DNA of 64,000 bases from Stramenopiles sp. TOSAG23-2. Lineage: Eukaryota. Positions within the stretch are counted from its first letter, which is position 1; each line of letters opens with the position of its first letter. The notes under the pieces were generated by a model that was not told the origin of the DNA, made no database searches, and saw only the letters and a list, made by a program, of their open reading frames with translations. Both the position numbers and the translations under genes were made by a program. The DNA is taken from the NCBI GenBank assembly GCA_900128395.1, contig LT649238.1, positions 1-64,000 on the forward strand. Direction: 5' to 3'. Shown piece by piece: positions 1-64,000 of the stretch.

Positions 1-851
1 AATTAGTTTGTGTTTTTGCTATAGTTGTCCCACAGGTATTGTTATTGGTATATCCGTGATCCGTAAAGGGTTATAGAGCGTTATATGATACGTCTCGTTA
101 TACGAAAGTGTAACTGAAGAGAGTTTTTAATAATTGAGTATTGAGTATAATCTTTAAAGTGTGCGGTGATTAAATTTTAAAGCAAAAATCTCTTATTAAT
201 TTTCTTTTTTACGAGTATAAAGAACACACACACACACACATACATCACATACATATTAATATTTGTGAAAAAAATATTATTAAATATGCAGCAAGAAAAT
301 TAAAATATAAGTGCATAACTTAAAAAATTATCAAAAATTCTAAATTTAAAGATTGTGTACCAGGTACCAGTGTAGGAAAAATACAATCTTCAATATTTTT
401 CTATTAGCAGGCCCGGGCAGGCCCAGCAGGCAGGCAATAGCATTGGATATATGGATATATAACAAAATTAAAATAAAAAAGCTGAAACAACAACTTACTA
501 TACCAGACGACTATATTAATACAGCACTATCAATAAAAAAAAAATATCATCCAAAATTATTATTAGCACATTTACAATTAACATTCATTATACAGCACTC
601 TCCAGCACCACTATTATTATACTATATACCGACGAATATGATGATAATGATACCGATGTACATGTACATGTTACTACAAAACGAAGAAGCGTGTTACCTA
701 GAACAACAGGACTGGTGCAGTATATACATTATAGAATCATATAATCAAACTACAGTATATATAATCATATAATCATACTACAAACAATATATATATATAT
801 ATAGATAGACACACAGAGAGAGAGATAAACACACACACACACACATAAATT

Positions 852-2150
852 ATGAAAACGAATTTGATACAACAAAATGTACAAAAGTCGGATAAGGCAA
901 TGGAATATAGTGCAGCACCAGATGGATTACCAGATGAATTACAAGAAGCAGAATATTATAGCCCTTCCTTAAAAGAAGTTTGTACTGGCTGTTGTTGCAA
1001 TGGGCGTTGTTGTGCCCTGACCTGGTCAGTGTTTGCTGTTTGCCTCATATGTGCCATACTTGCGGCGATATTTACACAAGGATTATTAGGATGGATTGTT
1101 GGTTCCGGCTTTCCTTTTATTATCTTAGCTGTATATGCCTCACAAATCTTTGGTGGGGATAGTGTTGATAAAGGTCAAACATGCCTTGTAATATTTTTAC
1201 ATACCTTGCTATTTGCATTCTTACTTATTATTGTATTGCCTTTTGCTAGGCAGCCAATGATGAGAGCATTTGCAAATATCGATCGTGAGAATGATTATTG
1301 CATGTACAAATCAGTACAACTTGGAATATTTGGCAAAGATCAGTATCCAAAACATATCAATATCACTGCAATCACTCCAAAAACTTTGTTGGTTGATTTA
1401 TTTCCGCGTTCTGAGTTAGAAGCACCATGTTGGGGACTTGGTCTTTCACTTGGTTTTGGAGGTGCTTTACCAGAAGAAACTATAAAGATTTTAACAATTG
1501 GTGCATTTATAAGTCGTGGATGGGTAGCAGATCCATTTGCTGTGCTCGTATATTCCTTCGTAATTGGTACAACGTTTGGATTCTTGGAAAACAGCTCATA
1601 CACTGTAGCTGCACTTGCGAGTGGAAATATAGTTACTAAAATATTTGGTATTCTGGTAAGAACCCTGCAGGCACAAACTATACTTCATGGATCTTGTGCA
1701 TCGATGAGTGGATTATTCATGGCACAAAGAAAGTTTTTGTTCTGGAAATCGCATGGTGAAGCTAGTTGCTGCGAACTTGGTGGACCAAGACCAACATGGC
1801 TGGTTGTTGTTCCTGCAATTTATTTTCATTTTATGAATAATTTTATAGCAGCTGGACAACCAGCACTAAAAAGTGCTTTAACAGGGTTTATTATTATTTT
1901 GATAACGTACGGCAATTTAGTGGTGATGGTTCAATTTGTTTATTATCTATGGTTAACACTAAAAAATGTACCAAGAATTAATATAATAAATTTGGAAAAA
2001 ATTGGAGCTGTTCCAAAAGCTTTGGCATATATATGTTGTTGTGGCTGTTGTAATGAGAATGTAAGGGATCGTAGATATGAATCTGTCCTTAACATGGTAG
2101 ATATGGGTGGAGAAGATGAATATTTACCACCAACAATTGTTGAGGCTTAA
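852..2150 (+). CDS. PrsW-family (M82) intramembrane metalloprotease
   Basis: Multi-TM 432 aa with EExxK (PEETIK), FxxxEN (FGFLEN), a conserved His (LHG) and HxxxN (HFMNN) in PrsW order. Cys clusters near both ends. Confidence 0.8.
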   Translation: MKTNLIQQNVQKSDKAMEYSAAPDGLPDELQEAEYYSPSLKEVCTGCCCNGRCCALTWSVFAVCLICAILAAIFTQGLLGWIVGSGFPFIILAVYASQIFGGDSVDKGQTCLVIFLHTLLFAFLLIIVLPFARQPMMRAFANIDRENDYCMYKSVQLGIFGKDQYPKHINITAITPKTLLVDLFPRSELEAPCWGLGLSLGFGGALPEETIKILTIGAFISRGWVADPFAVLVYSFVIGTTFGFLENSSYTVAALASGNIVTKIFGILVRTLQAQTILHGSCASMSGLFMAQRKFLFWKSHGEASCCELGGPRPTWLVVVPAIYFHFMNNFIAAGQPALKSALTGFIIILITYGNLVVMVQFVYYLWLTLKNVPRINIINLEKIGAVPKALAYICCCGCCNENVRDRRYESVLNMVDMGGEDEYLPPTIVEA

Positions 2151-2577
2151 AAATTTCTAAAAATGTGTACATGTACGTATTATATGATACGACATATATG
2201 CGCAAAACACACACTTGGAGAAAATATCATTTGAGACCCACACATGTAGAGAGAGAGAGAGTCTGCGCGTTGTAATGTACATCATATTTATGATAATCTC
2301 AATAAAATATTATGATATGATATTTAAAAGTTTACGCATAATTATTTTATATATTTTTTTATAAAACACACGTATCATATCATAAAATTATAAAACATTT
2401 AAAATGGTGTGTGTATTTTAAATATTTTAACATTAATATGACATATCATACCATGATGTACGCTTCGTACGGGGGTTCAGTACTTTATTATTATATATCA
2501 TATCATCCCATACCATCAGTCAAGTTCACATACGAATATTATTATTCTTTTTAAAATAGGATTACGTCCCCCGATTA

Positions 2578-3636
2578 TTATGACGAACCCGAATTACCAC
2601 CACCACCACTTGCATCGCTTTTACTACTCCCACTACTTTTTCCTTTATGTTTTACATTATTATGTTTCCATATACTTAAACTTCCATCATAAGACGATGT
2701 TATATATGTATTTAAAGTTGGATGGCGATGTATACTTGATATAACATTTTGATGGCATTTCGTTGAATTGATTAATTTTGAACTTACAAGATCCCAAACA
2801 TATACACTACCATCTTCTGAAGTACCTACAACATTTTTATCATTTTTTGAAAAACAACTTTCTGATTTATATTTTGAATTTGTATGACCAGTGTATGTTG
2901 CTAACACATCCCCAGTTTCACGTTGTGTTACATTGATGGTATTATTTAAAGTAGACACTATTAGACATTCTTTATCTTGTGACAATCCAACATGACTTAT
3001 TATACTTTGAAAATGATCCTCAATTCTTTGACAATTTCTTATATCATATGTACGTAAAATTCCATCCACAGATGCAACATAAATTTGTGATTCATGTTTA
3101 CCATTGACACTCAATACGGCATCGGTTGCATCTTCTAATATTTGCCCTGGTCCCCTAATATTATTCATACGTACATCCCATAGACTGACAGTACGATCAT
3201 ATGAACCAGCAATTATTACATTATCATGTGGATTGAAATTAATTGAAGATATGGCAGCTTTATGAAACTTTAATCTACGTTTTAAATGACCTTTTCCCAC
3301 ATCAAAAATGAAAATATCTCTATCACCGCCAGCAGAAATTATTGTTGAATTGTCTTTTGTAATATCAACTGTTTGTACTGGGTATCCATGACCTTTAAAA
3401 GTATGTACATGTGCTGTTTCTTGATGAGGATGGTTATTATCGTTATTGTTACTAGCATATTTTTTCAATACATTTGCCCCAACGCTAATATATTTCCATA
3501 TATGTACATTTTTATCATCCCCTCCAGAAATAAAATGAGAACCATTTGAATTAAACCTCGCGCATAATACACTTTTCTTTTCATGCGCTTTTGAATTACT
3601 CCAATGTAGTCTTTGTACAATTTTTTTCTCAGTCAT
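2578..3636 (-). CDS. WDR83: WD40 repeat protein, WDR83/MORG1-like
   Basis: Seven WD40-like repeats (GH...WD/WK). SAGGDR, GSYDRTVSLWD and YTGHTN..YK.E segments resemble WDR83. Confidence 0.75.
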   Translation of the reverse strand: MTEKKIVQRLHWSNSKAHEKKSVLCARFNSNGSHFISGGDDKNVHIWKYISVGANVLKKYASNNNDNNHPHQETAHVHTFKGHGYPVQTVDITKDNSTIISAGGDRDIFIFDVGKGHLKRRLKFHKAAISSINFNPHDNVIIAGSYDRTVSLWDVRMNNIRGPGQILEDATDAVLSVNGKHESQIYVASVDGILRTYDIRNCQRIEDHFQSIISHVGLSQDKECLIVSTLNNTINVTQRETGDVLATYTGHTNSKYKSESCFSKNDKNVVGTSEDGSVYVWDLVSSKLINSTKCHQNVISSIHRHPTLNTYITSSYDGSLSIWKHNNVKHKGKSSGSSKSDASGGGGNSGSS

Positions 3637-4122
3637 TTAATTATCTATAGTTCTTATTATGACACTATCTTTTCTTTTATAACGCATATGTTGGGGTAAT
3701 TTGAATTCAATTAAATTAACTATTATTATTATTAGTATTATATATATATATAAGTTAGGCCAAGATAGTTATACGCGCACATTGTATATATTATTATTAT
3801 AAGTTTATTAATAAATAATAATGATGTGTGTTTTGGTTAATTAAAGAAGAAGAAGTTGTTGTTGTTGTTCGTTATTATTCGGTATAATCAAAGAATGAAT
3901 AATAGATTGATGGACGGAGGAAACAGAACACAAACTACCACAACGAAATACTATATATATATATATATATATTAATGTATATATATCACATGTATAGAGA
4001 TTCGTAATCATAGAGTAGGGAAGATTTCAAGTTTGCGTTGTTGACGTTTCTATCATTTATATATATATATATACCACAACCAATTTATTTTATTTTTATT
4101 TTTTAATTGCTTCTGTATAATA

Positions 4123-6174
4123 ATGCCTACATTCTTTCAACAAAATGAGAAAATATTACCAAATTCATTTCGTAGATTAATACCAATACCGGTGAATAAA
4201 TTGCAAAATACGGGACGGAAACTGAGTTCAACGGAGCACGGTAGTTTTTGGTTAAAAATTGTACGAGCGCAAAGTAATTCCATTGTATTGTCAAAATGTT
4301 ATTGGAAATATAAAGAAATGACTGCACCAAGTGATATGGCTGATAAAATTGGAAGAGATGTTGGAAGAACATATCCTGAAAGTAAATTATTTCAATATGA
4401 TATGTCTTTATGCCAAAAAGAATTAACAAATGTGTTACATGCGTGGGTAAATTTTGAAATCGAACATGAAAAAGACGAGAAAGAACGCTGCGGATATGTA
4501 CAAGGCATGAATTTACTTGTTGGTCATTTATTACAACATCTTGGTGAAAGTTTATCTTTTGAAATTTTTTTACATATCATGTTAAATAAACAATATAATT
4601 TTAAAGAATTACTTGAACCAGGGATGAAAGGAACAATAGAAAAAGTAAATCATTTATCCGAATTATGTCAAAGACAATGTGGATTTTTATATTCCTGTTT
4701 GACAAAGAATAATATATTACCAATGACATTTTCCACTCAATGGTTATTAACATTGTATACATATGTATTAGATGGGGAATTATTATGGTTAGTATGGGAT
4801 AATTTCTTTTTATATGGATGGGAATTTTTTTTCAATATTACAATTGAATTTATGAAAGGTTTAGAAGAGCGTTTAAAAATAGCGATTGATCGGAAAATAC
4901 TTGAAACATATTTAAAGGGAAGAAACCATGGAGATATGATGTCCATATTATACAATAGTATACGTAATATCGCAACACGCAATTCAAAAACTCTTTTGTC
5001 CAATGATGATCCAATTGGTGGTTCAAAAGTTCTTCCATCACGTAGCCCTGAGAATTGGATTCAAAGGGCATTGTCAAGTTTGGATATAATTGATAGAACA
5101 ACAACAAATAATTATCAGATTCAATCACGTCATGATGATGATAAGAAGGATATGATGAGTAATAATGATGATGATGATGATCCTGATGACAATACTAACA
5201 ACAATGCAAATAGTCTAAAATTAATAACAGATGAAAAACAATTCAAATATTTTAAAATGTCAGAAAGTGACAAAGAGAGACTTATGAATACTGCATGGGC
5301 GAAAGAAAATGATATTTTAAGAAACAATGCAATTCAATATTTAAAATATAGTGTAAAAGAAGATATTGATATTTTATTCTTCCATCATAATAAAAGAAGA
5401 AAAATTGAAATGGTGGCAAACAATAATAATGGCAATGATGCAGATGCTGCTACTGCTGCTGCTGCCAATGTAAACAATAACAATATACCATATGATATTT
5501 TAACTGATATACGTTTGTTTCGTTATTTACGTGGTTGTAAATTTGATATGCGACAAACTATTATTAAATTAAAAAATACATTAAAATGGAGAAGAGAAGA
5601 AGATATTGAAGATATATCATTATTTTTATGCAATCTTGATAAAGATGAAACAAGTTTTCCATATAATAATATTTGTAGCAAAATATGGCCATCAACTATT
5701 TTGCATGGTAAATATGATCGAACTGGTCAACCAATACTTATTGAACGCTTTGGTAAATGCGATTTATCATATTTTAATAAAAATATTAGTTCAGATGATA
5801 TTTTAGAATGGGTAATACATCGTTTAGAATACCGGCAATTAATATTGTCCAATATATCAAGAGAACGGGGCAAAATGGTACGTTTCTTTGGCATTCTTGA
5901 TTTAAATGGGTTGGGATTTCAACATTGTTCTACATCATTATTTGATGTTGGTAAAAAGATATTAAAAGTTTCTACTAGTTATTTTCCAGAAGCAATGTCA
6001 AACATATGTGTCATTAATACACCGTATGTGTTTTCAACAATATACAATGCTATACATCCATTGTTGCCTGAACGAACACAAAAAAAAGTGCGAATATTGG
6101 GATATGATTATCATGAAAAATTAAAAAAATTTGTTGCAGAAGAAAATTTACCAATGGAATATCGAAAGAAATAA
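4123..6174 (+). CDS. Rab-GAP TBC domain fused to CRAL-TRIO/Sec14 lipid-binding domain
   Basis: TBC motifs IGRDVGRT (Arg finger) and YVQGMN (Gln finger). C-terminal LFRYLRG..FD, GKYDRTGQPI, YFPE...I.VINTP..F, LPERTQKKV and ENLPMEY are typical of Sec14. Confidence 0.85.
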   Translation: MPTFFQQNEKILPNSFRRLIPIPVNKLQNTGRKLSSTEHGSFWLKIVRAQSNSIVLSKCYWKYKEMTAPSDMADKIGRDVGRTYPESKLFQYDMSLCQKELTNVLHAWVNFEIEHEKDEKERCGYVQGMNLLVGHLLQHLGESLSFEIFLHIMLNKQYNFKELLEPGMKGTIEKVNHLSELCQRQCGFLYSCLTKNNILPMTFSTQWLLTLYTYVLDGELLWLVWDNFFLYGWEFFFNITIEFMKGLEERLKIAIDRKILETYLKGRNHGDMMSILYNSIRNIATRNSKTLLSNDDPIGGSKVLPSRSPENWIQRALSSLDIIDRTTTNNYQIQSRHDDDKKDMMSNNDDDDDPDDNTNNNANSLKLITDEKQFKYFKMSESDKERLMNTAWAKENDILRNNAIQYLKYSVKEDIDILFFHHNKRRKIEMVANNNNGNDADAATAAAANVNNNNIPYDILTDIRLFRYLRGCKFDMRQTIIKLKNTLKWRREEDIEDISLFLCNLDKDETSFPYNNICSKIWPSTILHGKYDRTGQPILIERFGKCDLSYFNKNISSDDILEWVIHRLEYRQLILSNISRERGKMVRFFGILDLNGLGFQHCSTSLFDVGKKILKVSTSYFPEAMSNICVINTPYVFSTIYNAIHPLLPERTQKKVRILGYDYHEKLKKFVAEENLPMEYRKK

Positions 6175-6491
6175 ATCTGGAGGAAAATATGAAAAGAAGA
6201 TATTTGTGTGTAAAAAAATGAAAAATATATTTTACATCATGATATACTCGTATAATATATATATATATATATATATACATGTGTGTGTGTGTAATAGAGA
6301 TAGAGAGTACGTTCAGAATATTTATGGTGTGGGTTAAAATCTAAAAAAAGGTTTTTATACGAAATTTATTTTATCATATATATTTTTACTTCCCGGGGTG
6401 TCATACATATGTATCGTGCTATCATATCAATTATATAAAATAGAGGGAGGTAATATGTCATCAAATACTCGTACTCGAAAAATACATTTTT

Positions 6492-7172
6492 TTAAAATTT
6501 GATTTCTTTTTCTTGTTGTTGTTGCCTCTTCTCATCCTCTGTAGTATTAATAAAATCATATCCATGAACGCGTGACACAAATGCATCAAAAACCTTTTGC
6601 AAAACAGTATCACTTAACATATCAAAAGCAATTGCATATGGTAACCCTTTAATATCTACATCCAACTTTACTTCCACCTCCGTTTTGTTATCTGGTAATT
6701 GTGAAAATTTCCAATCATAAACCAATGAATTCCAAAAGCCAGTTTCAGCAGCAGTAGATACGACTGATTCATTTTCAATAGTTACTATTTTATGTCGAAT
6801 AGTTTCACTAATTTGTGAATGTGCAAAAGATAAATCAGCTTCAAAAGTAAGATTATTATTATTATTATTGTTATTATTATTATTATTATCGTCATTAATT
6901 ATCATTGAATTTTCAACAAGTTCACTCTTGGTGCAATATGGTAAAAATTGATCGTATTGATCAACATCTGCAACCGTTTTAAATACTACTTCTTTTGGAT
7001 GATTTAATATCTTTCTCCTTGATATTTTTTTTGATATGTACCTCATCATTATTTTGTATTTATTATTATTATTATTATAGCAATTATTATGAATATTATT
7101 ATTATAGAAATTATTCATAATATTTGCAATCATCCTCGTTTCTTTTTTTTTTGCATATTTTGCAATCATCAT
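6492..7172 (-). CDS. COQ10: Coenzyme Q-binding START-domain protein COQ10
   Basis: VADVDQYDQFLPYCTKS and C-terminal AFVSR motifs. Start uncertain (ATGs at 7172, 7118, 7049). Confidence 0.8.
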   Translation of the reverse strand: MMIAKYAKKKETRMIANIMNNFYNNNIHNNCYNNNNNKYKIMMRYISKKISRRKILNHPKEVVFKTVADVDQYDQFLPYCTKSELVENSMIINDDNNNNNNNNNNNNLTFEADLSFAHSQISETIRHKIVTIENESVVSTAAETGFWNSLVYDWKFSQLPDNKTEVEVKLDVDIKGLPYAIAFDMLSDTVLQKVFDAFVSRVHGYDFINTTEDEKRQQQQEKEIKF

Positions 7173-7933
7173 CCTCGTTTCTTCTTTTTTTTTCGCATAT
7201 AGGTCGTAATAATATAATACTAATAATATAAACACATACACGTTATACTATAAAAAATTTTACAAATATAGGTATATATATATATATGTATCAAAAAGTA
7301 GATGATAATAAAAAAAAAAAACTTTCTCTCTTTTCTTCTGGATTTCTAAATTTTATATATATTTATGCACCACCCATAAATAATAATAATAAATTTATTC
7401 AAAAAAAGATCGATAGACGAGACGAGAAGAAGAAGAGAAGAAAAGAAGGTATTATTAATAATATACCACCAGCATAGCAGTGTTATAATAAAATAAGGGT
7501 TTTAGTTTGTATAGTACTATAACTAAGTACTATATACAGTAGTGTAAAGTGTAAAGTGTAAAGTGTGCACTTAAAGTGTGGTGTGAAATATATTAAGGTA
7601 TATTTGTACTTAGCGTGGCCGTATATTCGTATTCTTAGCTATGATGTATTAGAATTACCAAAGTACAAAGTTGATAGGAGAAAACATAAATTCACACTAA
7701 TTTCAAAATTCACAACAATTTTTGGATGGGAAAAAATATTGATTGTATATATACATTTACATTATTGTAATTGGAATTTTACATCGTGTTGTTTTCACCA
7801 TCTCTGTGTCGTCCATCATCACATTCAATTTATATATATTTCCTTTAACCCGTCTCCTCCCTCTTTCTATATAGATACTTAAAATATATTAGGATAGAAT
7901 ATATATCGTTGGTGTGTTGTGAAGACATACAGG

Positions 7934-9547
7934 ATGCATGGGAGGAAAGCATCAAATCCAGTACTTCGATTAAGAATAGAGGAAACGTCTGTTATTAAAA
8001 ATTTAAAAACTGATAATGTTAAAAATACACGACCATCGTCCAGGGGGATGATGGGTTTTCATAGTCCTAATAATAGATTTAGTCATGGTAATAATGGCGA
8101 TGATAAGATCATGCATAATGACAATTTCGGTCAAAAGGTGAAAGAATCACCTGCTGGATTACGCCTTCGTCTTGGAGCTAATATTGAAAAACTTCGTTCA
8201 CCATCTAGACTAAGAGTAGATTCAACACCTCGTTTTAAAAATAAAAACCTCACCTCACCATTTAGTTCACCATCTGGTAGAAGCACACCACCATCACCTT
8301 TAGCTTTGTCTGGTAGAAAAAGTTTATTTAATACTTCTACAAATTCCCCTGGAGGTGTGACATCAGATAATGGAGGTTCATCACCGGATTCAAATTATTC
8401 TGGACGCTCACCTAGTCCTTTGGGTAGTTTAACTTTGCAAAATAGTAATAATGATAATAATAATAACAACAACAACAACACAACTGCCAATACTACTCCA
8501 CGAAGTCGCACTGCTAGCATTGGCAATATATCATTGGAAACTGCTGAAAATGATTTATTAAATGGTAATAATAGTATTATTACATCGACGCCACGAAATA
8601 GTATATTGTCTACTGAAAATAGTCCTGGTGATTTTAATAATAACAACAATACTTCATTGTCTCCATCTCTTTCAATTCGTACAAATCGTTCATCAAGTAG
8701 TTCAACAAACTTCAACAATTTTAGTAATAATAATAATGATTCACCATCATCATCCTCATCATCATTATTAAGAAATATGACTTTAGATAATAATAATAAT
8801 AATAATACAAATAGTAATCGTAAGAAAATAAAAACTCATGATAACAACAATGATTCGAAACGCCGCAGTAGTCGTAGTAATTTACATAATAACAACAATA
8901 ATAATAATGATGTATCTCCAAAATGGTCACCAAAAAAGAAAGATGCTAATTGGCAAATGAAACATACGAATCAAAAATTGTTTTCAATACCTCTTACAAA
9001 ACAAAAAAAATCAGTCGTAGTTTTAACTAATAATAATAATAATGGAAGAAATAGAAAAAGCAAAATTGTAGTTGTAGATAAAAGAACTCCAAGAGAATCG
9101 ATTAATAACATTGTTAAATCAAAGCGTCGGTCTAGATATAATAAAAATTTAAAACATTTAAGAAAAGATTTAGATGTAAAGGCATATTTCAATGATAATG
9201 GAAATATCAATATGTTATCTCAATATGTAAAAAATGAAAGTTATTTAATAAATGATATAGTCGATGAATTTATTAATGATATTGATATGTTTCAACAAAA
9301 TATTGATAAAAGTCAAAAATATCTGTCAAAGATGGCAAAAAAAGTAGATCAAAGCAAATTAAGTTTAATTGGTCAACGTATGCAACAAATTAATAAAGAA
9401 GAAACTTATAAACGCCGAAGACAAGATTTAACAAATGATATTGAATTGCTATCTTTGCGTTCGGAACGATTGGAGATGGAATATACAAGTTTATTGAGAG
9501 CATTGGAACAACAACAGGCATTGTTGACAAAGTTATCATCAGAGTAA
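7934..9547 (+). CDS. Long disordered S/N-rich protein with C-terminal IFT20-like coiled coil
   Basis: The last ~110 aa (FINDIDMFQ...AKKVDQSKLSLIGQR...ERLEMEYTSLLRALEQQ) resemble IFT20. First ATG is at 7934. Confidence 0.65.
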   Translation: MHGRKASNPVLRLRIEETSVIKNLKTDNVKNTRPSSRGMMGFHSPNNRFSHGNNGDDKIMHNDNFGQKVKESPAGLRLRLGANIEKLRSPSRLRVDSTPRFKNKNLTSPFSSPSGRSTPPSPLALSGRKSLFNTSTNSPGGVTSDNGGSSPDSNYSGRSPSPLGSLTLQNSNNDNNNNNNNNTTANTTPRSRTASIGNISLETAENDLLNGNNSIITSTPRNSILSTENSPGDFNNNNNTSLSPSLSIRTNRSSSSSTNFNNFSNNNNDSPSSSSSSLLRNMTLDNNNNNNTNSNRKKIKTHDNNNDSKRRSSRSNLHNNNNNNNDVSPKWSPKKKDANWQMKHTNQKLFSIPLTKQKKSVVVLTNNNNNGRNRKSKIVVVDKRTPRESINNIVKSKRRSRYNKNLKHLRKDLDVKAYFNDNGNINMLSQYVKNESYLINDIVDEFINDIDMFQQNIDKSQKYLSKMAKKVDQSKLSLIGQRMQQINKEETYKRRRQDLTNDIELLSLRSERLEMEYTSLLRALEQQQALLTKLSSE

Positions 9548-9966
9548 ACATTTACACGCAGCACAGGAGTGATTCTTGGGTGTGCGTATTTTCGAAACGA
9601 ACGTAATTTCTTGTTTATTTTGAAGAAGGGGCGTATATGAAAATTAATACATCTTCTTGAGAGCATTATGATATATTTATTATGATAATGATATGATATA
9701 TGATAGAACTTCTCTGGACACCAGAGGCATTTTGGCCCAAATCGACGTTAACAACAAGCATTGTTGACAAAGTTATCATATCATTGGAGTACCCATAGAT
9801 AGTACCGAACGTAATTTCTTGTTTATTTTGAAGAAGGGGCATATATATTTTACGTAATATATTTGAAAGAAGGGGCGTATATGGAAATTAATACATCTTC
9901 TTGAGAGCATTATGATATATAATATAATGATATCTTCATCTCTCCCCCCTGCTGCTAGTACATGCA

Positions 9967-10389
9967 TTATCTTGACATGTGACCAATATCTGTCTCTGTA
10001 TAATGTGTCAAAACTTTTGATATAGCTTTCCCACCCGAAATTTTTGGATCATTGGACTCACGGTTTAGTTGTAATGTTTCTTGATGTATTCCATCTAAAT
10101 CAGCTTTCGATTTATAACGCTCAAATATAGACAATTTAGTATCATCCCCGTTATTTAATATTACTTTGTATGAAAAACAATTTGGTTCACGTGCATATAC
10201 TTTCTTTGTTAATGGTTTAAAATTTTTACAGAAAATAGACCTTTCTTTTTCATTTTCAAAACTCAAATCAACTTTCAAAACATGTATTCCTTCTACATTA
10301 TTTTTAGAAATTTTTTGTCGATTATAATAATATCCAATTCCAAACCCTAAAATACCACCCAATAAGAAATATATATTTTTATGTTCCAT
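9967..10389 (-). CDS. ABM (antibiotic biosynthesis monooxygenase)-like dimeric alpha/beta barrel protein with N-terminal TM anchor
   Basis: Hydrophobic FLLGGILGFGIGYYY. EPNCFSY...SIFERY....DL..IH pattern of ABM domains. Confidence 0.65.
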   Translation of the reverse strand: MEHKNIYFLLGGILGFGIGYYYNRQKISKNNVEGIHVLKVDLSFENEKERSIFCKNFKPLTKKVYAREPNCFSYKVILNNGDDTKLSIFERYKSKADLDGIHQETLQLNRESNDPKISGGKAISKVLTHYTETDIGHMSR

Positions 10390-11062
10390 TTGCTCCTTCT
10401 TGTTAGTTTCAACGATTTGTTCTTTATATATACACAAGATATGTGATCTAGCCCAGCTAGCATGATAGGTACATATAGATAAATAACATGGACTTAGACT
10501 ATTTTATGGATTAATTTTGTAAAATTATATATTATTGTTGCACGTAACATTCAACATATATTTGATAGATATATTCATCATCATCATCTTTTTCAGCATT
10601 TTTTCTATTTTAGAGTAAGGTATTTTACATTAAAAGAAGTAAAATTACAATATATTTATATATAAAAATAATGAAAGACACATCATTAATACCTTAAATG
10701 TATCAAGTTGTTGTACATGCTAATTGCTACCTTTTGCAACTTTTGACTGTACAGGTATCTAAAAAGGTGAGGAGAGCAATAATAAAAAAAGAAACAGCAG
10801 CTGTGTCGAAAAAGGGGGGGGGATTTTAGATTTTTTAGAAAAAATTTTCCCAGTCCAGGCAGTGTTAGTGTTAGGCAGATACATGTATCTTTTATTAATA
10901 AAAAACATAGTTAGTAAAGATTGTGATATAAATACGATATAGAGAGAGATTTTACAATAGTAACAAATTTAACAATAATTTGAAACGAAATAATAGAATA
11001 AGTTTTGAATCTTTGTTTGTATTGTATTTATTTTAATTCTTCTTTTGCAAGTTTAACTAACA

Positions 11063-13307
11063 ATGAAAGGAATAAGTTTATTTATAACATGTTTGTTGTT
11101 AATATCTGTTGTTCGTGGTGAAGACGCATTTAATTGTAAACTGGGTGAAGGTGTAACTAATTATGAAATATTAACATCTGGTCCTGCATCACAATGTAGT
11201 GGTAATTCTGAAATAACAAACATGTTTGTTGTTAATATCTGTTGTTCGTGGTGAAGACGCATTTAATTGTAAACTGGGTGAAGGTGTAACTAATTATGAA
11301 ATATTAACATCTGGTCCTGCATCACAATGTAGTGGTAATTCTGAAATAACAACATCAGCAGAATGTGTAGAAGCAGCTAAATATAATAGTAAGAATAATA
11401 TTGATGAAAATAGAGGATTTGGAGGCGCATACCATAGTAGTCATATGACCCATAGACCACCTGGATGTTTTTATGACACTCTTTGGAAGAAATATTATTT
11501 TTATCCCAACAAAAAATCAGACACAACTTGTGATCCTAAATATAGATGTATCTGCCAAAGAAAAGCATGTAGGAAATGCCCAATGAAGACATATAGTAAA
11601 GGTGGTGCCAATGCATTATGTATACCATGTAAAGCCGGCGAAGTAACTGATTCTAAACAAAGTAAATGTTTTGGTGTAAACGATTTATTTGAAGAAATTA
11701 AGAAAGACTTAACTGCACAAAAAGAAAAACAAAATGATTTATCTATTAAAAATTCACGTTTATGGCAAAAAGAACAAATTAGAATGCAACATGATGAATT
11801 ATTAGCAAGACGTAAAAATGCAGATAATGAAAAAGAAAAAGATTCTTGTGAAAAAGAACGAGAAGATGGTACAGTTATATTTCCTGCAATTGAAATATCA
11901 AGTGAAATAGAAAAAATCGAAGATACTACTTGTATCGATACAAATCGTGATGAAATGTTAAAATCATTTTGCTCGTTTACATCAGATTTAGATCGTTTGT
12001 TTCGAAACCAAGGAGTAAAAAATCAAACGTCGCAGCAATTCTGGCCAAATATATGTTGTAAAGAACGCAGGGATAAAATATTAGAAGCATGTGTAGATCC
12101 AACTGGTGAAATTAATCGTACAGATATAATACCATTTGCACTGTCGCAAGGTGGTGATTATAGTCGCCATAATTTATATGTTGAAGTTACTGATTCAATT
12201 AAAAAAGATGGTTACATAAATAGCGGCATGATAAAGTTAATCAAATCGTTGAAGCCGGAACGAAACGATCGTATCATCGAAAAAGTAAATTCGTTTTTTG
12301 ATGACATTTCATTATGCGGACCACGTATTGTCGATAGTCCTGGAGAAGAAAGTAAATTGTGCCAACTTTTCATACCATATCGTCATGCAATGAAAAACTT
12401 TTACAATGTAGTTGCGGAGTTGTTTGATAATATTATGAATGATGAAATGTTAGAAATAATGAAAAAATCTAATAAACCTTTAGTTGAAGAAAAACAACCA
12501 AAGAAATCAACTGGTGGCGCAGGAAATAGTGATACTCTTAATAGACCAACACAAGCGGCAGCACCAAATGTAGTGAAGGAAAAAAGAAAAAAGAGGAACG
12601 GAAAAAGAAAAAAGAGGAACCCAGCATTTTTAGAAACAATGGAAGGTTCATTGCGTAAACGTCAACTGGGGAAGAAAAATTCCATAAATGAGAAATACAA
12701 TATGCAAGAGGCTATAAAATTAAAACCAAAGCAAAAACAAGAACAACCAAAAGCGGAGAAACGATGTGAACACAAAGATAAGAAATTTAGTCAAAAAGAA
12801 TTAGCAACTATGAAGCCAAAATTCTGTTCAGGGTATAACCATTTAGATTTATCGAACAAAGAAATTAAAAATATTGCTATTCATTATTTAAACATTTCAA
12901 AAAGCGACAAAGACATGTCAAAGTTATCAAGAAACTTGTATTATGATGTTCAAGATGGCAATTGTCCTGCTGCACCGTTATTTACAGCGAAAGATGTTTC
13001 CATCCAACAAATTAGTATGGACACACTTGGTGAAAATAACGAATGGGTCGCAGTTGTTAAATTGAATACCGAAGATGAAAATAGTTATTTAAAAAGTGAA
13101 GTGCCAAATTGCTTACGTGCTGATTATTTAATTGGTGCAACCGTAAAAGTAAAGGCATATGTCGATGAAGAGAAACGCAAACCATTGAAAGATAGAGGTA
13201 AAGATTATTCAAAAGAGGTCATTTTGACAGGTACACACTATGAAGTGACGAGTTCAAATGTTGGAAGAAGGCGAAGGTTGTTAAAGACTCGCACAGGTGC
13301 ATGCTAA
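11063..13307 (+). CDS. Secreted Cys-rich protein (703 aa if one duplicate copy is removed), frameshifted in this assembly by a 133-bp tandem duplication
   Basis: Signal peptide in ORF 11063-11254 and the body in ORF 11226-13307. Removing one 133-bp copy gives a 2112-nt frame. Cys module, GCC2/3-like CxxC repeat, coiled coil, C-terminus RRRRLLKTRTGAC. Confidence 0.7.
11086..11351. repeat. Exact tandem duplication, 2 x 133 bp
   Basis: 11086-11218 is identical to 11219-11351. Confidence 0.95.
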
Positions 13308-13605
13308 GATGTGATATGATACATACTCATGAGATATTAATTCCTAGATATTGCCCGAGACCACCATATGATATATCATAATATTATCATATAGTTATGG
13401 GAGTTATTGACACATAATTGTGTGAGATTAGATTTGTGAGATTAGATTTTAATATAATACACGTATAATTTTTTATTTTTATTAATATATAATATTTAAA
13501 AATTTTATAATTTTAAAATTAATTTTTTATTATATTTTTAAATATGTGACCCAATTTTAATATATACATATATTGCCTTTTTTTACACGCACCTTTTACT
13601 CATTT

Positions 13606-15699
13606 TTAACTCCATTTCTTTATCAACGATACTGAACAGTCCCCTTGATCATGATTGCAACTTTTACTATTACATTCAGCATCACATCCATACCCAGCTT
13701 CTTCAACTTCACTCGCTTTGTACCAACAATAGTTAGAACACATTTCTTCACAGCTATCTTTTAAACTAGGATCAAGTGTACATACAGGATTGCCAGACAA
13801 ATATATTCGGGCATTATTATTTGAAAGTGTTGATAAGATTGTTGAATCAATAATACTTATATTATTATCACGAACGTCAAATTCATTTAGTTTTGAAACA
13901 TCGTACTGGAAAATTCCATTTAATTGACATCGGGCAATATATAAATCAGAAAGTCTAGCTGTTAAAGCGTCAAAATTTTGTGGAACTTCCCGTAAATCGT
14001 TACCTGATAAATATAACACGATAAGACTAGGAAATTGATCTTTGCCAAAATTTGTAGGCAATACCATACTATTATTTCTTAAATCAAGTACCCGTAACAT
14101 TGGCATTTCAATATCAACTTGATTTGAAATTGCAAAATTAGGATTGTCATTTAAATTTAAATTGATCAAAGTTTCATGTTTCCACAATGTTTTCATATTA
14201 TATTTACTGATGTTATTGAATTGTAAATTAAGTGTGATAATATAATTCCATTGCAGCATATCAATATTGAATTCAGTTAGTTTATTGTTGGATAAGTCAA
14301 CAACAACCAGCAACTTGAAGTTTTCCATTGCGTTTGGTAATTTTGTTACATTACAATTTACTATTTCTATCCTTTTCAATGCATTCATTTCGTTTATTAT
14401 TTTTTCTGGTATAGTTGGTAGATTCACGCTTTCCAAGGATAAGTATGCACAATTACATGTTGGCTGGTACACACTGTAACAAAATGGCATTTTTGCTATA
14501 CAACCACCGTCATACAAATTAATGCATCCTTTGTCATGTTCCTCCACGTATGTAACATGTGCAACAAATATACTACTAAACAATAAAGCATGTAAAACGC
14601 CAACCAGCAAGATTAAGATCCTAATTGGTCTAATAAAATGTTTGTTCTGCTGTTTGCTTTCTTTCTCCGCTATGCTTAATCGATATATCGACTTTCGATG
14701 TCGTTGTACACTACGTGATTCAGCATATTCCTTCTTCACTAATAAAGCATTCAGATTATTTTTTAAAACTGCTTTGAATAGACTACGCAATTTACCCAAT
14801 AAGGATATCGATGGCATGATTAGAATTAAAATAGCTTCATTGATATTTGTAGGGAGGCCATGGAATGCGTATGGTACGATTAAGGGAACCACCATATAAA
14901 TCAAATCAAGAAGAACTTGAATCAATACATTCATGTCGCGTTCTTTAGCATCAATGATATTTGCCCGATTTCGCAACGTTTTAAACACGGTTTTACTCTG
15001 AAAAAGTGACTCTACTACATACAATAAACAAAAAAGAATATTGATCCAAGCTGGCAGGGTGCATGTATATATATATACATAATTATAAGTTTGAGAAACT
15101 TTTTCTAAAAGCCATCCTCCATACAGTTTATAAAAGTAAAATTTTCCATGTAACCCAAGGTTTCTCCTATATAGACGAACGATCTTTGTTATGTTATTGT
15201 TTGTCCGTGAATGTCTTCCTGATTTCATATATTTAATTCTAGCTTTAGCCATAACTTTCCATCTAGATAGTAAATGTATAAAAACTAACGTATTTAAGAT
15301 AGCAAAAATCAGAAAAAAAGAGGTGCCTGGACACATACCCATGCTACAATTAAATCCAGCGCTATATATAAAGAGGCAAGAAACGTAACCGAATACAACA
15401 AATAACATTAGACACAAAATAAACGTACCTTGACAACCAATATTTTCTCGATAGGATATTTCTTGCTCAATTAAAACCAATAGCTGTAATTCCGATTTAC
15501 TACGTTTACTAAGTTTCTTCTCTATCATATCCACCACATTATCTTCGCCCATTGGACGGTTTTTCGCCATATCATTTATCTTCTTGCTATGTTTTTCTTT
15601 CACATGTTCCACAAGTTGAATTTCATTTGGGTCAACAGTGTTATCAACAGTACCAACAGGTTTAGTAATATCTTTCCCTTCAGCATTGTTGTCTGCCAT
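13606..15699 (-). CDS. Multi-pass membrane protein with C-terminal LRR domain and LNR/Notch-like Cys repeat
   Basis: About 6-7 hydrophobic segments, then LRRs (LDLSNNKL, LNLNDNP, LDLRNNSM, LYLSGNDL, YLSGNPVC) and CDAECNSKSCNHDQGDC. Confidence 0.8.
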   Translation of the reverse strand: MADNNAEGKDITKPVGTVDNTVDPNEIQLVEHVKEKHSKKINDMAKNRPMGEDNVVDMIEKKLSKRSKSELQLLVLIEQEISYRENIGCQGTFILCLMLFVVFGYVSCLFIYSAGFNCSMGMCPGTSFFLIFAILNTLVFIHLLSRWKVMAKARIKYMKSGRHSRTNNNITKIVRLYRRNLGLHGKFYFYKLYGGWLLEKVSQTYNYVYIYTCTLPAWINILFCLLYVVESLFQSKTVFKTLRNRANIIDAKERDMNVLIQVLLDLIYMVVPLIVPYAFHGLPTNINEAILILIMPSISLLGKLRSLFKAVLKNNLNALLVKKEYAESRSVQRHRKSIYRLSIAEKESKQQNKHFIRPIRILILLVGVLHALLFSSIFVAHVTYVEEHDKGCINLYDGGCIAKMPFCYSVYQPTCNCAYLSLESVNLPTIPEKIINEMNALKRIEIVNCNVTKLPNAMENFKLLVVVDLSNNKLTEFNIDMLQWNYIITLNLQFNNISKYNMKTLWKHETLINLNLNDNPNFAISNQVDIEMPMLRVLDLRNNSMVLPTNFGKDQFPSLIVLYLSGNDLREVPQNFDALTARLSDLYIARCQLNGIFQYDVSKLNEFDVRDNNISIIDSTILSTLSNNNARIYLSGNPVCTLDPSLKDSCEEMCSNYCWYKASEVEEAGYGCDAECNSKSCNHDQGDCSVSLIKKWS

Positions 15700-16494
15700 T
15701 TGTCTGCTTGTGGTTTTGAAAGTTAAATTACTTTCTTCTTGATCTTTGTTGGGTAAATATTTGTATGTATGTAGATAATGTATGACTCTTTATTTTTATC
15801 GTTGTCCTATTTAATATCTATTAGATCGAGGGACTGGTTTTCCTGGTCTGTAACAAAAAAAAGTCTATAGAACATTCTTTATCGCATATTATATATTATA
15901 TAATCAACAAATGATGTATCTATATGCAACATATTATCTAGCCATCTAGCCGCAGCCAGCCAGCTGATATAGTTATAGTGCTATATTAATAGCTGGCCAG
16001 CTGGCTTCGGTAGAGTACATGTAATAATACCAGAGAGGATATTACCTGGATTACTGGATTACCGATTATTAATACTGGTATAGATGTATAGATACTAGCT
16101 ATACTCTAATCACTAATCACCAACCACAAGTAGAGTGGATCCGACTCGCTCTCTTCCTCAATAGCGTATAAAAAACTAAAAAACTACTGAAACAAAAAAT
16201 TCCATAATTTAATAGTGTGTTGCCTTATTTTTCACTCCCTGTACTATACACCTGTATAAGTTTTAAGGATGATGATTGTGGTGGTGTTCTGTTCTATTCG
16301 TCGCTTCGCTCCTCAGAGTGATGCACGAAATAGACGAGGGCACCGTGTAGTGTTCTGTTGTTCCGATGATCGTTGATTATGTTAATGTTTCATCATCATT
16401 TTTTTTCTTTTAATTTTTTTTTCTTTTTCTCTTCCTTCTGGCCTTCCATCATTGCAACCATTTCTTCTTTCAGATTTGTGCATTTGTACCTCTG

Positions 16495-16618
16495 GTATAT
16501 TGAATATACATGTATGATATAATTAATAATAGACAGACAGACAGAATGTAAATTTTATTTCTAAATAGATTGATTGATATATGTTTTACTAATTGATCAC
16601 GTATATCTCATCATATAG
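16495..16618 (+). other. Possible 5'-UTR intron of the RUN-PX gene
   Basis: GTATAT donor at 16495, TACTAAT branch-like site at 16587, ATAG acceptor ending at 16618, 72 nt before the ATG. Confidence 0.3.
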
Positions 16619-16690
16619 CTGGTACACCATAAATACTTAAACCTCTTTTATTGATACAGAAACCCCAAGAGATATATCTGGGATATAAAA

Positions 16691-19600
16691 ATGGATTTAT
16701 TTGCGAAAGTGTCAAGCGCATTAGGTTTTGGTGATCCACGAAATTCAGAGGAGTTAACAATTGCAAGAAATATTGTATTGGAAAGATTGAAAAAATGTAT
16801 TCAAAAAATTGTACAAGATTCGAGAGATACGGATGGCGAGCATTTAGATGAAACCAACGAGAGTGTTCATGAATTAGTCTGGATGCTAGAAACGTGTTTG
16901 TTTCAAGGGATTATACCATTAAATGGTAATGATGATACGGATAATGTATTTAGTTTAAATTATAATAATGAACATTTTTGGCATTTAATTGAATTATTAT
17001 ATGAACGCGGTTCTATGGCTTTTGGTGCAAGTATTGATATGGTAAAATATTGTATGAATGTTAAAACAGATTATGGCCGTTGCCGTGCTTGGATAAGACA
17101 ATTATTGAACCAGCATGCGTTGGCATTCAATATAAAAGCAATGTATGAAGACCAAGCAACGATCCGTAAAAGCTATTTCTTAGAATCACTTGTAGAAAAT
17201 CGCGAGACGCTAGATACATTTTTATCTTTACTTACCTCGTTAAATACAATTGGTTTTGAACTAACTGTAGATAGAAAAGATTTAGATACGCCTCGAGAGA
17301 CGAATATTCAAGAATATTGCTTAGTTTCTGGTGCTGGTGTTCCTGAAATTAATGGTCTTTATGAAAAACAAACAATATTAAAAGATGGTGTTGGCATGTA
17401 TATAATGAATGGGTATGAACTTTTCCGTACTGAATACAAACCGCCAGCGTTGCCAAATGATGCAACTCCGCAAGTAACTAAGCGCTGGTTTCTTGGAAAT
17501 CCTAATAAAAGACTTGTTTATTATTTTTGTCCATCCTCAGCAACTATACCACAATTAAGTGGATGGCAAGTACATCCATCGGCTGGTATTGGCCCAGCCC
17601 CAACACTTGGTAGGACATTTTTAGAAGCAGAGAAACCACCACCAGTAAAAACATATTTAAATGGGAATAACAATCAAAATACCACATCAAATAATGATAT
17701 TGTTTATAATATCCACAGTAAAGTTGACACTGGTAATGTTATTGATGGTGGTAATAATAATAATAATAATAATATTAATAATAATAGTACGAAAAGCAGA
17801 CAGAATAATAGTATAAATTTAAGCAATGATACTTATAATAGTAATAACAATGTTAAAAAGAGCATTCCTATAGATTTAAATAATAATGATCATTTAGACA
17901 ACACGTCGTTGAAAAAAAAAGAAATCATAAATGTAGCTGATATAGATAATAAGGAAATAGAACAAGTAACCAATAATGATAATAATAATCAAAAGGATAA
18001 AGCTAATAATAATAATAATAATAACAACAACAACAATAACGACAACAATAATAATGATGATAATATTTTGCCAACTTGGGACAATATGTCACTAGCCGTA
18101 CCAGAATCTATTGTAGTTGTTTCAAGTAAAACCAAGCGAAAGAAGGAAAAGAAAGAAAAGAAGAAAAAGAAGAAAAAATCAAAATCTCGATCATCTAAAA
18201 AAATCGCTTTAATAGATGAGGATAGAAAAGTTAATAAAATTGAGGGGAAAAAAGTTAGTGCGAAGAAGAAAAAAGATACAATCATTGGAACGAACCAGGA
18301 TATAATTGATGTAAACAACAATACGGTGGAAAATTTTGCCAAAAAGGAGGGGAACGTGAATAAAGATGGTAAGGAGGATTTAAACAGAAATAATATAGAA
18401 GAAGACAATTTGATGTTGGATATAACATCGAAGGAAGATATTGAAATTATAGATCAACCTGTTGATAATAATAGCCCAATTAAATTGAACATTGAAAAGA
18501 TTGAAATTGAGGAGGAATTTGATGAAAGTTTGGATAATATTGAAAAAGATAATTCAGTGATGGATTTTACTGAAGAATTTGAAAATGATGAAATGGCGCA
18601 TAATTCTGATAAGAACGAAAAGTTAGTTATTAATGATGATAATATTGCAGAGGGGAATCAAGATAAATCAATAGAAAAAGAAGAAAAAATAATAATGGAT
18701 CAAGTCGCTATAACGGAAACAGAGACAAATGAAGTTGCGGAAATTCATCAATTCAATGAAGCTGAGCCAGTATTGAGAATGGATACCTATTCAGACGAGG
18801 ATCTAGAAGGATTAGCAAATGAAATATATGTCGGAGATATTGAATATCATACAGGACATGAATCATCAGATGTGTCACCGCAACATTCTCCTATACATAG
18901 TGCAAAATCGAATGTATCTTCAAGAAGTAACAGTAATAGTAATGATAAAGACCTATCTGAAAACATGATGAATTTGCAGTTGAATCTCCCTCCTACCAGT
19001 TTGACCACAATTATAGACGATTCACCACCTAGATTAATTAAAAGTAGCCCGCAGCCTGAATTTGCAGACGATTATCAAAATGACGAAGGTGCTTTAGATA
19101 ACAGTCTTTTAAATATAACGACTGGTGAAACCCAATATGAAGAGAATGATAGACTGATAAAAACCCACCAACGTAATTTAAGTAATTATCGTGATGAGCG
19201 CAAGCAGTTGCAAGATGATTTACAAGCTGTTAGATCTCGCCAGAAAGCAAGGATGTTGAAGTTTGAAGCTTTGAAACGAAATTCAATCATCAATTTACCC
19301 AGTAACAATGCCCCTAGAGTGCGATCTGAGTCTTATACACGTGATGATTTTGCTCGTAGCCCAATTGATTGGACGTCAAAAGAGGATGTATCTATCATGA
19401 TTGATGGAAAAGAAGCACATAATGTCAATAATACAAATGTGTATGATCGCAAACATTCGTTGGATTTATTAGACCCAGAATTTCCTGGTGGTGATGAGTT
19501 GATTCAGCTTGATAATAGCATACTTAGAAATACGCCGACACCACCACACGATAGAAGTAGTCCTAGCGGCAACAGGTATGGGGCAAGTAGGTCATTTGAT

Positions 19601-21331
19601 AATATTAGTCCGCTGAGTGATAGTGGTAAAAATGGTAGTGGAGATAGTAGCGGAATTTTAGCTATAGATGCTGATGTTTACGAATTTCGAGTTTTTTCTA
19701 ATCCAAAACCACATGTGAAATATTTAATACGTGTATCAGAACGGGTTGGTAATACAAATACACCTAGTAATGAAATAGAAAAAGGTGATCATAATAACAA
19801 CACCGATGGTAGTATCAAGGATGGCAACAATAGCCTACCAAGTGGTGGTAAACGATTTTACGACATTAAACGACGTTATAGCCAATTTAAACAATTGCAC
19901 TCTGACATTGCGAAGATTAAAGGGACTCGTCGTGGATTGCCAAAATTACCAAGATCAGGATTTATTCGTTCATTCGATCCTTTCTATTTGCAAAATAAAG
20001 CCTTGGAATTGAATGAGTATTTAAGAAACTTGGTTGAAGTTTTTCGTGTTGAAAACGTAGTTGAAAGGACACCACTGGTATCATTTTTAGCAGCAAGGGA
20101 TGAAGATATGATGGATGAAGAGATTGCTAGTAATAATCCTCGTTCTAGCAACGACAGTGGAGCTAGCAATAGAAACAGCAAGGATATGAATACGGCAAGC
20201 CGCAAAAGCCAGCATGGAATTGGATGGAGTGGTTTCCACGTGCCGCTAGTTTTAAGCGCACGTCCACCGCCTGGAAAAATAGTTGATTCTAGAGTTGGTA
20301 TTGGTTTACAAAGGTATCGCTGTGGATCTTGTGGAGATTTACTTACACAGAAAAATGGATTTCTATATTGTCAATATTCTGAATTGTATCATTGCAAAGC
20401 ATGTTCTAAATCGAACTCATCAAGAGTGTTACCAACCCGCGTATTGCATTCTTGGGATTTTAAAAAGTATCCTGTATGCGATCAAGTAGAGACGTATCTT
20501 GAAAATATTGATGAGCAACCACTGTTTTGTGTATCTGCTATAAATCCACATTTATTTGCGAAAATAAAACCAATACAACATGTTCGCATGTTGCGAATAC
20601 AATTGATGCGTATGGTAGACTTTTTAGACACATGCCGGCAAGGGATTGAATTGCGTTCAAAAATCAATGAGCGGGGTCCACATTTAATGGACGGTTCGGA
20701 AATGTACTCAATGAAAGACTTTCGAGAAATTAAATCGAAACATCTTCAACGTTTTTTAATGCGTGAAGTTCAAAGGCTGGCGGAACACATCAAATTTAAG
20801 TGCGTCACATGTAGTGCACGTGGTTTTGTGTGTGAAATTTGTTCCGATGATAAACCAATTTATGCATTCGAAATATTAAAAGCATCGGCGTGCACTGGAT
20901 GTAAAGCTTTTTTCCATCGACAATGCATAGAGGAAGCACTTGAATGTCCGCGTTGCAAACGTCTAAAGCAGCGACGAGATAAAAACAAATTAGAAAGCAT
21001 GCCAAAAAATTTATTGAATGGTAATAATAATAATAACAACAAGAATAATGTAAATTCGGTAAATGATTTCAATAATATTACTGCACGATACGAATCGTCA
21101 GTGGGAATGAAGAAAGGGTATAATAACCAATTTAAGCCATTGATAAAAGATCCATTTCAACAACATAATAACAACATGGTTAATAATGGAACTTTTGCTA
21201 AACGGAGTTTTAACAGCAACAGTGGTAGTGATAACGGTGGAAGAGGAGTTACCAATAACAATAGCACTTGGAATGGAAAAAAGAAAAGAAGCGGTAAAGG
21301 TAGTAAAGATTTAAGCTGGGGACGAAAATGA
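16691..21331 (+). CDS. RUN + PX + Rubicon-homology (zf-RING_9/DUF4206) protein, PLEKHM1/Rubicon/DEF8-like endolysosomal adaptor
   Basis: RUN: LETCLFQG, GRCRAWIRQLLN. PX: KRRYSQFKQLH, LPKLP, LNEYLRNL. C-terminus: CQYSELYHCKAC, PTRVLHSWDF, CVTCSARGFVCEIC, CPRCKR. Confidence 0.85.
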   Translation: MDLFAKVSSALGFGDPRNSEELTIARNIVLERLKKCIQKIVQDSRDTDGEHLDETNESVHELVWMLETCLFQGIIPLNGNDDTDNVFSLNYNNEHFWHLIELLYERGSMAFGASIDMVKYCMNVKTDYGRCRAWIRQLLNQHALAFNIKAMYEDQATIRKSYFLESLVENRETLDTFLSLLTSLNTIGFELTVDRKDLDTPRETNIQEYCLVSGAGVPEINGLYEKQTILKDGVGMYIMNGYELFRTEYKPPALPNDATPQVTKRWFLGNPNKRLVYYFCPSSATIPQLSGWQVHPSAGIGPAPTLGRTFLEAEKPPPVKTYLNGNNNQNTTSNNDIVYNIHSKVDTGNVIDGGNNNNNNNINNNSTKSRQNNSINLSNDTYNSNNNVKKSIPIDLNNNDHLDNTSLKKKEIINVADIDNKEIEQVTNNDNNNQKDKANNNNNNNNNNNNDNNNNDDNILPTWDNMSLAVPESIVVVSSKTKRKKEKKEKKKKKKKSKSRSSKKIALIDEDRKVNKIEGKKVSAKKKKDTIIGTNQDIIDVNNNTVENFAKKEGNVNKDGKEDLNRNNIEEDNLMLDITSKEDIEIIDQPVDNNSPIKLNIEKIEIEEEFDESLDNIEKDNSVMDFTEEFENDEMAHNSDKNEKLVINDDNIAEGNQDKSIEKEEKIIMDQVAITETETNEVAEIHQFNEAEPVLRMDTYSDEDLEGLANEIYVGDIEYHTGHESSDVSPQHSPIHSAKSNVSSRSNSNSNDKDLSENMMNLQLNLPPTSLTTIIDDSPPRLIKSSPQPEFADDYQNDEGALDNSLLNITTGETQYEENDRLIKTHQRNLSNYRDERKQLQDDLQAVRSRQKARMLKFEALKRNSIINLPSNNAPRVRSESYTRDDFARSPIDWTSKEDVSIMIDGKEAHNVNNTNVYDRKHSLDLLDPEFPGGDELIQLDNSILRNTPTPPHDRSSPSGNRYGASRSFDNISPLSDSGKNGSGDSSGILAIDADVYEFRVFSNPKPHVKYLIRVSERVGNTNTPSNEIEKGDHNNNTDGSIKDGNNSLPSGGKRFYDIKRRYSQFKQLHSDIAKIKGTRRGLPKLPRSGFIRSFDPFYLQNKALELNEYLRNLVEVFRVENVVERTPLVSFLAARDEDMMDEEIASNNPRSSNDSGASNRNSKDMNTASRKSQHGIGWSGFHVPLVLSARPPPGKIVDSRVGIGLQRYRCGSCGDLLTQKNGFLYCQYSELYHCKACSKSNSSRVLPTRVLHSWDFKKYPVCDQVETYLENIDEQPLFCVSAINPHLFAKIKPIQHVRMLRIQLMRMVDFLDTCRQGIELRSKINERGPHLMDGSEMYSMKDFREIKSKHLQRFLMREVQRLAEHIKFKCVTCSARGFVCEICSDDKPIYAFEILKASACTGCKAFFHRQCIEEALECPRCKRLKQRRDKNKLESMPKNLLNGNNNNNNKNNVNSVNDFNNITARYESSVGMKKGYNNQFKPLIKDPFQQHNNNMVNNGTFAKRSFNSNSGSDNGGRGVTNNNSTWNGKKKRSGKGSKDLSWGRK

Positions 21332-21682
21332 AAAATACGTAGAAAGTTGAGAGGGGTTTTTATAAACGTGTGTCCTACACTGTGTGAAAGCTGTGGGAGA
21401 GAGCAAGCCAATATTCTTTTAAAAATACTTGTGGTTTATTCATGCTTTTTTTAAAAATTAATACACACATATCTCATGTAATATTGTACTCGTACTCTAA
21501 CATAAAAAGACTTTAATTTCTTCGTGTGTCACAATTTTATCAATAATTATATCATATGTGAGAAGAATTATTTTTACGACGTATATACGATCATTTATAT
21601 ATCATATAATATTAAAAATATTATAACTTAGATTTTAACCAAACATTATATGTATATAAATAATATCTTAATATATAAAAAG

Positions 21683-22222
21683 TTATCTCCTATTATATCC
21701 CCCGATCTCTTTTATATATAATTCATATTCACCAACAACAAAAGTTTTTATTGCCATTAGACCAAATTGTAGTATGTTATTTTTTATTACTGGTTCTCGA
21801 TCGACATGTTGACCTCTCCACATACATTCAAATTTACCAAAGGGGATATATGTACGATGGAACGATGGGCTACCAACTGGGGATGCTTGAAAATTATGAC
21901 AAAAATATATACCACTATTACCACATTTCTCGTCCCGCATCATTAATCTAAAAGTACTCTCCTCTAAAGCAACAGCATCAATATACAAACCTTCATACTC
22001 AGACATATCAATGGATGGTTGCATAGAAATCCAAGAGCTACAAAATCCACCATTATTTTCCAATGAAACAGTACCAGTAAATACTCTTGTTTCTGTTCCT
22101 TCATCATAAAAATTTTGACTAAAACTCCTTCCACCCATTACTGTGTCATTTCTACAAACCCAAGGTGCTTTTGAGTGAAGCACATTTAATTTATTTGTCA
22201 CTACTTGCCTTGCTATAGACAT
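21683..22222 (-). CDS. CIA30/NDUFAF1-family protein
   Basis: NDTVMGGRS, GTVSLENNGGFCS, IPFGKF...WRG. Confidence 0.85.
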   Translation of the reverse strand: MSIARQVVTNKLNVLHSKAPWVCRNDTVMGGRSFSQNFYDEGTETRVFTGTVSLENNGGFCSSWISMQPSIDMSEYEGLYIDAVALEESTFRLMMRDEKCGNSGIYFCHNFQASPVGSPSFHRTYIPFGKFECMWRGQHVDREPVIKNNILQFGLMAIKTFVVGEYELYIKEIGGYNRR

Positions 22223-22401
22223 TGTTAATTCTGCTTTAATATATATTACAATCTTCGTTCGAAAAATACTATTACGTATATCTAGCTTGTATCTAGATGA
22301 CTATGTGTGAATATATAAAATAATACAAACAATCAATATCATTCGTATACATAATACTCTTATGCTCATATATATCTGTAGATATATATAGATATTTTCA
22401 A

Positions 22402-22402
22402 T

Positions 22403-22443
<41 letters not shown>
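22402..22443. repeat. (AAC)n microsatellite
   Basis: About 13 AAC units in the divergent spacer between CIA30 and BRCC36. Confidence 0.9.
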
Positions 22444-22763
22444 ATCCAAAAAAATCGAATTCGATTTATTATTTTTATACTTATTCGTAGTGTTTTGATA
22501 GTGTATAATATTCTAATATGATATTATTATTATTATTATTATTATTATTATGGAATTAATTTAAATTATTAAAATGTGATCGGTGTTGTTGGGAAGATGA
22601 CGGATGGATTATGATTAGCAACGTGCATTATGATGGAGCATAAATTTAAATTTCAAAAGTTTTAATTTGTGACACAGAGTATATCTTAAAGTCAATTATC
22701 AAGACAAGAAAGAAAAACAGATATAAAGTATAATTGGTGGAAGATATTTTCACTTTTGAAACA

Positions 22764-23564
22764 ATGTTATCTCATGTTGAAATTACAAAGACAGCACAAT
22801 TTGCATGCACGGCGCATGCGCTGACGACGCAGACGGAAGAGGTCATGGGCCTTTTAATAGGTGTATGGACTAAAAATATTGTACAAATTTCACATGTTCA
22901 TATCGTGAAGCGACAAAACAATACACGACAAAAAGATAGAGTAGAAATTGCACCAGAAGACGTGTCAAAAGCAGCAATAAGGGCAGAAGAGTTAGCTAAA
23001 GAAACCGGGAAAGATTTAAAAGTTGTTGGTTGGTTTCACTCGCATCCCCATATTTCGATTTTGCCGTCACATGTAGATGCTAAAACACAAGGTGAATATC
23101 AACAATATATGGACGAAAGGTTTGTTGGTTTGATATTCTCAGTTTTTGATGAAAATGTTGTAGAAATGACTGGTAGTATAAAAATGATTGCATTCCAAGC
23201 AGAGCGGGAATCGGAAAGATGGGTATATAAATTGCTAAATATGAATTTAATTAACAATGAACCAGGTAGATATGATGGATTGAGAAATAGTTTAAAAACA
23301 ATTGTAGAATCGCAACAAAAACTTGTGTTAGAAGAAGAAATTTTACATCAAGAATATTTAACTAAAGCCAACGATCAATTATTAAAACAAGCATATGTAA
23401 ATAATGTATATGAAAAATGTCTTATCCTTTTAATTGAAAATGGCTGCTTGCCTTTGTATACTATTTTAAAAGATAAAAAGTTTATGTTGAAAGATATGAC
23501 AGAACGTTTAAAATTTTTGTTAGAAACTTTACGAAGTAGACAGACAAATAGCCAAGCTATGTGA
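22764..23564 (+). CDS. BRCC3: JAMM/MPN+ K63 deubiquitinase BRCC36
   Basis: HALTTQTEEVMGLLIG, KDRVEIAPE, VVGWFHSHPHI..LPSHVD (JAMM), FVGLIFSVF. First ATG is at 22764. Confidence 0.9.
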   Translation: MLSHVEITKTAQFACTAHALTTQTEEVMGLLIGVWTKNIVQISHVHIVKRQNNTRQKDRVEIAPEDVSKAAIRAEELAKETGKDLKVVGWFHSHPHISILPSHVDAKTQGEYQQYMDERFVGLIFSVFDENVVEMTGSIKMIAFQAERESERWVYKLLNMNLINNEPGRYDGLRNSLKTIVESQQKLVLEEEILHQEYLTKANDQLLKQAYVNNVYEKCLILLIENGCLPLYTILKDKKFMLKDMTERLKFLLETLRSRQTNSQAM

Positions 23565-23806
23565 TTCAAAATATAAAAAATATGTGATTCAAAATATATA
23601 ATATTAAACGAATATATTTTAATCATTTGTGATTTGTGTGTGTTGCTGATACGAGAGTAAAAATAATTTTGATGTAACACATTTTATATAAATTCTCTAT
23701 TTTTAATTTTACTCATGTGACAATATTTTAATTTTCTTTATATTTTAAAATACTTTCTTATATATAAAATTTATTTAAATCAAAAAAAAAACACATCTCT
23801 TTTATT

Positions 23807-26299
23807 TCACACTTCTAATATAGAATCTTTATCCACTTTCATCAATCCTTTACTGACTTGCTTACTAAAATTTTCATGAACTGCATTACTATCGACAACT
23901 TCATCACCTGGAGCAACTGCATATTTTCTTATTTTTGTCTTTTTTTTAGTTTCTCCAATATTTATAACAGCACCTTCATCATTTTTCTTCTTTGCAGCCG
24001 TCATTTTCCTTTTCTTTTCAGCTTCAAGTTTTTTATCTAAATCACCATGGCCATGCGTAAAAAGGAAGGCATCTATTTCTGTTTTGCCATCACCTGCCAT
24101 CTCATTTATTTGATCAATATTATCTTTTACCATATGTGTCATCGATTCAAATTGCTTATGCATCTTACGAAGTTCTTTCAATGTCTGTTGTACCCCTGCT
24201 TTCGTTATTAACAATGCTTTATCTTTTTCATCTCTTTCTTTTAGCGAGCTCAATAAAGGTCTTTTTTTTATAGCATGGCGCTCCTCTTGCAATTTTTCTA
24301 ACTTTTTTGCAGCTTTTCTTTGTTTCTTTTGTTTTCTATAGTTTTCTCCCAAAAATCCTTCAAATCCATATAAATAAACACGTTGCAAATATGGACCGAT
24401 GCAAGGCGTTTGCCATATTTTTATTAAAACAAACTTTTTCATTTCCTTCGAAATTTTGACATCTTCAGCATTTGCGATTATATCATTTTGTTCGGCATAC
24501 GCATCACTCAAAATCGCAATGGAGATATTTAAAATAACGACATTCATGATCAACATATATAACGCATAAAAAGCGGTGGCAATCGTCCAATCCACTTCTT
24601 GTAATGATTCTAAATCAATATCTCCAAGTAAAGCTTTGAAGAGACTGACTATTGCATCCATTAAAGTTTCAAATCCTTTCACTTGTTGTCCAAAATAAAC
24701 CATAAATATAAAAGCAAATCCGATTAGAAAAAAAGTCAATATGACAAGAAAATTTGATAATTTATATACTGATGATTCCAAAGTATTTAAAATTAAAGCA
24801 AATGATGGTGCAGCTTTTGAAAATAAAAATACCAGTCGTAGCATCACAATAAAAATGATGAAACCTGCAACCGTTCTACCATAATCAACAGATTCATAGT
24901 AGTCACGAAGGTATAAAAATTGATCCGTTGTTGGATTAAGTTTTGCACCTTCCCCAATCCCACCCGGAAGGTTCATATATGCTGTAACATTGAAGATTTG
25001 CATTAAAAGATAAAGCAAAATGGTCATCCAATGAAATCCCAGATCACTTGTAAATTCATTGTAATACGTCATCCCCATTGCAATCATTTTTGAAATTTCC
25101 TCCATTATGTAAACAATGTAAATCATTAATTCAATTATGTATGCTATTCCATGAATCATTTTTTTCGGATCCGCTATATTTACAGGACTTTGTCTTCTAA
25201 AATTAAGTGGGTTTGTATATACAGCTTTAAAATGGCCTTTTGGCTTAAACCCTCCCCATGGCTGAGTAACAAATGCTAAACGGACAGATAGGAATCGATT
25301 AACCATTGGGTTATACAATGAAAAGTCAATATATAAGCAAGCAGTTTGTTCATCCAAATACGAATTGTTTTTCATAACAGTGAGTAAATGTGTTGCCAAC
25401 TCAACATCATTTTGTGGAAGTGTTATACTATATGCTGGACTTGGAAGACTGATTCCTGTTTGAGTACCATAAAGTGAAATATCAGAACTAAATTGTTTTT
25501 TCCGTTCAGTGGTAGTAGTACCGTTTATAATACCAGTTTCATTCCATCCCTCCCATGTAAACGATATTTTTTTCGTTAAATTTAAAAGTTTTGAGGGATC
25601 TGTTGTAGTGCTACCATTTGATGACTTGGATGCTGCAATAATATCCTCTTTCATTATCCCATCAAAATATCCGAACGGTGATTTATCTTCTTCAGATAGA
25701 GAAAAATAGTAGTTTTTGGTTTTATCACCATAGCAAAAAAAAGACGTATTACCCAGTTCCATATCGGCACTATCAAAGGAACATGGTTTTTTTTTAAAAC
25801 GAACTTGACCAAATCGTACTCCACCAACTTTTCTATTATATGCAAATATATCATTTTTTAAACGAGGTTGATCTTCGCCATCAAAAGTAACAGTTGAATA
25901 ATATTGTGGTATAAACCTGGTTTCTATCCACTCCCAAAAATTAGCAATTGTTACTACCTCTTCCATAGCTTGTTCACCAATCTCGTTATCATGATAAAAA
26001 TTGCCTTTTAAACGTTGGACTAAATTATACTCTTGCGGGTTACTTAATTCATAGTTTGCATAGATTGTAACCACGACAAAAAAAATATAAAAAAATATTT
26101 TCCTAACCATTCTAGCAGTAGTTTTCTTTTTCCTAGCAATAACTCTAAGTCTTTCTTTGACACGAAAAAATTTTCCTATTTTAATAGATGCTTCATATTC
26201 TGTTAACGCACGTTTTGCTTTATCATTTGTTGGATGCCATTCGTCTTCTTTCCCATCTTTTTTCCCTTTCTGGGACACGTCGTGTTTACTAGAGGGCAT
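23807..26299 (-). CDS. PKD2: Polycystin-2 (TRPP/PKD2) cation channel
   Basis: TM1, extracellular polycystin domain (FWEWI, GGVRFGQVR, YLDEQT...IDFSLYNP), five further TMs, pore SLFKALLGD, LNISIAIL.DAY, C-terminal coiled coil. Confidence 0.85.
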   Translation of the reverse strand: MPSSKHDVSQKGKKDGKEDEWHPTNDKAKRALTEYEASIKIGKFFRVKERLRVIARKKKTTARMVRKIFFYIFFVVVTIYANYELSNPQEYNLVQRLKGNFYHDNEIGEQAMEEVVTIANFWEWIETRFIPQYYSTVTFDGEDQPRLKNDIFAYNRKVGGVRFGQVRFKKKPCSFDSADMELGNTSFFCYGDKTKNYYFSLSEEDKSPFGYFDGIMKEDIIAASKSSNGSTTTDPSKLLNLTKKISFTWEGWNETGIINGTTTTERKKQFSSDISLYGTQTGISLPSPAYSITLPQNDVELATHLLTVMKNNSYLDEQTACLYIDFSLYNPMVNRFLSVRLAFVTQPWGGFKPKGHFKAVYTNPLNFRRQSPVNIADPKKMIHGIAYIIELMIYIVYIMEEISKMIAMGMTYYNEFTSDLGFHWMTILLYLLMQIFNVTAYMNLPGGIGEGAKLNPTTDQFLYLRDYYESVDYGRTVAGFIIFIVMLRLVFLFSKAAPSFALILNTLESSVYKLSNFLVILTFFLIGFAFIFMVYFGQQVKGFETLMDAIVSLFKALLGDIDLESLQEVDWTIATAFYALYMLIMNVVILNISIAILSDAYAEQNDIIANAEDVKISKEMKKFVLIKIWQTPCIGPYLQRVYLYGFEGFLGENYRKQKKQRKAAKKLEKLQEERHAIKKRPLLSSLKERDEKDKALLITKAGVQQTLKELRKMHKQFESMTHMVKDNIDQINEMAGDGKTEIDAFLFTHGHGDLDKKLEAEKKRKMTAAKKKNDEGAVINIGETKKKTKIRKYAVAPGDEVVDSNAVHENFSKQVSKGLMKVDKDSILEV

Positions 26300-27421
26300 A
26301 TTGTTCTTGATAGTTAAAAAAAAGTGGACAACGACAGGGTAAGGATTTTATACAGTGTATTGATGACAATTAAGCGGAAGACTATCAGGATATAAATGGA
26401 TAGTGTATATATGCTATATTATAACAAAAATCGTCGGACTATCAGCAATAACTATATTGAAATGTATCAAAACAGAAGAAACAACAATGGTTTTGCAATA
26501 ATTGTTACTATCTGTATCTGTAGGCTATTTTATTTTCTATTTAGAACATCTATATATCACATGTAATATTGATAGTTATCCAGTTGTTGGTATATCAGTT
26601 TTTATTATAGTTAATATCATTAATTATCGTCACATGTAAAAAAGAAGGAAGAAGTGTGTCACTGGTAACTGGTGTAGTGTCACGCCATATCACCATACTG
26701 CCATCTGCCATACTAATACTGTATACAAAGTATTATATAGGAGAAAATTGGCTCAGAAGTCTATAAAATCCCTCAGTATGTGTACCCAATCAAATAACAA
26801 TAAAACTAAAACCTTCAACGAATAATTTGATAGTTTCTATACGATATCAAATATTACGATACGAATAGTACTGTCGATTGCCTTTACATAGAATGAACAT
26901 ACTTTAACTTATCGTAGAATACACATCTATTGTAGTCAATAGTAAAGATATATAATATGCCAGCAGTAATAGTATGCTGTGCTGATGTGCTGATATGCAT
27001 GATGATAAAAAACTCTGTAAGACAAAGAAGAGCAAAAACAGCTCACACCTTTTTGCGCTCGCCTTTTTGGACTATAAAGAACATAGCATTAGTTGATAAT
27101 ATAGCATATGCATAGCACTAGATGTCATTAAGGTTTCTATTTACTATACTAATCGGTATTATTTTTGTCGTCCTTTGTGCTCCAGCTCTCCAACATCCAT
27201 TTTTTTTTTTTATACTACAACTTGTATTATTAGTAGCACTATCGGTATAGTTCCTCCTGGAGTTCAGAATAGTAGTTGCTATAATTTTTTTTACTTTTTG
27301 AATTTCAAAAAACAAAAAATCATTTGCAATGTATAGAAAAACATCATCGTATAGGAGAAAAAGAGACATAATAGTTTGAATATTTATATATAAATATCAT
27401 ATATATTTACGTATAAGAAAC

Positions 27422-30271
27422 ATGAATGATAACAGTAATAGTGGACCGGTGTCGAAATTAGTGTCGGAATTATTGAAGAAATTTATACCTAGTATTGATA
27501 GTGATGAAAAGAAACAAATCGCTCTGAGAAGATATTGTATGAGGATATTAGGTAGTGCAATTGGTGCAAATGGAGGGAGATCAAGAAATGCTACATTTGT
27601 CAACGAGAATATAAAAAAACGTTTAATACGCGCACGACCACATCATAAGGAAGGTGAAAATACAGCAAATCACTTCGACTTGTTGTATAGGCGTCTAGAA
27701 ACTAGTAGAGTTGTACGAAATAAATGGGCTATATTATCGTTATTACAAGAACTAGCAAATACGGGTAATAGTAATAGTCTTGATAATAATAATAATAACA
27801 ACAACGTACTTGCTCCTGTTACATTTAGTCTAGGCGATTTAGGTGCATACGAATCAAAAACAACAAAATCGGGGCCAACAGTACCGGTGTCTACAAAGCA
27901 AACCAGTAGTAATAAGAATAACAACAACAATAGCAACGTGGAAAATCTTTCAAGGCAAAAACTAATATATAATGATAAAACTTCCATGTTACGATATAAA
28001 ATTGATGAGAATACTTCTTTTAGTATGTCACAACAATTATTGTTACGTGATGTTATTTTTACTTTTCAAGGAATAGATGGCAAATATATACGTTTTAGTA
28101 AATCCGAAAATTCGTATGCAATAGATCCAAAAATAGGGATACCAACTCCAGTCCGAGTTTTATTGTTAAAATTATCGCATATGGGATATTTATTTCGTAA
28201 AGTAAATAGTATTATTAATAAATCTATAGCAAGGAAAGATTTAGGTATCGTAGGGCAAAGTCTGTATTTCGTATTTCAAGAACAATTAGTCGATTATTAT
28301 AGACTGATGGCGGTCTTGGAAGCACAAGTTGATCTAGGTGACCCAACTGGAATGGTAGGAGGTAATAACGACGGTAATGCAAATACAGGTATCGATGCGA
28401 ACAATGTCTCAACAAACCCATCATTGACATTAAGACGTTTGTTTGTTTGGATTCAGGACCCATATGAACGAATTAAATTGATGCATACTATAGCAGAATC
28501 AACAGCGGGGATGCGAGGTGGTGCACTTGCATCTGCTGTACACACGTTTACTCGACATGGGGATCCAATGGTTCGTTCATTTGTCAATAAAACCATGCAA
28601 GAAATAAGTGCCCCACTTTTAGCGATGATTCGCCGTTGGGTATTTGAAGGTGATTTGCAAGATCCACTTGGTGAATTTTTTGTGGTTGAACATTCGGATG
28701 TTGCAAATGCAGACATGTGGCGCAGTAAATATTCATTAAACGAATCCATGATTCCAAGTTTCATTTCTCTTGAGCTTGCTCAACGCATATTGCAAATCGG
28801 TATGACTATTAATTTCATACGTTCTTGTTGTGGAGAATCGCAATTTATATTGGATGCAACAGCATCTGCTAAATCTCAAGGAAAAGAATTTGATTATGGC
28901 GAGCCAGATTTACTTTTTATAGCAATAGATCGTGCCTCTAAAGTCGCCAATAAATTTGTCGTCGATTTAATTTTAAAAAAATACGAGTTGTGGAAGCATT
29001 TAAATGCTCTAAAGGGGTTTTTACTTCTTGGACATGGGGATTTTGTTGCGAGCTTAATGGATGCATTGGTACCAGAACTAAGTAAGCCTGCTAGCCGTTT
29101 ATTTCGACATAATCTATTGGGAGTCCTAGATGGTGCTGTTCGTGCCTCCAATGCTCAATACGATGACGAGGAAACATTACAACGTCTTGATGTCAAATTA
29201 TTGCCTGCAAAACCGGGCGATGATGGATGGGCTATATTCAGTTTAGATTACAATTTAGATGATCCGTTGAACACTATATTGACCAAAAATGCCATGGCAA
29301 AATATTTACAAGTGTTCCATTTTCTATGGAGGATCAAGCGGGTGGCGCATTCACTTGGTACATTATGGAAGCATGTAACCAACTCAAGGCATATGTTGGG
29401 ATCGTTGCCACAATTATCTACATGGGTACGAAGCTTGCATTTGTTGCGTAATGAGATGCATCGTTTCATGGAGAGTTTGCAAGGTTATTTATTGTTTGAG
29501 GTACTTGAGACATCGTGGGAAGGTTTGCGGGAAAGTATGAACGAAGCAACAGATTTAGATGAAGTTATACGCGCTCATGAGGAATATCAAAAACGTATGA
29601 TCAAAGTTGCATTACTAGGGCCAGATCTAAAAGCATTGCGAAAAGGATTACATGATGTCATGGATATTGTCATGGCATTTTGTGGTGAACATGAACGAAT
29701 ATTAACAAGTGCATTAGAAATTATACACCGTAGGAATATGTACGAACAAAATGTAAAAGCACGCTTAGACGAAGGACAATGGGGTATAGATAGCAGCAAT
29801 AACGACATTAGTTTAAATAGTAGTAATAATAACATTAGTAATATAAACGACTCATTAAACGAAAGCACTAATACGTTAAATGAGGCCGCTTACCAACTGG
29901 CATATGAGGCAAATGAGAAAGTGAAAACGACCCGTATTCAATTTACAAATAAATTCGTCGCGTTCATGAACTTAGCAGAAAAAGGATCTAGAAGCCATGG
30001 TCAAAATTTACACTTTTTAACATTCCGTATGGATTTCAATGAATTTTATGACGAAGCTAAACGTGAAGCAATGGAAAAACGAGCACAAACGAGGGGTGGT
30101 GCTAATAACGCCGACAATGACGAGGATCAACCTGCATTTGAAGAGCGATTGTTAAGGCAATTAGGAGCCAGTGGCGCTGGATACATTTCAAGACAAAATT
30201 CGTTGGATTCAGATTTAGCAAGTAATGATTTAAAATTGAGTGCCCCACCTAATGGGAAAAGTACATTTTAA
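27422..30271 (+). CDS. TUBGCP3: Gamma-tubulin complex component 3 (Spc98)
   Basis: LLRDVIFTFQGIDGKYI, LTLRRLFVW, HGDP, FLLLGHGDF, GWAIFSLDY, FEVLETSW, LTFRMDFNEFY. Confidence 0.92.
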   Translation: MNDNSNSGPVSKLVSELLKKFIPSIDSDEKKQIALRRYCMRILGSAIGANGGRSRNATFVNENIKKRLIRARPHHKEGENTANHFDLLYRRLETSRVVRNKWAILSLLQELANTGNSNSLDNNNNNNNVLAPVTFSLGDLGAYESKTTKSGPTVPVSTKQTSSNKNNNNNSNVENLSRQKLIYNDKTSMLRYKIDENTSFSMSQQLLLRDVIFTFQGIDGKYIRFSKSENSYAIDPKIGIPTPVRVLLLKLSHMGYLFRKVNSIINKSIARKDLGIVGQSLYFVFQEQLVDYYRLMAVLEAQVDLGDPTGMVGGNNDGNANTGIDANNVSTNPSLTLRRLFVWIQDPYERIKLMHTIAESTAGMRGGALASAVHTFTRHGDPMVRSFVNKTMQEISAPLLAMIRRWVFEGDLQDPLGEFFVVEHSDVANADMWRSKYSLNESMIPSFISLELAQRILQIGMTINFIRSCCGESQFILDATASAKSQGKEFDYGEPDLLFIAIDRASKVANKFVVDLILKKYELWKHLNALKGFLLLGHGDFVASLMDALVPELSKPASRLFRHNLLGVLDGAVRASNAQYDDEETLQRLDVKLLPAKPGDDGWAIFSLDYNLDDPLNTILTKNAMAKYLQVFHFLWRIKRVAHSLGTLWKHVTNSRHMLGSLPQLSTWVRSLHLLRNEMHRFMESLQGYLLFEVLETSWEGLRESMNEATDLDEVIRAHEEYQKRMIKVALLGPDLKALRKGLHDVMDIVMAFCGEHERILTSALEIIHRRNMYEQNVKARLDEGQWGIDSSNNDISLNSSNNNISNINDSLNESTNTLNEAAYQLAYEANEKVKTTRIQFTNKFVAFMNLAEKGSRSHGQNLHFLTFRMDFNEFYDEAKREAMEKRAQTRGGANNADNDEDQPAFEERLLRQLGASGAGYISRQNSLDSDLASNDLKLSAPPNGKSTF

Positions 30272-30775
30272 AAAATTAACACACACACACATACATGTAT
30301 ATATATATGACCCGGTTTTTCTGAGAGAGGACTTTTATTATTGAGCTAAACCATGTATATATTATATATGTATCAATCATACTCCTGTACATCTTATGTA
30401 CGTACAAGAGATAAAATATGATATGCACATATCATATGATATCATACGCTTATGTATGTGATATGATAATATATATATATATATATCTAAATCATTTTTG
30501 ATTTGAGATGTTAATGGACGGGAGTAAAAGAAATTTATATAATATATGAGTAAGAGAACATTTTATATATATGATTATATCATAGCATATTATACTCGTA
30601 TGATTAGTATGACCATATCATACTCGTAGATATAAATTATGATAGATAATATGATATTACATATGTATATATATGTACACACATTTACTAGATGAAAAAA
30701 ACTTTATACGTGTACGATATATATATTTTTTAAATTACGAGCATCATTATACACACCACACACATATAATTTTAA

Positions 30776-30778
<3 letters not shown>

Positions 30779-30808
<30 letters not shown>
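30779..30808. repeat. (TA)n microsatellite
   Basis: About 15 TA units. Confidence 0.9.
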
Positions 30809-30812
<4 letters not shown>

Positions 30813-30950
30813 TTTATGAATGTGTGTGCGCTGTTTTTTAAATATCATACTTTTCCATCACTTCACCACTACAAGATTATGTGATAGGATTATTTCACTC
30901 CTCGTCGTATTATATAATTTTACTAAGTTGCCTATCTTTGTATAATTCAG

Positions 30951-31355
30951 TTAATGATGATGATCATCCTCGGTATCCAGAACAGGTATTTCACCAATTC
31001 CAGTAACTTTAAATTTTATATTGTCCGTATTAACAGTTGCACCATGTGACCCACCATGTTCCCATGGTTCTCTTAAACCTAGTACTGACATACCGTCTTC
31101 TTTTGCACGATAAAATAACCATAACCACATAACTACCATCATTGTTGTTCCCATATTTTTATGTATTGGAGCAACGTGTGGAGGGGTGAAACCATTCCAT
31201 GATTTACCACCACCGCCGCCACCCATGAATCGTACACCACCTACTAACCTGTTATTACTATTATTGGTTGCGCTTGTTCTCATCATATTTGCAGAACGAC
31301 ATGCAGGCATACGGCCCGACCGTGTTAAATTTTTAACTATATTTAAAAACGACAT
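30951..31355 (-). CDS. NDUFB2: Complex I subunit NDUFB2 (AGGG) with mitochondrial presequence
   Basis: R-rich presequence, then MGGGGG...PPHV..IH...MWLWLFYRAKEDG..VLGLREPWEH. Confidence 0.85.
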   Translation of the reverse strand: MSFLNIVKNLTRSGRMPACRSANMMRTSATNNSNNRLVGGVRFMGGGGGGKSWNGFTPPHVAPIHKNMGTTMMVVMWLWLFYRAKEDGMSVLGLREPWEHGGSHGATVNTDNIKFKVTGIGEIPVLDTEDDHHH

Positions 31356-32152
31356 TATCAAGAATAAAGCAAAAACAAATATGAATTATATATATTGAAA
31401 AAACAATTTCAAAAAAATATATACACACACGCAAAAAAGATGTTATACAAATATAATTTTGCCTTCTATTCTTGCTGTATGGTATATTCAATTTATTATC
31501 TGTTTTGTATTTATTATTTTCCCTTGTAACTTGTCCAACTATTATTATACATATTTCTATCCACACATGATGACAAACAACATGCAAAAAACGTTGTTTA
31601 TTTTGACCTTCATTCATTTTTTTGTGAGAAGTTGCTGAAGAAGAATTTTTGGATTTTTTTTTTGGCAATTTGAGTGAACCTTGTAAATTTATTAGTGCTA
31701 TTTCTATGGCACTAATATTGGCCTTCGGCTGTCTTTTCTTTGCTATGTCTATAGTAAAGATAAGACTACAGAAAGTTAGACTTAACTTTCATAGGCGAAA
31801 TGCCCCGAGATGTTTCGAGAGATGATGGCACTATGCTGCCAGACTTTTTTTTTCGAATGCTGTGTAGTGCACTAGTGGTATGTTCTGTATATTTAATAGT
31901 ACTATAGTACAATAATGCTGTTTCTTCCTTTTATTTTTCCTTCCTTCCTCTTCTTCTGTGATATTTTCTTTTAGTTGTTCGAAAAAAGGAGGGGCATCAC
32001 AAATAATATATGATAGTATAAGTAAATATAATAATACAGCACATATATATATGAATATATATGTATATATATACATTCGTGGAGGTAACATATACATTGA
32101 TTGTTTTAATATATATATATACTGGTATATTCAAACATTATAATATTATAAA

Positions 32153-33127
32153 ATGAACCGTTTATTATTACTAATTGTATTATCAGCAACATATGTTTTA
32201 GCAGTTGCTGCTACAAATGAAGTTATCGTAGAAAAACCAACACTTGTTGGGAGACTAAAAAACCACTTAAACTCTTTATTGAGCTTAGTAGAAACAAAGG
32301 AAGAAGGTGAGCCATCACCAGTCAAAGCCAAGTTTGATGCTATTTTGAATGCGCCAGAAAAACCTGGGCATGATGAAGCATTAGATGAGGAAGGAAAACC
32401 TGTCTTCAACGGTACGAAAAAAGTTGGATTCGACAAAGGGGAGTTGGATCCGTTGTTTGATGAAGTAGAAAATAAAACTAACGCTACACGTGTAGTAGCA
32501 GTAACATTTCATGGTCGTAAGCATAAGAAACCGAGAAAGACACCAACAGTAATAGAATTGAATACGCCGACATTATATAACGATCGTATTAATTACCGTA
32601 AAGCAAGAAAAGTTATGGCTGAAGTCATGTCGGAATATCCTGATAAACATAGAGAAGTAGAATTATCAACCCACGCACGTTGTGTAGATACTGATCCATA
32701 TTTTCCAGGTTGGAAAAATCCAACTGTCTTTACGAATCCTACACCAATGCGTAAATATGCAAGAAATGTTGCGGTAAAAATACATGAAAATACTGCAGCC
32801 AATGTTATGCACGAAGCTACAACAGTTATTACAGATACACCTGTCAACACAGAGGAGAATCTAAAACCAGCAGATCACTCAACTGAAGAAATAATTAGTG
32901 ACGGACAAACTCATCATACACTGAAGTCACCAAAAGAAGAAGAAACAATAATATCATTAGACAAAGGTATCAAAGAGATGGCAGAGATCATGAAAACCAA
33001 CGAAACGCTAGGCGCTGAAAATAATTTGAAGAAATTACAACAAGCAGAAAAAGATAGAGAGGCCAAAGAGGATGCAGAAGAAGAAGAGGAAGCTAAAGAT
33101 GATGAAAATCCTAAGGAGGCTCAATAA
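32153..33127 (+). CDS. Secreted hypothetical protein
   Basis: 324 aa, clear signal peptide (MNRLLLLIVLSATYVLAVAA), acidic C-terminus. No family recognised. Confidence 0.75.
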   Translation: MNRLLLLIVLSATYVLAVAATNEVIVEKPTLVGRLKNHLNSLLSLVETKEEGEPSPVKAKFDAILNAPEKPGHDEALDEEGKPVFNGTKKVGFDKGELDPLFDEVENKTNATRVVAVTFHGRKHKKPRKTPTVIELNTPTLYNDRINYRKARKVMAEVMSEYPDKHREVELSTHARCVDTDPYFPGWKNPTVFTNPTPMRKYARNVAVKIHENTAANVMHEATTVITDTPVNTEENLKPADHSTEEIISDGQTHHTLKSPKEEETIISLDKGIKEMAEIMKTNETLGAENNLKKLQQAEKDREAKEDAEEEEEAKDDENPKEAQ

Positions 33128-33241
33128 AAGTGTATGATACTCGCTAAAAATTAATTTTTATGATAATTTAAAAAAATATAAAGAAAAGTGATATTAATAT
33201 ATGATGTATCCATATATCTGGTAGTTTAAAATTTTGCAAAA

Positions 33242-33386
33242 TGTAGAAACGGTGCACAATATCTGTGCACCGATAACATTACCTTAAATGTAATTATATA
33301 ATAGGTTATAATATAGTACATATTTAAGGATAATAATATTACATGTATTTTGAGAACGTGAACAGATATTGTACACGGCATTTACA
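33242..33386. repeat. Degenerate foldback/MITE-like inverted repeat (145 bp)
   Basis: The left arm TGTAGAAACGGTGCACAATATCTGTGCAC matches the reverse complement of 33358-33386 at 23/29 positions. Inner CCTTAAAT...ATTTAAGG arms. No TSD seen. Confidence 0.55.
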
Positions 33387-33453
33387 CCGCACACAGCAGG
33401 TAAAAAAATCCTATATCGATAATCACTATGGCTGAAATAAGCCCTTTTTTTTA

Positions 33454-33661
33454 ACTATTTTTTCATGGCTTCACTCGGCCTCTAATCGGATCACTGGCCT
33501 TTTTACCCTGTAACTCGTACTAAAAGAATACTTGGTATGGTCCTATATATCCCCTTTACTATTTTTTCATGGCTTCACTCGGCCTCTAATCGGATCACTG
33601 GCCTTTTTACCCTGTAACTCGTACTAAAAGAATACTTGGTATGGTCCTATATATCCCCTTT
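33454..33661. repeat. Exact tandem duplication, 2 x 104 bp, just inside the left TIR
   Basis: 33454-33557 = 33558-33661. Confidence 0.95.
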
Positions 33662-33997
33662 AGTGCGCACCTGCTAATTTTCCCCCATGGGAATAGCATT
33701 GATGTCTTATACACATTTCCAGCAATTAAAAAATCTCATTTAGTATACAATCTACCTATCAAGAGAATACTACGTCAATCACGTCAGATATTTTTTTTGG
33801 CGAATGGGTTTTTTTTTTTGTAAATTCACAGAACCATTTCACACACATACATATTATAGTATTGTATTATTATATATACTATAGACTATTATAAAGTGTT
33901 GTAACACTGTTGATAATTTCCAAATTGATCTAAAGAATAATGCTAATAAAAGCAACGCATTCTATACTTTCAACAATTATTGCAAGTGTCTGCAAAA

Positions 33998-35008
33998 ATG
34001 GATACAAAGAAGACTCAATACAAGTTGATTGACACAACAGTACCTGTTCCATCGCTTCCAACTCAAAAACTAAATGGTGGATCATATGATGATGACGAAG
34101 CATGCAAAACATTTACCTGGAAAAATGCTAACAATGAAGCATATGGAGGGACTGGGGGAATACTAATAGCATATTCCCACACGATTCGAAATAATATTAC
34201 TACATACTTTTTCTACTCAAATCAAAATGCTAACAATGAAGCATATGGAGGGACTGGGGGAATACTAATAGCATATTCCCACACGATTCGAAATAATATT
34301 ACTACATACTTTTTCTACTCAAATCAAATATCCAGTGCAGTGTATGAATATGTTACGAAGAAATGTAAATCTACAATAAAGACAGAATTATCCGGTATGA
34401 ATAGTAAGACAGTAATTAGGATTGAAGAAGTAAAACTTGCCCGAAGTCATAAATATTGTGATTCAAACGATTGTTTTCATGCAATTGAAAAAGGTGTGAA
34501 GTGGTGTGTCTCATGTCGAGGCTTTTTAGACGCTTTTGCAAAGCAGAAAGAAGAGAACGAAAATGAGAGAAATAAACGAAAATTAGACGAGGCAGATCTA
34601 CAAAGACAAATGCAGAATTTAAAGCTGAAACATAATAGAAATAATGAAGACGCTAGAAATATCAATGCTGAAGCTCAAAGTGTAATTACTGATAGCAAGA
34701 AGAAAATCGAAGAACTTCAAACTCAATTGAAACAACTATCTGAACAAGTAGATACAAATGTTAAAGCACTAATCGAAAAAAATAAAAGTGTCCAGACGCT
34801 AACAGAAACGAATAGGGTTCAAGCAGTACAGGTAGAAACGTTGGAAGAAGACAATGCGCAGCAACAAGTGAAAAATATTGATGCACAGGTTGCAATTGCA
34901 GCCATAAAAAGCTTGGTATTGGAGTATCGTAAGGAAAAAGACGAACATGATATACTCTCTTCAATTTATTCAATTTATTGTCCATTATTATTATTAAAGC
35001 AATATTAG
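33998..35008 (+). CDS. Transposon-borne hypothetical protein: Cys/His cluster plus long coiled coil
   Basis: First ATG at 33998. HKYCDSNDCFH...WCVSC, then a heptad-rich region. No DDE motif recognised. Contains an in-frame 102-bp duplication. Confidence 0.6.
   Translation: MDTKKTQYKLIDTTVPVPSLPTQKLNGGSYDDDEACKTFTWKNANNEAYGGTGGILIAYSHTIRNNITTYFFYSNQNANNEAYGGTGGILIAYSHTIRNNITTYFFYSNQISSAVYEYVTKKCKSTIKTELSGMNSKTVIRIEEVKLARSHKYCDSNDCFHAIEKGVKWCVSCRGFLDAFAKQKEENENERNKRKLDEADLQRQMQNLKLKHNRNNEDARNINAEAQSVITDSKKKIEELQTQLKQLSEQVDTNVKALIEKNKSVQTLTETNRVQAVQVETLEEDNAQQQVKNIDAQVAIAAIKSLVLEYRKEKDEHDILSSIYSIYCPLLLLKQY
34122..34325. repeat. Exact tandem duplication, 2 x 102 bp (34 aa, in frame)
   Basis: 34122-34223 = 34224-34325. 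Confidence 0.95.
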
Positions 35009-35629
35009 TAGCAGAATAATAATAATTATTATTAATAATATTGATGATGATTATCTATTATGTATATATTGTTTATTAATGATAATATATTAATGATAAT
35101 ATTACAATACTTGTGATCTTTTATAAAACTTTTCTAACGTAGGTGTATCTATAATAATAATAGCGTATCTATAATAATAATAGCGTATCTATAATAATAA
35201 TAATCACACTCCCTTTGCAAAAAAACATCCTCATTGATGTGTCACCTGCATAAGTCTGTTGTTGTAAATTTCATGAAAGACCCCATGCTAATTGCGGAAC
35301 TAGGGACAAAGCTTGGTATCGTACTAAAACACTATAAAACCATTAATGCAAAAACTTTAGCCATATCAAAAAGTTCCAGAGGATTTTCAATTAGCATGGC
35401 GCACGCCTGATAGTGTTAGGCTCAGGGTTAAAACGAGAAAAAAAATAGATGAAAAAAAAGGGCTTATTTCAGCCATAGTGATAATAATCAAAATATTATT
35501 ATATCAATTAAGGCAGAGTATTTACATTAAGTCTCATGTTATAACAAAAAATGCATTATTAACAACATATCTTTATAGGCATACATATATAACTGTTTTG
35601 CATCGGGGATATAGATTGATAAATTACAC

Positions 35630-36487
35630 ATGTTTAATAAAAACATAATCATGTCAGATAATAATGCGGTGCCACCAATACAACCAGTAAAACTATTTGC
35701 TGAATGGGCTATGACGCATTTATTTAAACCTAATTATGGAGAAATGTTATTAAAAAAAGGTATTCTTGTTATTGATGATTTTCTTAGTCACGAAGAAGTA
35801 CTGATATGTAGGCACGAATTACAACGCTTAGACTTTGCACCCACGAGGCAACCAAAAACAATACGAACCGATAATATAACGTGGATTCATGAAAACCAAA
35901 ATTTCAATTCAGTAAATAATGATGATAAATCATTTTTACCAGAACTTGTAAGAAAAATAAAGGCAATTGGCTGCATGTTTGAAAATGTCTTAGGTAAACT
36001 AGAAGCTCCGTCTCGATGTATGGTCTCTATGTATAAAAATATAAATATCATTACTGAACAGGATAATAATAACGATGATAACAATGAAAAAATAATAAAT
36101 GAAATGACTACAGGAAACTTGAGAAATAATGGTTATAGGGCTCATTTAGATTGTAGCCCACCAAAAGATGATGATTTATATTGGCTCTGGAAAAGTAGTC
36201 GAGAAACATCAGAGAGAAAATTAACTTCCATTTTATATCTTAATGATGAATGGACGGAGCAGGATGGTGGTAAATTGCGTTGTTATATTGGATGTGAACG
36301 TGGTGATAGTAATGGTCAAACAGCAAAAGAAACGATTGATATAGAGCCAAAAGCGGGGCGGTTGGTTTTATTTCTATCTAAAAAAATTCCTCATGAAGTC
36401 TTGCCAATAACATCTTCCAATAATTCAACTCCAAGAATGGCAATGAGTTGTTGGTTTATTCAATCAGAAGATAATGAAATTTCATGA
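35630..36487 (+). CDS. 2OG-Fe(II) oxygenase, EGLN/PHD-type prolyl hydroxylase-like
   Basis: IRTDNITW, YRAHLD (HxD), RKLTSILYLN..W...DGGKLR, IEPKAGRLVLF, PHEV, RMAMSCW. Confidence 0.85.
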   Translation: MFNKNIIMSDNNAVPPIQPVKLFAEWAMTHLFKPNYGEMLLKKGILVIDDFLSHEEVLICRHELQRLDFAPTRQPKTIRTDNITWIHENQNFNSVNNDDKSFLPELVRKIKAIGCMFENVLGKLEAPSRCMVSMYKNINIITEQDNNNDDNNEKIINEMTTGNLRNNGYRAHLDCSPPKDDDLYWLWKSSRETSERKLTSILYLNDEWTEQDGGKLRCYIGCERGDSNGQTAKETIDIEPKAGRLVLFLSKKIPHEVLPITSSNNSTPRMAMSCWFIQSEDNEIS

Positions 36488-36799
36488 TTGTGTGACAAGA
36501 CAATGATATTATTGTGATGATGTGTTTATAACCTAAGTTAATATTTTGAACATATGTGCTGTAGAGTACAAAGAATGTAATTGAAAAAGACGGAGAGGGA
36601 GGAGAGTTGTTTTAAATCTCGCATGTATAAATACCGATATTTACTTTTTTATCTTTTCTTATATAATATATTAATATATATTTTATTTTATAAAAAATTA
36701 ATTTTATGTATATAATTATGCATATCATATCAACTGTTACGAGTAGTTGATACCATCTATTTACCTTCAAATTGGTTTTCTCTATTATGGGAACATCAA

Positions 36800-37019
36800 A
36801 CACTAGTGTGAGATAGATTATTTCAGTTATTGTATTCTTTTGAAGAGTAGGAATTATCATGAGTAATATTAAAACAATATTAAATTATGCGTATAAATTA
36901 TTATCATATACACTAGTGTGAGATAGATTATTTCAGTTATTGTATTCTTTTGAAGAGTAGGAATTATCATGAGTAATATTAAAACAATATTAAATTATGC
37001 GTATAAATTATTATCATAT
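36800..37019. repeat. Exact tandem duplication, 2 x 110 bp
   Basis: 36800-36909 = 36910-37019. Confidence 0.95.
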
Positions 37020-37065
37020 CATAGTAATGATACTATCATATCAAAATGTATCGCGGCTGCGACGT

Positions 37066-37195
37066 CTTAACGAAGAATGAGAGGCACGAAGCGAAATATG
37101 TGGAGATAATTTATTCACGCGCGAGATAGAGTATTGGAGCATCATAGTATTTACCACGGAAAGTAAAATTATTATAACTTAGATTTTAACCATCA
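37066..37195 (+). repeat. Copy of a dispersed convergent-spacer repeat family
   Basis: Shares TCTTAACGA, GAGTATT.GAGCAT, TTTACCACGG.AAGTAAAATTATTA and TAGATTTTAACCA with 48004-48118. A 23-mer is identical to 21619-21641. Confidence 0.7.
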
Positions 37196-37308
37196 TATTT
37201 GTGGATTCACACTGTTTCAAAAACTCAAAATTTAAAATTTAAATTATGAGATATACACACATCTCATCTCAATAAAATACATATTAATCATATCATTATG
37301 ATTTTTTA

Positions 37309-38400
37309 TTATATTTTCCAATGCAATCTTTCACACCAATCCTTCAATTGGAATACAAAAGATGGATTTGGATCTGCAATTTGTCGATGCCCTCTTACAA
37401 TGATTAATGCATCTTCAACTGTTAAACGTCTTTTCCACATTAAATAACCTATAGCTATTGCTGGCGATCGCGAAATACCTTTTACACAATGTATTAAAAT
37501 TTTACCGTTTCTACTCTTTGCCTGTTCAATGAATTCAAAGGCACTTCTTAGATATATACATATATCATCAGTACCATTATCTGGAATTTCATATCTTAAA
37601 TATTTAAAATGATTTGGCCATAAATTCTCACATTTTTGCCCAACGCAATTTATAATATGCGTTATATTATTTTGCAACAATGTATCTAGATTAGAGGCAA
37701 CTTTTACACCACCTACGTACAAAAAATCATCTAGAATACTTGAACATTGAATTTGTATCGCACGTTGATCTCGTCGACTTTGCTCACCAGCTGGTGACAT
37801 CATTCCATTCTCGACATCTTGATTGATATCATGGATATTTAACGATAAATTTAAGATTTTTCGTGGTCTACTGGCGTTGTTATTGCTGTTGTTACTGCTG
37901 CTGCTGCTGCTGCTGCTGTTATTGCTATTACCGTGATAATTAATTTTGTTGGTATTATGATTATCACGTGGCGTTTTATTATTATTATTATTATTATTAT
38001 TATGACTATTATTATTATTATGAGTGGGAGTTACGTGTCTTTTTAATATGGATGTTGAAGATGTATTATTATTATCCCTTGGAATTACAGGTGAATTTTG
38101 GAAAAATGAAAAACCTGATTTGCTTCTGCATGTTGATGGTGGTACACGAATAGCTGGAAGCGCTGGGGTGTGTAAATTGTTACCATTATTATTTAAACTA
38201 GTTATTGTGCTTGATATTATTGGTATATTATTAATGGAAGAACGTGTATTATTTCCAAGATGCATATTATCAATATTCATGGTGGCCGTCCTTAATTTTT
38301 TCGTATTGTTATGATGATACCCTTTATTACCATGACTATCAATGGTGCGTTTTTTCGGGTTGTACGCCATGTTGATAGTATTTGGTGAATGTTTCGTCAT
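37309..38400 (-). CDS. Dual-specificity (MAPK-type) protein phosphatase
   Basis: HCVKGISRS catalytic loop, FLYVGG, ITHIIN, PNPSFVFQL. Confidence 0.9.
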   Translation of the reverse strand: MTKHSPNTINMAYNPKKRTIDSHGNKGYHHNNTKKLRTATMNIDNMHLGNNTRSSINNIPIISSTITSLNNNGNNLHTPALPAIRVPPSTCRSKSGFSFFQNSPVIPRDNNNTSSTSILKRHVTPTHNNNNSHNNNNNNNNKTPRDNHNTNKINYHGNSNNSSSSSSSSNNSNNNASRPRKILNLSLNIHDINQDVENGMMSPAGEQSRRDQRAIQIQCSSILDDFLYVGGVKVASNLDTLLQNNITHIINCVGQKCENLWPNHFKYLRYEIPDNGTDDICIYLRSAFEFIEQAKSRNGKILIHCVKGISRSPAIAIGYLMWKRRLTVEDALIIVRGHRQIADPNPSFVFQLKDWCERLHWKI

Positions 38401-39122
38401 GGATTTATTGAATTGATGTGTCGAATTTCTGTTCCTTCTTTCTTCTCTCTTTTTATTTCTATATTTTTCTTTTGTCTATGTTTGATAATATTGGTGTGTT
38501 TGTTTTATTTTATGGTAAAGTAACTATAACTCCAATTGATTGTGATTATTATAACAGGTAAATAGCAGCACTCCGGCACTCATCCTTTGATTTTCCAGCA
38601 GCCAAAAAGGTGCAAAGCAACATAAAAAAAAACGAAACGAAGAACTAACTCAAAATAAAATGCGGCCTCTATAACCGCGAGCGAAAAGCGTATTGGTAAA
38701 ACTGATGGAAAATATTATCGTAACATTTCGTATTATTTATTTGACTCCTTAAATTGAAAGAAAAATATATTTTATTATAACATAGATCTATTATAGTCTT
38801 GTTTTTATTGTTAAACACAAGATTCTAATCGAATAACCTTAATCGTAACATAACATTAATAAACAAATAGTTAGCATGCCTTAGCATGCGAAGGCATTGT
38901 AAATATTCGTAAATATTCGGTAAAACGTACTAACCTTAATCCTAACCCGAGGATTTTGTTGTTTTTTTTCAAATTACCATTTTTCAATATTTATCTATAG
39001 TACCTGTATATATATACATATTTATTATATTGTATTAGTATATTTACATTTGAATATATAAAGAACAACAATAGAAGTATATACAACTATACATATACCC
39101 TTTGAATATATATTCATATATA

Positions 39123-40040
39123 ATGGCATCATTTGCTAATACCAACGTGTCCACGTCGTCAACAACAACAACAACTACGACAAATGAGGAAATAAATAAT
39201 CATGATAATAATACCACAATGATTGAAAATTTAAATATAATAAACGAGGAGGGTGATAATAATAATCATAATAATGATAATATGACCTCTTCCTCCTTAC
39301 CTGCTGCTTTGAATGAAACAGTTATTGTAGATGAACATGGGAATGAAATAGTAGAACATGATGATAAAGAATCAATAACGAATAGTAATAACAACAACCA
39401 TAGTGATAATAATGTTGCGACTATGAATAATAGCAACACTGTAAGTGGCAATAATAGGAATAATGATTTAACCAGTAGTGACATAGATGAAGATGAATTT
39501 TTTGACGCTCCATCTTCATTATCTGAGCAAACTGGTGTAGAAGTTGAGTGGGAAGTTAGATATGATCCAGTGCATCAACATCCATATTGGATCAATGTCA
39601 CAACGGGCGAGTCAAGTTGGGAAAATCCAAACGAAACAACAACTAGCATTGGTGAAATAGAAGGTTATGAATATACAGAAGAGGAAGAAACTATTAATAA
39701 TAATGATAATAATACAGATAGTGTTATTGATGAAACATGGGAACGACATTACGATGAGGCATCCGATTGGTATTATTATTATAACCCAGTCACTGGTGAA
39801 ACAAAATGGGATAATATTACTGAAGAATATTCTGGCGATGGTACATATCAAACAATAGATGGTAATTATTATGATGAGAATTATACTAATTATCCAGATA
39901 ATACTGAAAATAATAATTTAAATTTAAACGAAGAAGAAGGAGGAGGAGGAGGAGGAGAAACATTGTCCAATACTCAAGCTGGTGTTGCACGTGCATGGTT
40001 AAAGGAAGCACGTAAATTACAAGCTATAGGTGCAAAGTAA
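39123..40040 (+). CDS. Acidic protein with two WW domains
   Basis: WEVRYD....PYWINVTTGESSWENP and WERHYDE....YYYNPVTGETKWD. Confidence 0.85.
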   Translation: MASFANTNVSTSSTTTTTTTNEEINNHDNNTTMIENLNIINEEGDNNNHNNDNMTSSSLPAALNETVIVDEHGNEIVEHDDKESITNSNNNNHSDNNVATMNNSNTVSGNNRNNDLTSSDIDEDEFFDAPSSLSEQTGVEVEWEVRYDPVHQHPYWINVTTGESSWENPNETTTSIGEIEGYEYTEEEETINNNDNNTDSVIDETWERHYDEASDWYYYYNPVTGETKWDNITEEYSGDGTYQTIDGNYYDENYTNYPDNTENNNLNLNEEEGGGGGGETLSNTQAGVARAWLKEARKLQAIGAK

Positions 40041-40425
40041 AAGAAGGGGCATATACATGATACGACATTGTTCCACATATTGAAATATAATATAGAAAGG
40101 TGTGTAATATCACATATATATACGCGTATTATATATAATGTACGATTCGTATCATATGTTCGTAATATCTATATACGAGAAGTATATACTCGTATGCATA
40201 TCATAATATATATGATATGATATGCATAGAGGCATATGATAGGTGTGAGAAATAAGTGTACATGATTATCATAAAAAAATAAAGTTTTAAATGTCTTTTT
40301 GGTGTTCCTCAAATTTTACGTACATTCGTACTTCGTAAAAGTTACGAACAGTCCGTACATATTAAAGCATATATTAAAATACGTACACACGAATTAAATA
40401 TATATCTCCCCCTCTCTCCTCTTTT

Positions 40426-42750
40426 TCAATAATAATCTAACTCTAATACCTTTGTTAAAAATGCATATTCCAATGCAGATTCTTCTAAATGTCCATATCT
40501 TCCACCTTGACCAAAATGGCCATATTCATTTTGCATTGAAAGTAACATTAATGCATCATCATTTGTCTTACATTTTCTAACTTTTTCAATAAATTTCATT
40601 GGATGAGATGGTGGTACTCGATTATCAATTGTTGAACCAGTGATTAACATGGATGGATAAATTTGATCTTTTATATTTTGATATGGTGAATAGGATAATA
40701 TATAATCATGAACATTTGTATCAATTAATGGGTTCCCACCCCATTCATCATATTCATGTATTGTTAATGGTAATGTTGGATCACACATTGAACTGTACGG
40801 ATCGGTAAATGGCACTTTCATAACCATTGCTTTAAATAGTCCTGGATACATATTTGCAACTGCACCTAACAGTAGTCCACCCGCGCTCATACCATGCCCA
40901 CATAACAATTCCGGATTTGTCCATTTCTGATCGATTAAATGCATAGCACATGATGCATAATCATGAAAACTATTTTTTTTATTCAATCCTTTCCCTTGCA
41001 AATACCATTGTTTACCAAGCTCTGAACCACCGCGTACGTGTGCATATGCAACAATCCACCCTCTATTTAACAAACTCAATACATCCGCTTGAAAATCTAC
41101 TTCAACATTTACACCATACGCACCATAGCCATGTAGTAATACTGGATTGTTTGAATCGCGTTCAATTGATTTTGAATGCACTATTGTCATAGGTATTTCC
41201 GCATTTCCATCTTCACTTTTTACAAAGGATTGATATATTTCATAATCTTCGCGATTAAATTTTGGTGTACCTGCTATTTCATTTTGTCTTAATATATGAA
41301 CATTTTTATTTAAAACATTGTAATCACATACTATTTCAGGAGCTAATGGCGACGTCATTGTTATTCTTAAATGTTTCCCATCGTAATCTTGGTTTATACC
41401 AGGCAATACATTTCCAATTTCTTCTGGCAAAGGTATATGATGTATATTTTCTGGATTATCGTGTTGAAATACCCGTATTTGTGGTTTGCCTCGTTTACGT
41501 TCAAAAATGGCACAATATTCCTTCATAACATCTATATCTTCGATTTCTGTCTCGTTATCGACATTTACGCCTACATCTTTCCATTTGGCACTGGTAGAAG
41601 AGGATTCTACCATTTTATCATCTTTATTTAAAAAGAAATCAACATCTTTTAAAATGGATATTTTATATTTATTATCTACAGTATGTATTATGTAAAAATA
41701 ATGATCAACATGATCAATGTAATATTCTTTTCCATTTCGTCGATTTGATATGCATCTTACACGATTGTCAATATTATTCATATTATTTTTATCATCATCA
41801 TCATCATCATCATAATATTTTGTTGATATGACTGATACTTCAGATGTTGTTTTGCTATTACTACTTATTGTTATAAATTTACTATCTTTTGTCCTTTGTA
41901 ACTCAATGAAAAACTGCTCATCATTTTCCTCAAAAATCAATTTTTTATCATCTATTATTTTACATTCATTACTACTACTTGATATATACATATTTTGTCT
42001 CCATACTTGATATGGTCGACCTAACTGATTTGATATGGTATAATACATGTGATATTGATGAATCCTATTGCCATCCCCATCATATATTAATTTACAATCA
42101 GACCATTCGCAACTTGTAATATTATTTATCACATTATAATATGTCTTTTCATTATTTATGTCTCGTATACATAAATGAAAATATTCTTCAGCAGTTGTTG
42201 CTAACGTAAATGCTAAAAATGAATGATCTAAGGATACTTTCATCGATCCAATATGTATGTAATCAATTTCCTCGTTTGAAATTTTAATATCACCAATTTG
42301 GTTTACATTCAAAACTATTTGTTCATCAATATTTGAAGATGCGACAATATCATTAACATCATTCTTAAAATTCTCTTCATTACAACGGCAATAAGTAGGA
42401 AAATTATCATCCGGATGTTGAAACTTGTCATAATACATGTATTGGCCAACTTTTTCTGGTACGGAAATTAAATTTTCGAACAATCTACTATTCATTTCTT
42501 TTAAAATAACATTTTGATAATTAAATGTATCGTATAAATTTTTTTCTAATTTTCTAGTTTCTCTTCGAATAAAACGTTGAACTTTACTAGATTTGTTTGG
42601 GTCTTCATCTAAATAGTTCAAAGAATCGTTTTGGTCGTCAACATTATTTGATAATCTTGTTGTTGTTACAAAAGTTTTTTTTGTGATGATAGTGTTACAT
42701 AATGGAAGTGGGTTATTATAACATCGTTTATTTAAATACAATCGTAGCAT
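40426..42750 (-). CDS. Oligopeptidase B (S9A prolyl oligopeptidase family), probably mitochondrial
   Basis: GYGAYG, AHVRGG.ELG..W, GMSAGG (Ser), DNRV (Asp), GHF (His). Presequence-like start MLRLYLNKR at 42750; an upstream ATG at 42864 is possible. Confidence 0.9.
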   Translation of the reverse strand: MLRLYLNKRCYNNPLPLCNTIITKKTFVTTTRLSNNVDDQNDSLNYLDEDPNKSSKVQRFIRRETRKLEKNLYDTFNYQNVILKEMNSRLFENLISVPEKVGQYMYYDKFQHPDDNFPTYCRCNEENFKNDVNDIVASSNIDEQIVLNVNQIGDIKISNEEIDYIHIGSMKVSLDHSFLAFTLATTAEEYFHLCIRDINNEKTYYNVINNITSCEWSDCKLIYDGDGNRIHQYHMYYTISNQLGRPYQVWRQNMYISSSSNECKIIDDKKLIFEENDEQFFIELQRTKDSKFITISSNSKTTSEVSVISTKYYDDDDDDDKNNMNNIDNRVRCISNRRNGKEYYIDHVDHYFYIIHTVDNKYKISILKDVDFFLNKDDKMVESSSTSAKWKDVGVNVDNETEIEDIDVMKEYCAIFERKRGKPQIRVFQHDNPENIHHIPLPEEIGNVLPGINQDYDGKHLRITMTSPLAPEIVCDYNVLNKNVHILRQNEIAGTPKFNREDYEIYQSFVKSEDGNAEIPMTIVHSKSIERDSNNPVLLHGYGAYGVNVEVDFQADVLSLLNRGWIVAYAHVRGGSELGKQWYLQGKGLNKKNSFHDYASCAMHLIDQKWTNPELLCGHGMSAGGLLLGAVANMYPGLFKAMVMKVPFTDPYSSMCDPTLPLTIHEYDEWGGNPLIDTNVHDYILSYSPYQNIKDQIYPSMLITGSTIDNRVPPSHPMKFIEKVRKCKTNDDALMLLSMQNEYGHFGQGGRYGHLEESALEYAFLTKVLELDYY

Positions 42751-43041
42751 GTGTGTAGTGTAGGGAATCGGTGGAAAGAAAGAAAAAAGAAGGAAAGCGA
42801 TGTGTGAGATAGTCTTGAATAATATGAAGTATATGTTCTTGTGTTCTATCAGAATTGATTTCATTGATGGTTAGTCTGACATCATTAAAGTATTATTATT
42901 ATTTATATTGTATCTCATACAATTATAATTACAATCGATGTTTTTGGTTTGTTGTTTTGGGATGTGCAAAAAAAAATAAAAAAAAAAAATGGATTGAACT
43001 TTGAAGTGCTTACTTGGTAGTATATACTATTTTGGAATCTA

Positions 43042-43722
43042 TTAAAACAACCCTATGAAGAACATGAAAATAGCACATGTATGATATTTTGCTGTATAGT
43101 AAGTTATGAAAATATTAATAGAACCAATCATATGATGCAATGTTCCATTCCAATTTATTGTTACGAAGTCATTGGTAACTTTTGCAATTGTGCCCGTGGC
43201 ATACCAAGCATCTCGTAGATTCACCAGTCGTCGGACGAGCGGTTTTGGGGCTGTAGTTCCCACTAAGTCGACCTCTGGGAACCATAAGTGTAATCCAACC
43301 AATGCAGATAATCCATACTCCTGAATAAATAACTGTCGCTGCCTAATTTGCTCTGATAGTGCTGGATATGTAAGATCATCACATGGCTGGATCATAAAGT
43401 CGGATGAAGGTATACCATTTACAGGTAGTGGGAAATTATCCACTGCTGGTCCTGGATGGGATGCCTCCCCAAACAGGATGCCGTTTGCTGCGTTCTTTGG
43501 TCGAAAGACTGAAATTACCTCTGCAATGGGGCTAAAGATTGAAATTATTTCTGCTATGACCAAGACGAAAGAAACATCCAGGATCATCAACACAAGAACC
43601 ATTACCCTGGACAGGCAATGGGAGAATTCCCGGTTGAGATAGTGCTTTTGAGCAACTCCTGATAATGCCTTTGACCACAAGACAATCAGGTAGTAGTAGT
43701 AATAATAACAATGAGAATGCAT
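43042..43722 (-). other. ORF with 2A-like GEASHPGP motif, possible retroelement-derived remnant
   Basis: GEASHPGP at 43447-43470. The segment is GC-richer than its flanks. No RT or endonuclease domain seen. Confidence 0.4.
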
Positions 43723-43999
43723 ATAAAAAAAGACGTGGTAGTAGTTATGGAATCAAAGTGGATAAAAAATTTTATTGCATGGTGAAAAACCAACCCCTCA
43801 TGAATAAAGAAGAGTACATACATGTGCTAAAAGAAGTGGGGAAGTACCTAAGAAACACAGCCATAGCAGGTAGGTTTTCCTTTTTTTTTAGATAATTGAT
43901 CAGGCCATAGGGACAGATGGTCACGGTTTAGGCGCTTTGCCCGCGTGATTAGCCGCCCCAGCCGTATTTGGTTCGCACTGCTCATAGCTAAAGCTACTC

Positions 44000-44129
44000 C
44001 CGACGTACGACCAAATAAGGCCTGGTGGGCTAACACCGGTCAAATGCTATTGGCACAGAGCACACCGACGTACGACCAAATAAGGCCTGGTGGGCTAACA
44101 CCGGTCAAATGCTATTGGCACAGAGCACA
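44000..44129. repeat. Exact tandem duplication, 2 x 65 bp
   Basis: 44000-44064 = 44065-44129. Confidence 0.95.
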
Positions 44130-44263
44130 TAATTATGATAGGCATATATTGTAAAGTACACTACCAGATGTCTAATTTAAGTAAAACAATCAAAATAATA
44201 ATATTTCATTTTCCAAAAAAAACAGTGGATATGACTTTTATGATAAAAATATCCGCTTTACTA

Positions 44264-44317
44264 TAGTCGGAACACACGACGCTCACTATTTATATTAGTC
44301 GGAACACACGACGCTCA
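44264..44317. repeat. 22-bp direct repeat x2 (TAGTCGGAACACACGACGCTCA)
   Basis: Copies at 44264-44285 and 44296-44317. Confidence 0.9.
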
Positions 44318-44914
44318 AGGCTATATATGCTCAGTATATATGAATTTGATAGGTAAACTATTTTTTGCTGTCAGGATTAGTCAGGATTTTGATCAACTAT
44401 CAAAATTTGTTGTTTATTTTGTTGCTGTTGTTGGTGTCAAGCTTGCTCAATGATAATGAAATTTTCCTAAAAATTAGAATGTGCAGAAAATTTCCGTTGA
44501 GAGAAAAATCAACCAAAGAAAGATTTGTTTTTTAAATTGTCGTACGAAGTACACAGTAGCTCATGTTGATAATGAGATGATGCAAAAATATATTTTTTTA
44601 TAATTACTAACAACACAAAATTTAAAAATATAAAAAATATGACAATACTCTTGTACATTTAAAAAATATAGTTCGTATTATTTTTATACGTAGCTTTTTT
44701 GTATTTGGAAAACGCATTCTCCACGCACACACACAAACACCATGCTTCCTCCTTTTCGTTTAGAAAAACAAAACAAAATCTATATGTTCGCTAAACAGCA
44801 AAATCTTAAACCTCAAACAAAGAGAATATATAATACACACAATTATTACACACAAAATTTTGTCGCGTAATATCATATATATATGATATATGTAAAAATA
44901 CTCTGGCGAGATAT

Positions 44915-46189
44915 TTAAAATGAATCACCTTCAGCTTCAATGATTGCTGCCATACCCATACCGGTACCAATGCACATTGATACACATCCTACTTTTTTCT
45001 TTGTACGATGTAATTCAGCTAATAAAGTTGCAACTTGACGTGCACCAGTCATACCAAGTGGATGGCCTAATGCGATTGCACCACCATTTGGGTTTACTTT
45101 TTCCCAATCGATGTTCAATTTTTTAACGCAATATGCAGCTTGACTTGCAAATGCTTCATTAATTTCATAAACATCAACATCTTGTGGGGTGATACCAACT
45201 GCTTCGCATGCTGGTGGAATTGCTACTGCTGGACCAATACCCATTTCATCTGGGTTGACACCTACCACTTTGTATCCACGGAAGGAGCCAATAATTGGTG
45301 CGCCAAGTGCTTTAGCTTTGCTACGTTTCATTAACAATACAGCTGCTGCGCCATCACTTACTTGAGAACTGTTACCTGCGGTACTTGTTCCGTTTTCTTT
45401 GAATGCTGGTTTTAATTTAGCAAGACCTTCCATAGTAGTGCTTGCACGTGGACCTTCATCTGCATCAACAACAATTTCCATTTTTTTACCAGTTGCTTTA
45501 TCAGTTTTGGTAGTTTTTACAGGAACAATTTCTCTTTTGAAACGACCTTCTTTTTGTGCACGTAATGCACGCATGTTGGAATCGTATGCCATGGAATCTT
45601 GCATTTCACGGGTAATACCGTAACGTTCTGCAACATTTTCAGAAGTTTGTCCCATACTTGAAAGCGCTTGTCTTGCCAATGGATGCTCAAAGTTTGCTTT
45701 CATATTTGCTGGAGTTGGTGCACGTTTCTCACCTGGTTTTGGTTGTACACCACCACCATAGGACATGCTTTCAACACCTGCACCGATACCAGCATCGATG
45801 GAGCCAGATGCAATCGCACCTGCAACATCTGCAATTGCTTGTAAACCAGATGAGCATTGACGGTTCACACTGTTCAAAGGCACAGTTACTGGGAAACCAG
45901 AACGAAGTTGTGCCATACGTGCGGAACCAGCGTAGGAACCACCCATTTGCACATTTCCTACAGTTACATTACCGACTTCACTGTATGGAACTTTGCTTCT
46001 TTCCATGGTTGCTTCGAATACAGCTTTTAACAATTCATCTGGGGTTGTTTCTGCGAATCCACCACGACGTGCTTTGCCAATTGCAGTACGAAGTGCAGAT
46101 ACAATGACAACGTCATTGTCGTTTTCAACACCAAGGGAACCTAAAGGTCCAGATGCCGTATTATTACGTTGTAAAAATGCGCGAGACAT
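44915..46189 (-). CDS. ACAA1: 3-ketoacyl-CoA thiolase, peroxisomal type
   Basis: NRQCSSG (catalytic Cys), AGNSSQVSDGAAA, NEAF, GHPLG, CIGTGMG. Confidence 0.92.
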   Translation of the reverse strand: MSRAFLQRNNTASGPLGSLGVENDNDVVIVSALRTAIGKARRGGFAETTPDELLKAVFEATMERSKVPYSEVGNVTVGNVQMGGSYAGSARMAQLRSGFPVTVPLNSVNRQCSSGLQAIADVAGAIASGSIDAGIGAGVESMSYGGGVQPKPGEKRAPTPANMKANFEHPLARQALSSMGQTSENVAERYGITREMQDSMAYDSNMRALRAQKEGRFKREIVPVKTTKTDKATGKKMEIVVDADEGPRASTTMEGLAKLKPAFKENGTSTAGNSSQVSDGAAAVLLMKRSKAKALGAPIIGSFRGYKVVGVNPDEMGIGPAVAIPPACEAVGITPQDVDVYEINEAFASQAAYCVKKLNIDWEKVNPNGGAIALGHPLGMTGARQVATLLAELHRTKKKVGCVSMCIGTGMGMAAIIEAEGDSF

Positions 46190-46929
46190 GTTGTATTATT
46201 TTTGTTGATTATTTTAAATATAATAAATGTTTGTTTGTATATATATATATATAATATAATATAAATGTGTATTTGAATATACGATAATAAGATTTGTTAT
46301 TTGATTCTGTTTTCTTTTATTGTTTTCTATATATGATGTACTATCTATACTCTTCATCTATATTTTATTTTTTACTATAGCTTCATTCATATTTTGCTAA
46401 CTTTTTTCAGTAAATATATAGAGTTATATGCAATACTATTTCATGCTAATAAAAAATTTCTTAGGAAATCGTTGAAGTAATACTATTTCTATAGTTTAGA
46501 ATACTACCTGGTAGTAATAAAAACTAAAAAAGATCGTGTGGTTAGACGGGGATAAACCACATTTCCTCGCATATTACATGATATGGGAATAGCATTGTGA
46601 TCGATGAAACTGTGTGCTTTTTCACTTTCTTTTAACACTGCATATAAGCTACACACACACCACACAAGGAAATAGTTCTCTCTGGCCGAGGCTTTTAGGA
46701 ATTTGTAAAAATTTAAGGGATTTTACCTACTATTCATTTAACCTTTTGGCACACATCCGTTATTACAGAACCCAGGAGAGTACACATTTTAAAAAAGACA
46801 TAATATATATTTATAATACAAATACATATATACTGTATGTGAAATAAAAAAAACAAACAAAACCAAGCGTAAACTATATATATATATATAATTAGACATA
46901 ACCAACATTGAACAATAACAAATAACCAC

Positions 46930-47769
46930 ATGCACGCATTGTTTAAATTAAATAAACAAAAAAATAAACCAGAGGAAGAGGAAGATTTTTGGTCAGATGA
47001 TTCAAATGATTCCGATGATTTTTGGGAAACAGACGAGGCAGATAATGTAAATAATAATTTTGTAAAATCAATTGCTATGAATGATCAAGAAGCATTAAAT
47101 TTAAACTATGTCAATCGTAGGCGTAGACTTAGAGTATATGAAAATGATCTTAAATCCGCTGTTGCAAGTTTCATAGAAGAACAAGATAAATTAGTACCAG
47201 CAGGAGATAGATATAGAAATGATATTATTGAAGCATCAACACCACGTGGTAATATTTCACCAATACGTCGGGCAACTAACATTCATAGTGGAAAAAATAG
47301 GAAAAGACCATATAGTTCACCGGGGGGTACAAAAAAAAATATGTCATCCCCATTAGATGATGGAGATGGCCGTTTTAGTCCTCATCTACGACAACGTAAA
47401 AATCGACATTTAGCTAATTTTGGAATGATAGCGAATTGGCATGCAAAAACAATGAAGAAAGTTGAAGGAGTACATGCATTTGGTAAAGAATATATTACAT
47501 CAGTAAAAGAAAAAAGAAAAGCAGAAATAGAAGCAAAAGCAGCGGAAAAAAATGTATTAAATGATTTATTACATGTATCACGTAAAAATAAAAATTTAAG
47601 ACGTAGAACTGAATATTTACTATCCCAACATCCTGAGAAACAATTTATCAAAGAAAAAAATGATTTGGCAATGAAGAGTGCAAAGATTTTAGCAAGTGGT
47701 AGTAGAAGAGATAAAAGGGCAATATTAAAATTACGACGATTTCGTATACAACAGAGTGTGAAGGGTTGA
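46930..47769 (+). CDS. Hypothetical protein
   Basis: 279-aa ORF with ATG start and host-like composition. No domain recognised. Confidence 0.65.
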   Translation: MHALFKLNKQKNKPEEEEDFWSDDSNDSDDFWETDEADNVNNNFVKSIAMNDQEALNLNYVNRRRRLRVYENDLKSAVASFIEEQDKLVPAGDRYRNDIIEASTPRGNISPIRRATNIHSGKNRKRPYSSPGGTKKNMSSPLDDGDGRFSPHLRQRKNRHLANFGMIANWHAKTMKKVEGVHAFGKEYITSVKEKRKAEIEAKAAEKNVLNDLLHVSRKNKNLRRRTEYLLSQHPEKQFIKEKNDLAMKSAKILASGSRRDKRAILKLRRFRIQQSVKG

Positions 47770-47944
47770 TTTTTGTTGTGGTGTTATATTTCTAGATATT
47801 ATATACACGCATGGCACACTAAAAAGTGAAATATTTTGTACACACACATCCCTTCTTTCATTTTATTTCACTTCGACAGCCTCACCGTTTTCGAATGAAC
47901 CCGACGTCCAGCGAGTTCAACGAGAACGCAGGGAAGGATAGAAA

Positions 47945-48118
47945 CCTACTCATGCTTGTAGAGTATTAGTTTGCGGAGGTGCAATTTAAGAGCTTAAACT
48001 ATTTCTTAACGAGGATTAGAAATATTATTCTTTTTGATTTGAGTATTTGAGCATTATTATTTACCACGGGAAGTAAAATTATTACGAAAGTATAACTTAC
48101 ACGTAGATTTTAACCATC
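47945..48118 (+). repeat. Longest copy of the dispersed convergent-spacer repeat
   Basis: Right part matches 37066-37195, 21619-21641 and (inverted) 6332-6470. Left part GAGTATTAGTTTGCGGAGGTGCAATTTAAGAGCT matches the reverse complement of about 57526-57560. Confidence 0.7.
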
Positions 48119-48152
48119 CTTTTAAAAAATTATAAAACACATTCTTTCTCTC

Positions 48153-49982
48153 TTATCTTCGTCTCCCTTTTGATCTTTCTATTTCTTGTCTCCTTTGCTC
48201 TTGCTTTCTTTTCTTTCGAACAACGCCACGGACTCTTGTATTAAAATCGTGTTTATATTTACGACCTTTTGTACCAAAATATTTCTTTCCTTTTCTTTTA
48301 TTATAATCATCGTACAAGTAAGAATCATCATTATTGTCATTATATGGTTCATTGATTGTCCTTCTGTTTCCTCCTCCTCCTAATATTTGTCTTCTTATTC
48401 TATTGTCACCATTAACATCTTCCATATAAATCTTTTTTTTTAATTTGTCAGATCTCCCTTCTATTGAAGCTATTCTTTTTCGATAAATATCTGTTTGTAT
48501 ATCAACACTCGTTTCTAAACGAGCTTTTCCTTCACCCTTTGAATTTCTATTTACAAATACATTAGGATTTAAAATGTTATGCACTAACTCTTTTTCTCTT
48601 TTTGTGTATAAATTCGTTAATTTGCCTTTAGCCCCAAAACGTGCAGTTCTACCAGCGCGATGGACATACTCTGAAGTAGTTTTTGGAAAATCAAAATTTA
48701 TAACATGTTTCACATGTAAAATGTCTAAACCTCTGGCAGCTATATCGGTACATATTAAATAATCAAATTCTTGTTTTAAAAAGCTTCTATATGAGTTTTT
48801 TCTTAAATGTGGCGGCATTTCGCTATTGTACATACCAGTATCAAACCCTTTACTATTTAATGAATGTTCGATTGCACGACAACTACTTATATTATTACAA
48901 AATATGAGCGTTGGTTCTGGTGTTAAGATTTTTTCTAACATTATTAATTTTTCTAAATTGCCACATTTTATATTTAGAGTTTGTAACGTTGGCACTGACT
49001 TGTGAAGTTCATTATCAATAACTTCTATGATATTTACGAATTTTTTTCTAATATCCCGTAAAAATGCATTATTTGCAGTAGCACTAGTTAGAAAAAATTG
49101 GCAATCCGGTCGCTTTTTTTTAGGCTTCTTTGGCCCATCTACAATACGACGAGAAAGTAATGATCGAAGAATATTTCTTACATCTCTGAAATCATTTATC
49201 GTAGTATCAGCTTCATCTATTACAACAAATTCAAGTTTTGATAAATGCAATGTATTTGAATCAAGATGCTGTTTCAAACGACCTGGGGTACTGATCAATA
49301 CATTTACACCCCTATCCAATCTCTTTACTCTTTGTTTTTCAATATGATCTTGTTGCATGTTGTACATGGAAAACTTCAAATTATGTGAAAACGGTTTAAA
49401 AACATTTGAAACTTGTAAACACAATTCTCTTGTAGGTACAATGACAAGTATTGATGGTCGCTTAGGCTTTGGATGGGGAATTAATTGATGATTTTTGATT
49501 TCATTATTCTCATTTTTATTATTATCGATTACATTATTATTTTCAGTCTCATCATTTTCGTTGCTATGTTTAACATGTATTTTTTCAATATTGTCATTAT
49601 TATTATTTATTATATTATTATCATCTTTATTATTATTATAATTATTGCCACTTAATATTAATTTTTCAACTGCTGATAACGCATATGCAAGTGTTTTCCC
49701 AGTTCCAGTACGAGTAAACATTGCAACATCACGACCATTTACTGCATGAATTATAGCTTTTTCTTGACTTGCTGTTGGATTTTCAATACCCAATTCTTCC
49801 AAAGCAAGAATTGTTTTTGGTGAAAAAGTTAGAATATCATTTTGAATTTTATCTTTATTATTTAATGTGGAAATGAAATTATATTTATAATTATATTTAG
49901 GTGGCGCTGTAATTGTTATCGCTGCATATAATCTTGGTGTGCGGTTGGCATTCCTAATTAAAGGTTTTAATAATGTTAACAT
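48153..49982 (-). CDS. DEAD-box RNA helicase, likely organellar (DDX28/RH39-like)
   Basis: Q motif PTASQ, TGTGKT, PTREL, TPGR, DEAD, SAT, ARGLD, HRAGRTAR. Presequence-like start at 49982; an upstream ATG at 50069 is possible. Confidence 0.9.
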   Translation of the reverse strand: MLTLLKPLIRNANRTPRLYAAITITAPPKYNYKYNFISTLNNKDKIQNDILTFSPKTILALEELGIENPTASQEKAIIHAVNGRDVAMFTRTGTGKTLAYALSAVEKLILSGNNYNNNKDDNNIINNNNDNIEKIHVKHSNENDETENNNVIDNNKNENNEIKNHQLIPHPKPKRPSILVIVPTRELCLQVSNVFKPFSHNLKFSMYNMQQDHIEKQRVKRLDRGVNVLISTPGRLKQHLDSNTLHLSKLEFVVIDEADTTINDFRDVRNILRSLLSRRIVDGPKKPKKKRPDCQFFLTSATANNAFLRDIRKKFVNIIEVIDNELHKSVPTLQTLNIKCGNLEKLIMLEKILTPEPTLIFCNNISSCRAIEHSLNSKGFDTGMYNSEMPPHLRKNSYRSFLKQEFDYLICTDIAARGLDILHVKHVINFDFPKTTSEYVHRAGRTARFGAKGKLTNLYTKREKELVHNILNPNVFVNRNSKGEGKARLETSVDIQTDIYRKRIASIEGRSDKLKKKIYMEDVNGDNRIRRQILGGGGNRRTINEPYNDNNDDSYLYDDYNKRKGKKYFGTKGRKYKHDFNTRVRGVVRKKRKQEQRRQEIERSKGRRR

Positions 49983-50610
49983 AGATATTTCTTTTTTTTT
50001 CTTTGTTCTTTGACAAACCAATGTTGTATTGTTCTTGTTTGCAATAATTATTGCATCTATTCTATTCATCAATGATCTACAGTAGTAGAGCTATAAGTAT
50101 ATGTTTATTATAATTTGTATAATACATACTAATACAGTTGTTATATATATCATTTTGTGGAGAGGAGTGCAGAAGGATGGTTGTTGAAAAGTTGCTGTGA
50201 GTGAGAAAAGGTTAAGGTAGATATAGGACAAGATCATGGTATATAAATAGTGTCAAATTGTACTTTTTAACTTTGCAATTTGTTTTTAAGGGGATCTCTC
50301 TCTTCATACTAGCATATGTTATACTGTCCTATACCTGGTAATACCCAAATTAAATTAAAGGTAACCACGCGTGATGATGTATCGTATCAAATTTGGGTTA
50401 AAAATTCTATATATATATATATGTTTTTATGCATGATGTGTACACATTTTTAAATATGGTTTAAACATTTTTTAGGCAAGAAAGTAAAGTACATATAACA
50501 TAACAATTTTCACTGCTGGAAACCATAGCAAGATTAATTGTGGAAAAAAAGAATTTATCGTATGTATATTAAAGAATTTGAAAATATAGTACAATTTGAT
50601 ATATTATAAA

Positions 50611-51891
50611 ATGAACAAATATTTATTATTAATATTTATTATTATTATTTTTATATTTGCAAACGATAATATTATTATTGGGAAAGCATATAATATAAAA
50701 TCACAAAATGATTGCCCAGATGGATTTTTATATCATAAAGAATCGCAATCGTGTTATATAATTCCAGAACACTTAACAGAGGTAATGGAAAAGTATGTAG
50801 CTGCAAAACCGGACAAATGGGAACGAAGAAGAAAACGTAATGGAAGAATAGTTTGCTGTTTGTCTAATTGGATCTTCTTTGACTGTTCCTGTACACTTTT
50901 GGGATATTATATTCTAGCAGGTTCGAGAGCCGGAGAATTATTTCGTGCCCTAGGTACTCCAGGACAATCACTTGGATACACTTTAGCATGTATATCCTTG
51001 CTTGCCTCATCGTTAGTTTTACCAATACTTCTACTGACATCAATTGCAGACGGGCATGTAAGGCATGTGCACGATATGGAGCAAGAATTCATGGCATTAG
51101 TCGTCAGTATGTCAAGAGAAATGAGTGACGGTAACAATAATGTTGGTGATTATGATCCGCAACAATTTTCAAACATCAATAATAATAATGCTGTAATTAG
51201 CAACTTTTTGAAAGAGGAAGAAGTTCAACCATTTCATCAAATAGATGAAGAACATGATAGTGCAAACAAAGAAGAAGCAAGTCATGGAGGAAGCGAAAAT
51301 AATAAAGCTCGTCCACATAATATTGAAAAGAAAACTCGTGGCAGCAAGTACAAGATTTCTAAAAAAGAAACTTTAAGTTATAATTTCCCAATATTAAATT
51401 TGAATGTTCATAAAATTGATCAATTAGATAAAGAACATGTGGAATTAATGAAAAGGACAAAACGACTTGTTGATCCAATAATATGGTGGTTAGTTGTCTT
51501 GTTGATCATGTGGTGTGTTGTCTTTTTTTGTGCCATGATGGCATTTACTTCAGTTGCGTTCGAATTCGCAACGGTCTGCTTCTTTTTCTTTTGTACTACT
51601 GTGGTTGGTTTGTACAAGTTTGTTAATGTCTTGGCAAGTGTCGGAGACAGATATAACATATTTATAGGCAATTTAAAGAGTCCAAATGTTTGTACATTAA
51701 GTAATCGTTTATTTAATCAGCCTTTTTATTTGGCACAACGATTTGAAGATTTTCAAATTCAAAAAAAACACACCTTCACGCTTTTTAATAATGTCCTAAA
51801 TTCTAATACAATACAACGCGTGTTGATGTCAATGGCATTAATGTTTTTATTTACATTTGCACCGGGATTGATTAGAACATTTTTTTCGTAA
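50611..51891 (+). CDS. Multi-pass membrane protein of unknown function
   Basis: Hydrophobic N-terminus, about 5-6 further hydrophobic segments, long hydrophilic central loop. Confidence 0.7.
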   Translation: MNKYLLLIFIIIIFIFANDNIIIGKAYNIKSQNDCPDGFLYHKESQSCYIIPEHLTEVMEKYVAAKPDKWERRRKRNGRIVCCLSNWIFFDCSCTLLGYYILAGSRAGELFRALGTPGQSLGYTLACISLLASSLVLPILLLTSIADGHVRHVHDMEQEFMALVVSMSREMSDGNNNVGDYDPQQFSNINNNNAVISNFLKEEEVQPFHQIDEEHDSANKEEASHGGSENNKARPHNIEKKTRGSKYKISKKETLSYNFPILNLNVHKIDQLDKEHVELMKRTKRLVDPIIWWLVVLLIMWCVVFFCAMMAFTSVAFEFATVCFFFFCTTVVGLYKFVNVLASVGDRYNIFIGNLKSPNVCTLSNRLFNQPFYLAQRFEDFQIQKKHTFTLFNNVLNSNTIQRVLMSMALMFLFTFAPGLIRTFFS

Positions 51892-52273
51892 AATGAGTGG
51901 ATATTGAGAATCAAAATCAAATATTGCGCGCATGTTAAAAAATGCTGAACGTCGTAAAAAAGGATTTATTAAAATTTAAAATATACCAAAAATATCCACA
52001 TATAATATATATATATTACATATGAGTAAGAGAAAAACACACATATATTTTTATATTTTTAATGAAAAATATATGATATTATACTTTAACTTCGTATGAT
52101 ACATATCATAAAATATTATATTAAAATATATATATATATATATATACACATTACAAGATACATTATATACTCTTACAAAATAATTTAATTTAAGTATATT
52201 GGCAAAGAAAGTTACGTCGCACGCATGAAATATGTATGCACACCTTCTTTCTTGTTGTCTATTTTTGTTTTAT

Positions 52274-52900
52274 TTAACCATTTACTGGTGCAATTGAATC
52301 TGGAAATGGCCCATTAAAATCTTTACTATTATTACTACTACTATTTTCCCCATCTTCTTGCACTTCCTCATCAACTGATGGTAAAATTCCATTACTAGCT
52401 TCTTCAATTTTTACCATCATGGTTTTTGTAGAATCAATTACACGATTACGATCATCGTTTATATTGCTTTGCCACGCACTTTTTGAATTATCAGTTAAAC
52501 TAACTTTACCAACAAGACCTGAAAATTGTAATCCTAAATAATGTGTTTTTGTATCTAAATCATAAAACGTAGCTATTAACCCGTTTTCTTCATTAATTAT
52601 AAATGGTAATTTAAATGTACCATCTGAAGTATTCCATTCAATTTTGTCTTTATGAAACCATTCCGGTTTACTTGTTACTATTTCATCAAATACTAATTCT
52701 GATAATGGATGTTTATATTTCACTTCATCATTCGACGTACTAAAGTTACGTAATAAGTTTAAATTATTATTATTATGAACCATTATTCTTTTTTTATTAA
52801 ATAATGTTGTTGTTGTTTTTGATGCTACATTATATTTTTTTACTACATGTCTAACATTTTTATTTATAATATTATTTTTACAAATTATTCGTCGTATCAT
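52274..52900 (-). CDS. Hypothetical protein with mitochondrial presequence
   Basis: R/K-rich, acid-free N-terminus ending LLRNFSTS (R-2/R-3-like cleavage site). Confidence 0.7.
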   Translation of the reverse strand: MIRRIICKNNIINKNVRHVVKKYNVASKTTTTLFNKKRIMVHNNNNLNLLRNFSTSNDEVKYKHPLSELVFDEIVTSKPEWFHKDKIEWNTSDGTFKLPFIINEENGLIATFYDLDTKTHYLGLQFSGLVGKVSLTDNSKSAWQSNINDDRNRVIDSTKTMMVKIEEASNGILPSVDEEVQEDGENSSSNNSKDFNGPFPDSIAPVNG

Positions 52901-53268
52901 GATATAGTTGTTGTTAACTTACAAAGTTGTTGAGGTTATATACTACTTTTCCTCAAATAAAAAATCGTTGATCAACTTTTATCCATTGCACTACTTTCCA
53001 AAAAGGTGCAAAGGTAAATGATGTATTTTGTTCGATGATCTTTTGTTGAATTATAAATGAGGAGATGTTGTGGGAAGTATGTCGTTGAATGGAGATTTTA
53101 CAACAAATATGTGTTTTATATATTTGGAGGGAAAAATTTAGGACTTATTCCTTATCCCCACACTTTTTGTGCCGCCTCCAGAAATTTTAAAATATAGGAC
53201 TTTTTAAGGAATTCACTCAAATAAGGGCAATTAATATTTAGAAAACTGTATACTTTAAGTACCAACAA

Positions 53269-53334
53269 TTATTCCTTATCCCCACACTTTTTGTGCCGCC
53301 TCCAGAAATTTTAAAATATAGGACTTTTTAAGGA
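53269..53334. repeat. Direct duplication of the first 66 bp of the left TIR
   Basis: Identical to 53145-53210. Confidence 0.9.
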
Positions 53335-53710
53335 TTTTGACCTCTATTTTACATAGAGTCAATATATTATACATATAAATAGCAAAGGATGCATAGTAAG
53401 GGAATAGCATAAGAAAGGTAAGTTCAATGTGCCCTGAAATGTAATGCTATATGCATACTATCGAACTAATATAGACACAGCACTAATGCCAATTGAACCA
53501 ACTAAAGTAATAATCTATGTATGTATGGTTGCGCACTTTTTTGATAGAGGCAGCAAAAAACACCAGTAAGTAAAGGTTTTTGTAGTTGTGCCTATCAGAA
53601 AAAAAAGTGGATTTCAACTTCAATGGCATACTATTGGTTTCAAAAAAAAAGGGGTGTTTAAATTTCACAGTTTTCTGGTCTTAGAATAAGAGATCTGTAC
53701 TTCAGGTCTG

Positions 53711-53858
53711 TTTTCTTAGGAAGAAAGTCTACTATACTATTAACAGTATACTATTAACACACGAGCCCACGGAACATGGAACGATTTTCTTAGGAAGAAA
53801 GTCTACTATACTATTAACAGTATACTATTAACACACGAGCCCACGGAACATGGAACGA
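53711..53858. repeat. Exact tandem duplication, 2 x 74 bp
   Basis: 53711-53784 = 53785-53858. Confidence 0.95.
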
Positions 53859-55027
53859 TACACTCTCACATACGATATCAGTATACACCTCGATATATAT
53901 AAAAATAATAATAATTTATTGATTAGTATATTGTTTTTTAATAATAATAATAATTAATGTAATTTATGATACCCACCAACTCCAGATCTTAGAGTAAAAT
54001 TTATAACATACAATCGCCGTGTCCCTGTATGCCCATACCATTTATGTAGGTGTAATGGTGCATGTGTTGTTGTGGATGCTGATACAGTACTTGTGGGTGG
54101 CTGTGGTGGTGGTTCCGTTGACGTTGTTGTTGTGTTGGATGTAGCATTGGTTTGCATTGTTGTTGTTGTTGTAGTGTTGGACATGTTTGCTGGAGATGTT
54201 CTGGTGTTGTTGAGCTACAGGTTGTAGAGTTATGGAACAATGTCTATATAATATTTATTTATTATATATATATATATGCATACACAATAGATAGATTTAT
54301 GCATTATTTGTGCGGATTTATGCAGTGAGAGATTAAATGCATGAATTTGTAGTGCTGATACATAGAGGATCATAGAATTGTTGGTACTTAAAGTATACAG
54401 TTTTCTAAATATTAATTGCCCTTATTTGAGTGAATTCCTTAAAAAGTCCTATATTTTAAAATTTTTGGAGGCGGCACAAAAAGTGTGGGGATAAGGAATA
54501 GCTCAAAATTTAGAGCGGATCCTCTCTAGAAAAATTGGCCGTGCCAAAGGCGTGCAAATTGTGAATTGGTGTGCCATTTGTGAATTTTATTAGGCGGAGT
54601 GCCAGAGAGCAGCTATTTTTTCCACAATAGTGAACAGTGTTATTCTATGCGTCAAATTATAGATCAAACCTCACTCATAGATTTTTGATTTACAAAACAA
54701 AAATTACTTTAACTTCCGAGTAAGAACGACATTAAAATGAATAAAGAATGTTTATACAATATATATATATATATATATAAAACAACATATTGTTTCAATA
54801 TATATATATATATTAAATATATCATCATATTGTTTCAATATAATATAATATTTATTTACGACATTCTTAATATATAATATACATAATATTTTAAATTAAT
54901 AATAATAATTTTGTTACATTAGTAAGGACAAAACAAAAAAAACAAACGCCCTTTCTTCATAATATATACATATATATATTTAAATAAACAGTTCCCGCGC
55001 GCTAATTACGATTTAGTTTATACAACT

Positions 55028-57145
55028 ATGTTCTATTCACAATTGATACTGGCTAAAAAAGGTGAACTTGGTAAAATATGGCTTGCTGCGCATATGGCAA
55101 AGAAATTAAGCAAGAAGGATATATTCAAAATTAAAATTGAAGAATATGTCCAAAAAGTTATTTTTCCAAATGAACCATTATCTTTACGTGTTTCAGGCCA
55201 TTTATTGCTTGGTATTGTACGGATATATGCATCAAAAGTTGATTATTTAGTAAACGATTATAGCGAAGCGCTGATAAAAATTAAGCTAGCATTCCGGTCA
55301 GCAGATGTCGATCTGCCCATAGGGGAACAACAAGGTACTTCCCATGCAATTAATGCTCCAGGATTTAATCGTAGCATGACCTCCTTCGACGACGTCGACT
55401 TGGACTTTATTGATGAAAATGATGAAGGTGATGTCCTTGCTGATTTGCAATTTTTAGGAAACGAATTTCAAACCATAACCAATCAAGCGAACGATCGTGA
55501 CATTACCATGGCATCCTCGTTTGCCAATTCGCCATATGGTGGTGGAAATGCCCAAATGATGTTGGGCAATTCCATGGTATCGTATGGTGGGGATAATATC
55601 AGTTTTCAAGATGGTGACAGTATTTTAGGTAGTACACGAAAAAGCCAACTAGGTGTTCAACAACGATCGCCAACTGGTGGTATTATTCCTGGACCAGGTG
55701 GTGTTGTTGCGGATAGTTTTGGATCCGTATCAGATGTGGAACTTGGACGCGCTGCGCAAAATGCAAGTGGCTTTGGGTATAGCAATACAAATATGGATAA
55801 TATTCCAATGGATACCTCGTTTACAAGCGCTGCAAATAATCGCCAAAGTCTTGGTCAAAGTGGATTTGGCAACGATGATGGTGGTTTCGATGATGATTTT
55901 GGGAACAACAATAACGATTCCTTTGGTCAAATCGATTCTCCAAGTGGCTTTCAAGATGGTTTGCGAAAAAAAGAGATACACAATTTTGATAAGGATGGCA
56001 GTGGCAATGTCCTAGGTGTACAATTCGATGCATTTAATTTGGAAGATGGTAACGATGTGGAAGAGCAATTGCGTGAGAAAAAAAAGAGGAAAAAAAATAA
56101 TTTAAGCAATTTATATGCAAAAGCACTTAAAATGGATCGTGATGATGGTAGTCTTGAAATGGAAGAGTACAAAGATCCAGAAAACGGATGGGAAAGTATG
56201 AAACGCAAACGGAAAGAAGAATTAGTTGAACGTGGCCCAGTTGTCGAAGATGAAGCGATAACAACGATTAATATTCCAAGGTATTTAAATGAAACTAAAC
56301 AAGAATATTCTGATCGTATCAAGCTACGTATAAAATTAGCTGCCATTGCATTAAGAAAACGTCGTCGTATTTTCAGCAGTAAAAAGTTTTTATCAGGTCC
56401 ATCCACTGGCACATCTATGCATAATGAAGTCACAAAAATGTATGAAACGATTGAAAATAAAAAATTTTCAGTTGCAAAAAATATGAAAACGTCATCGTTA
56501 TCACCATTGCCACCAAGAGATGGTAGTAGTAGTGTTGGTAATAACAATATGTCCTCGTTTGACGTCGAAGGTGGACGTGCTGGTGATGATAGTATGTTTG
56601 ATGATAATTTTGATGGTGGCGGGTTTGACGATGATAATAACGTTAGCTACAATAATCGATTAAGTCTTGGAAACAATAATAATAATGCTTCCAATATGGG
56701 AGGCATGGATCAAAGTTTTGATAATGGTGGTTTTGGTTTAAATGCTAGTACTACTAATAATAACAATTTATTTGGCGGTGATGATGATGATGCTATTGAT
56801 GAAAATGCCTCTCGTCGTCCTTCTTCACGTGTAACACAAGATATTCGTTCCCATGTCTTGGAGCCAAAAATGGTTTTAATGATGGATAATTTGAAAAACA
56901 ATGCAACTGTTTTATCAAGTGATTCAGATGAAGAAGATAAATCCGATCAATTGGATCCATTTGCAGATAAAAATAGTGATAATGTAGTCAATTTCAATGA
57001 TATTGTAAAAGGTTCAACGAAAAGTCAAGCTGCAAAATGTTTCTTTGATCTATTGGTTTTGAAAACTCGTAATGAAATTAAAATCAAACAAGAAGATCGA
57101 CCAGAAGGATATGGCCCAATTAAGGTTGCTTTGGTGAAGCCTTAA
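55028..57145 (+). CDS. RAD21: Cohesin kleisin subunit Rad21/Scc1
   Basis: N-terminal MFYS..ILAKKG.LGKIWLAAH, LRVSGHLLLGIVRIY. C-terminal winged helix AAKCFFDLLVLK...Q...YGPI. ExxR separase-like sites VELGR and VEGGR. Confidence 0.92.
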   Translation: MFYSQLILAKKGELGKIWLAAHMAKKLSKKDIFKIKIEEYVQKVIFPNEPLSLRVSGHLLLGIVRIYASKVDYLVNDYSEALIKIKLAFRSADVDLPIGEQQGTSHAINAPGFNRSMTSFDDVDLDFIDENDEGDVLADLQFLGNEFQTITNQANDRDITMASSFANSPYGGGNAQMMLGNSMVSYGGDNISFQDGDSILGSTRKSQLGVQQRSPTGGIIPGPGGVVADSFGSVSDVELGRAAQNASGFGYSNTNMDNIPMDTSFTSAANNRQSLGQSGFGNDDGGFDDDFGNNNNDSFGQIDSPSGFQDGLRKKEIHNFDKDGSGNVLGVQFDAFNLEDGNDVEEQLREKKKRKKNNLSNLYAKALKMDRDDGSLEMEEYKDPENGWESMKRKRKEELVERGPVVEDEAITTINIPRYLNETKQEYSDRIKLRIKLAAIALRKRRRIFSSKKFLSGPSTGTSMHNEVTKMYETIENKKFSVAKNMKTSSLSPLPPRDGSSSVGNNNMSSFDVEGGRAGDDSMFDDNFDGGGFDDDNNVSYNNRLSLGNNNNNASNMGGMDQSFDNGGFGLNASTTNNNNLFGGDDDDAIDENASRRPSSRVTQDIRSHVLEPKMVLMMDNLKNNATVLSSDSDEEDKSDQLDPFADKNSDNVVNFNDIVKGSTKSQAAKCFFDLLVLKTRNEIKIKQEDRPEGYGPIKVALVKP

Positions 57146-57267
57146 TGATATGTGTGATTATTTAAAAAACATTTATAAAAATATAATAACAATGGTAGAG
57201 ATTGTTTGATGTGTGTCCATACATCATTATATGAAATTCGCATTAAAATATGATATTTTTACGAAAA

Positions 57268-57300
57268 TGTGTGTGTGTGTGTGTATGTGTGTGTGTGTGT
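57268..57300. repeat. (TG)n microsatellite
   Basis: About 16 TG units with one interruption. Confidence 0.85.
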
Positions 57301-57580
57301 AAAAAATTTAAAAAAAAAATTAAAAACGCTTCTTTGAAAAAATTAATAGAAACATACTATGGTGGTATCGGGCATAAGTTGCCCAGAAACGATTTTAATA
57401 ATTAAAAAAAAATCTAGATGAGATATGAGTGTGTAAGAATTTCACACATGTCTAAGATAGATTAAACTTGGTCTATTTAACCTATTTTAAAGTTTTTATT
57501 TTTTGAATTTCTCGTTATATGGTGAAGCTCTAAATGCACGTCTGCAAACTAATACTCCACGAGATGATGAATAGAAAATT

Positions 57581-60500
57581 TTATAAACGTTTAGGAACTA
57601 TAACTGGCCTTCCTGTTGGTGTTCCAGAACATCCCCCACAACAATCTCCTACACTCGGATTAGGTGGTACTCTTTTCTGACCAAGACGACATATTGGACG
57701 GGCACACCTTACACTTCTACAATCCATAACTGGCTCTTCTATTGGTGCTATTGGTGTTCCAGAACATCCCTCACAACATCTTCCTACACTTGGATTAGGT
57801 GGTACTCTTTTCTGACCAGGACGACATATTGCAAGGCCACACATTACAAGATGACAACGGTCTGGTGTTGGTACTTCTGGTTCTTCATGTACTTCTGGTT
57901 CTTCAGGTACTCCTGGTTCTTCAGGTACTTCTGGTTCTTCAAGCAAGCAATAAATAGAGCTCCCAACTAGTTTGTAATTATCTTCCTGTTCATGTGGCTC
58001 ATGTTCTTCCTCTTCTTCGTCGTTTTCATGATCCTCCTGTTCATTATCACCATGCAAATCACAATCTTGCTGAACTTTTTCTAATTGTTCGCTGGATACT
58101 CCCTCTCCCTGCAAATATTGTTCAATGTCAGTTTCACTGGCATCAGGATGTTTTTCCACCATTTCTTTTAAAAGTTTGCATGCCTTATCACTATCAAAAT
58201 CACTCTCATCTTCTTCTTCTTCCTCCTCCTTCTCTTCTTCTTCTTCTTCTTCTTCTTCGATTTCCTCCTCCTTCTGTTCTTCTTCTTCTTCGATTTCCTC
58301 CTCTTCTTCTTGTTTATCTTCTTGTTCATCTTCTTGTTCCTCCTCTTTTTCCTCTTCCTCCTCTTGTTCCTTGTATTCATCGTCTTCCTGCCCGTAATCT
58401 CCTTCACCCTCTCCAATTTTTTTACACCTTGCACAACATTTACCCCTTTCTGGTTTTGCATCTATTAGTTTTTCCCCGGCTTTGCAATTTGGTTCGGCGC
58501 ACAGCACACTTTTGCATTTCTCTGAGAGTGGTAGGCAACTTTTTGGTTTGTGCATACCACATTTCTTTGTATTACGCAGTATATATCCAGTTTCCTCTGT
58601 GCAATCATTGCCCTTCACTCCATCTACTAGAGTACAAAACTTCATAGTGCATCTATCTCCACATTTTTTACTTGGATCGAAATCAATTTTCTGTACAAGT
58701 TTTAACCTGCATTTTTGTAGAAATTTTTCAATTCTACTTTCATCAAAATGAAATTCCTCGCTTAAATGTTTTCTCACTTCATTTGGTGTTGCCTCCGGGT
58801 GTGTCTTTAACAATTCTCTCGTCTTCTTACACGCTCGAAGCCGTGGTACATGTTCCTCCTCTTTTTCCTCTTCCTCCTCTTGTTCCTTGTATTCATCGTC
58901 TTCCTGCCCGTAATCTCCTTCACCCTCTCCAATTTTTTTACACCTTGCACAACATTTACCCCTTTCTGGTTTTGCATCTATTAGTTTTTCCCCGGCTTTG
59001 CAATTTGGTTCGGCGCACAGCACACTTTTGCATTTCTCTGAGAGTGGTAGGCAACTTTTTGGTTTGTGCATACCACATTTCTTTGTATTACGCAGTATAT
59101 ATCCAGTTTCCTCTGTGCAATCATTGCCCTTCACTCCATCTACTAGAGTACAAAACTTCATAGTGCATCTATCTCCACATTTTTTACTTGGATCGAAATC
59201 AATTTTCTGTACAAGTTTTAACCTGCATTTTTGTAGAAATTTTTCAATTCTACTTTCATCAAAATGAAATTCCTCGCTTAAATGTTTTCTCACTTCATTT
59301 GGTGTTGCCTCCGGGTGTGTCTTTAACAATTCTCTCGTCTTCTTACACGCTTGAAGCCGTGGTACACAAACATGTACAGGTGGGCATTTACCTGGCATAA
59401 CAGCTGGTTGGTTGTGAGTGTCTCCATATGGATCCCGGTTATACCCTTGTAACTGGTCTTCGTAGCTTTGTACGTGTGTTTCGTACCCTTCTTGTTCTTC
59501 CGTTGGTTCTTCGATACATTTTCCATTATGACATCCATTTTTACAGTGCATAATTGCGCAAAGATTGGATCCAGATGATGGCACAAAACCAGGCATTGGT
59601 TGTTTAAAACCAAAACCTGGTTGTGCTTGTCCATAAGATGGCGGCATTGGTTGTGCTTGTCCATAAGATGGCGCAAGATCAGGTTGGGTTGGTCGTTGTG
59701 CAGGTTGGGGTGGTGCTTGTGGTTGTTCTGATTTTTTTGATTTTTTTTTTGATTTTTTTGATTTTTTTGATTTGGGCGAAGTTACTTTTGTCACGAGTTT
59801 GTCCACGAGACCGCCCACTAGACCTGTCACTTTTGGCACAACACTTTGACCAATAGATGAAAGCATTTTGCCAAAAAATCGCGATTTATCTTTCGCTAAC
59901 AATTGTCTTCTACCCAATAATCTTCTTCTTGATGTATGCGCGCCACCTTGAACTATAGACCCACCTAGACCACCTTGAACTATAGAAGCGTGAGCTTCAT
60001 TATTTAAAACACGCCGCATTCCTCTTGGGCATTTTGTCACAGACTTTGGACAACCTGGGATTCCTTCTCTTGCTTTTCTTCTTTCTTCTCTCTTCTTCTT
60101 TTTGTCCTTTCTTTTTTTTCTCTTTTCTTCTCTTTGTTTTTTCTTCTCTTTCTTCCTATTTCTCGATTTCTTTCTTTCTTCTTTATTCTTCTTTTTGTCC
60201 TTTCTTTTTCTTCTCTTTTCCTTCTTCTTCTTCTTCAATTTCTTTCGTTCCTCTTTATTCTTCTTTTTGTCCTTTCTTTTTCTTCTCTTTTCCTTCTTCT
60301 TCTTCTTCAATTTCTTTCGTTCCTCTTTATTCTTCTTTTTGTCCTTTCTTTTTCTTCTCTTTTCCTTCTTCTTCTTCTTCAATTTCTTTCGTTCCTCTTT
60401 ATTCTTCTTTTTGTCCTTTCTTTTTCTTCTCTTTTCCTTCTTCTTCTTCTTCAATTTCTTTCGTTCCTCTTTCTTTTCCTTCCTCTTCTTTTTTAATTTC

Positions 60501-61489
60501 TTTCTTTCTTCTTTCATAATCTTCCTTTTGTTCTTCAATTTTTTTCGTTCCTCTTTCTTTCGCTTTTTTTGTGACTTTTTGCGTGATCTTCGCCTTGGGC
60601 GCGGTCTCTTCCTTTGTTTCACCTTTTTTCGACTTTTTTGTGACTTTTTGCGTGATCTTGGCCTTGGGCGCGGTCTCTTCCTTTGTTTCACCTGTCTTCG
60701 ACTTTTTTGTGACTTTTTGCGTGATCTTGGCCTTGGGCGCGGTCTCTTCCTTTGTTTCACCTGTCTTGGTCTTGGTCTTGGTCTCGGTCTCGGTCTCGGC
60801 CTTGGGCGTGGTCTTGGTCTTGGTCTTGGTCTTGGTCTTGGTCTTGGTCTCGGCCTTGGGCGTGGTCTTGGTCTTGGTCTCGGTCTTGGCCTTCGGCGCG
60901 GTCTTGGCCTTGGTCTCGGTCTCGGTCTTGGCCTTCGGCGCGGTCTCGCTGCTTTCCTTCGTCGCTTCTTCTTCTGTCCTTTCAACAAGGTTCTTGCATT
61001 TTCCATCATATCTAAAAATGAGGAAGCACTGTTTGCATTTTTGCATAACGGACTGCATTCTCTCGATGTTTTGCTACCGACACACTCACTCACTTTAGCT
61101 GATAATTCACTGTTGCTTTTTGAAATCGACAATTTCCTAAAAGTTCCCTTGTCACCACATTGTAGTTCAAAACCACACGGATATTTTAAGCAACCACCTT
61201 CGTTTTTTTCATCGTTATTCAAAAAAGAACATCCAGTTGGTGGAGGCAAACATTTATAAATTTTGCAATTAGGTTTGCCACCAGGTTTTTTCTTGTTCAT
61301 TATAGCATTCATATTCTTACGCGATAGAAGTTGAGATGTTTGGGATGTTTTACCAACATATATACCAGCTCGTTTGCCAAGCATCTCGGTGACTGCTTCG
61401 CCATTTCCTTCCACAATGGTTGCAAACAAACTGCAAGTTATAATAAATAGAGAAAGACTCCAAATAACTGTTGTTACAGTGGACTTCAT
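57581..61489 (-). CDS. Secreted 1302-aa repeat protein: poly-(Arg-Pro), Lys-rich, Glu-rich and Cys-rich modules
   Basis: Signal peptide, uninterrupted ORF. About 30 RP dipeptides, 23-aa and 24-aa basic repeats, RRRLLGRRQLL, a duplicated 172-aa block, poly-E, and C..V.C....C..G......CC..C modules. Confidence 0.8.
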   Translation of the reverse strand: MKSTVTTVIWSLSLFIITCSLFATIVEGNGEAVTEMLGKRAGIYVGKTSQTSQLLSRKNMNAIMNKKKPGGKPNCKIYKCLPPPTGCSFLNNDEKNEGGCLKYPCGFELQCGDKGTFRKLSISKSNSELSAKVSECVGSKTSRECSPLCKNANSASSFLDMMENARTLLKGQKKKRRRKAARPRRRPRPRPRPRPRPRRRPRPRPRPRPRPRPRPRPRPRPRPRPRPRPRPRPRPRPRPRPRQVKQRKRPRPRPRSRKKSQKSRRQVKQRKRPRPRPRSRKKSQKSRKKVKQRKRPRPRRRSRKKSQKKRKKEERKKLKNKRKIMKEERKKLKKKRKEKKEERKKLKKKKKEKRRKRKDKKKNKEERKKLKKKKKEKRRKRKDKKKNKEERKKLKKKKKEKRRKRKDKKKNKEERKKLKKKKKEKRRKRKDKKKNKEERKKSRNRKKEKKKQREEKRKKRKDKKKKREERRKAREGIPGCPKSVTKCPRGMRRVLNNEAHASIVQGGLGGSIVQGGAHTSRRRLLGRRQLLAKDKSRFFGKMLSSIGQSVVPKVTGLVGGLVDKLVTKVTSPKSKKSKKSKKKSKKSEQPQAPPQPAQRPTQPDLAPSYGQAQPMPPSYGQAQPGFGFKQPMPGFVPSSGSNLCAIMHCKNGCHNGKCIEEPTEEQEGYETHVQSYEDQLQGYNRDPYGDTHNQPAVMPGKCPPVHVCVPRLQACKKTRELLKTHPEATPNEVRKHLSEEFHFDESRIEKFLQKCRLKLVQKIDFDPSKKCGDRCTMKFCTLVDGVKGNDCTEETGYILRNTKKCGMHKPKSCLPLSEKCKSVLCAEPNCKAGEKLIDAKPERGKCCARCKKIGEGEGDYGQEDDEYKEQEEEEEKEEEHVPRLRACKKTRELLKTHPEATPNEVRKHLSEEFHFDESRIEKFLQKCRLKLVQKIDFDPSKKCGDRCTMKFCTLVDGVKGNDCTEETGYILRNTKKCGMHKPKSCLPLSEKCKSVLCAEPNCKAGEKLIDAKPERGKCCARCKKIGEGEGDYGQEDDEYKEQEEEEEKEEEQEDEQEDKQEEEEEIEEEEEQKEEEIEEEEEEEEEKEEEEEEDESDFDSDKACKLLKEMVEKHPDASETDIEQYLQGEGVSSEQLEKVQQDCDLHGDNEQEDHENDEEEEEHEPHEQEDNYKLVGSSIYCLLEEPEVPEEPGVPEEPEVHEEPEVPTPDRCHLVMCGLAICRPGQKRVPPNPSVGRCCEGCSGTPIAPIEEPVMDCRSVRCARPICRLGQKRVPPNPSVGDCCGGCSGTPTGRPVIVPKRL
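58335..59366. repeat. Tandem duplication, 2 x 516 bp (172 aa, in frame)
   Basis: 58335-58850 vs 58851-59366. The one difference I noticed is ACGCTCGAAG vs ACGCTTGAAG (R/Q). Confidence 0.92.
60181..60470. repeat. 72-bp coding minisatellite, about 4 copies (KEERKKLKKKKKEKRRKRKDKKKN)
   Basis: Period of 72 nt is visible in both DNA and protein. Confidence 0.9.
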
Positions 61490-61938
61490 CTTTATGTATC
61501 TATTGTTTTATAAAAGTGTAACGCTACAAATTAATACCAAAGGCAAATTGATTCTATCACACACTTTCTTGCTAAAAAAAAAATGTTTCAACGTGGTAAT
61601 ACAAAATCCTCATTGTGTTTTTGCTATTCTATAAATATATTTATTAAATAAAATATACTGTAGTTATTAGTTATTATATAGTTTTTTTGTTATCTTGTGT
61701 AGTGCTGTACTGAGTATAACAGCCATATACAACGCCCCACTTTTTTGTCTGACTGGCTGACGTCAGAGATAGAAGTGTCCTAAAATCTAAAAACAAGTAT
61801 AAAGTTGCTGTATAGTAGTTTTATAAAGTCTGTAACCTGTACATGTATACTAGAATACTGTAAAAGCACATTTTGATATTCCTATGATACTACTAAAACT
61901 GATATAGCAAAGATGCCTTCATTTTGTCACCATTCTTA

Positions 61939-62074
61939 CGAGCGCTGTTTCTGGAATTTATCAGATTTTTAATGCTCTATCTATGCTATTTAATGCTGTG
62001 TCCATGCTAAATTTTAGGTAGGTAAAGATTAATAGGATTTTCTGGATTTGAATAAAATCCAGAAACAGCGCTCG
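61939..62074. mobile_element. 136-bp mariner-type MITE with TA TSD
   Basis: TA|CGAGCGCTGTTTCTGGAATTTAT ... ATAAAATCCAGAAACAGCGCTCG|TA, 23-bp TIR with one mismatch. Confidence 0.8.
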
Positions 62075-62608
62075 TATGAGTCACATACTGTATGCACATA
62101 TAGACCAACCATTTACCATTTACGTCAAAAATATATACCTGTATAATGTACATATATAGGCATATATCATATTGTACTATATAATATCAATGTGGGCATC
62201 ATATTTATTAATTTGCGTATTTTATTATTAGAATATTATAGAATTTACTCAGAAAAGAACACGCAAGACATATTGATTATTATTATTATCATTGTTATTA
62301 CTACAAATTGTGTACTGTTTTTACAAAATTTTTAAGTACGATTGGTACACATTTTGTTTTCTTAAATTTTAAATAATATTAAATATTCATATATATAGAC
62401 TATTGCACTATTTATAAATATTATTATTATTTTTTGGTATGATATCATATCATAACATTTTATAAGCAATATATAACAAATGAAAAACAACCCATTTCAA
62501 CAAATGAAACAAAAGCTATACTTGATAAATTAAACACTTCAATATATATTGATAAAAGTCCAAAAGGTTTTTTAGATGCGCCTATAGTTGATTTAGTCAA
62601 CATGTTCT

Positions 62609-63529
62609 TCACACTTTCATTGCTAAAAACATGCTTAATTTTCTACCATCATCTGGTTGAATATACACATTGTTTCGTAAAATTTTCATTCCATATTTAA
62701 TATGAAAAACACTTTCTAATTCTTCTACATCAATTTTATCTTTCATTTTCTTTGGCTTGATATTGCATGTTAAAAAGCTATGGATACAAAGCATACCACC
62801 AACATTTAACAATTTATATATTTCCTCAAAAATATCACGACATAGAAATCGAGAGATAATAACAATTGACAATCCATTATCAACAATGTTTTTGTTAGAT
62901 TGTTGATAATCGTTAAATAATTCATGTAAAGAACCTGCTTGACGGATATCTTTTTGTATTTCTATAATATTTGAAAGGTTATAATTTTTTGCAAAATCTC
63001 GTACTTGAGTAATTTTACCAGGTAAATTATCAACTGCAATTATATTTGATTTATCAAAATATTTAGCCATGAAAATTATATCACGCCCACTGCCACAACC
63101 TAAATCAATTATATTTGTATCTCTATTGTTTTCAATCATGGATTTCATAAATTTAATTTCTTGTTTTAGTAATGGACATGGTTGAAATGGAAACGCATAT
63201 TTATCATTTCTATTATTTACTTTATCGTTTCTATTATTTTTAGGTAAATATTTAATTTCGTCCCATAATATAAAGCCTTCAATATTGAACGGTTGTTTCA
63301 TAAACCAATCATATACTTTATTTAATTCTTTTTTACATACAACTACAAAAAATTTAATATATCGTGGAGGTAATTCATATTTTCTATCATTTAAAAGTAG
63401 AAATGGAAGATTAAAAGAATTAATAATATGATTTTCCATAAATTCTAGTTCAGAACGTATGTCAATAATAGTTAAATTTCTTGTAGCCAATTCGAATAAT
63501 GATGATTCCATCGTTGTTACAGATGCCAT
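62609..63529 (-). CDS. Rhodanese-like domain fused to class I SAM methyltransferase (TehB-like)
   Basis: IIDIRS..EF...HI..SFNLP (rhodanese N-terminus). IIDLGCGSGRD motif I, VDN, SRFL.R, L..GG. Confidence 0.8.
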   Translation of the reverse strand: MASVTTMESSLFELATRNLTIIDIRSELEFMENHIINSFNLPFLLLNDRKYELPPRYIKFFVVVCKKELNKVYDWFMKQPFNIEGFILWDEIKYLPKNNRNDKVNNRNDKYAFPFQPCPLLKQEIKFMKSMIENNRDTNIIDLGCGSGRDIIFMAKYFDKSNIIAVDNLPGKITQVRDFAKNYNLSNIIEIQKDIRQAGSLHELFNDYQQSNKNIVDNGLSIVIISRFLCRDIFEEIYKLLNVGGMLCIHSFLTCNIKPKKMKDKIDVEELESVFHIKYGMKILRNNVYIQPDDGRKLSMFLAMKV

Positions 63530-64000
63530 GATGGTGTTCACAATCGTTATTATATTATTATATTTTATATTTCAAAACCAATTTTATTTGGATGTATATG
63601 TATTATTAATGGAATTAATATAGAGTATATTTCAAATCAACAATAATCAGACTGTTTTTTTTTTTTGTAGATGATCTCTTCTCTTCTTCTTGATTTTATT
63701 GATGTGGTTATATGGTGGCCAGATACAGTGTTACAGTATAGATCCTAGATTAAATAGCTCTACAGTATTAAAAATAGTAGTGTTTGTTTTTTTGGTGTGC
63801 TATCCAGCTACTGTATACCACAGGCACCAGGTAGGCAATCACCGGATTTAGAACCCAGACCAATACTGTATATTAATAATAAGCCTATACTATGCTTATG
63901 CTATCCACTGTGGATCTCTGTCCATCACCTTATCACTTTACAGGACGAATAAAATATACTACAGGTATACCATAATAATACCATCTGTTATTATAGACTA

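Follow-up and report, generated by a model that had tools for sequence, protein, structure and literature searches.

The stretch of DNA analysed here (64 kb in full length, called the window below) has a GC content of 26–40% and is dense in long uninterrupted eukaryotic open reading frames (ORFs), which include a gamma-tubulin complex protein, a Rubicon/RUN/PX protein, a polycystin channel, Rad21, IFT20, a thiolase and a DEAD helicase. The description of the source as a protist-like genome, put forward in an initial annotation, is a fair one. Between a 324-aa ORF (32153–33127) and a 2OG-Fe(II) oxygenase gene (35630–36487) lies an element that is bounded by terminal inverted repeats (TIRs). Without the element the spacer between both genes would measure ~440 bp, a length that is typical for the window. 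The ORF carried by the element has the same orientation as the neighbouring genes.

The TIRs are exact reverse complements of each other at 29 of 29 bases (CACTATGGCTGAAATAAGCCCTTTTTTTT), both open with CACTATG and both are abutted by the pentamer ATAAT, as the initial annotation had reported. The left junction, at 33424, reads ...TATCGATAAT / CACTATGGCTGAAATAAGCCCTTTTTTTT... and the right junction, where the element ends at 35480, reads ...AAAAAAAAGGGCTTATTTCAGCCATAGTG / ATAATAATC... Complementarity between the two ends continues imperfectly to ~40 bp, and the pair extends over 45 nt with 87% identity when the flanks are included. When up to three mismatches were allowed, the first 21 bases of the TIR were found at two places only in the 64-kb window, which are the TIRs themselves, and they found a match in none of 100 dinucleotide shuffles of the window. 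A second inverted-repeat element of the CAC...GTG type was seen neither in the window nor at the four other loci described below. The hairpin that the TIR can form (GGCT...AGCC) does not stand out (z = −0.89) and Rfam gave no match on 33000–36000. In the literature, an 11-mer of the TIR appears in 14 papers, and the 10 matches listed are primer-type sequences that were judged from the listing to be unrelated to transposons. The features of the element and of its other copies are collected in Table 1.

Table 1. Features of the element in the window, and copies of it at other loci (positions for L002 and L003 are those of their own contigs; TSD, target site duplication)
Feature	Position	Strand	Remarks
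Left flank ATAAT, candidate 5-bp TSD	33419..33423		a 2-bp TSD would consist of the final AT
Left TIR, 29 bp, CACTATG start	33424..33452	+	first 26 bp invariant across 8 ends
Left conserved arm	33424..33894	+	BLASTN 97.7% to L003 9375–9716, 94% to L002 1386–1509
Perfect 104-bp x2 tandem duplication in left arm	33454..33662		probably assembly overlap join
Copy-specific interior (cargo)	33895..34951		replaced in L003 by 281 unrelated bases
Antisense ORF, 60 aa	33930..34112	−	remnant of the 3′ end of the 181-aa ORF P0002
Orphan ORF, 336 aa (302 aa should the 102-bp duplication be artefactual)	33998..35008	+	Cys/His-rich stretch, then long predicted helix
Perfect 102-bp x2 tandem duplication, in frame in the 336-aa ORF	34122..34328		probably assembly overlap join
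Right conserved arm	34952..35480	+	BLASTN 93.6% to L003 9998–10474
Subterminal motif TTTCATCTA, facing inward	35446..35454	−	in L002 and L003, each end has 1–2 copies at a distance of 27–80 bp
Right TIR, 29 bp	35452..35480	−	exact reverse complement of left TIR
Right flank ATAAT, candidate TSD	35481..35485		runs on as ATAATAATC, a period-3 tract
L001			one end and 70 bp, then unrelated sequence
L002, full copy, 579 bp	1006–1584		inverted relative to the window
L003, full copy, 1212 bp	9318–10529		
L004			contig begins inside the element; one end present

An exact scan with the 21-mer of the TIR recovered four loci (L001–L004) from metagenome contigs and had no matches in viral contigs or in genome contigs; a scan of these last two collections with the left flank of the window element gave no matches either. 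The ends were aligned for five loci, the window included, which provided eight ends and three full copies (window, L002 and L003). All eight ends share 26 invariant columns, CACTATGGCTGAAATAAGCCCTTTTT, that begin at CAC, with no change in 8 x 26 bases. The bases just outside CAC vary from end to end, which places the boundary of the element exactly at CAC. Conservation is lost past position 26, where the ends have a T run of variable length; internal to this run one or two copies of the inward-facing motif TTTCATCTA are found, 27–80 bp from the ends, and internal to these motifs lie conserved arms of about 130–500 bp. The arms are 94–98% identical between copies and the interiors that they enclose are unrelated. 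All insertions are intergenic and their host neighbours differ: the oxygenase in the window and, at the other loci, PIG-U with a PS decarboxylase, an ankyrin protein, and a sulfate permease with a GxGYxYP protein. No similarity was detected between the flanks of the different loci. Synteny between L003 and the window had been suspected from similar ORF sizes and was rejected when BLASTP showed no similarity. These sequences constitute a real mobile-element family. The recent mobilisation proposed by the initial annotation is borne out by the presence of the same 26-bp end at eight ends of five loci with differing neighbours, and the lack of any change in the terminal bases argues that the copies are young.

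The interchangeable part of the element is its cargo. The interior of the window copy holds most of the 336-aa ORF, and the interior of L003 contains a 95-aa ORF on the opposite strand. Pfam assigned no family above its cut-off to the cargo ORFs. A search for relatives of the 336-aa ORF returned P0001 as the sole match and no longer relatives; P0001 is a gene model of this same locus, in which the C-terminal half of the ORF has been mis-fused to the next gene, the oxygenase. The Atlas search with the same ORF had a best score of 0.82, below the lead level, and the AF2 model consists of a single helix (model residues 80–236), with a pLDDT below 50 for model residues 1–91. The 336-aa ORF belongs to no family and is not a transposase. 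The second cargo is represented by P0002, a 181-aa protein from other contigs that is 73% identical to the 95-aa ORF of L003 and whose C-terminal residues 138–175 match the minus strand of the window at 34064–33951 (84%). A full HMMER search with P0002 recovered P0003, the same sequence as the L003 ORF, and three other proteins; these three were repeat or low-complexity proteins and were taken as spurious, which leaves no true relative beyond the L003 ORF. A further variant of the family carries P0002 in full, which implies a third type of interior, so that at least three interior variants exist.

Conserved ends that enclose interchangeable interiors, with ORFs unrelated to transposition, liken the window element to cargo-carrying non-autonomous transposons of the Pack-MULE or Pack-CACTA type. 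It differs from them in that a host gene from which either cargo ORF could derive did not turn up, and capture of the cargo from the host is a conjecture.

The length of the window copy has to be read with its two internal duplications in mind. Perfect tandem duplications of exactly 2.0 copies occur six times across the window, with 65–133 bp each, and the region 33454–33662 is single-copy in both other copies that contain it (L002 and L003). For these reasons the 104-bp and 102-bp duplications are probably artefacts of assembly by overlap joining. The true element would then probably be ~1851 bp long and its ORF 302 aa, as opposed to the 2067 bp first stated. Given two probable joins inside the element, the continuity from left flank through element to right flank rests on the assembly.

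A gene that could mobilise the family was sought in the sequence covered. The window has 35 ORFs with a length of 150 aa or more, and in the 27 covered by Pfam no transposase domain was detected (the other eight comprise 9967–10437 and frames that lie antisense or overlapping within other genes and repeats); there was none in 11 ORFs of the other loci and none in the element's own ORFs. A RAG1-like or RAG2-like gene or a CMC transposase tied to these ends was not seen in the window and loci, nor was an autonomous copy. The view of the initial annotation that this is a TIR element without a transposase of its own is supported by the window, the loci and the cargo ORFs alike, and with no transposase in window or loci the element is classed as non-autonomous.

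The explanation that best accounts for these data, to which we give a probability of roughly 0.8, is that 33424–35480 is a copy of a family of non-autonomous cut-and-paste DNA transposons in the CACTA/EnSpm-Mirage-Chapaev-Transib (CMCT) group, inserted between genes in a gene-dense, AT-rich marine eukaryote. The lineages of this group (CACTA, Mirage, Chapaev and Transib) are described in an excerpt of PMC12730594 as having CA..TG termini and TSDs of 2–5 bp. The placement follows from the 5′-CAC...GTG-3′ ends and a short TSD of 2 or 5 bp; made from the terminal bases and the TSD range alone, it would fit whichever branch of the group holds. A transposase encoded elsewhere would bind the termini and the subterminal motifs in trans and cut exactly outside CAC...GTG, and reinsertion would then take place with a staggered cut of 2 or 5 bp. 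Gap repair, with deletions and the synthesis of filler DNA, or else capture may account for the diversity of interiors. As it stands, the result describes an ordinary kind of element: DNA transposons that lack a transposase and form a small family in a compact protist genome, their ends exact and their interiors exchangeable.

The branch within the group depends on the length of the TSD, and the three full copies give three answers. In the window, the left flank ...CGATAAT and the right flank ATAATAATC... fit 5 bp or 2 bp (AT/AT); lengths of 3 bp (AAT and ATA) and 4 bp (TAAT and ATAA) do not fit, so that the initial annotation was correct on re-reading both in excluding these two and in allowing the 2-bp AT. 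In L002 (left ...TCAACAACA, right CACACAATAAC...) only a 2-bp TSD fits (CA), the 5-mers being CAACA and CACAC. In L003 (left ...CATTCTTCAA, right ACTTCCTTCA...) no length fits: the 2-mers are AA and AC and the 5-mers TTCAA and ACTTC. A 5-bp TSD thus fits one of three full copies, the window only, a 2-bp TSD fits two of three, and TSDs of 3 bp or 4 bp fit none of the three. L003 is aberrant under both the 2-bp and the 5-bp reading; to account for its flanks, the copy would have to be rearranged, to have inserted into some other repeat or to lie on a metagenome contig that is chimeric, any of which may be the case. The initial annotation had proposed the TSD lengths of other copies as a test of its Transib assignment, and the expected 5 bp are absent from both other full copies. 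It had also named 2–3-bp TSDs joined to a CACTA transposase as evidence to the contrary: a 2-bp TSD is present in one other copy (L002), and no link to a CACTA transposase was found.

The rates at which flanks match by chance help to weigh these observations. Within the window, flanks that are unrelated agree over 5 bp at 0.25% of positions and over 2 bp at 8.2%, and a 2-bp duplication mimics a 5-bp one at 1.7% of window positions, in period-3 tracts. The right flank of the window element is such a tract, (ATA)n, and for this reason a 2-bp and a 5-bp duplication look alike there. One copy with an apparent 5-bp TSD inside a trinucleotide tract is insufficient to assign a superfamily. Once the chance rates are weighed, the 2-bp and the 5-bp reading come out about equal, unless disruption of flanks is assumed to be rare or common; as to the branch, we lean slightly to the 2-bp reading. 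Both readings make a prediction about the site before insertion. The empty allele would be ...TATCGATAATAATAATC / ...CGATAATAATAATC after a 2-bp duplication and ...TATCGATAATAATC / ...CGATAATAATC after a 5-bp one. Marine and seawater metagenome runs share 0.37–0.56 of the words of 32400–36400, and they give no evidence on the empty allele either way.

The 2-bp reading places the family in a CACTA/Mirage/Chapaev lineage with 2-bp TSDs and takes the ATAAT of the window as a 2-bp AT duplication within the (ATA)n tract. This is our tentative choice of branch, held at somewhat less than even odds. Inward-facing subterminal repeats are typical of CACTA elements and are present in the family, whose element also begins with CACTA. 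Two of the three full copies have an exact 2-bp TSD (AT/AT and CA/CA) and L003 is a single base away from one (AA instead of AC). Among the closest known systems are CMC elements with 2-bp TSDs such as the CMC-NA MITEs of PMC6004678, for which invariable CAC/GTG termini and 2-bp TSDs are described in the text excerpted from that source. The present family resembles them in its CMC-type 5′-CAC...GTG-3′ termini, found at eight of eight ends, in its CACTA start, in the 2-bp fit of two of three copies, in its subterminal repeats and in the MITE-like size of L002 (579 bp). It differs from CMC elements, whose TSDs measure 2–4 bp, in that the canonical 3-bp TSD of CACTA fits none of three copies, the window copy fits 5 bp equally well and no linked CMC transposase was seen in the window and loci. 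Further, matches of 2 bp are expected in 8.2% of unrelated flank pairs, so that two such matches are weak evidence, and at the window site the 2-bp reading requires a coincidence of 1.7%.

The initial annotation had assigned the element to the Transib/ProtoRAG type. Mobilisation by a Transib or RAG1-like transposase with 5-bp TSDs, in which case ATAAT would be a true duplication and the flanks of L002 and L003 would have been altered or misassembled, is a serious possibility that we nevertheless regard as the less likely of the two branches. Both elements of background on which the assignment was built agree with the literature: CACTATG is the heptamer of ProtoRAG TR1 (excerpt of PMC8289069) and 5-bp TSDs are a hallmark of Transib and RAG transposons (excerpt of PMC1131882). 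This RSS-like heptamer opens eight of eight ends and matches the Transib consensus CACAATG at six of seven positions. A 5-bp match between unrelated flanks would arise by chance at only 0.25% of positions, and in L002 the insertion of a single base into the right flank would yield a 5-bp duplication of CAACA. At positions 30–38, where the Transib consensus carries AAAAAAATC, AAAACAAAA is present in three of eight ends.

Against these points stands, in the first place, the absence of a 5-bp TSD from both other full copies, together with the location of the window site in a period-3 tract, where a 2-bp TSD can pass for one of 5 bp (1.7% of sites). The nonamer-like block, which in Transib and RAG-like elements is expected about 22–23 bp after the heptamer, is not conserved at a fixed distance: apart from the three ends mentioned, a shifted version (AAATAAAAA) occurs in one end, and the A-rich block is missing from both window ends and two others, in a region that is not conserved past position 26; moreover, a GC content of 31% would by itself produce runs rich in A. 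Transib is described in part of PMC1131882 as favouring targets rich in GC, even where the genome is AT-rich, and ATAAT is AT-rich; the sites at hand (ATAAT, CAACA/CACAC and TTCAA/ACTTC) do not show that preference, which is weak evidence with three sites only. A RAG1-like gene was not seen in the window and loci. The other copies lend the Transib/ProtoRAG assignment no support. In terms of known systems, the element is like the non-autonomous TransibN families and the ProtoRAG/RAG-like transposons in its 5′-CAC...GTG-3′ termini, its heptamer, a possible 5-bp TSD in the window copy and its character as a transposase-less derivative. It is unlike them in that a 5-bp TSD fits one of three full copies only, the target is rich in AT, a nonamer-like block is not conserved at a set spacing, no RAG1-like or RAG2-like gene was linked to the element, and the window copy has symmetric TIRs of 26–29 bp and not a 12/23-like asymmetry.

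The statement of the initial annotation that such elements are rarely reported outside animals needs softening, and there is a precedent in a marine protist: a RAG-like element in Aureococcus and Transib in bacteria are credited to Tao et al. (2022) in the excerpted text of PMC10462144. It is possible, though less likely than not, that a widespread marine protist has an active Transib or RAG-like transposase of which the present family, with a heptamer identical to that of amphioxus ProtoRAG, forms the non-autonomous counterpart. If true, it would provide a second, independent lineage of marine protists with RAG-type transposition beside Aureococcus, the sole protist case cited; its copies would be young enough for the active enzyme and its substrates to be recovered, and the finding would bear on the age and spread of the ancestors of V(D)J recombination.

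An unlikely alternative is that the family belongs to another or an undescribed superfamily of TIR transposons, which makes target duplications of variable length or none, and that the flank matches are coincidental. The three answers obtained from three full copies (5 or 2, 2 and 0 bp) and the fact that no transposase is known for the family are in line with this possibility, but the 5-bp match of the window copy (a chance of 0.25%) and the 2-bp match of L002 are improbable together without duplication, and the repeats expected of MULE-type (9 bp) or hAT-type (8 bp) insertions are absent from the window element. The hAT superfamily, including hAT5 with its 5-bp TSDs, was considered separately and rejected: the third terminal base of its YARNG-type end is always G (excerpt of PMC1131882) and is C in eight of eight ends here. 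Finally, it is very improbable that the segment is not mobile, be it an artefact of assembly, an inverted repeat that arose by chance or a host gene with its surroundings in an invertible segment. The overlap-join duplications of the assembly, two of them within the element, and the orientation of the ORF along with its neighbours would fit such a reading, but the same ends recur at the four other loci, which were assembled independently and differ in flanks and interior, and they have no match in any of the 100 shuffles.

The public gene model that covers part of the CACTATG-ended transposon (P0001; 405 aa, 34388-36487) runs across the right TIR and combines, in one predicted protein, the C-terminal half of the ORF carried by the transposon with the product of the 2OG-Fe(II) oxygenase gene that follows downstream. 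The fusion is probably a mis-prediction due to the transposon insertion. Six perfect tandem duplications are scattered across the window. Each comprises exactly 2.0 copies, 65-133 bp long and 100% identical, which is the pattern expected when contig overlaps are joined without being merged. Some of them are contained in ORFs, where they would add spurious residues to the gene models.

Another miniature element may be represented by a small inverted repeat at positions 3110-3211 of L001, the metagenome-contig locus with a truncated copy of the transposon. Its 29-nt arms are 93% identical and 44 nt apart, and it shares a long spacer with the truncated copy.

The window also holds a second TIR element (53142-54504), unrelated to the CACTATG element, whose left inverted repeat is partly duplicated (53270-53337). 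The 9-mer AAAATTTAG flanks it at 53133-53141 and 54505-54513, immediately beyond a half-matching 4-base extension of the repeats. Its long TIRs, combined with a 9-bp TSD, suggest a non-autonomous Mutator-like element; in its vicinity, Pfam recognised a transposase in none of the ORFs. Further along, a single weak Pfam match, to Trypan_PARP and under the cut-off, was obtained for a 1302-aa minus-strand ORF (57581-61489) that is made up for the most part of tandem repeats (69-144 bp) and stretches of low complexity.

Repeats of the second TIR element and perfect duplications, in window coordinates
Feature	Positions	Length	Identity
Inverted repeats, second TIR element	53135-53270 and 54376-54511	~136 nt	96%
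Perfect 2.0-copy duplication	11086-11352		
Perfect 2.0-copy duplication	33454-33662		
Perfect 2.0-copy duplication	34122-34328		
Perfect 2.0-copy duplication	36800-37019		
Perfect 2.0-copy duplication	44000-44129		
Perfect 2.0-copy duplication	53711-53859
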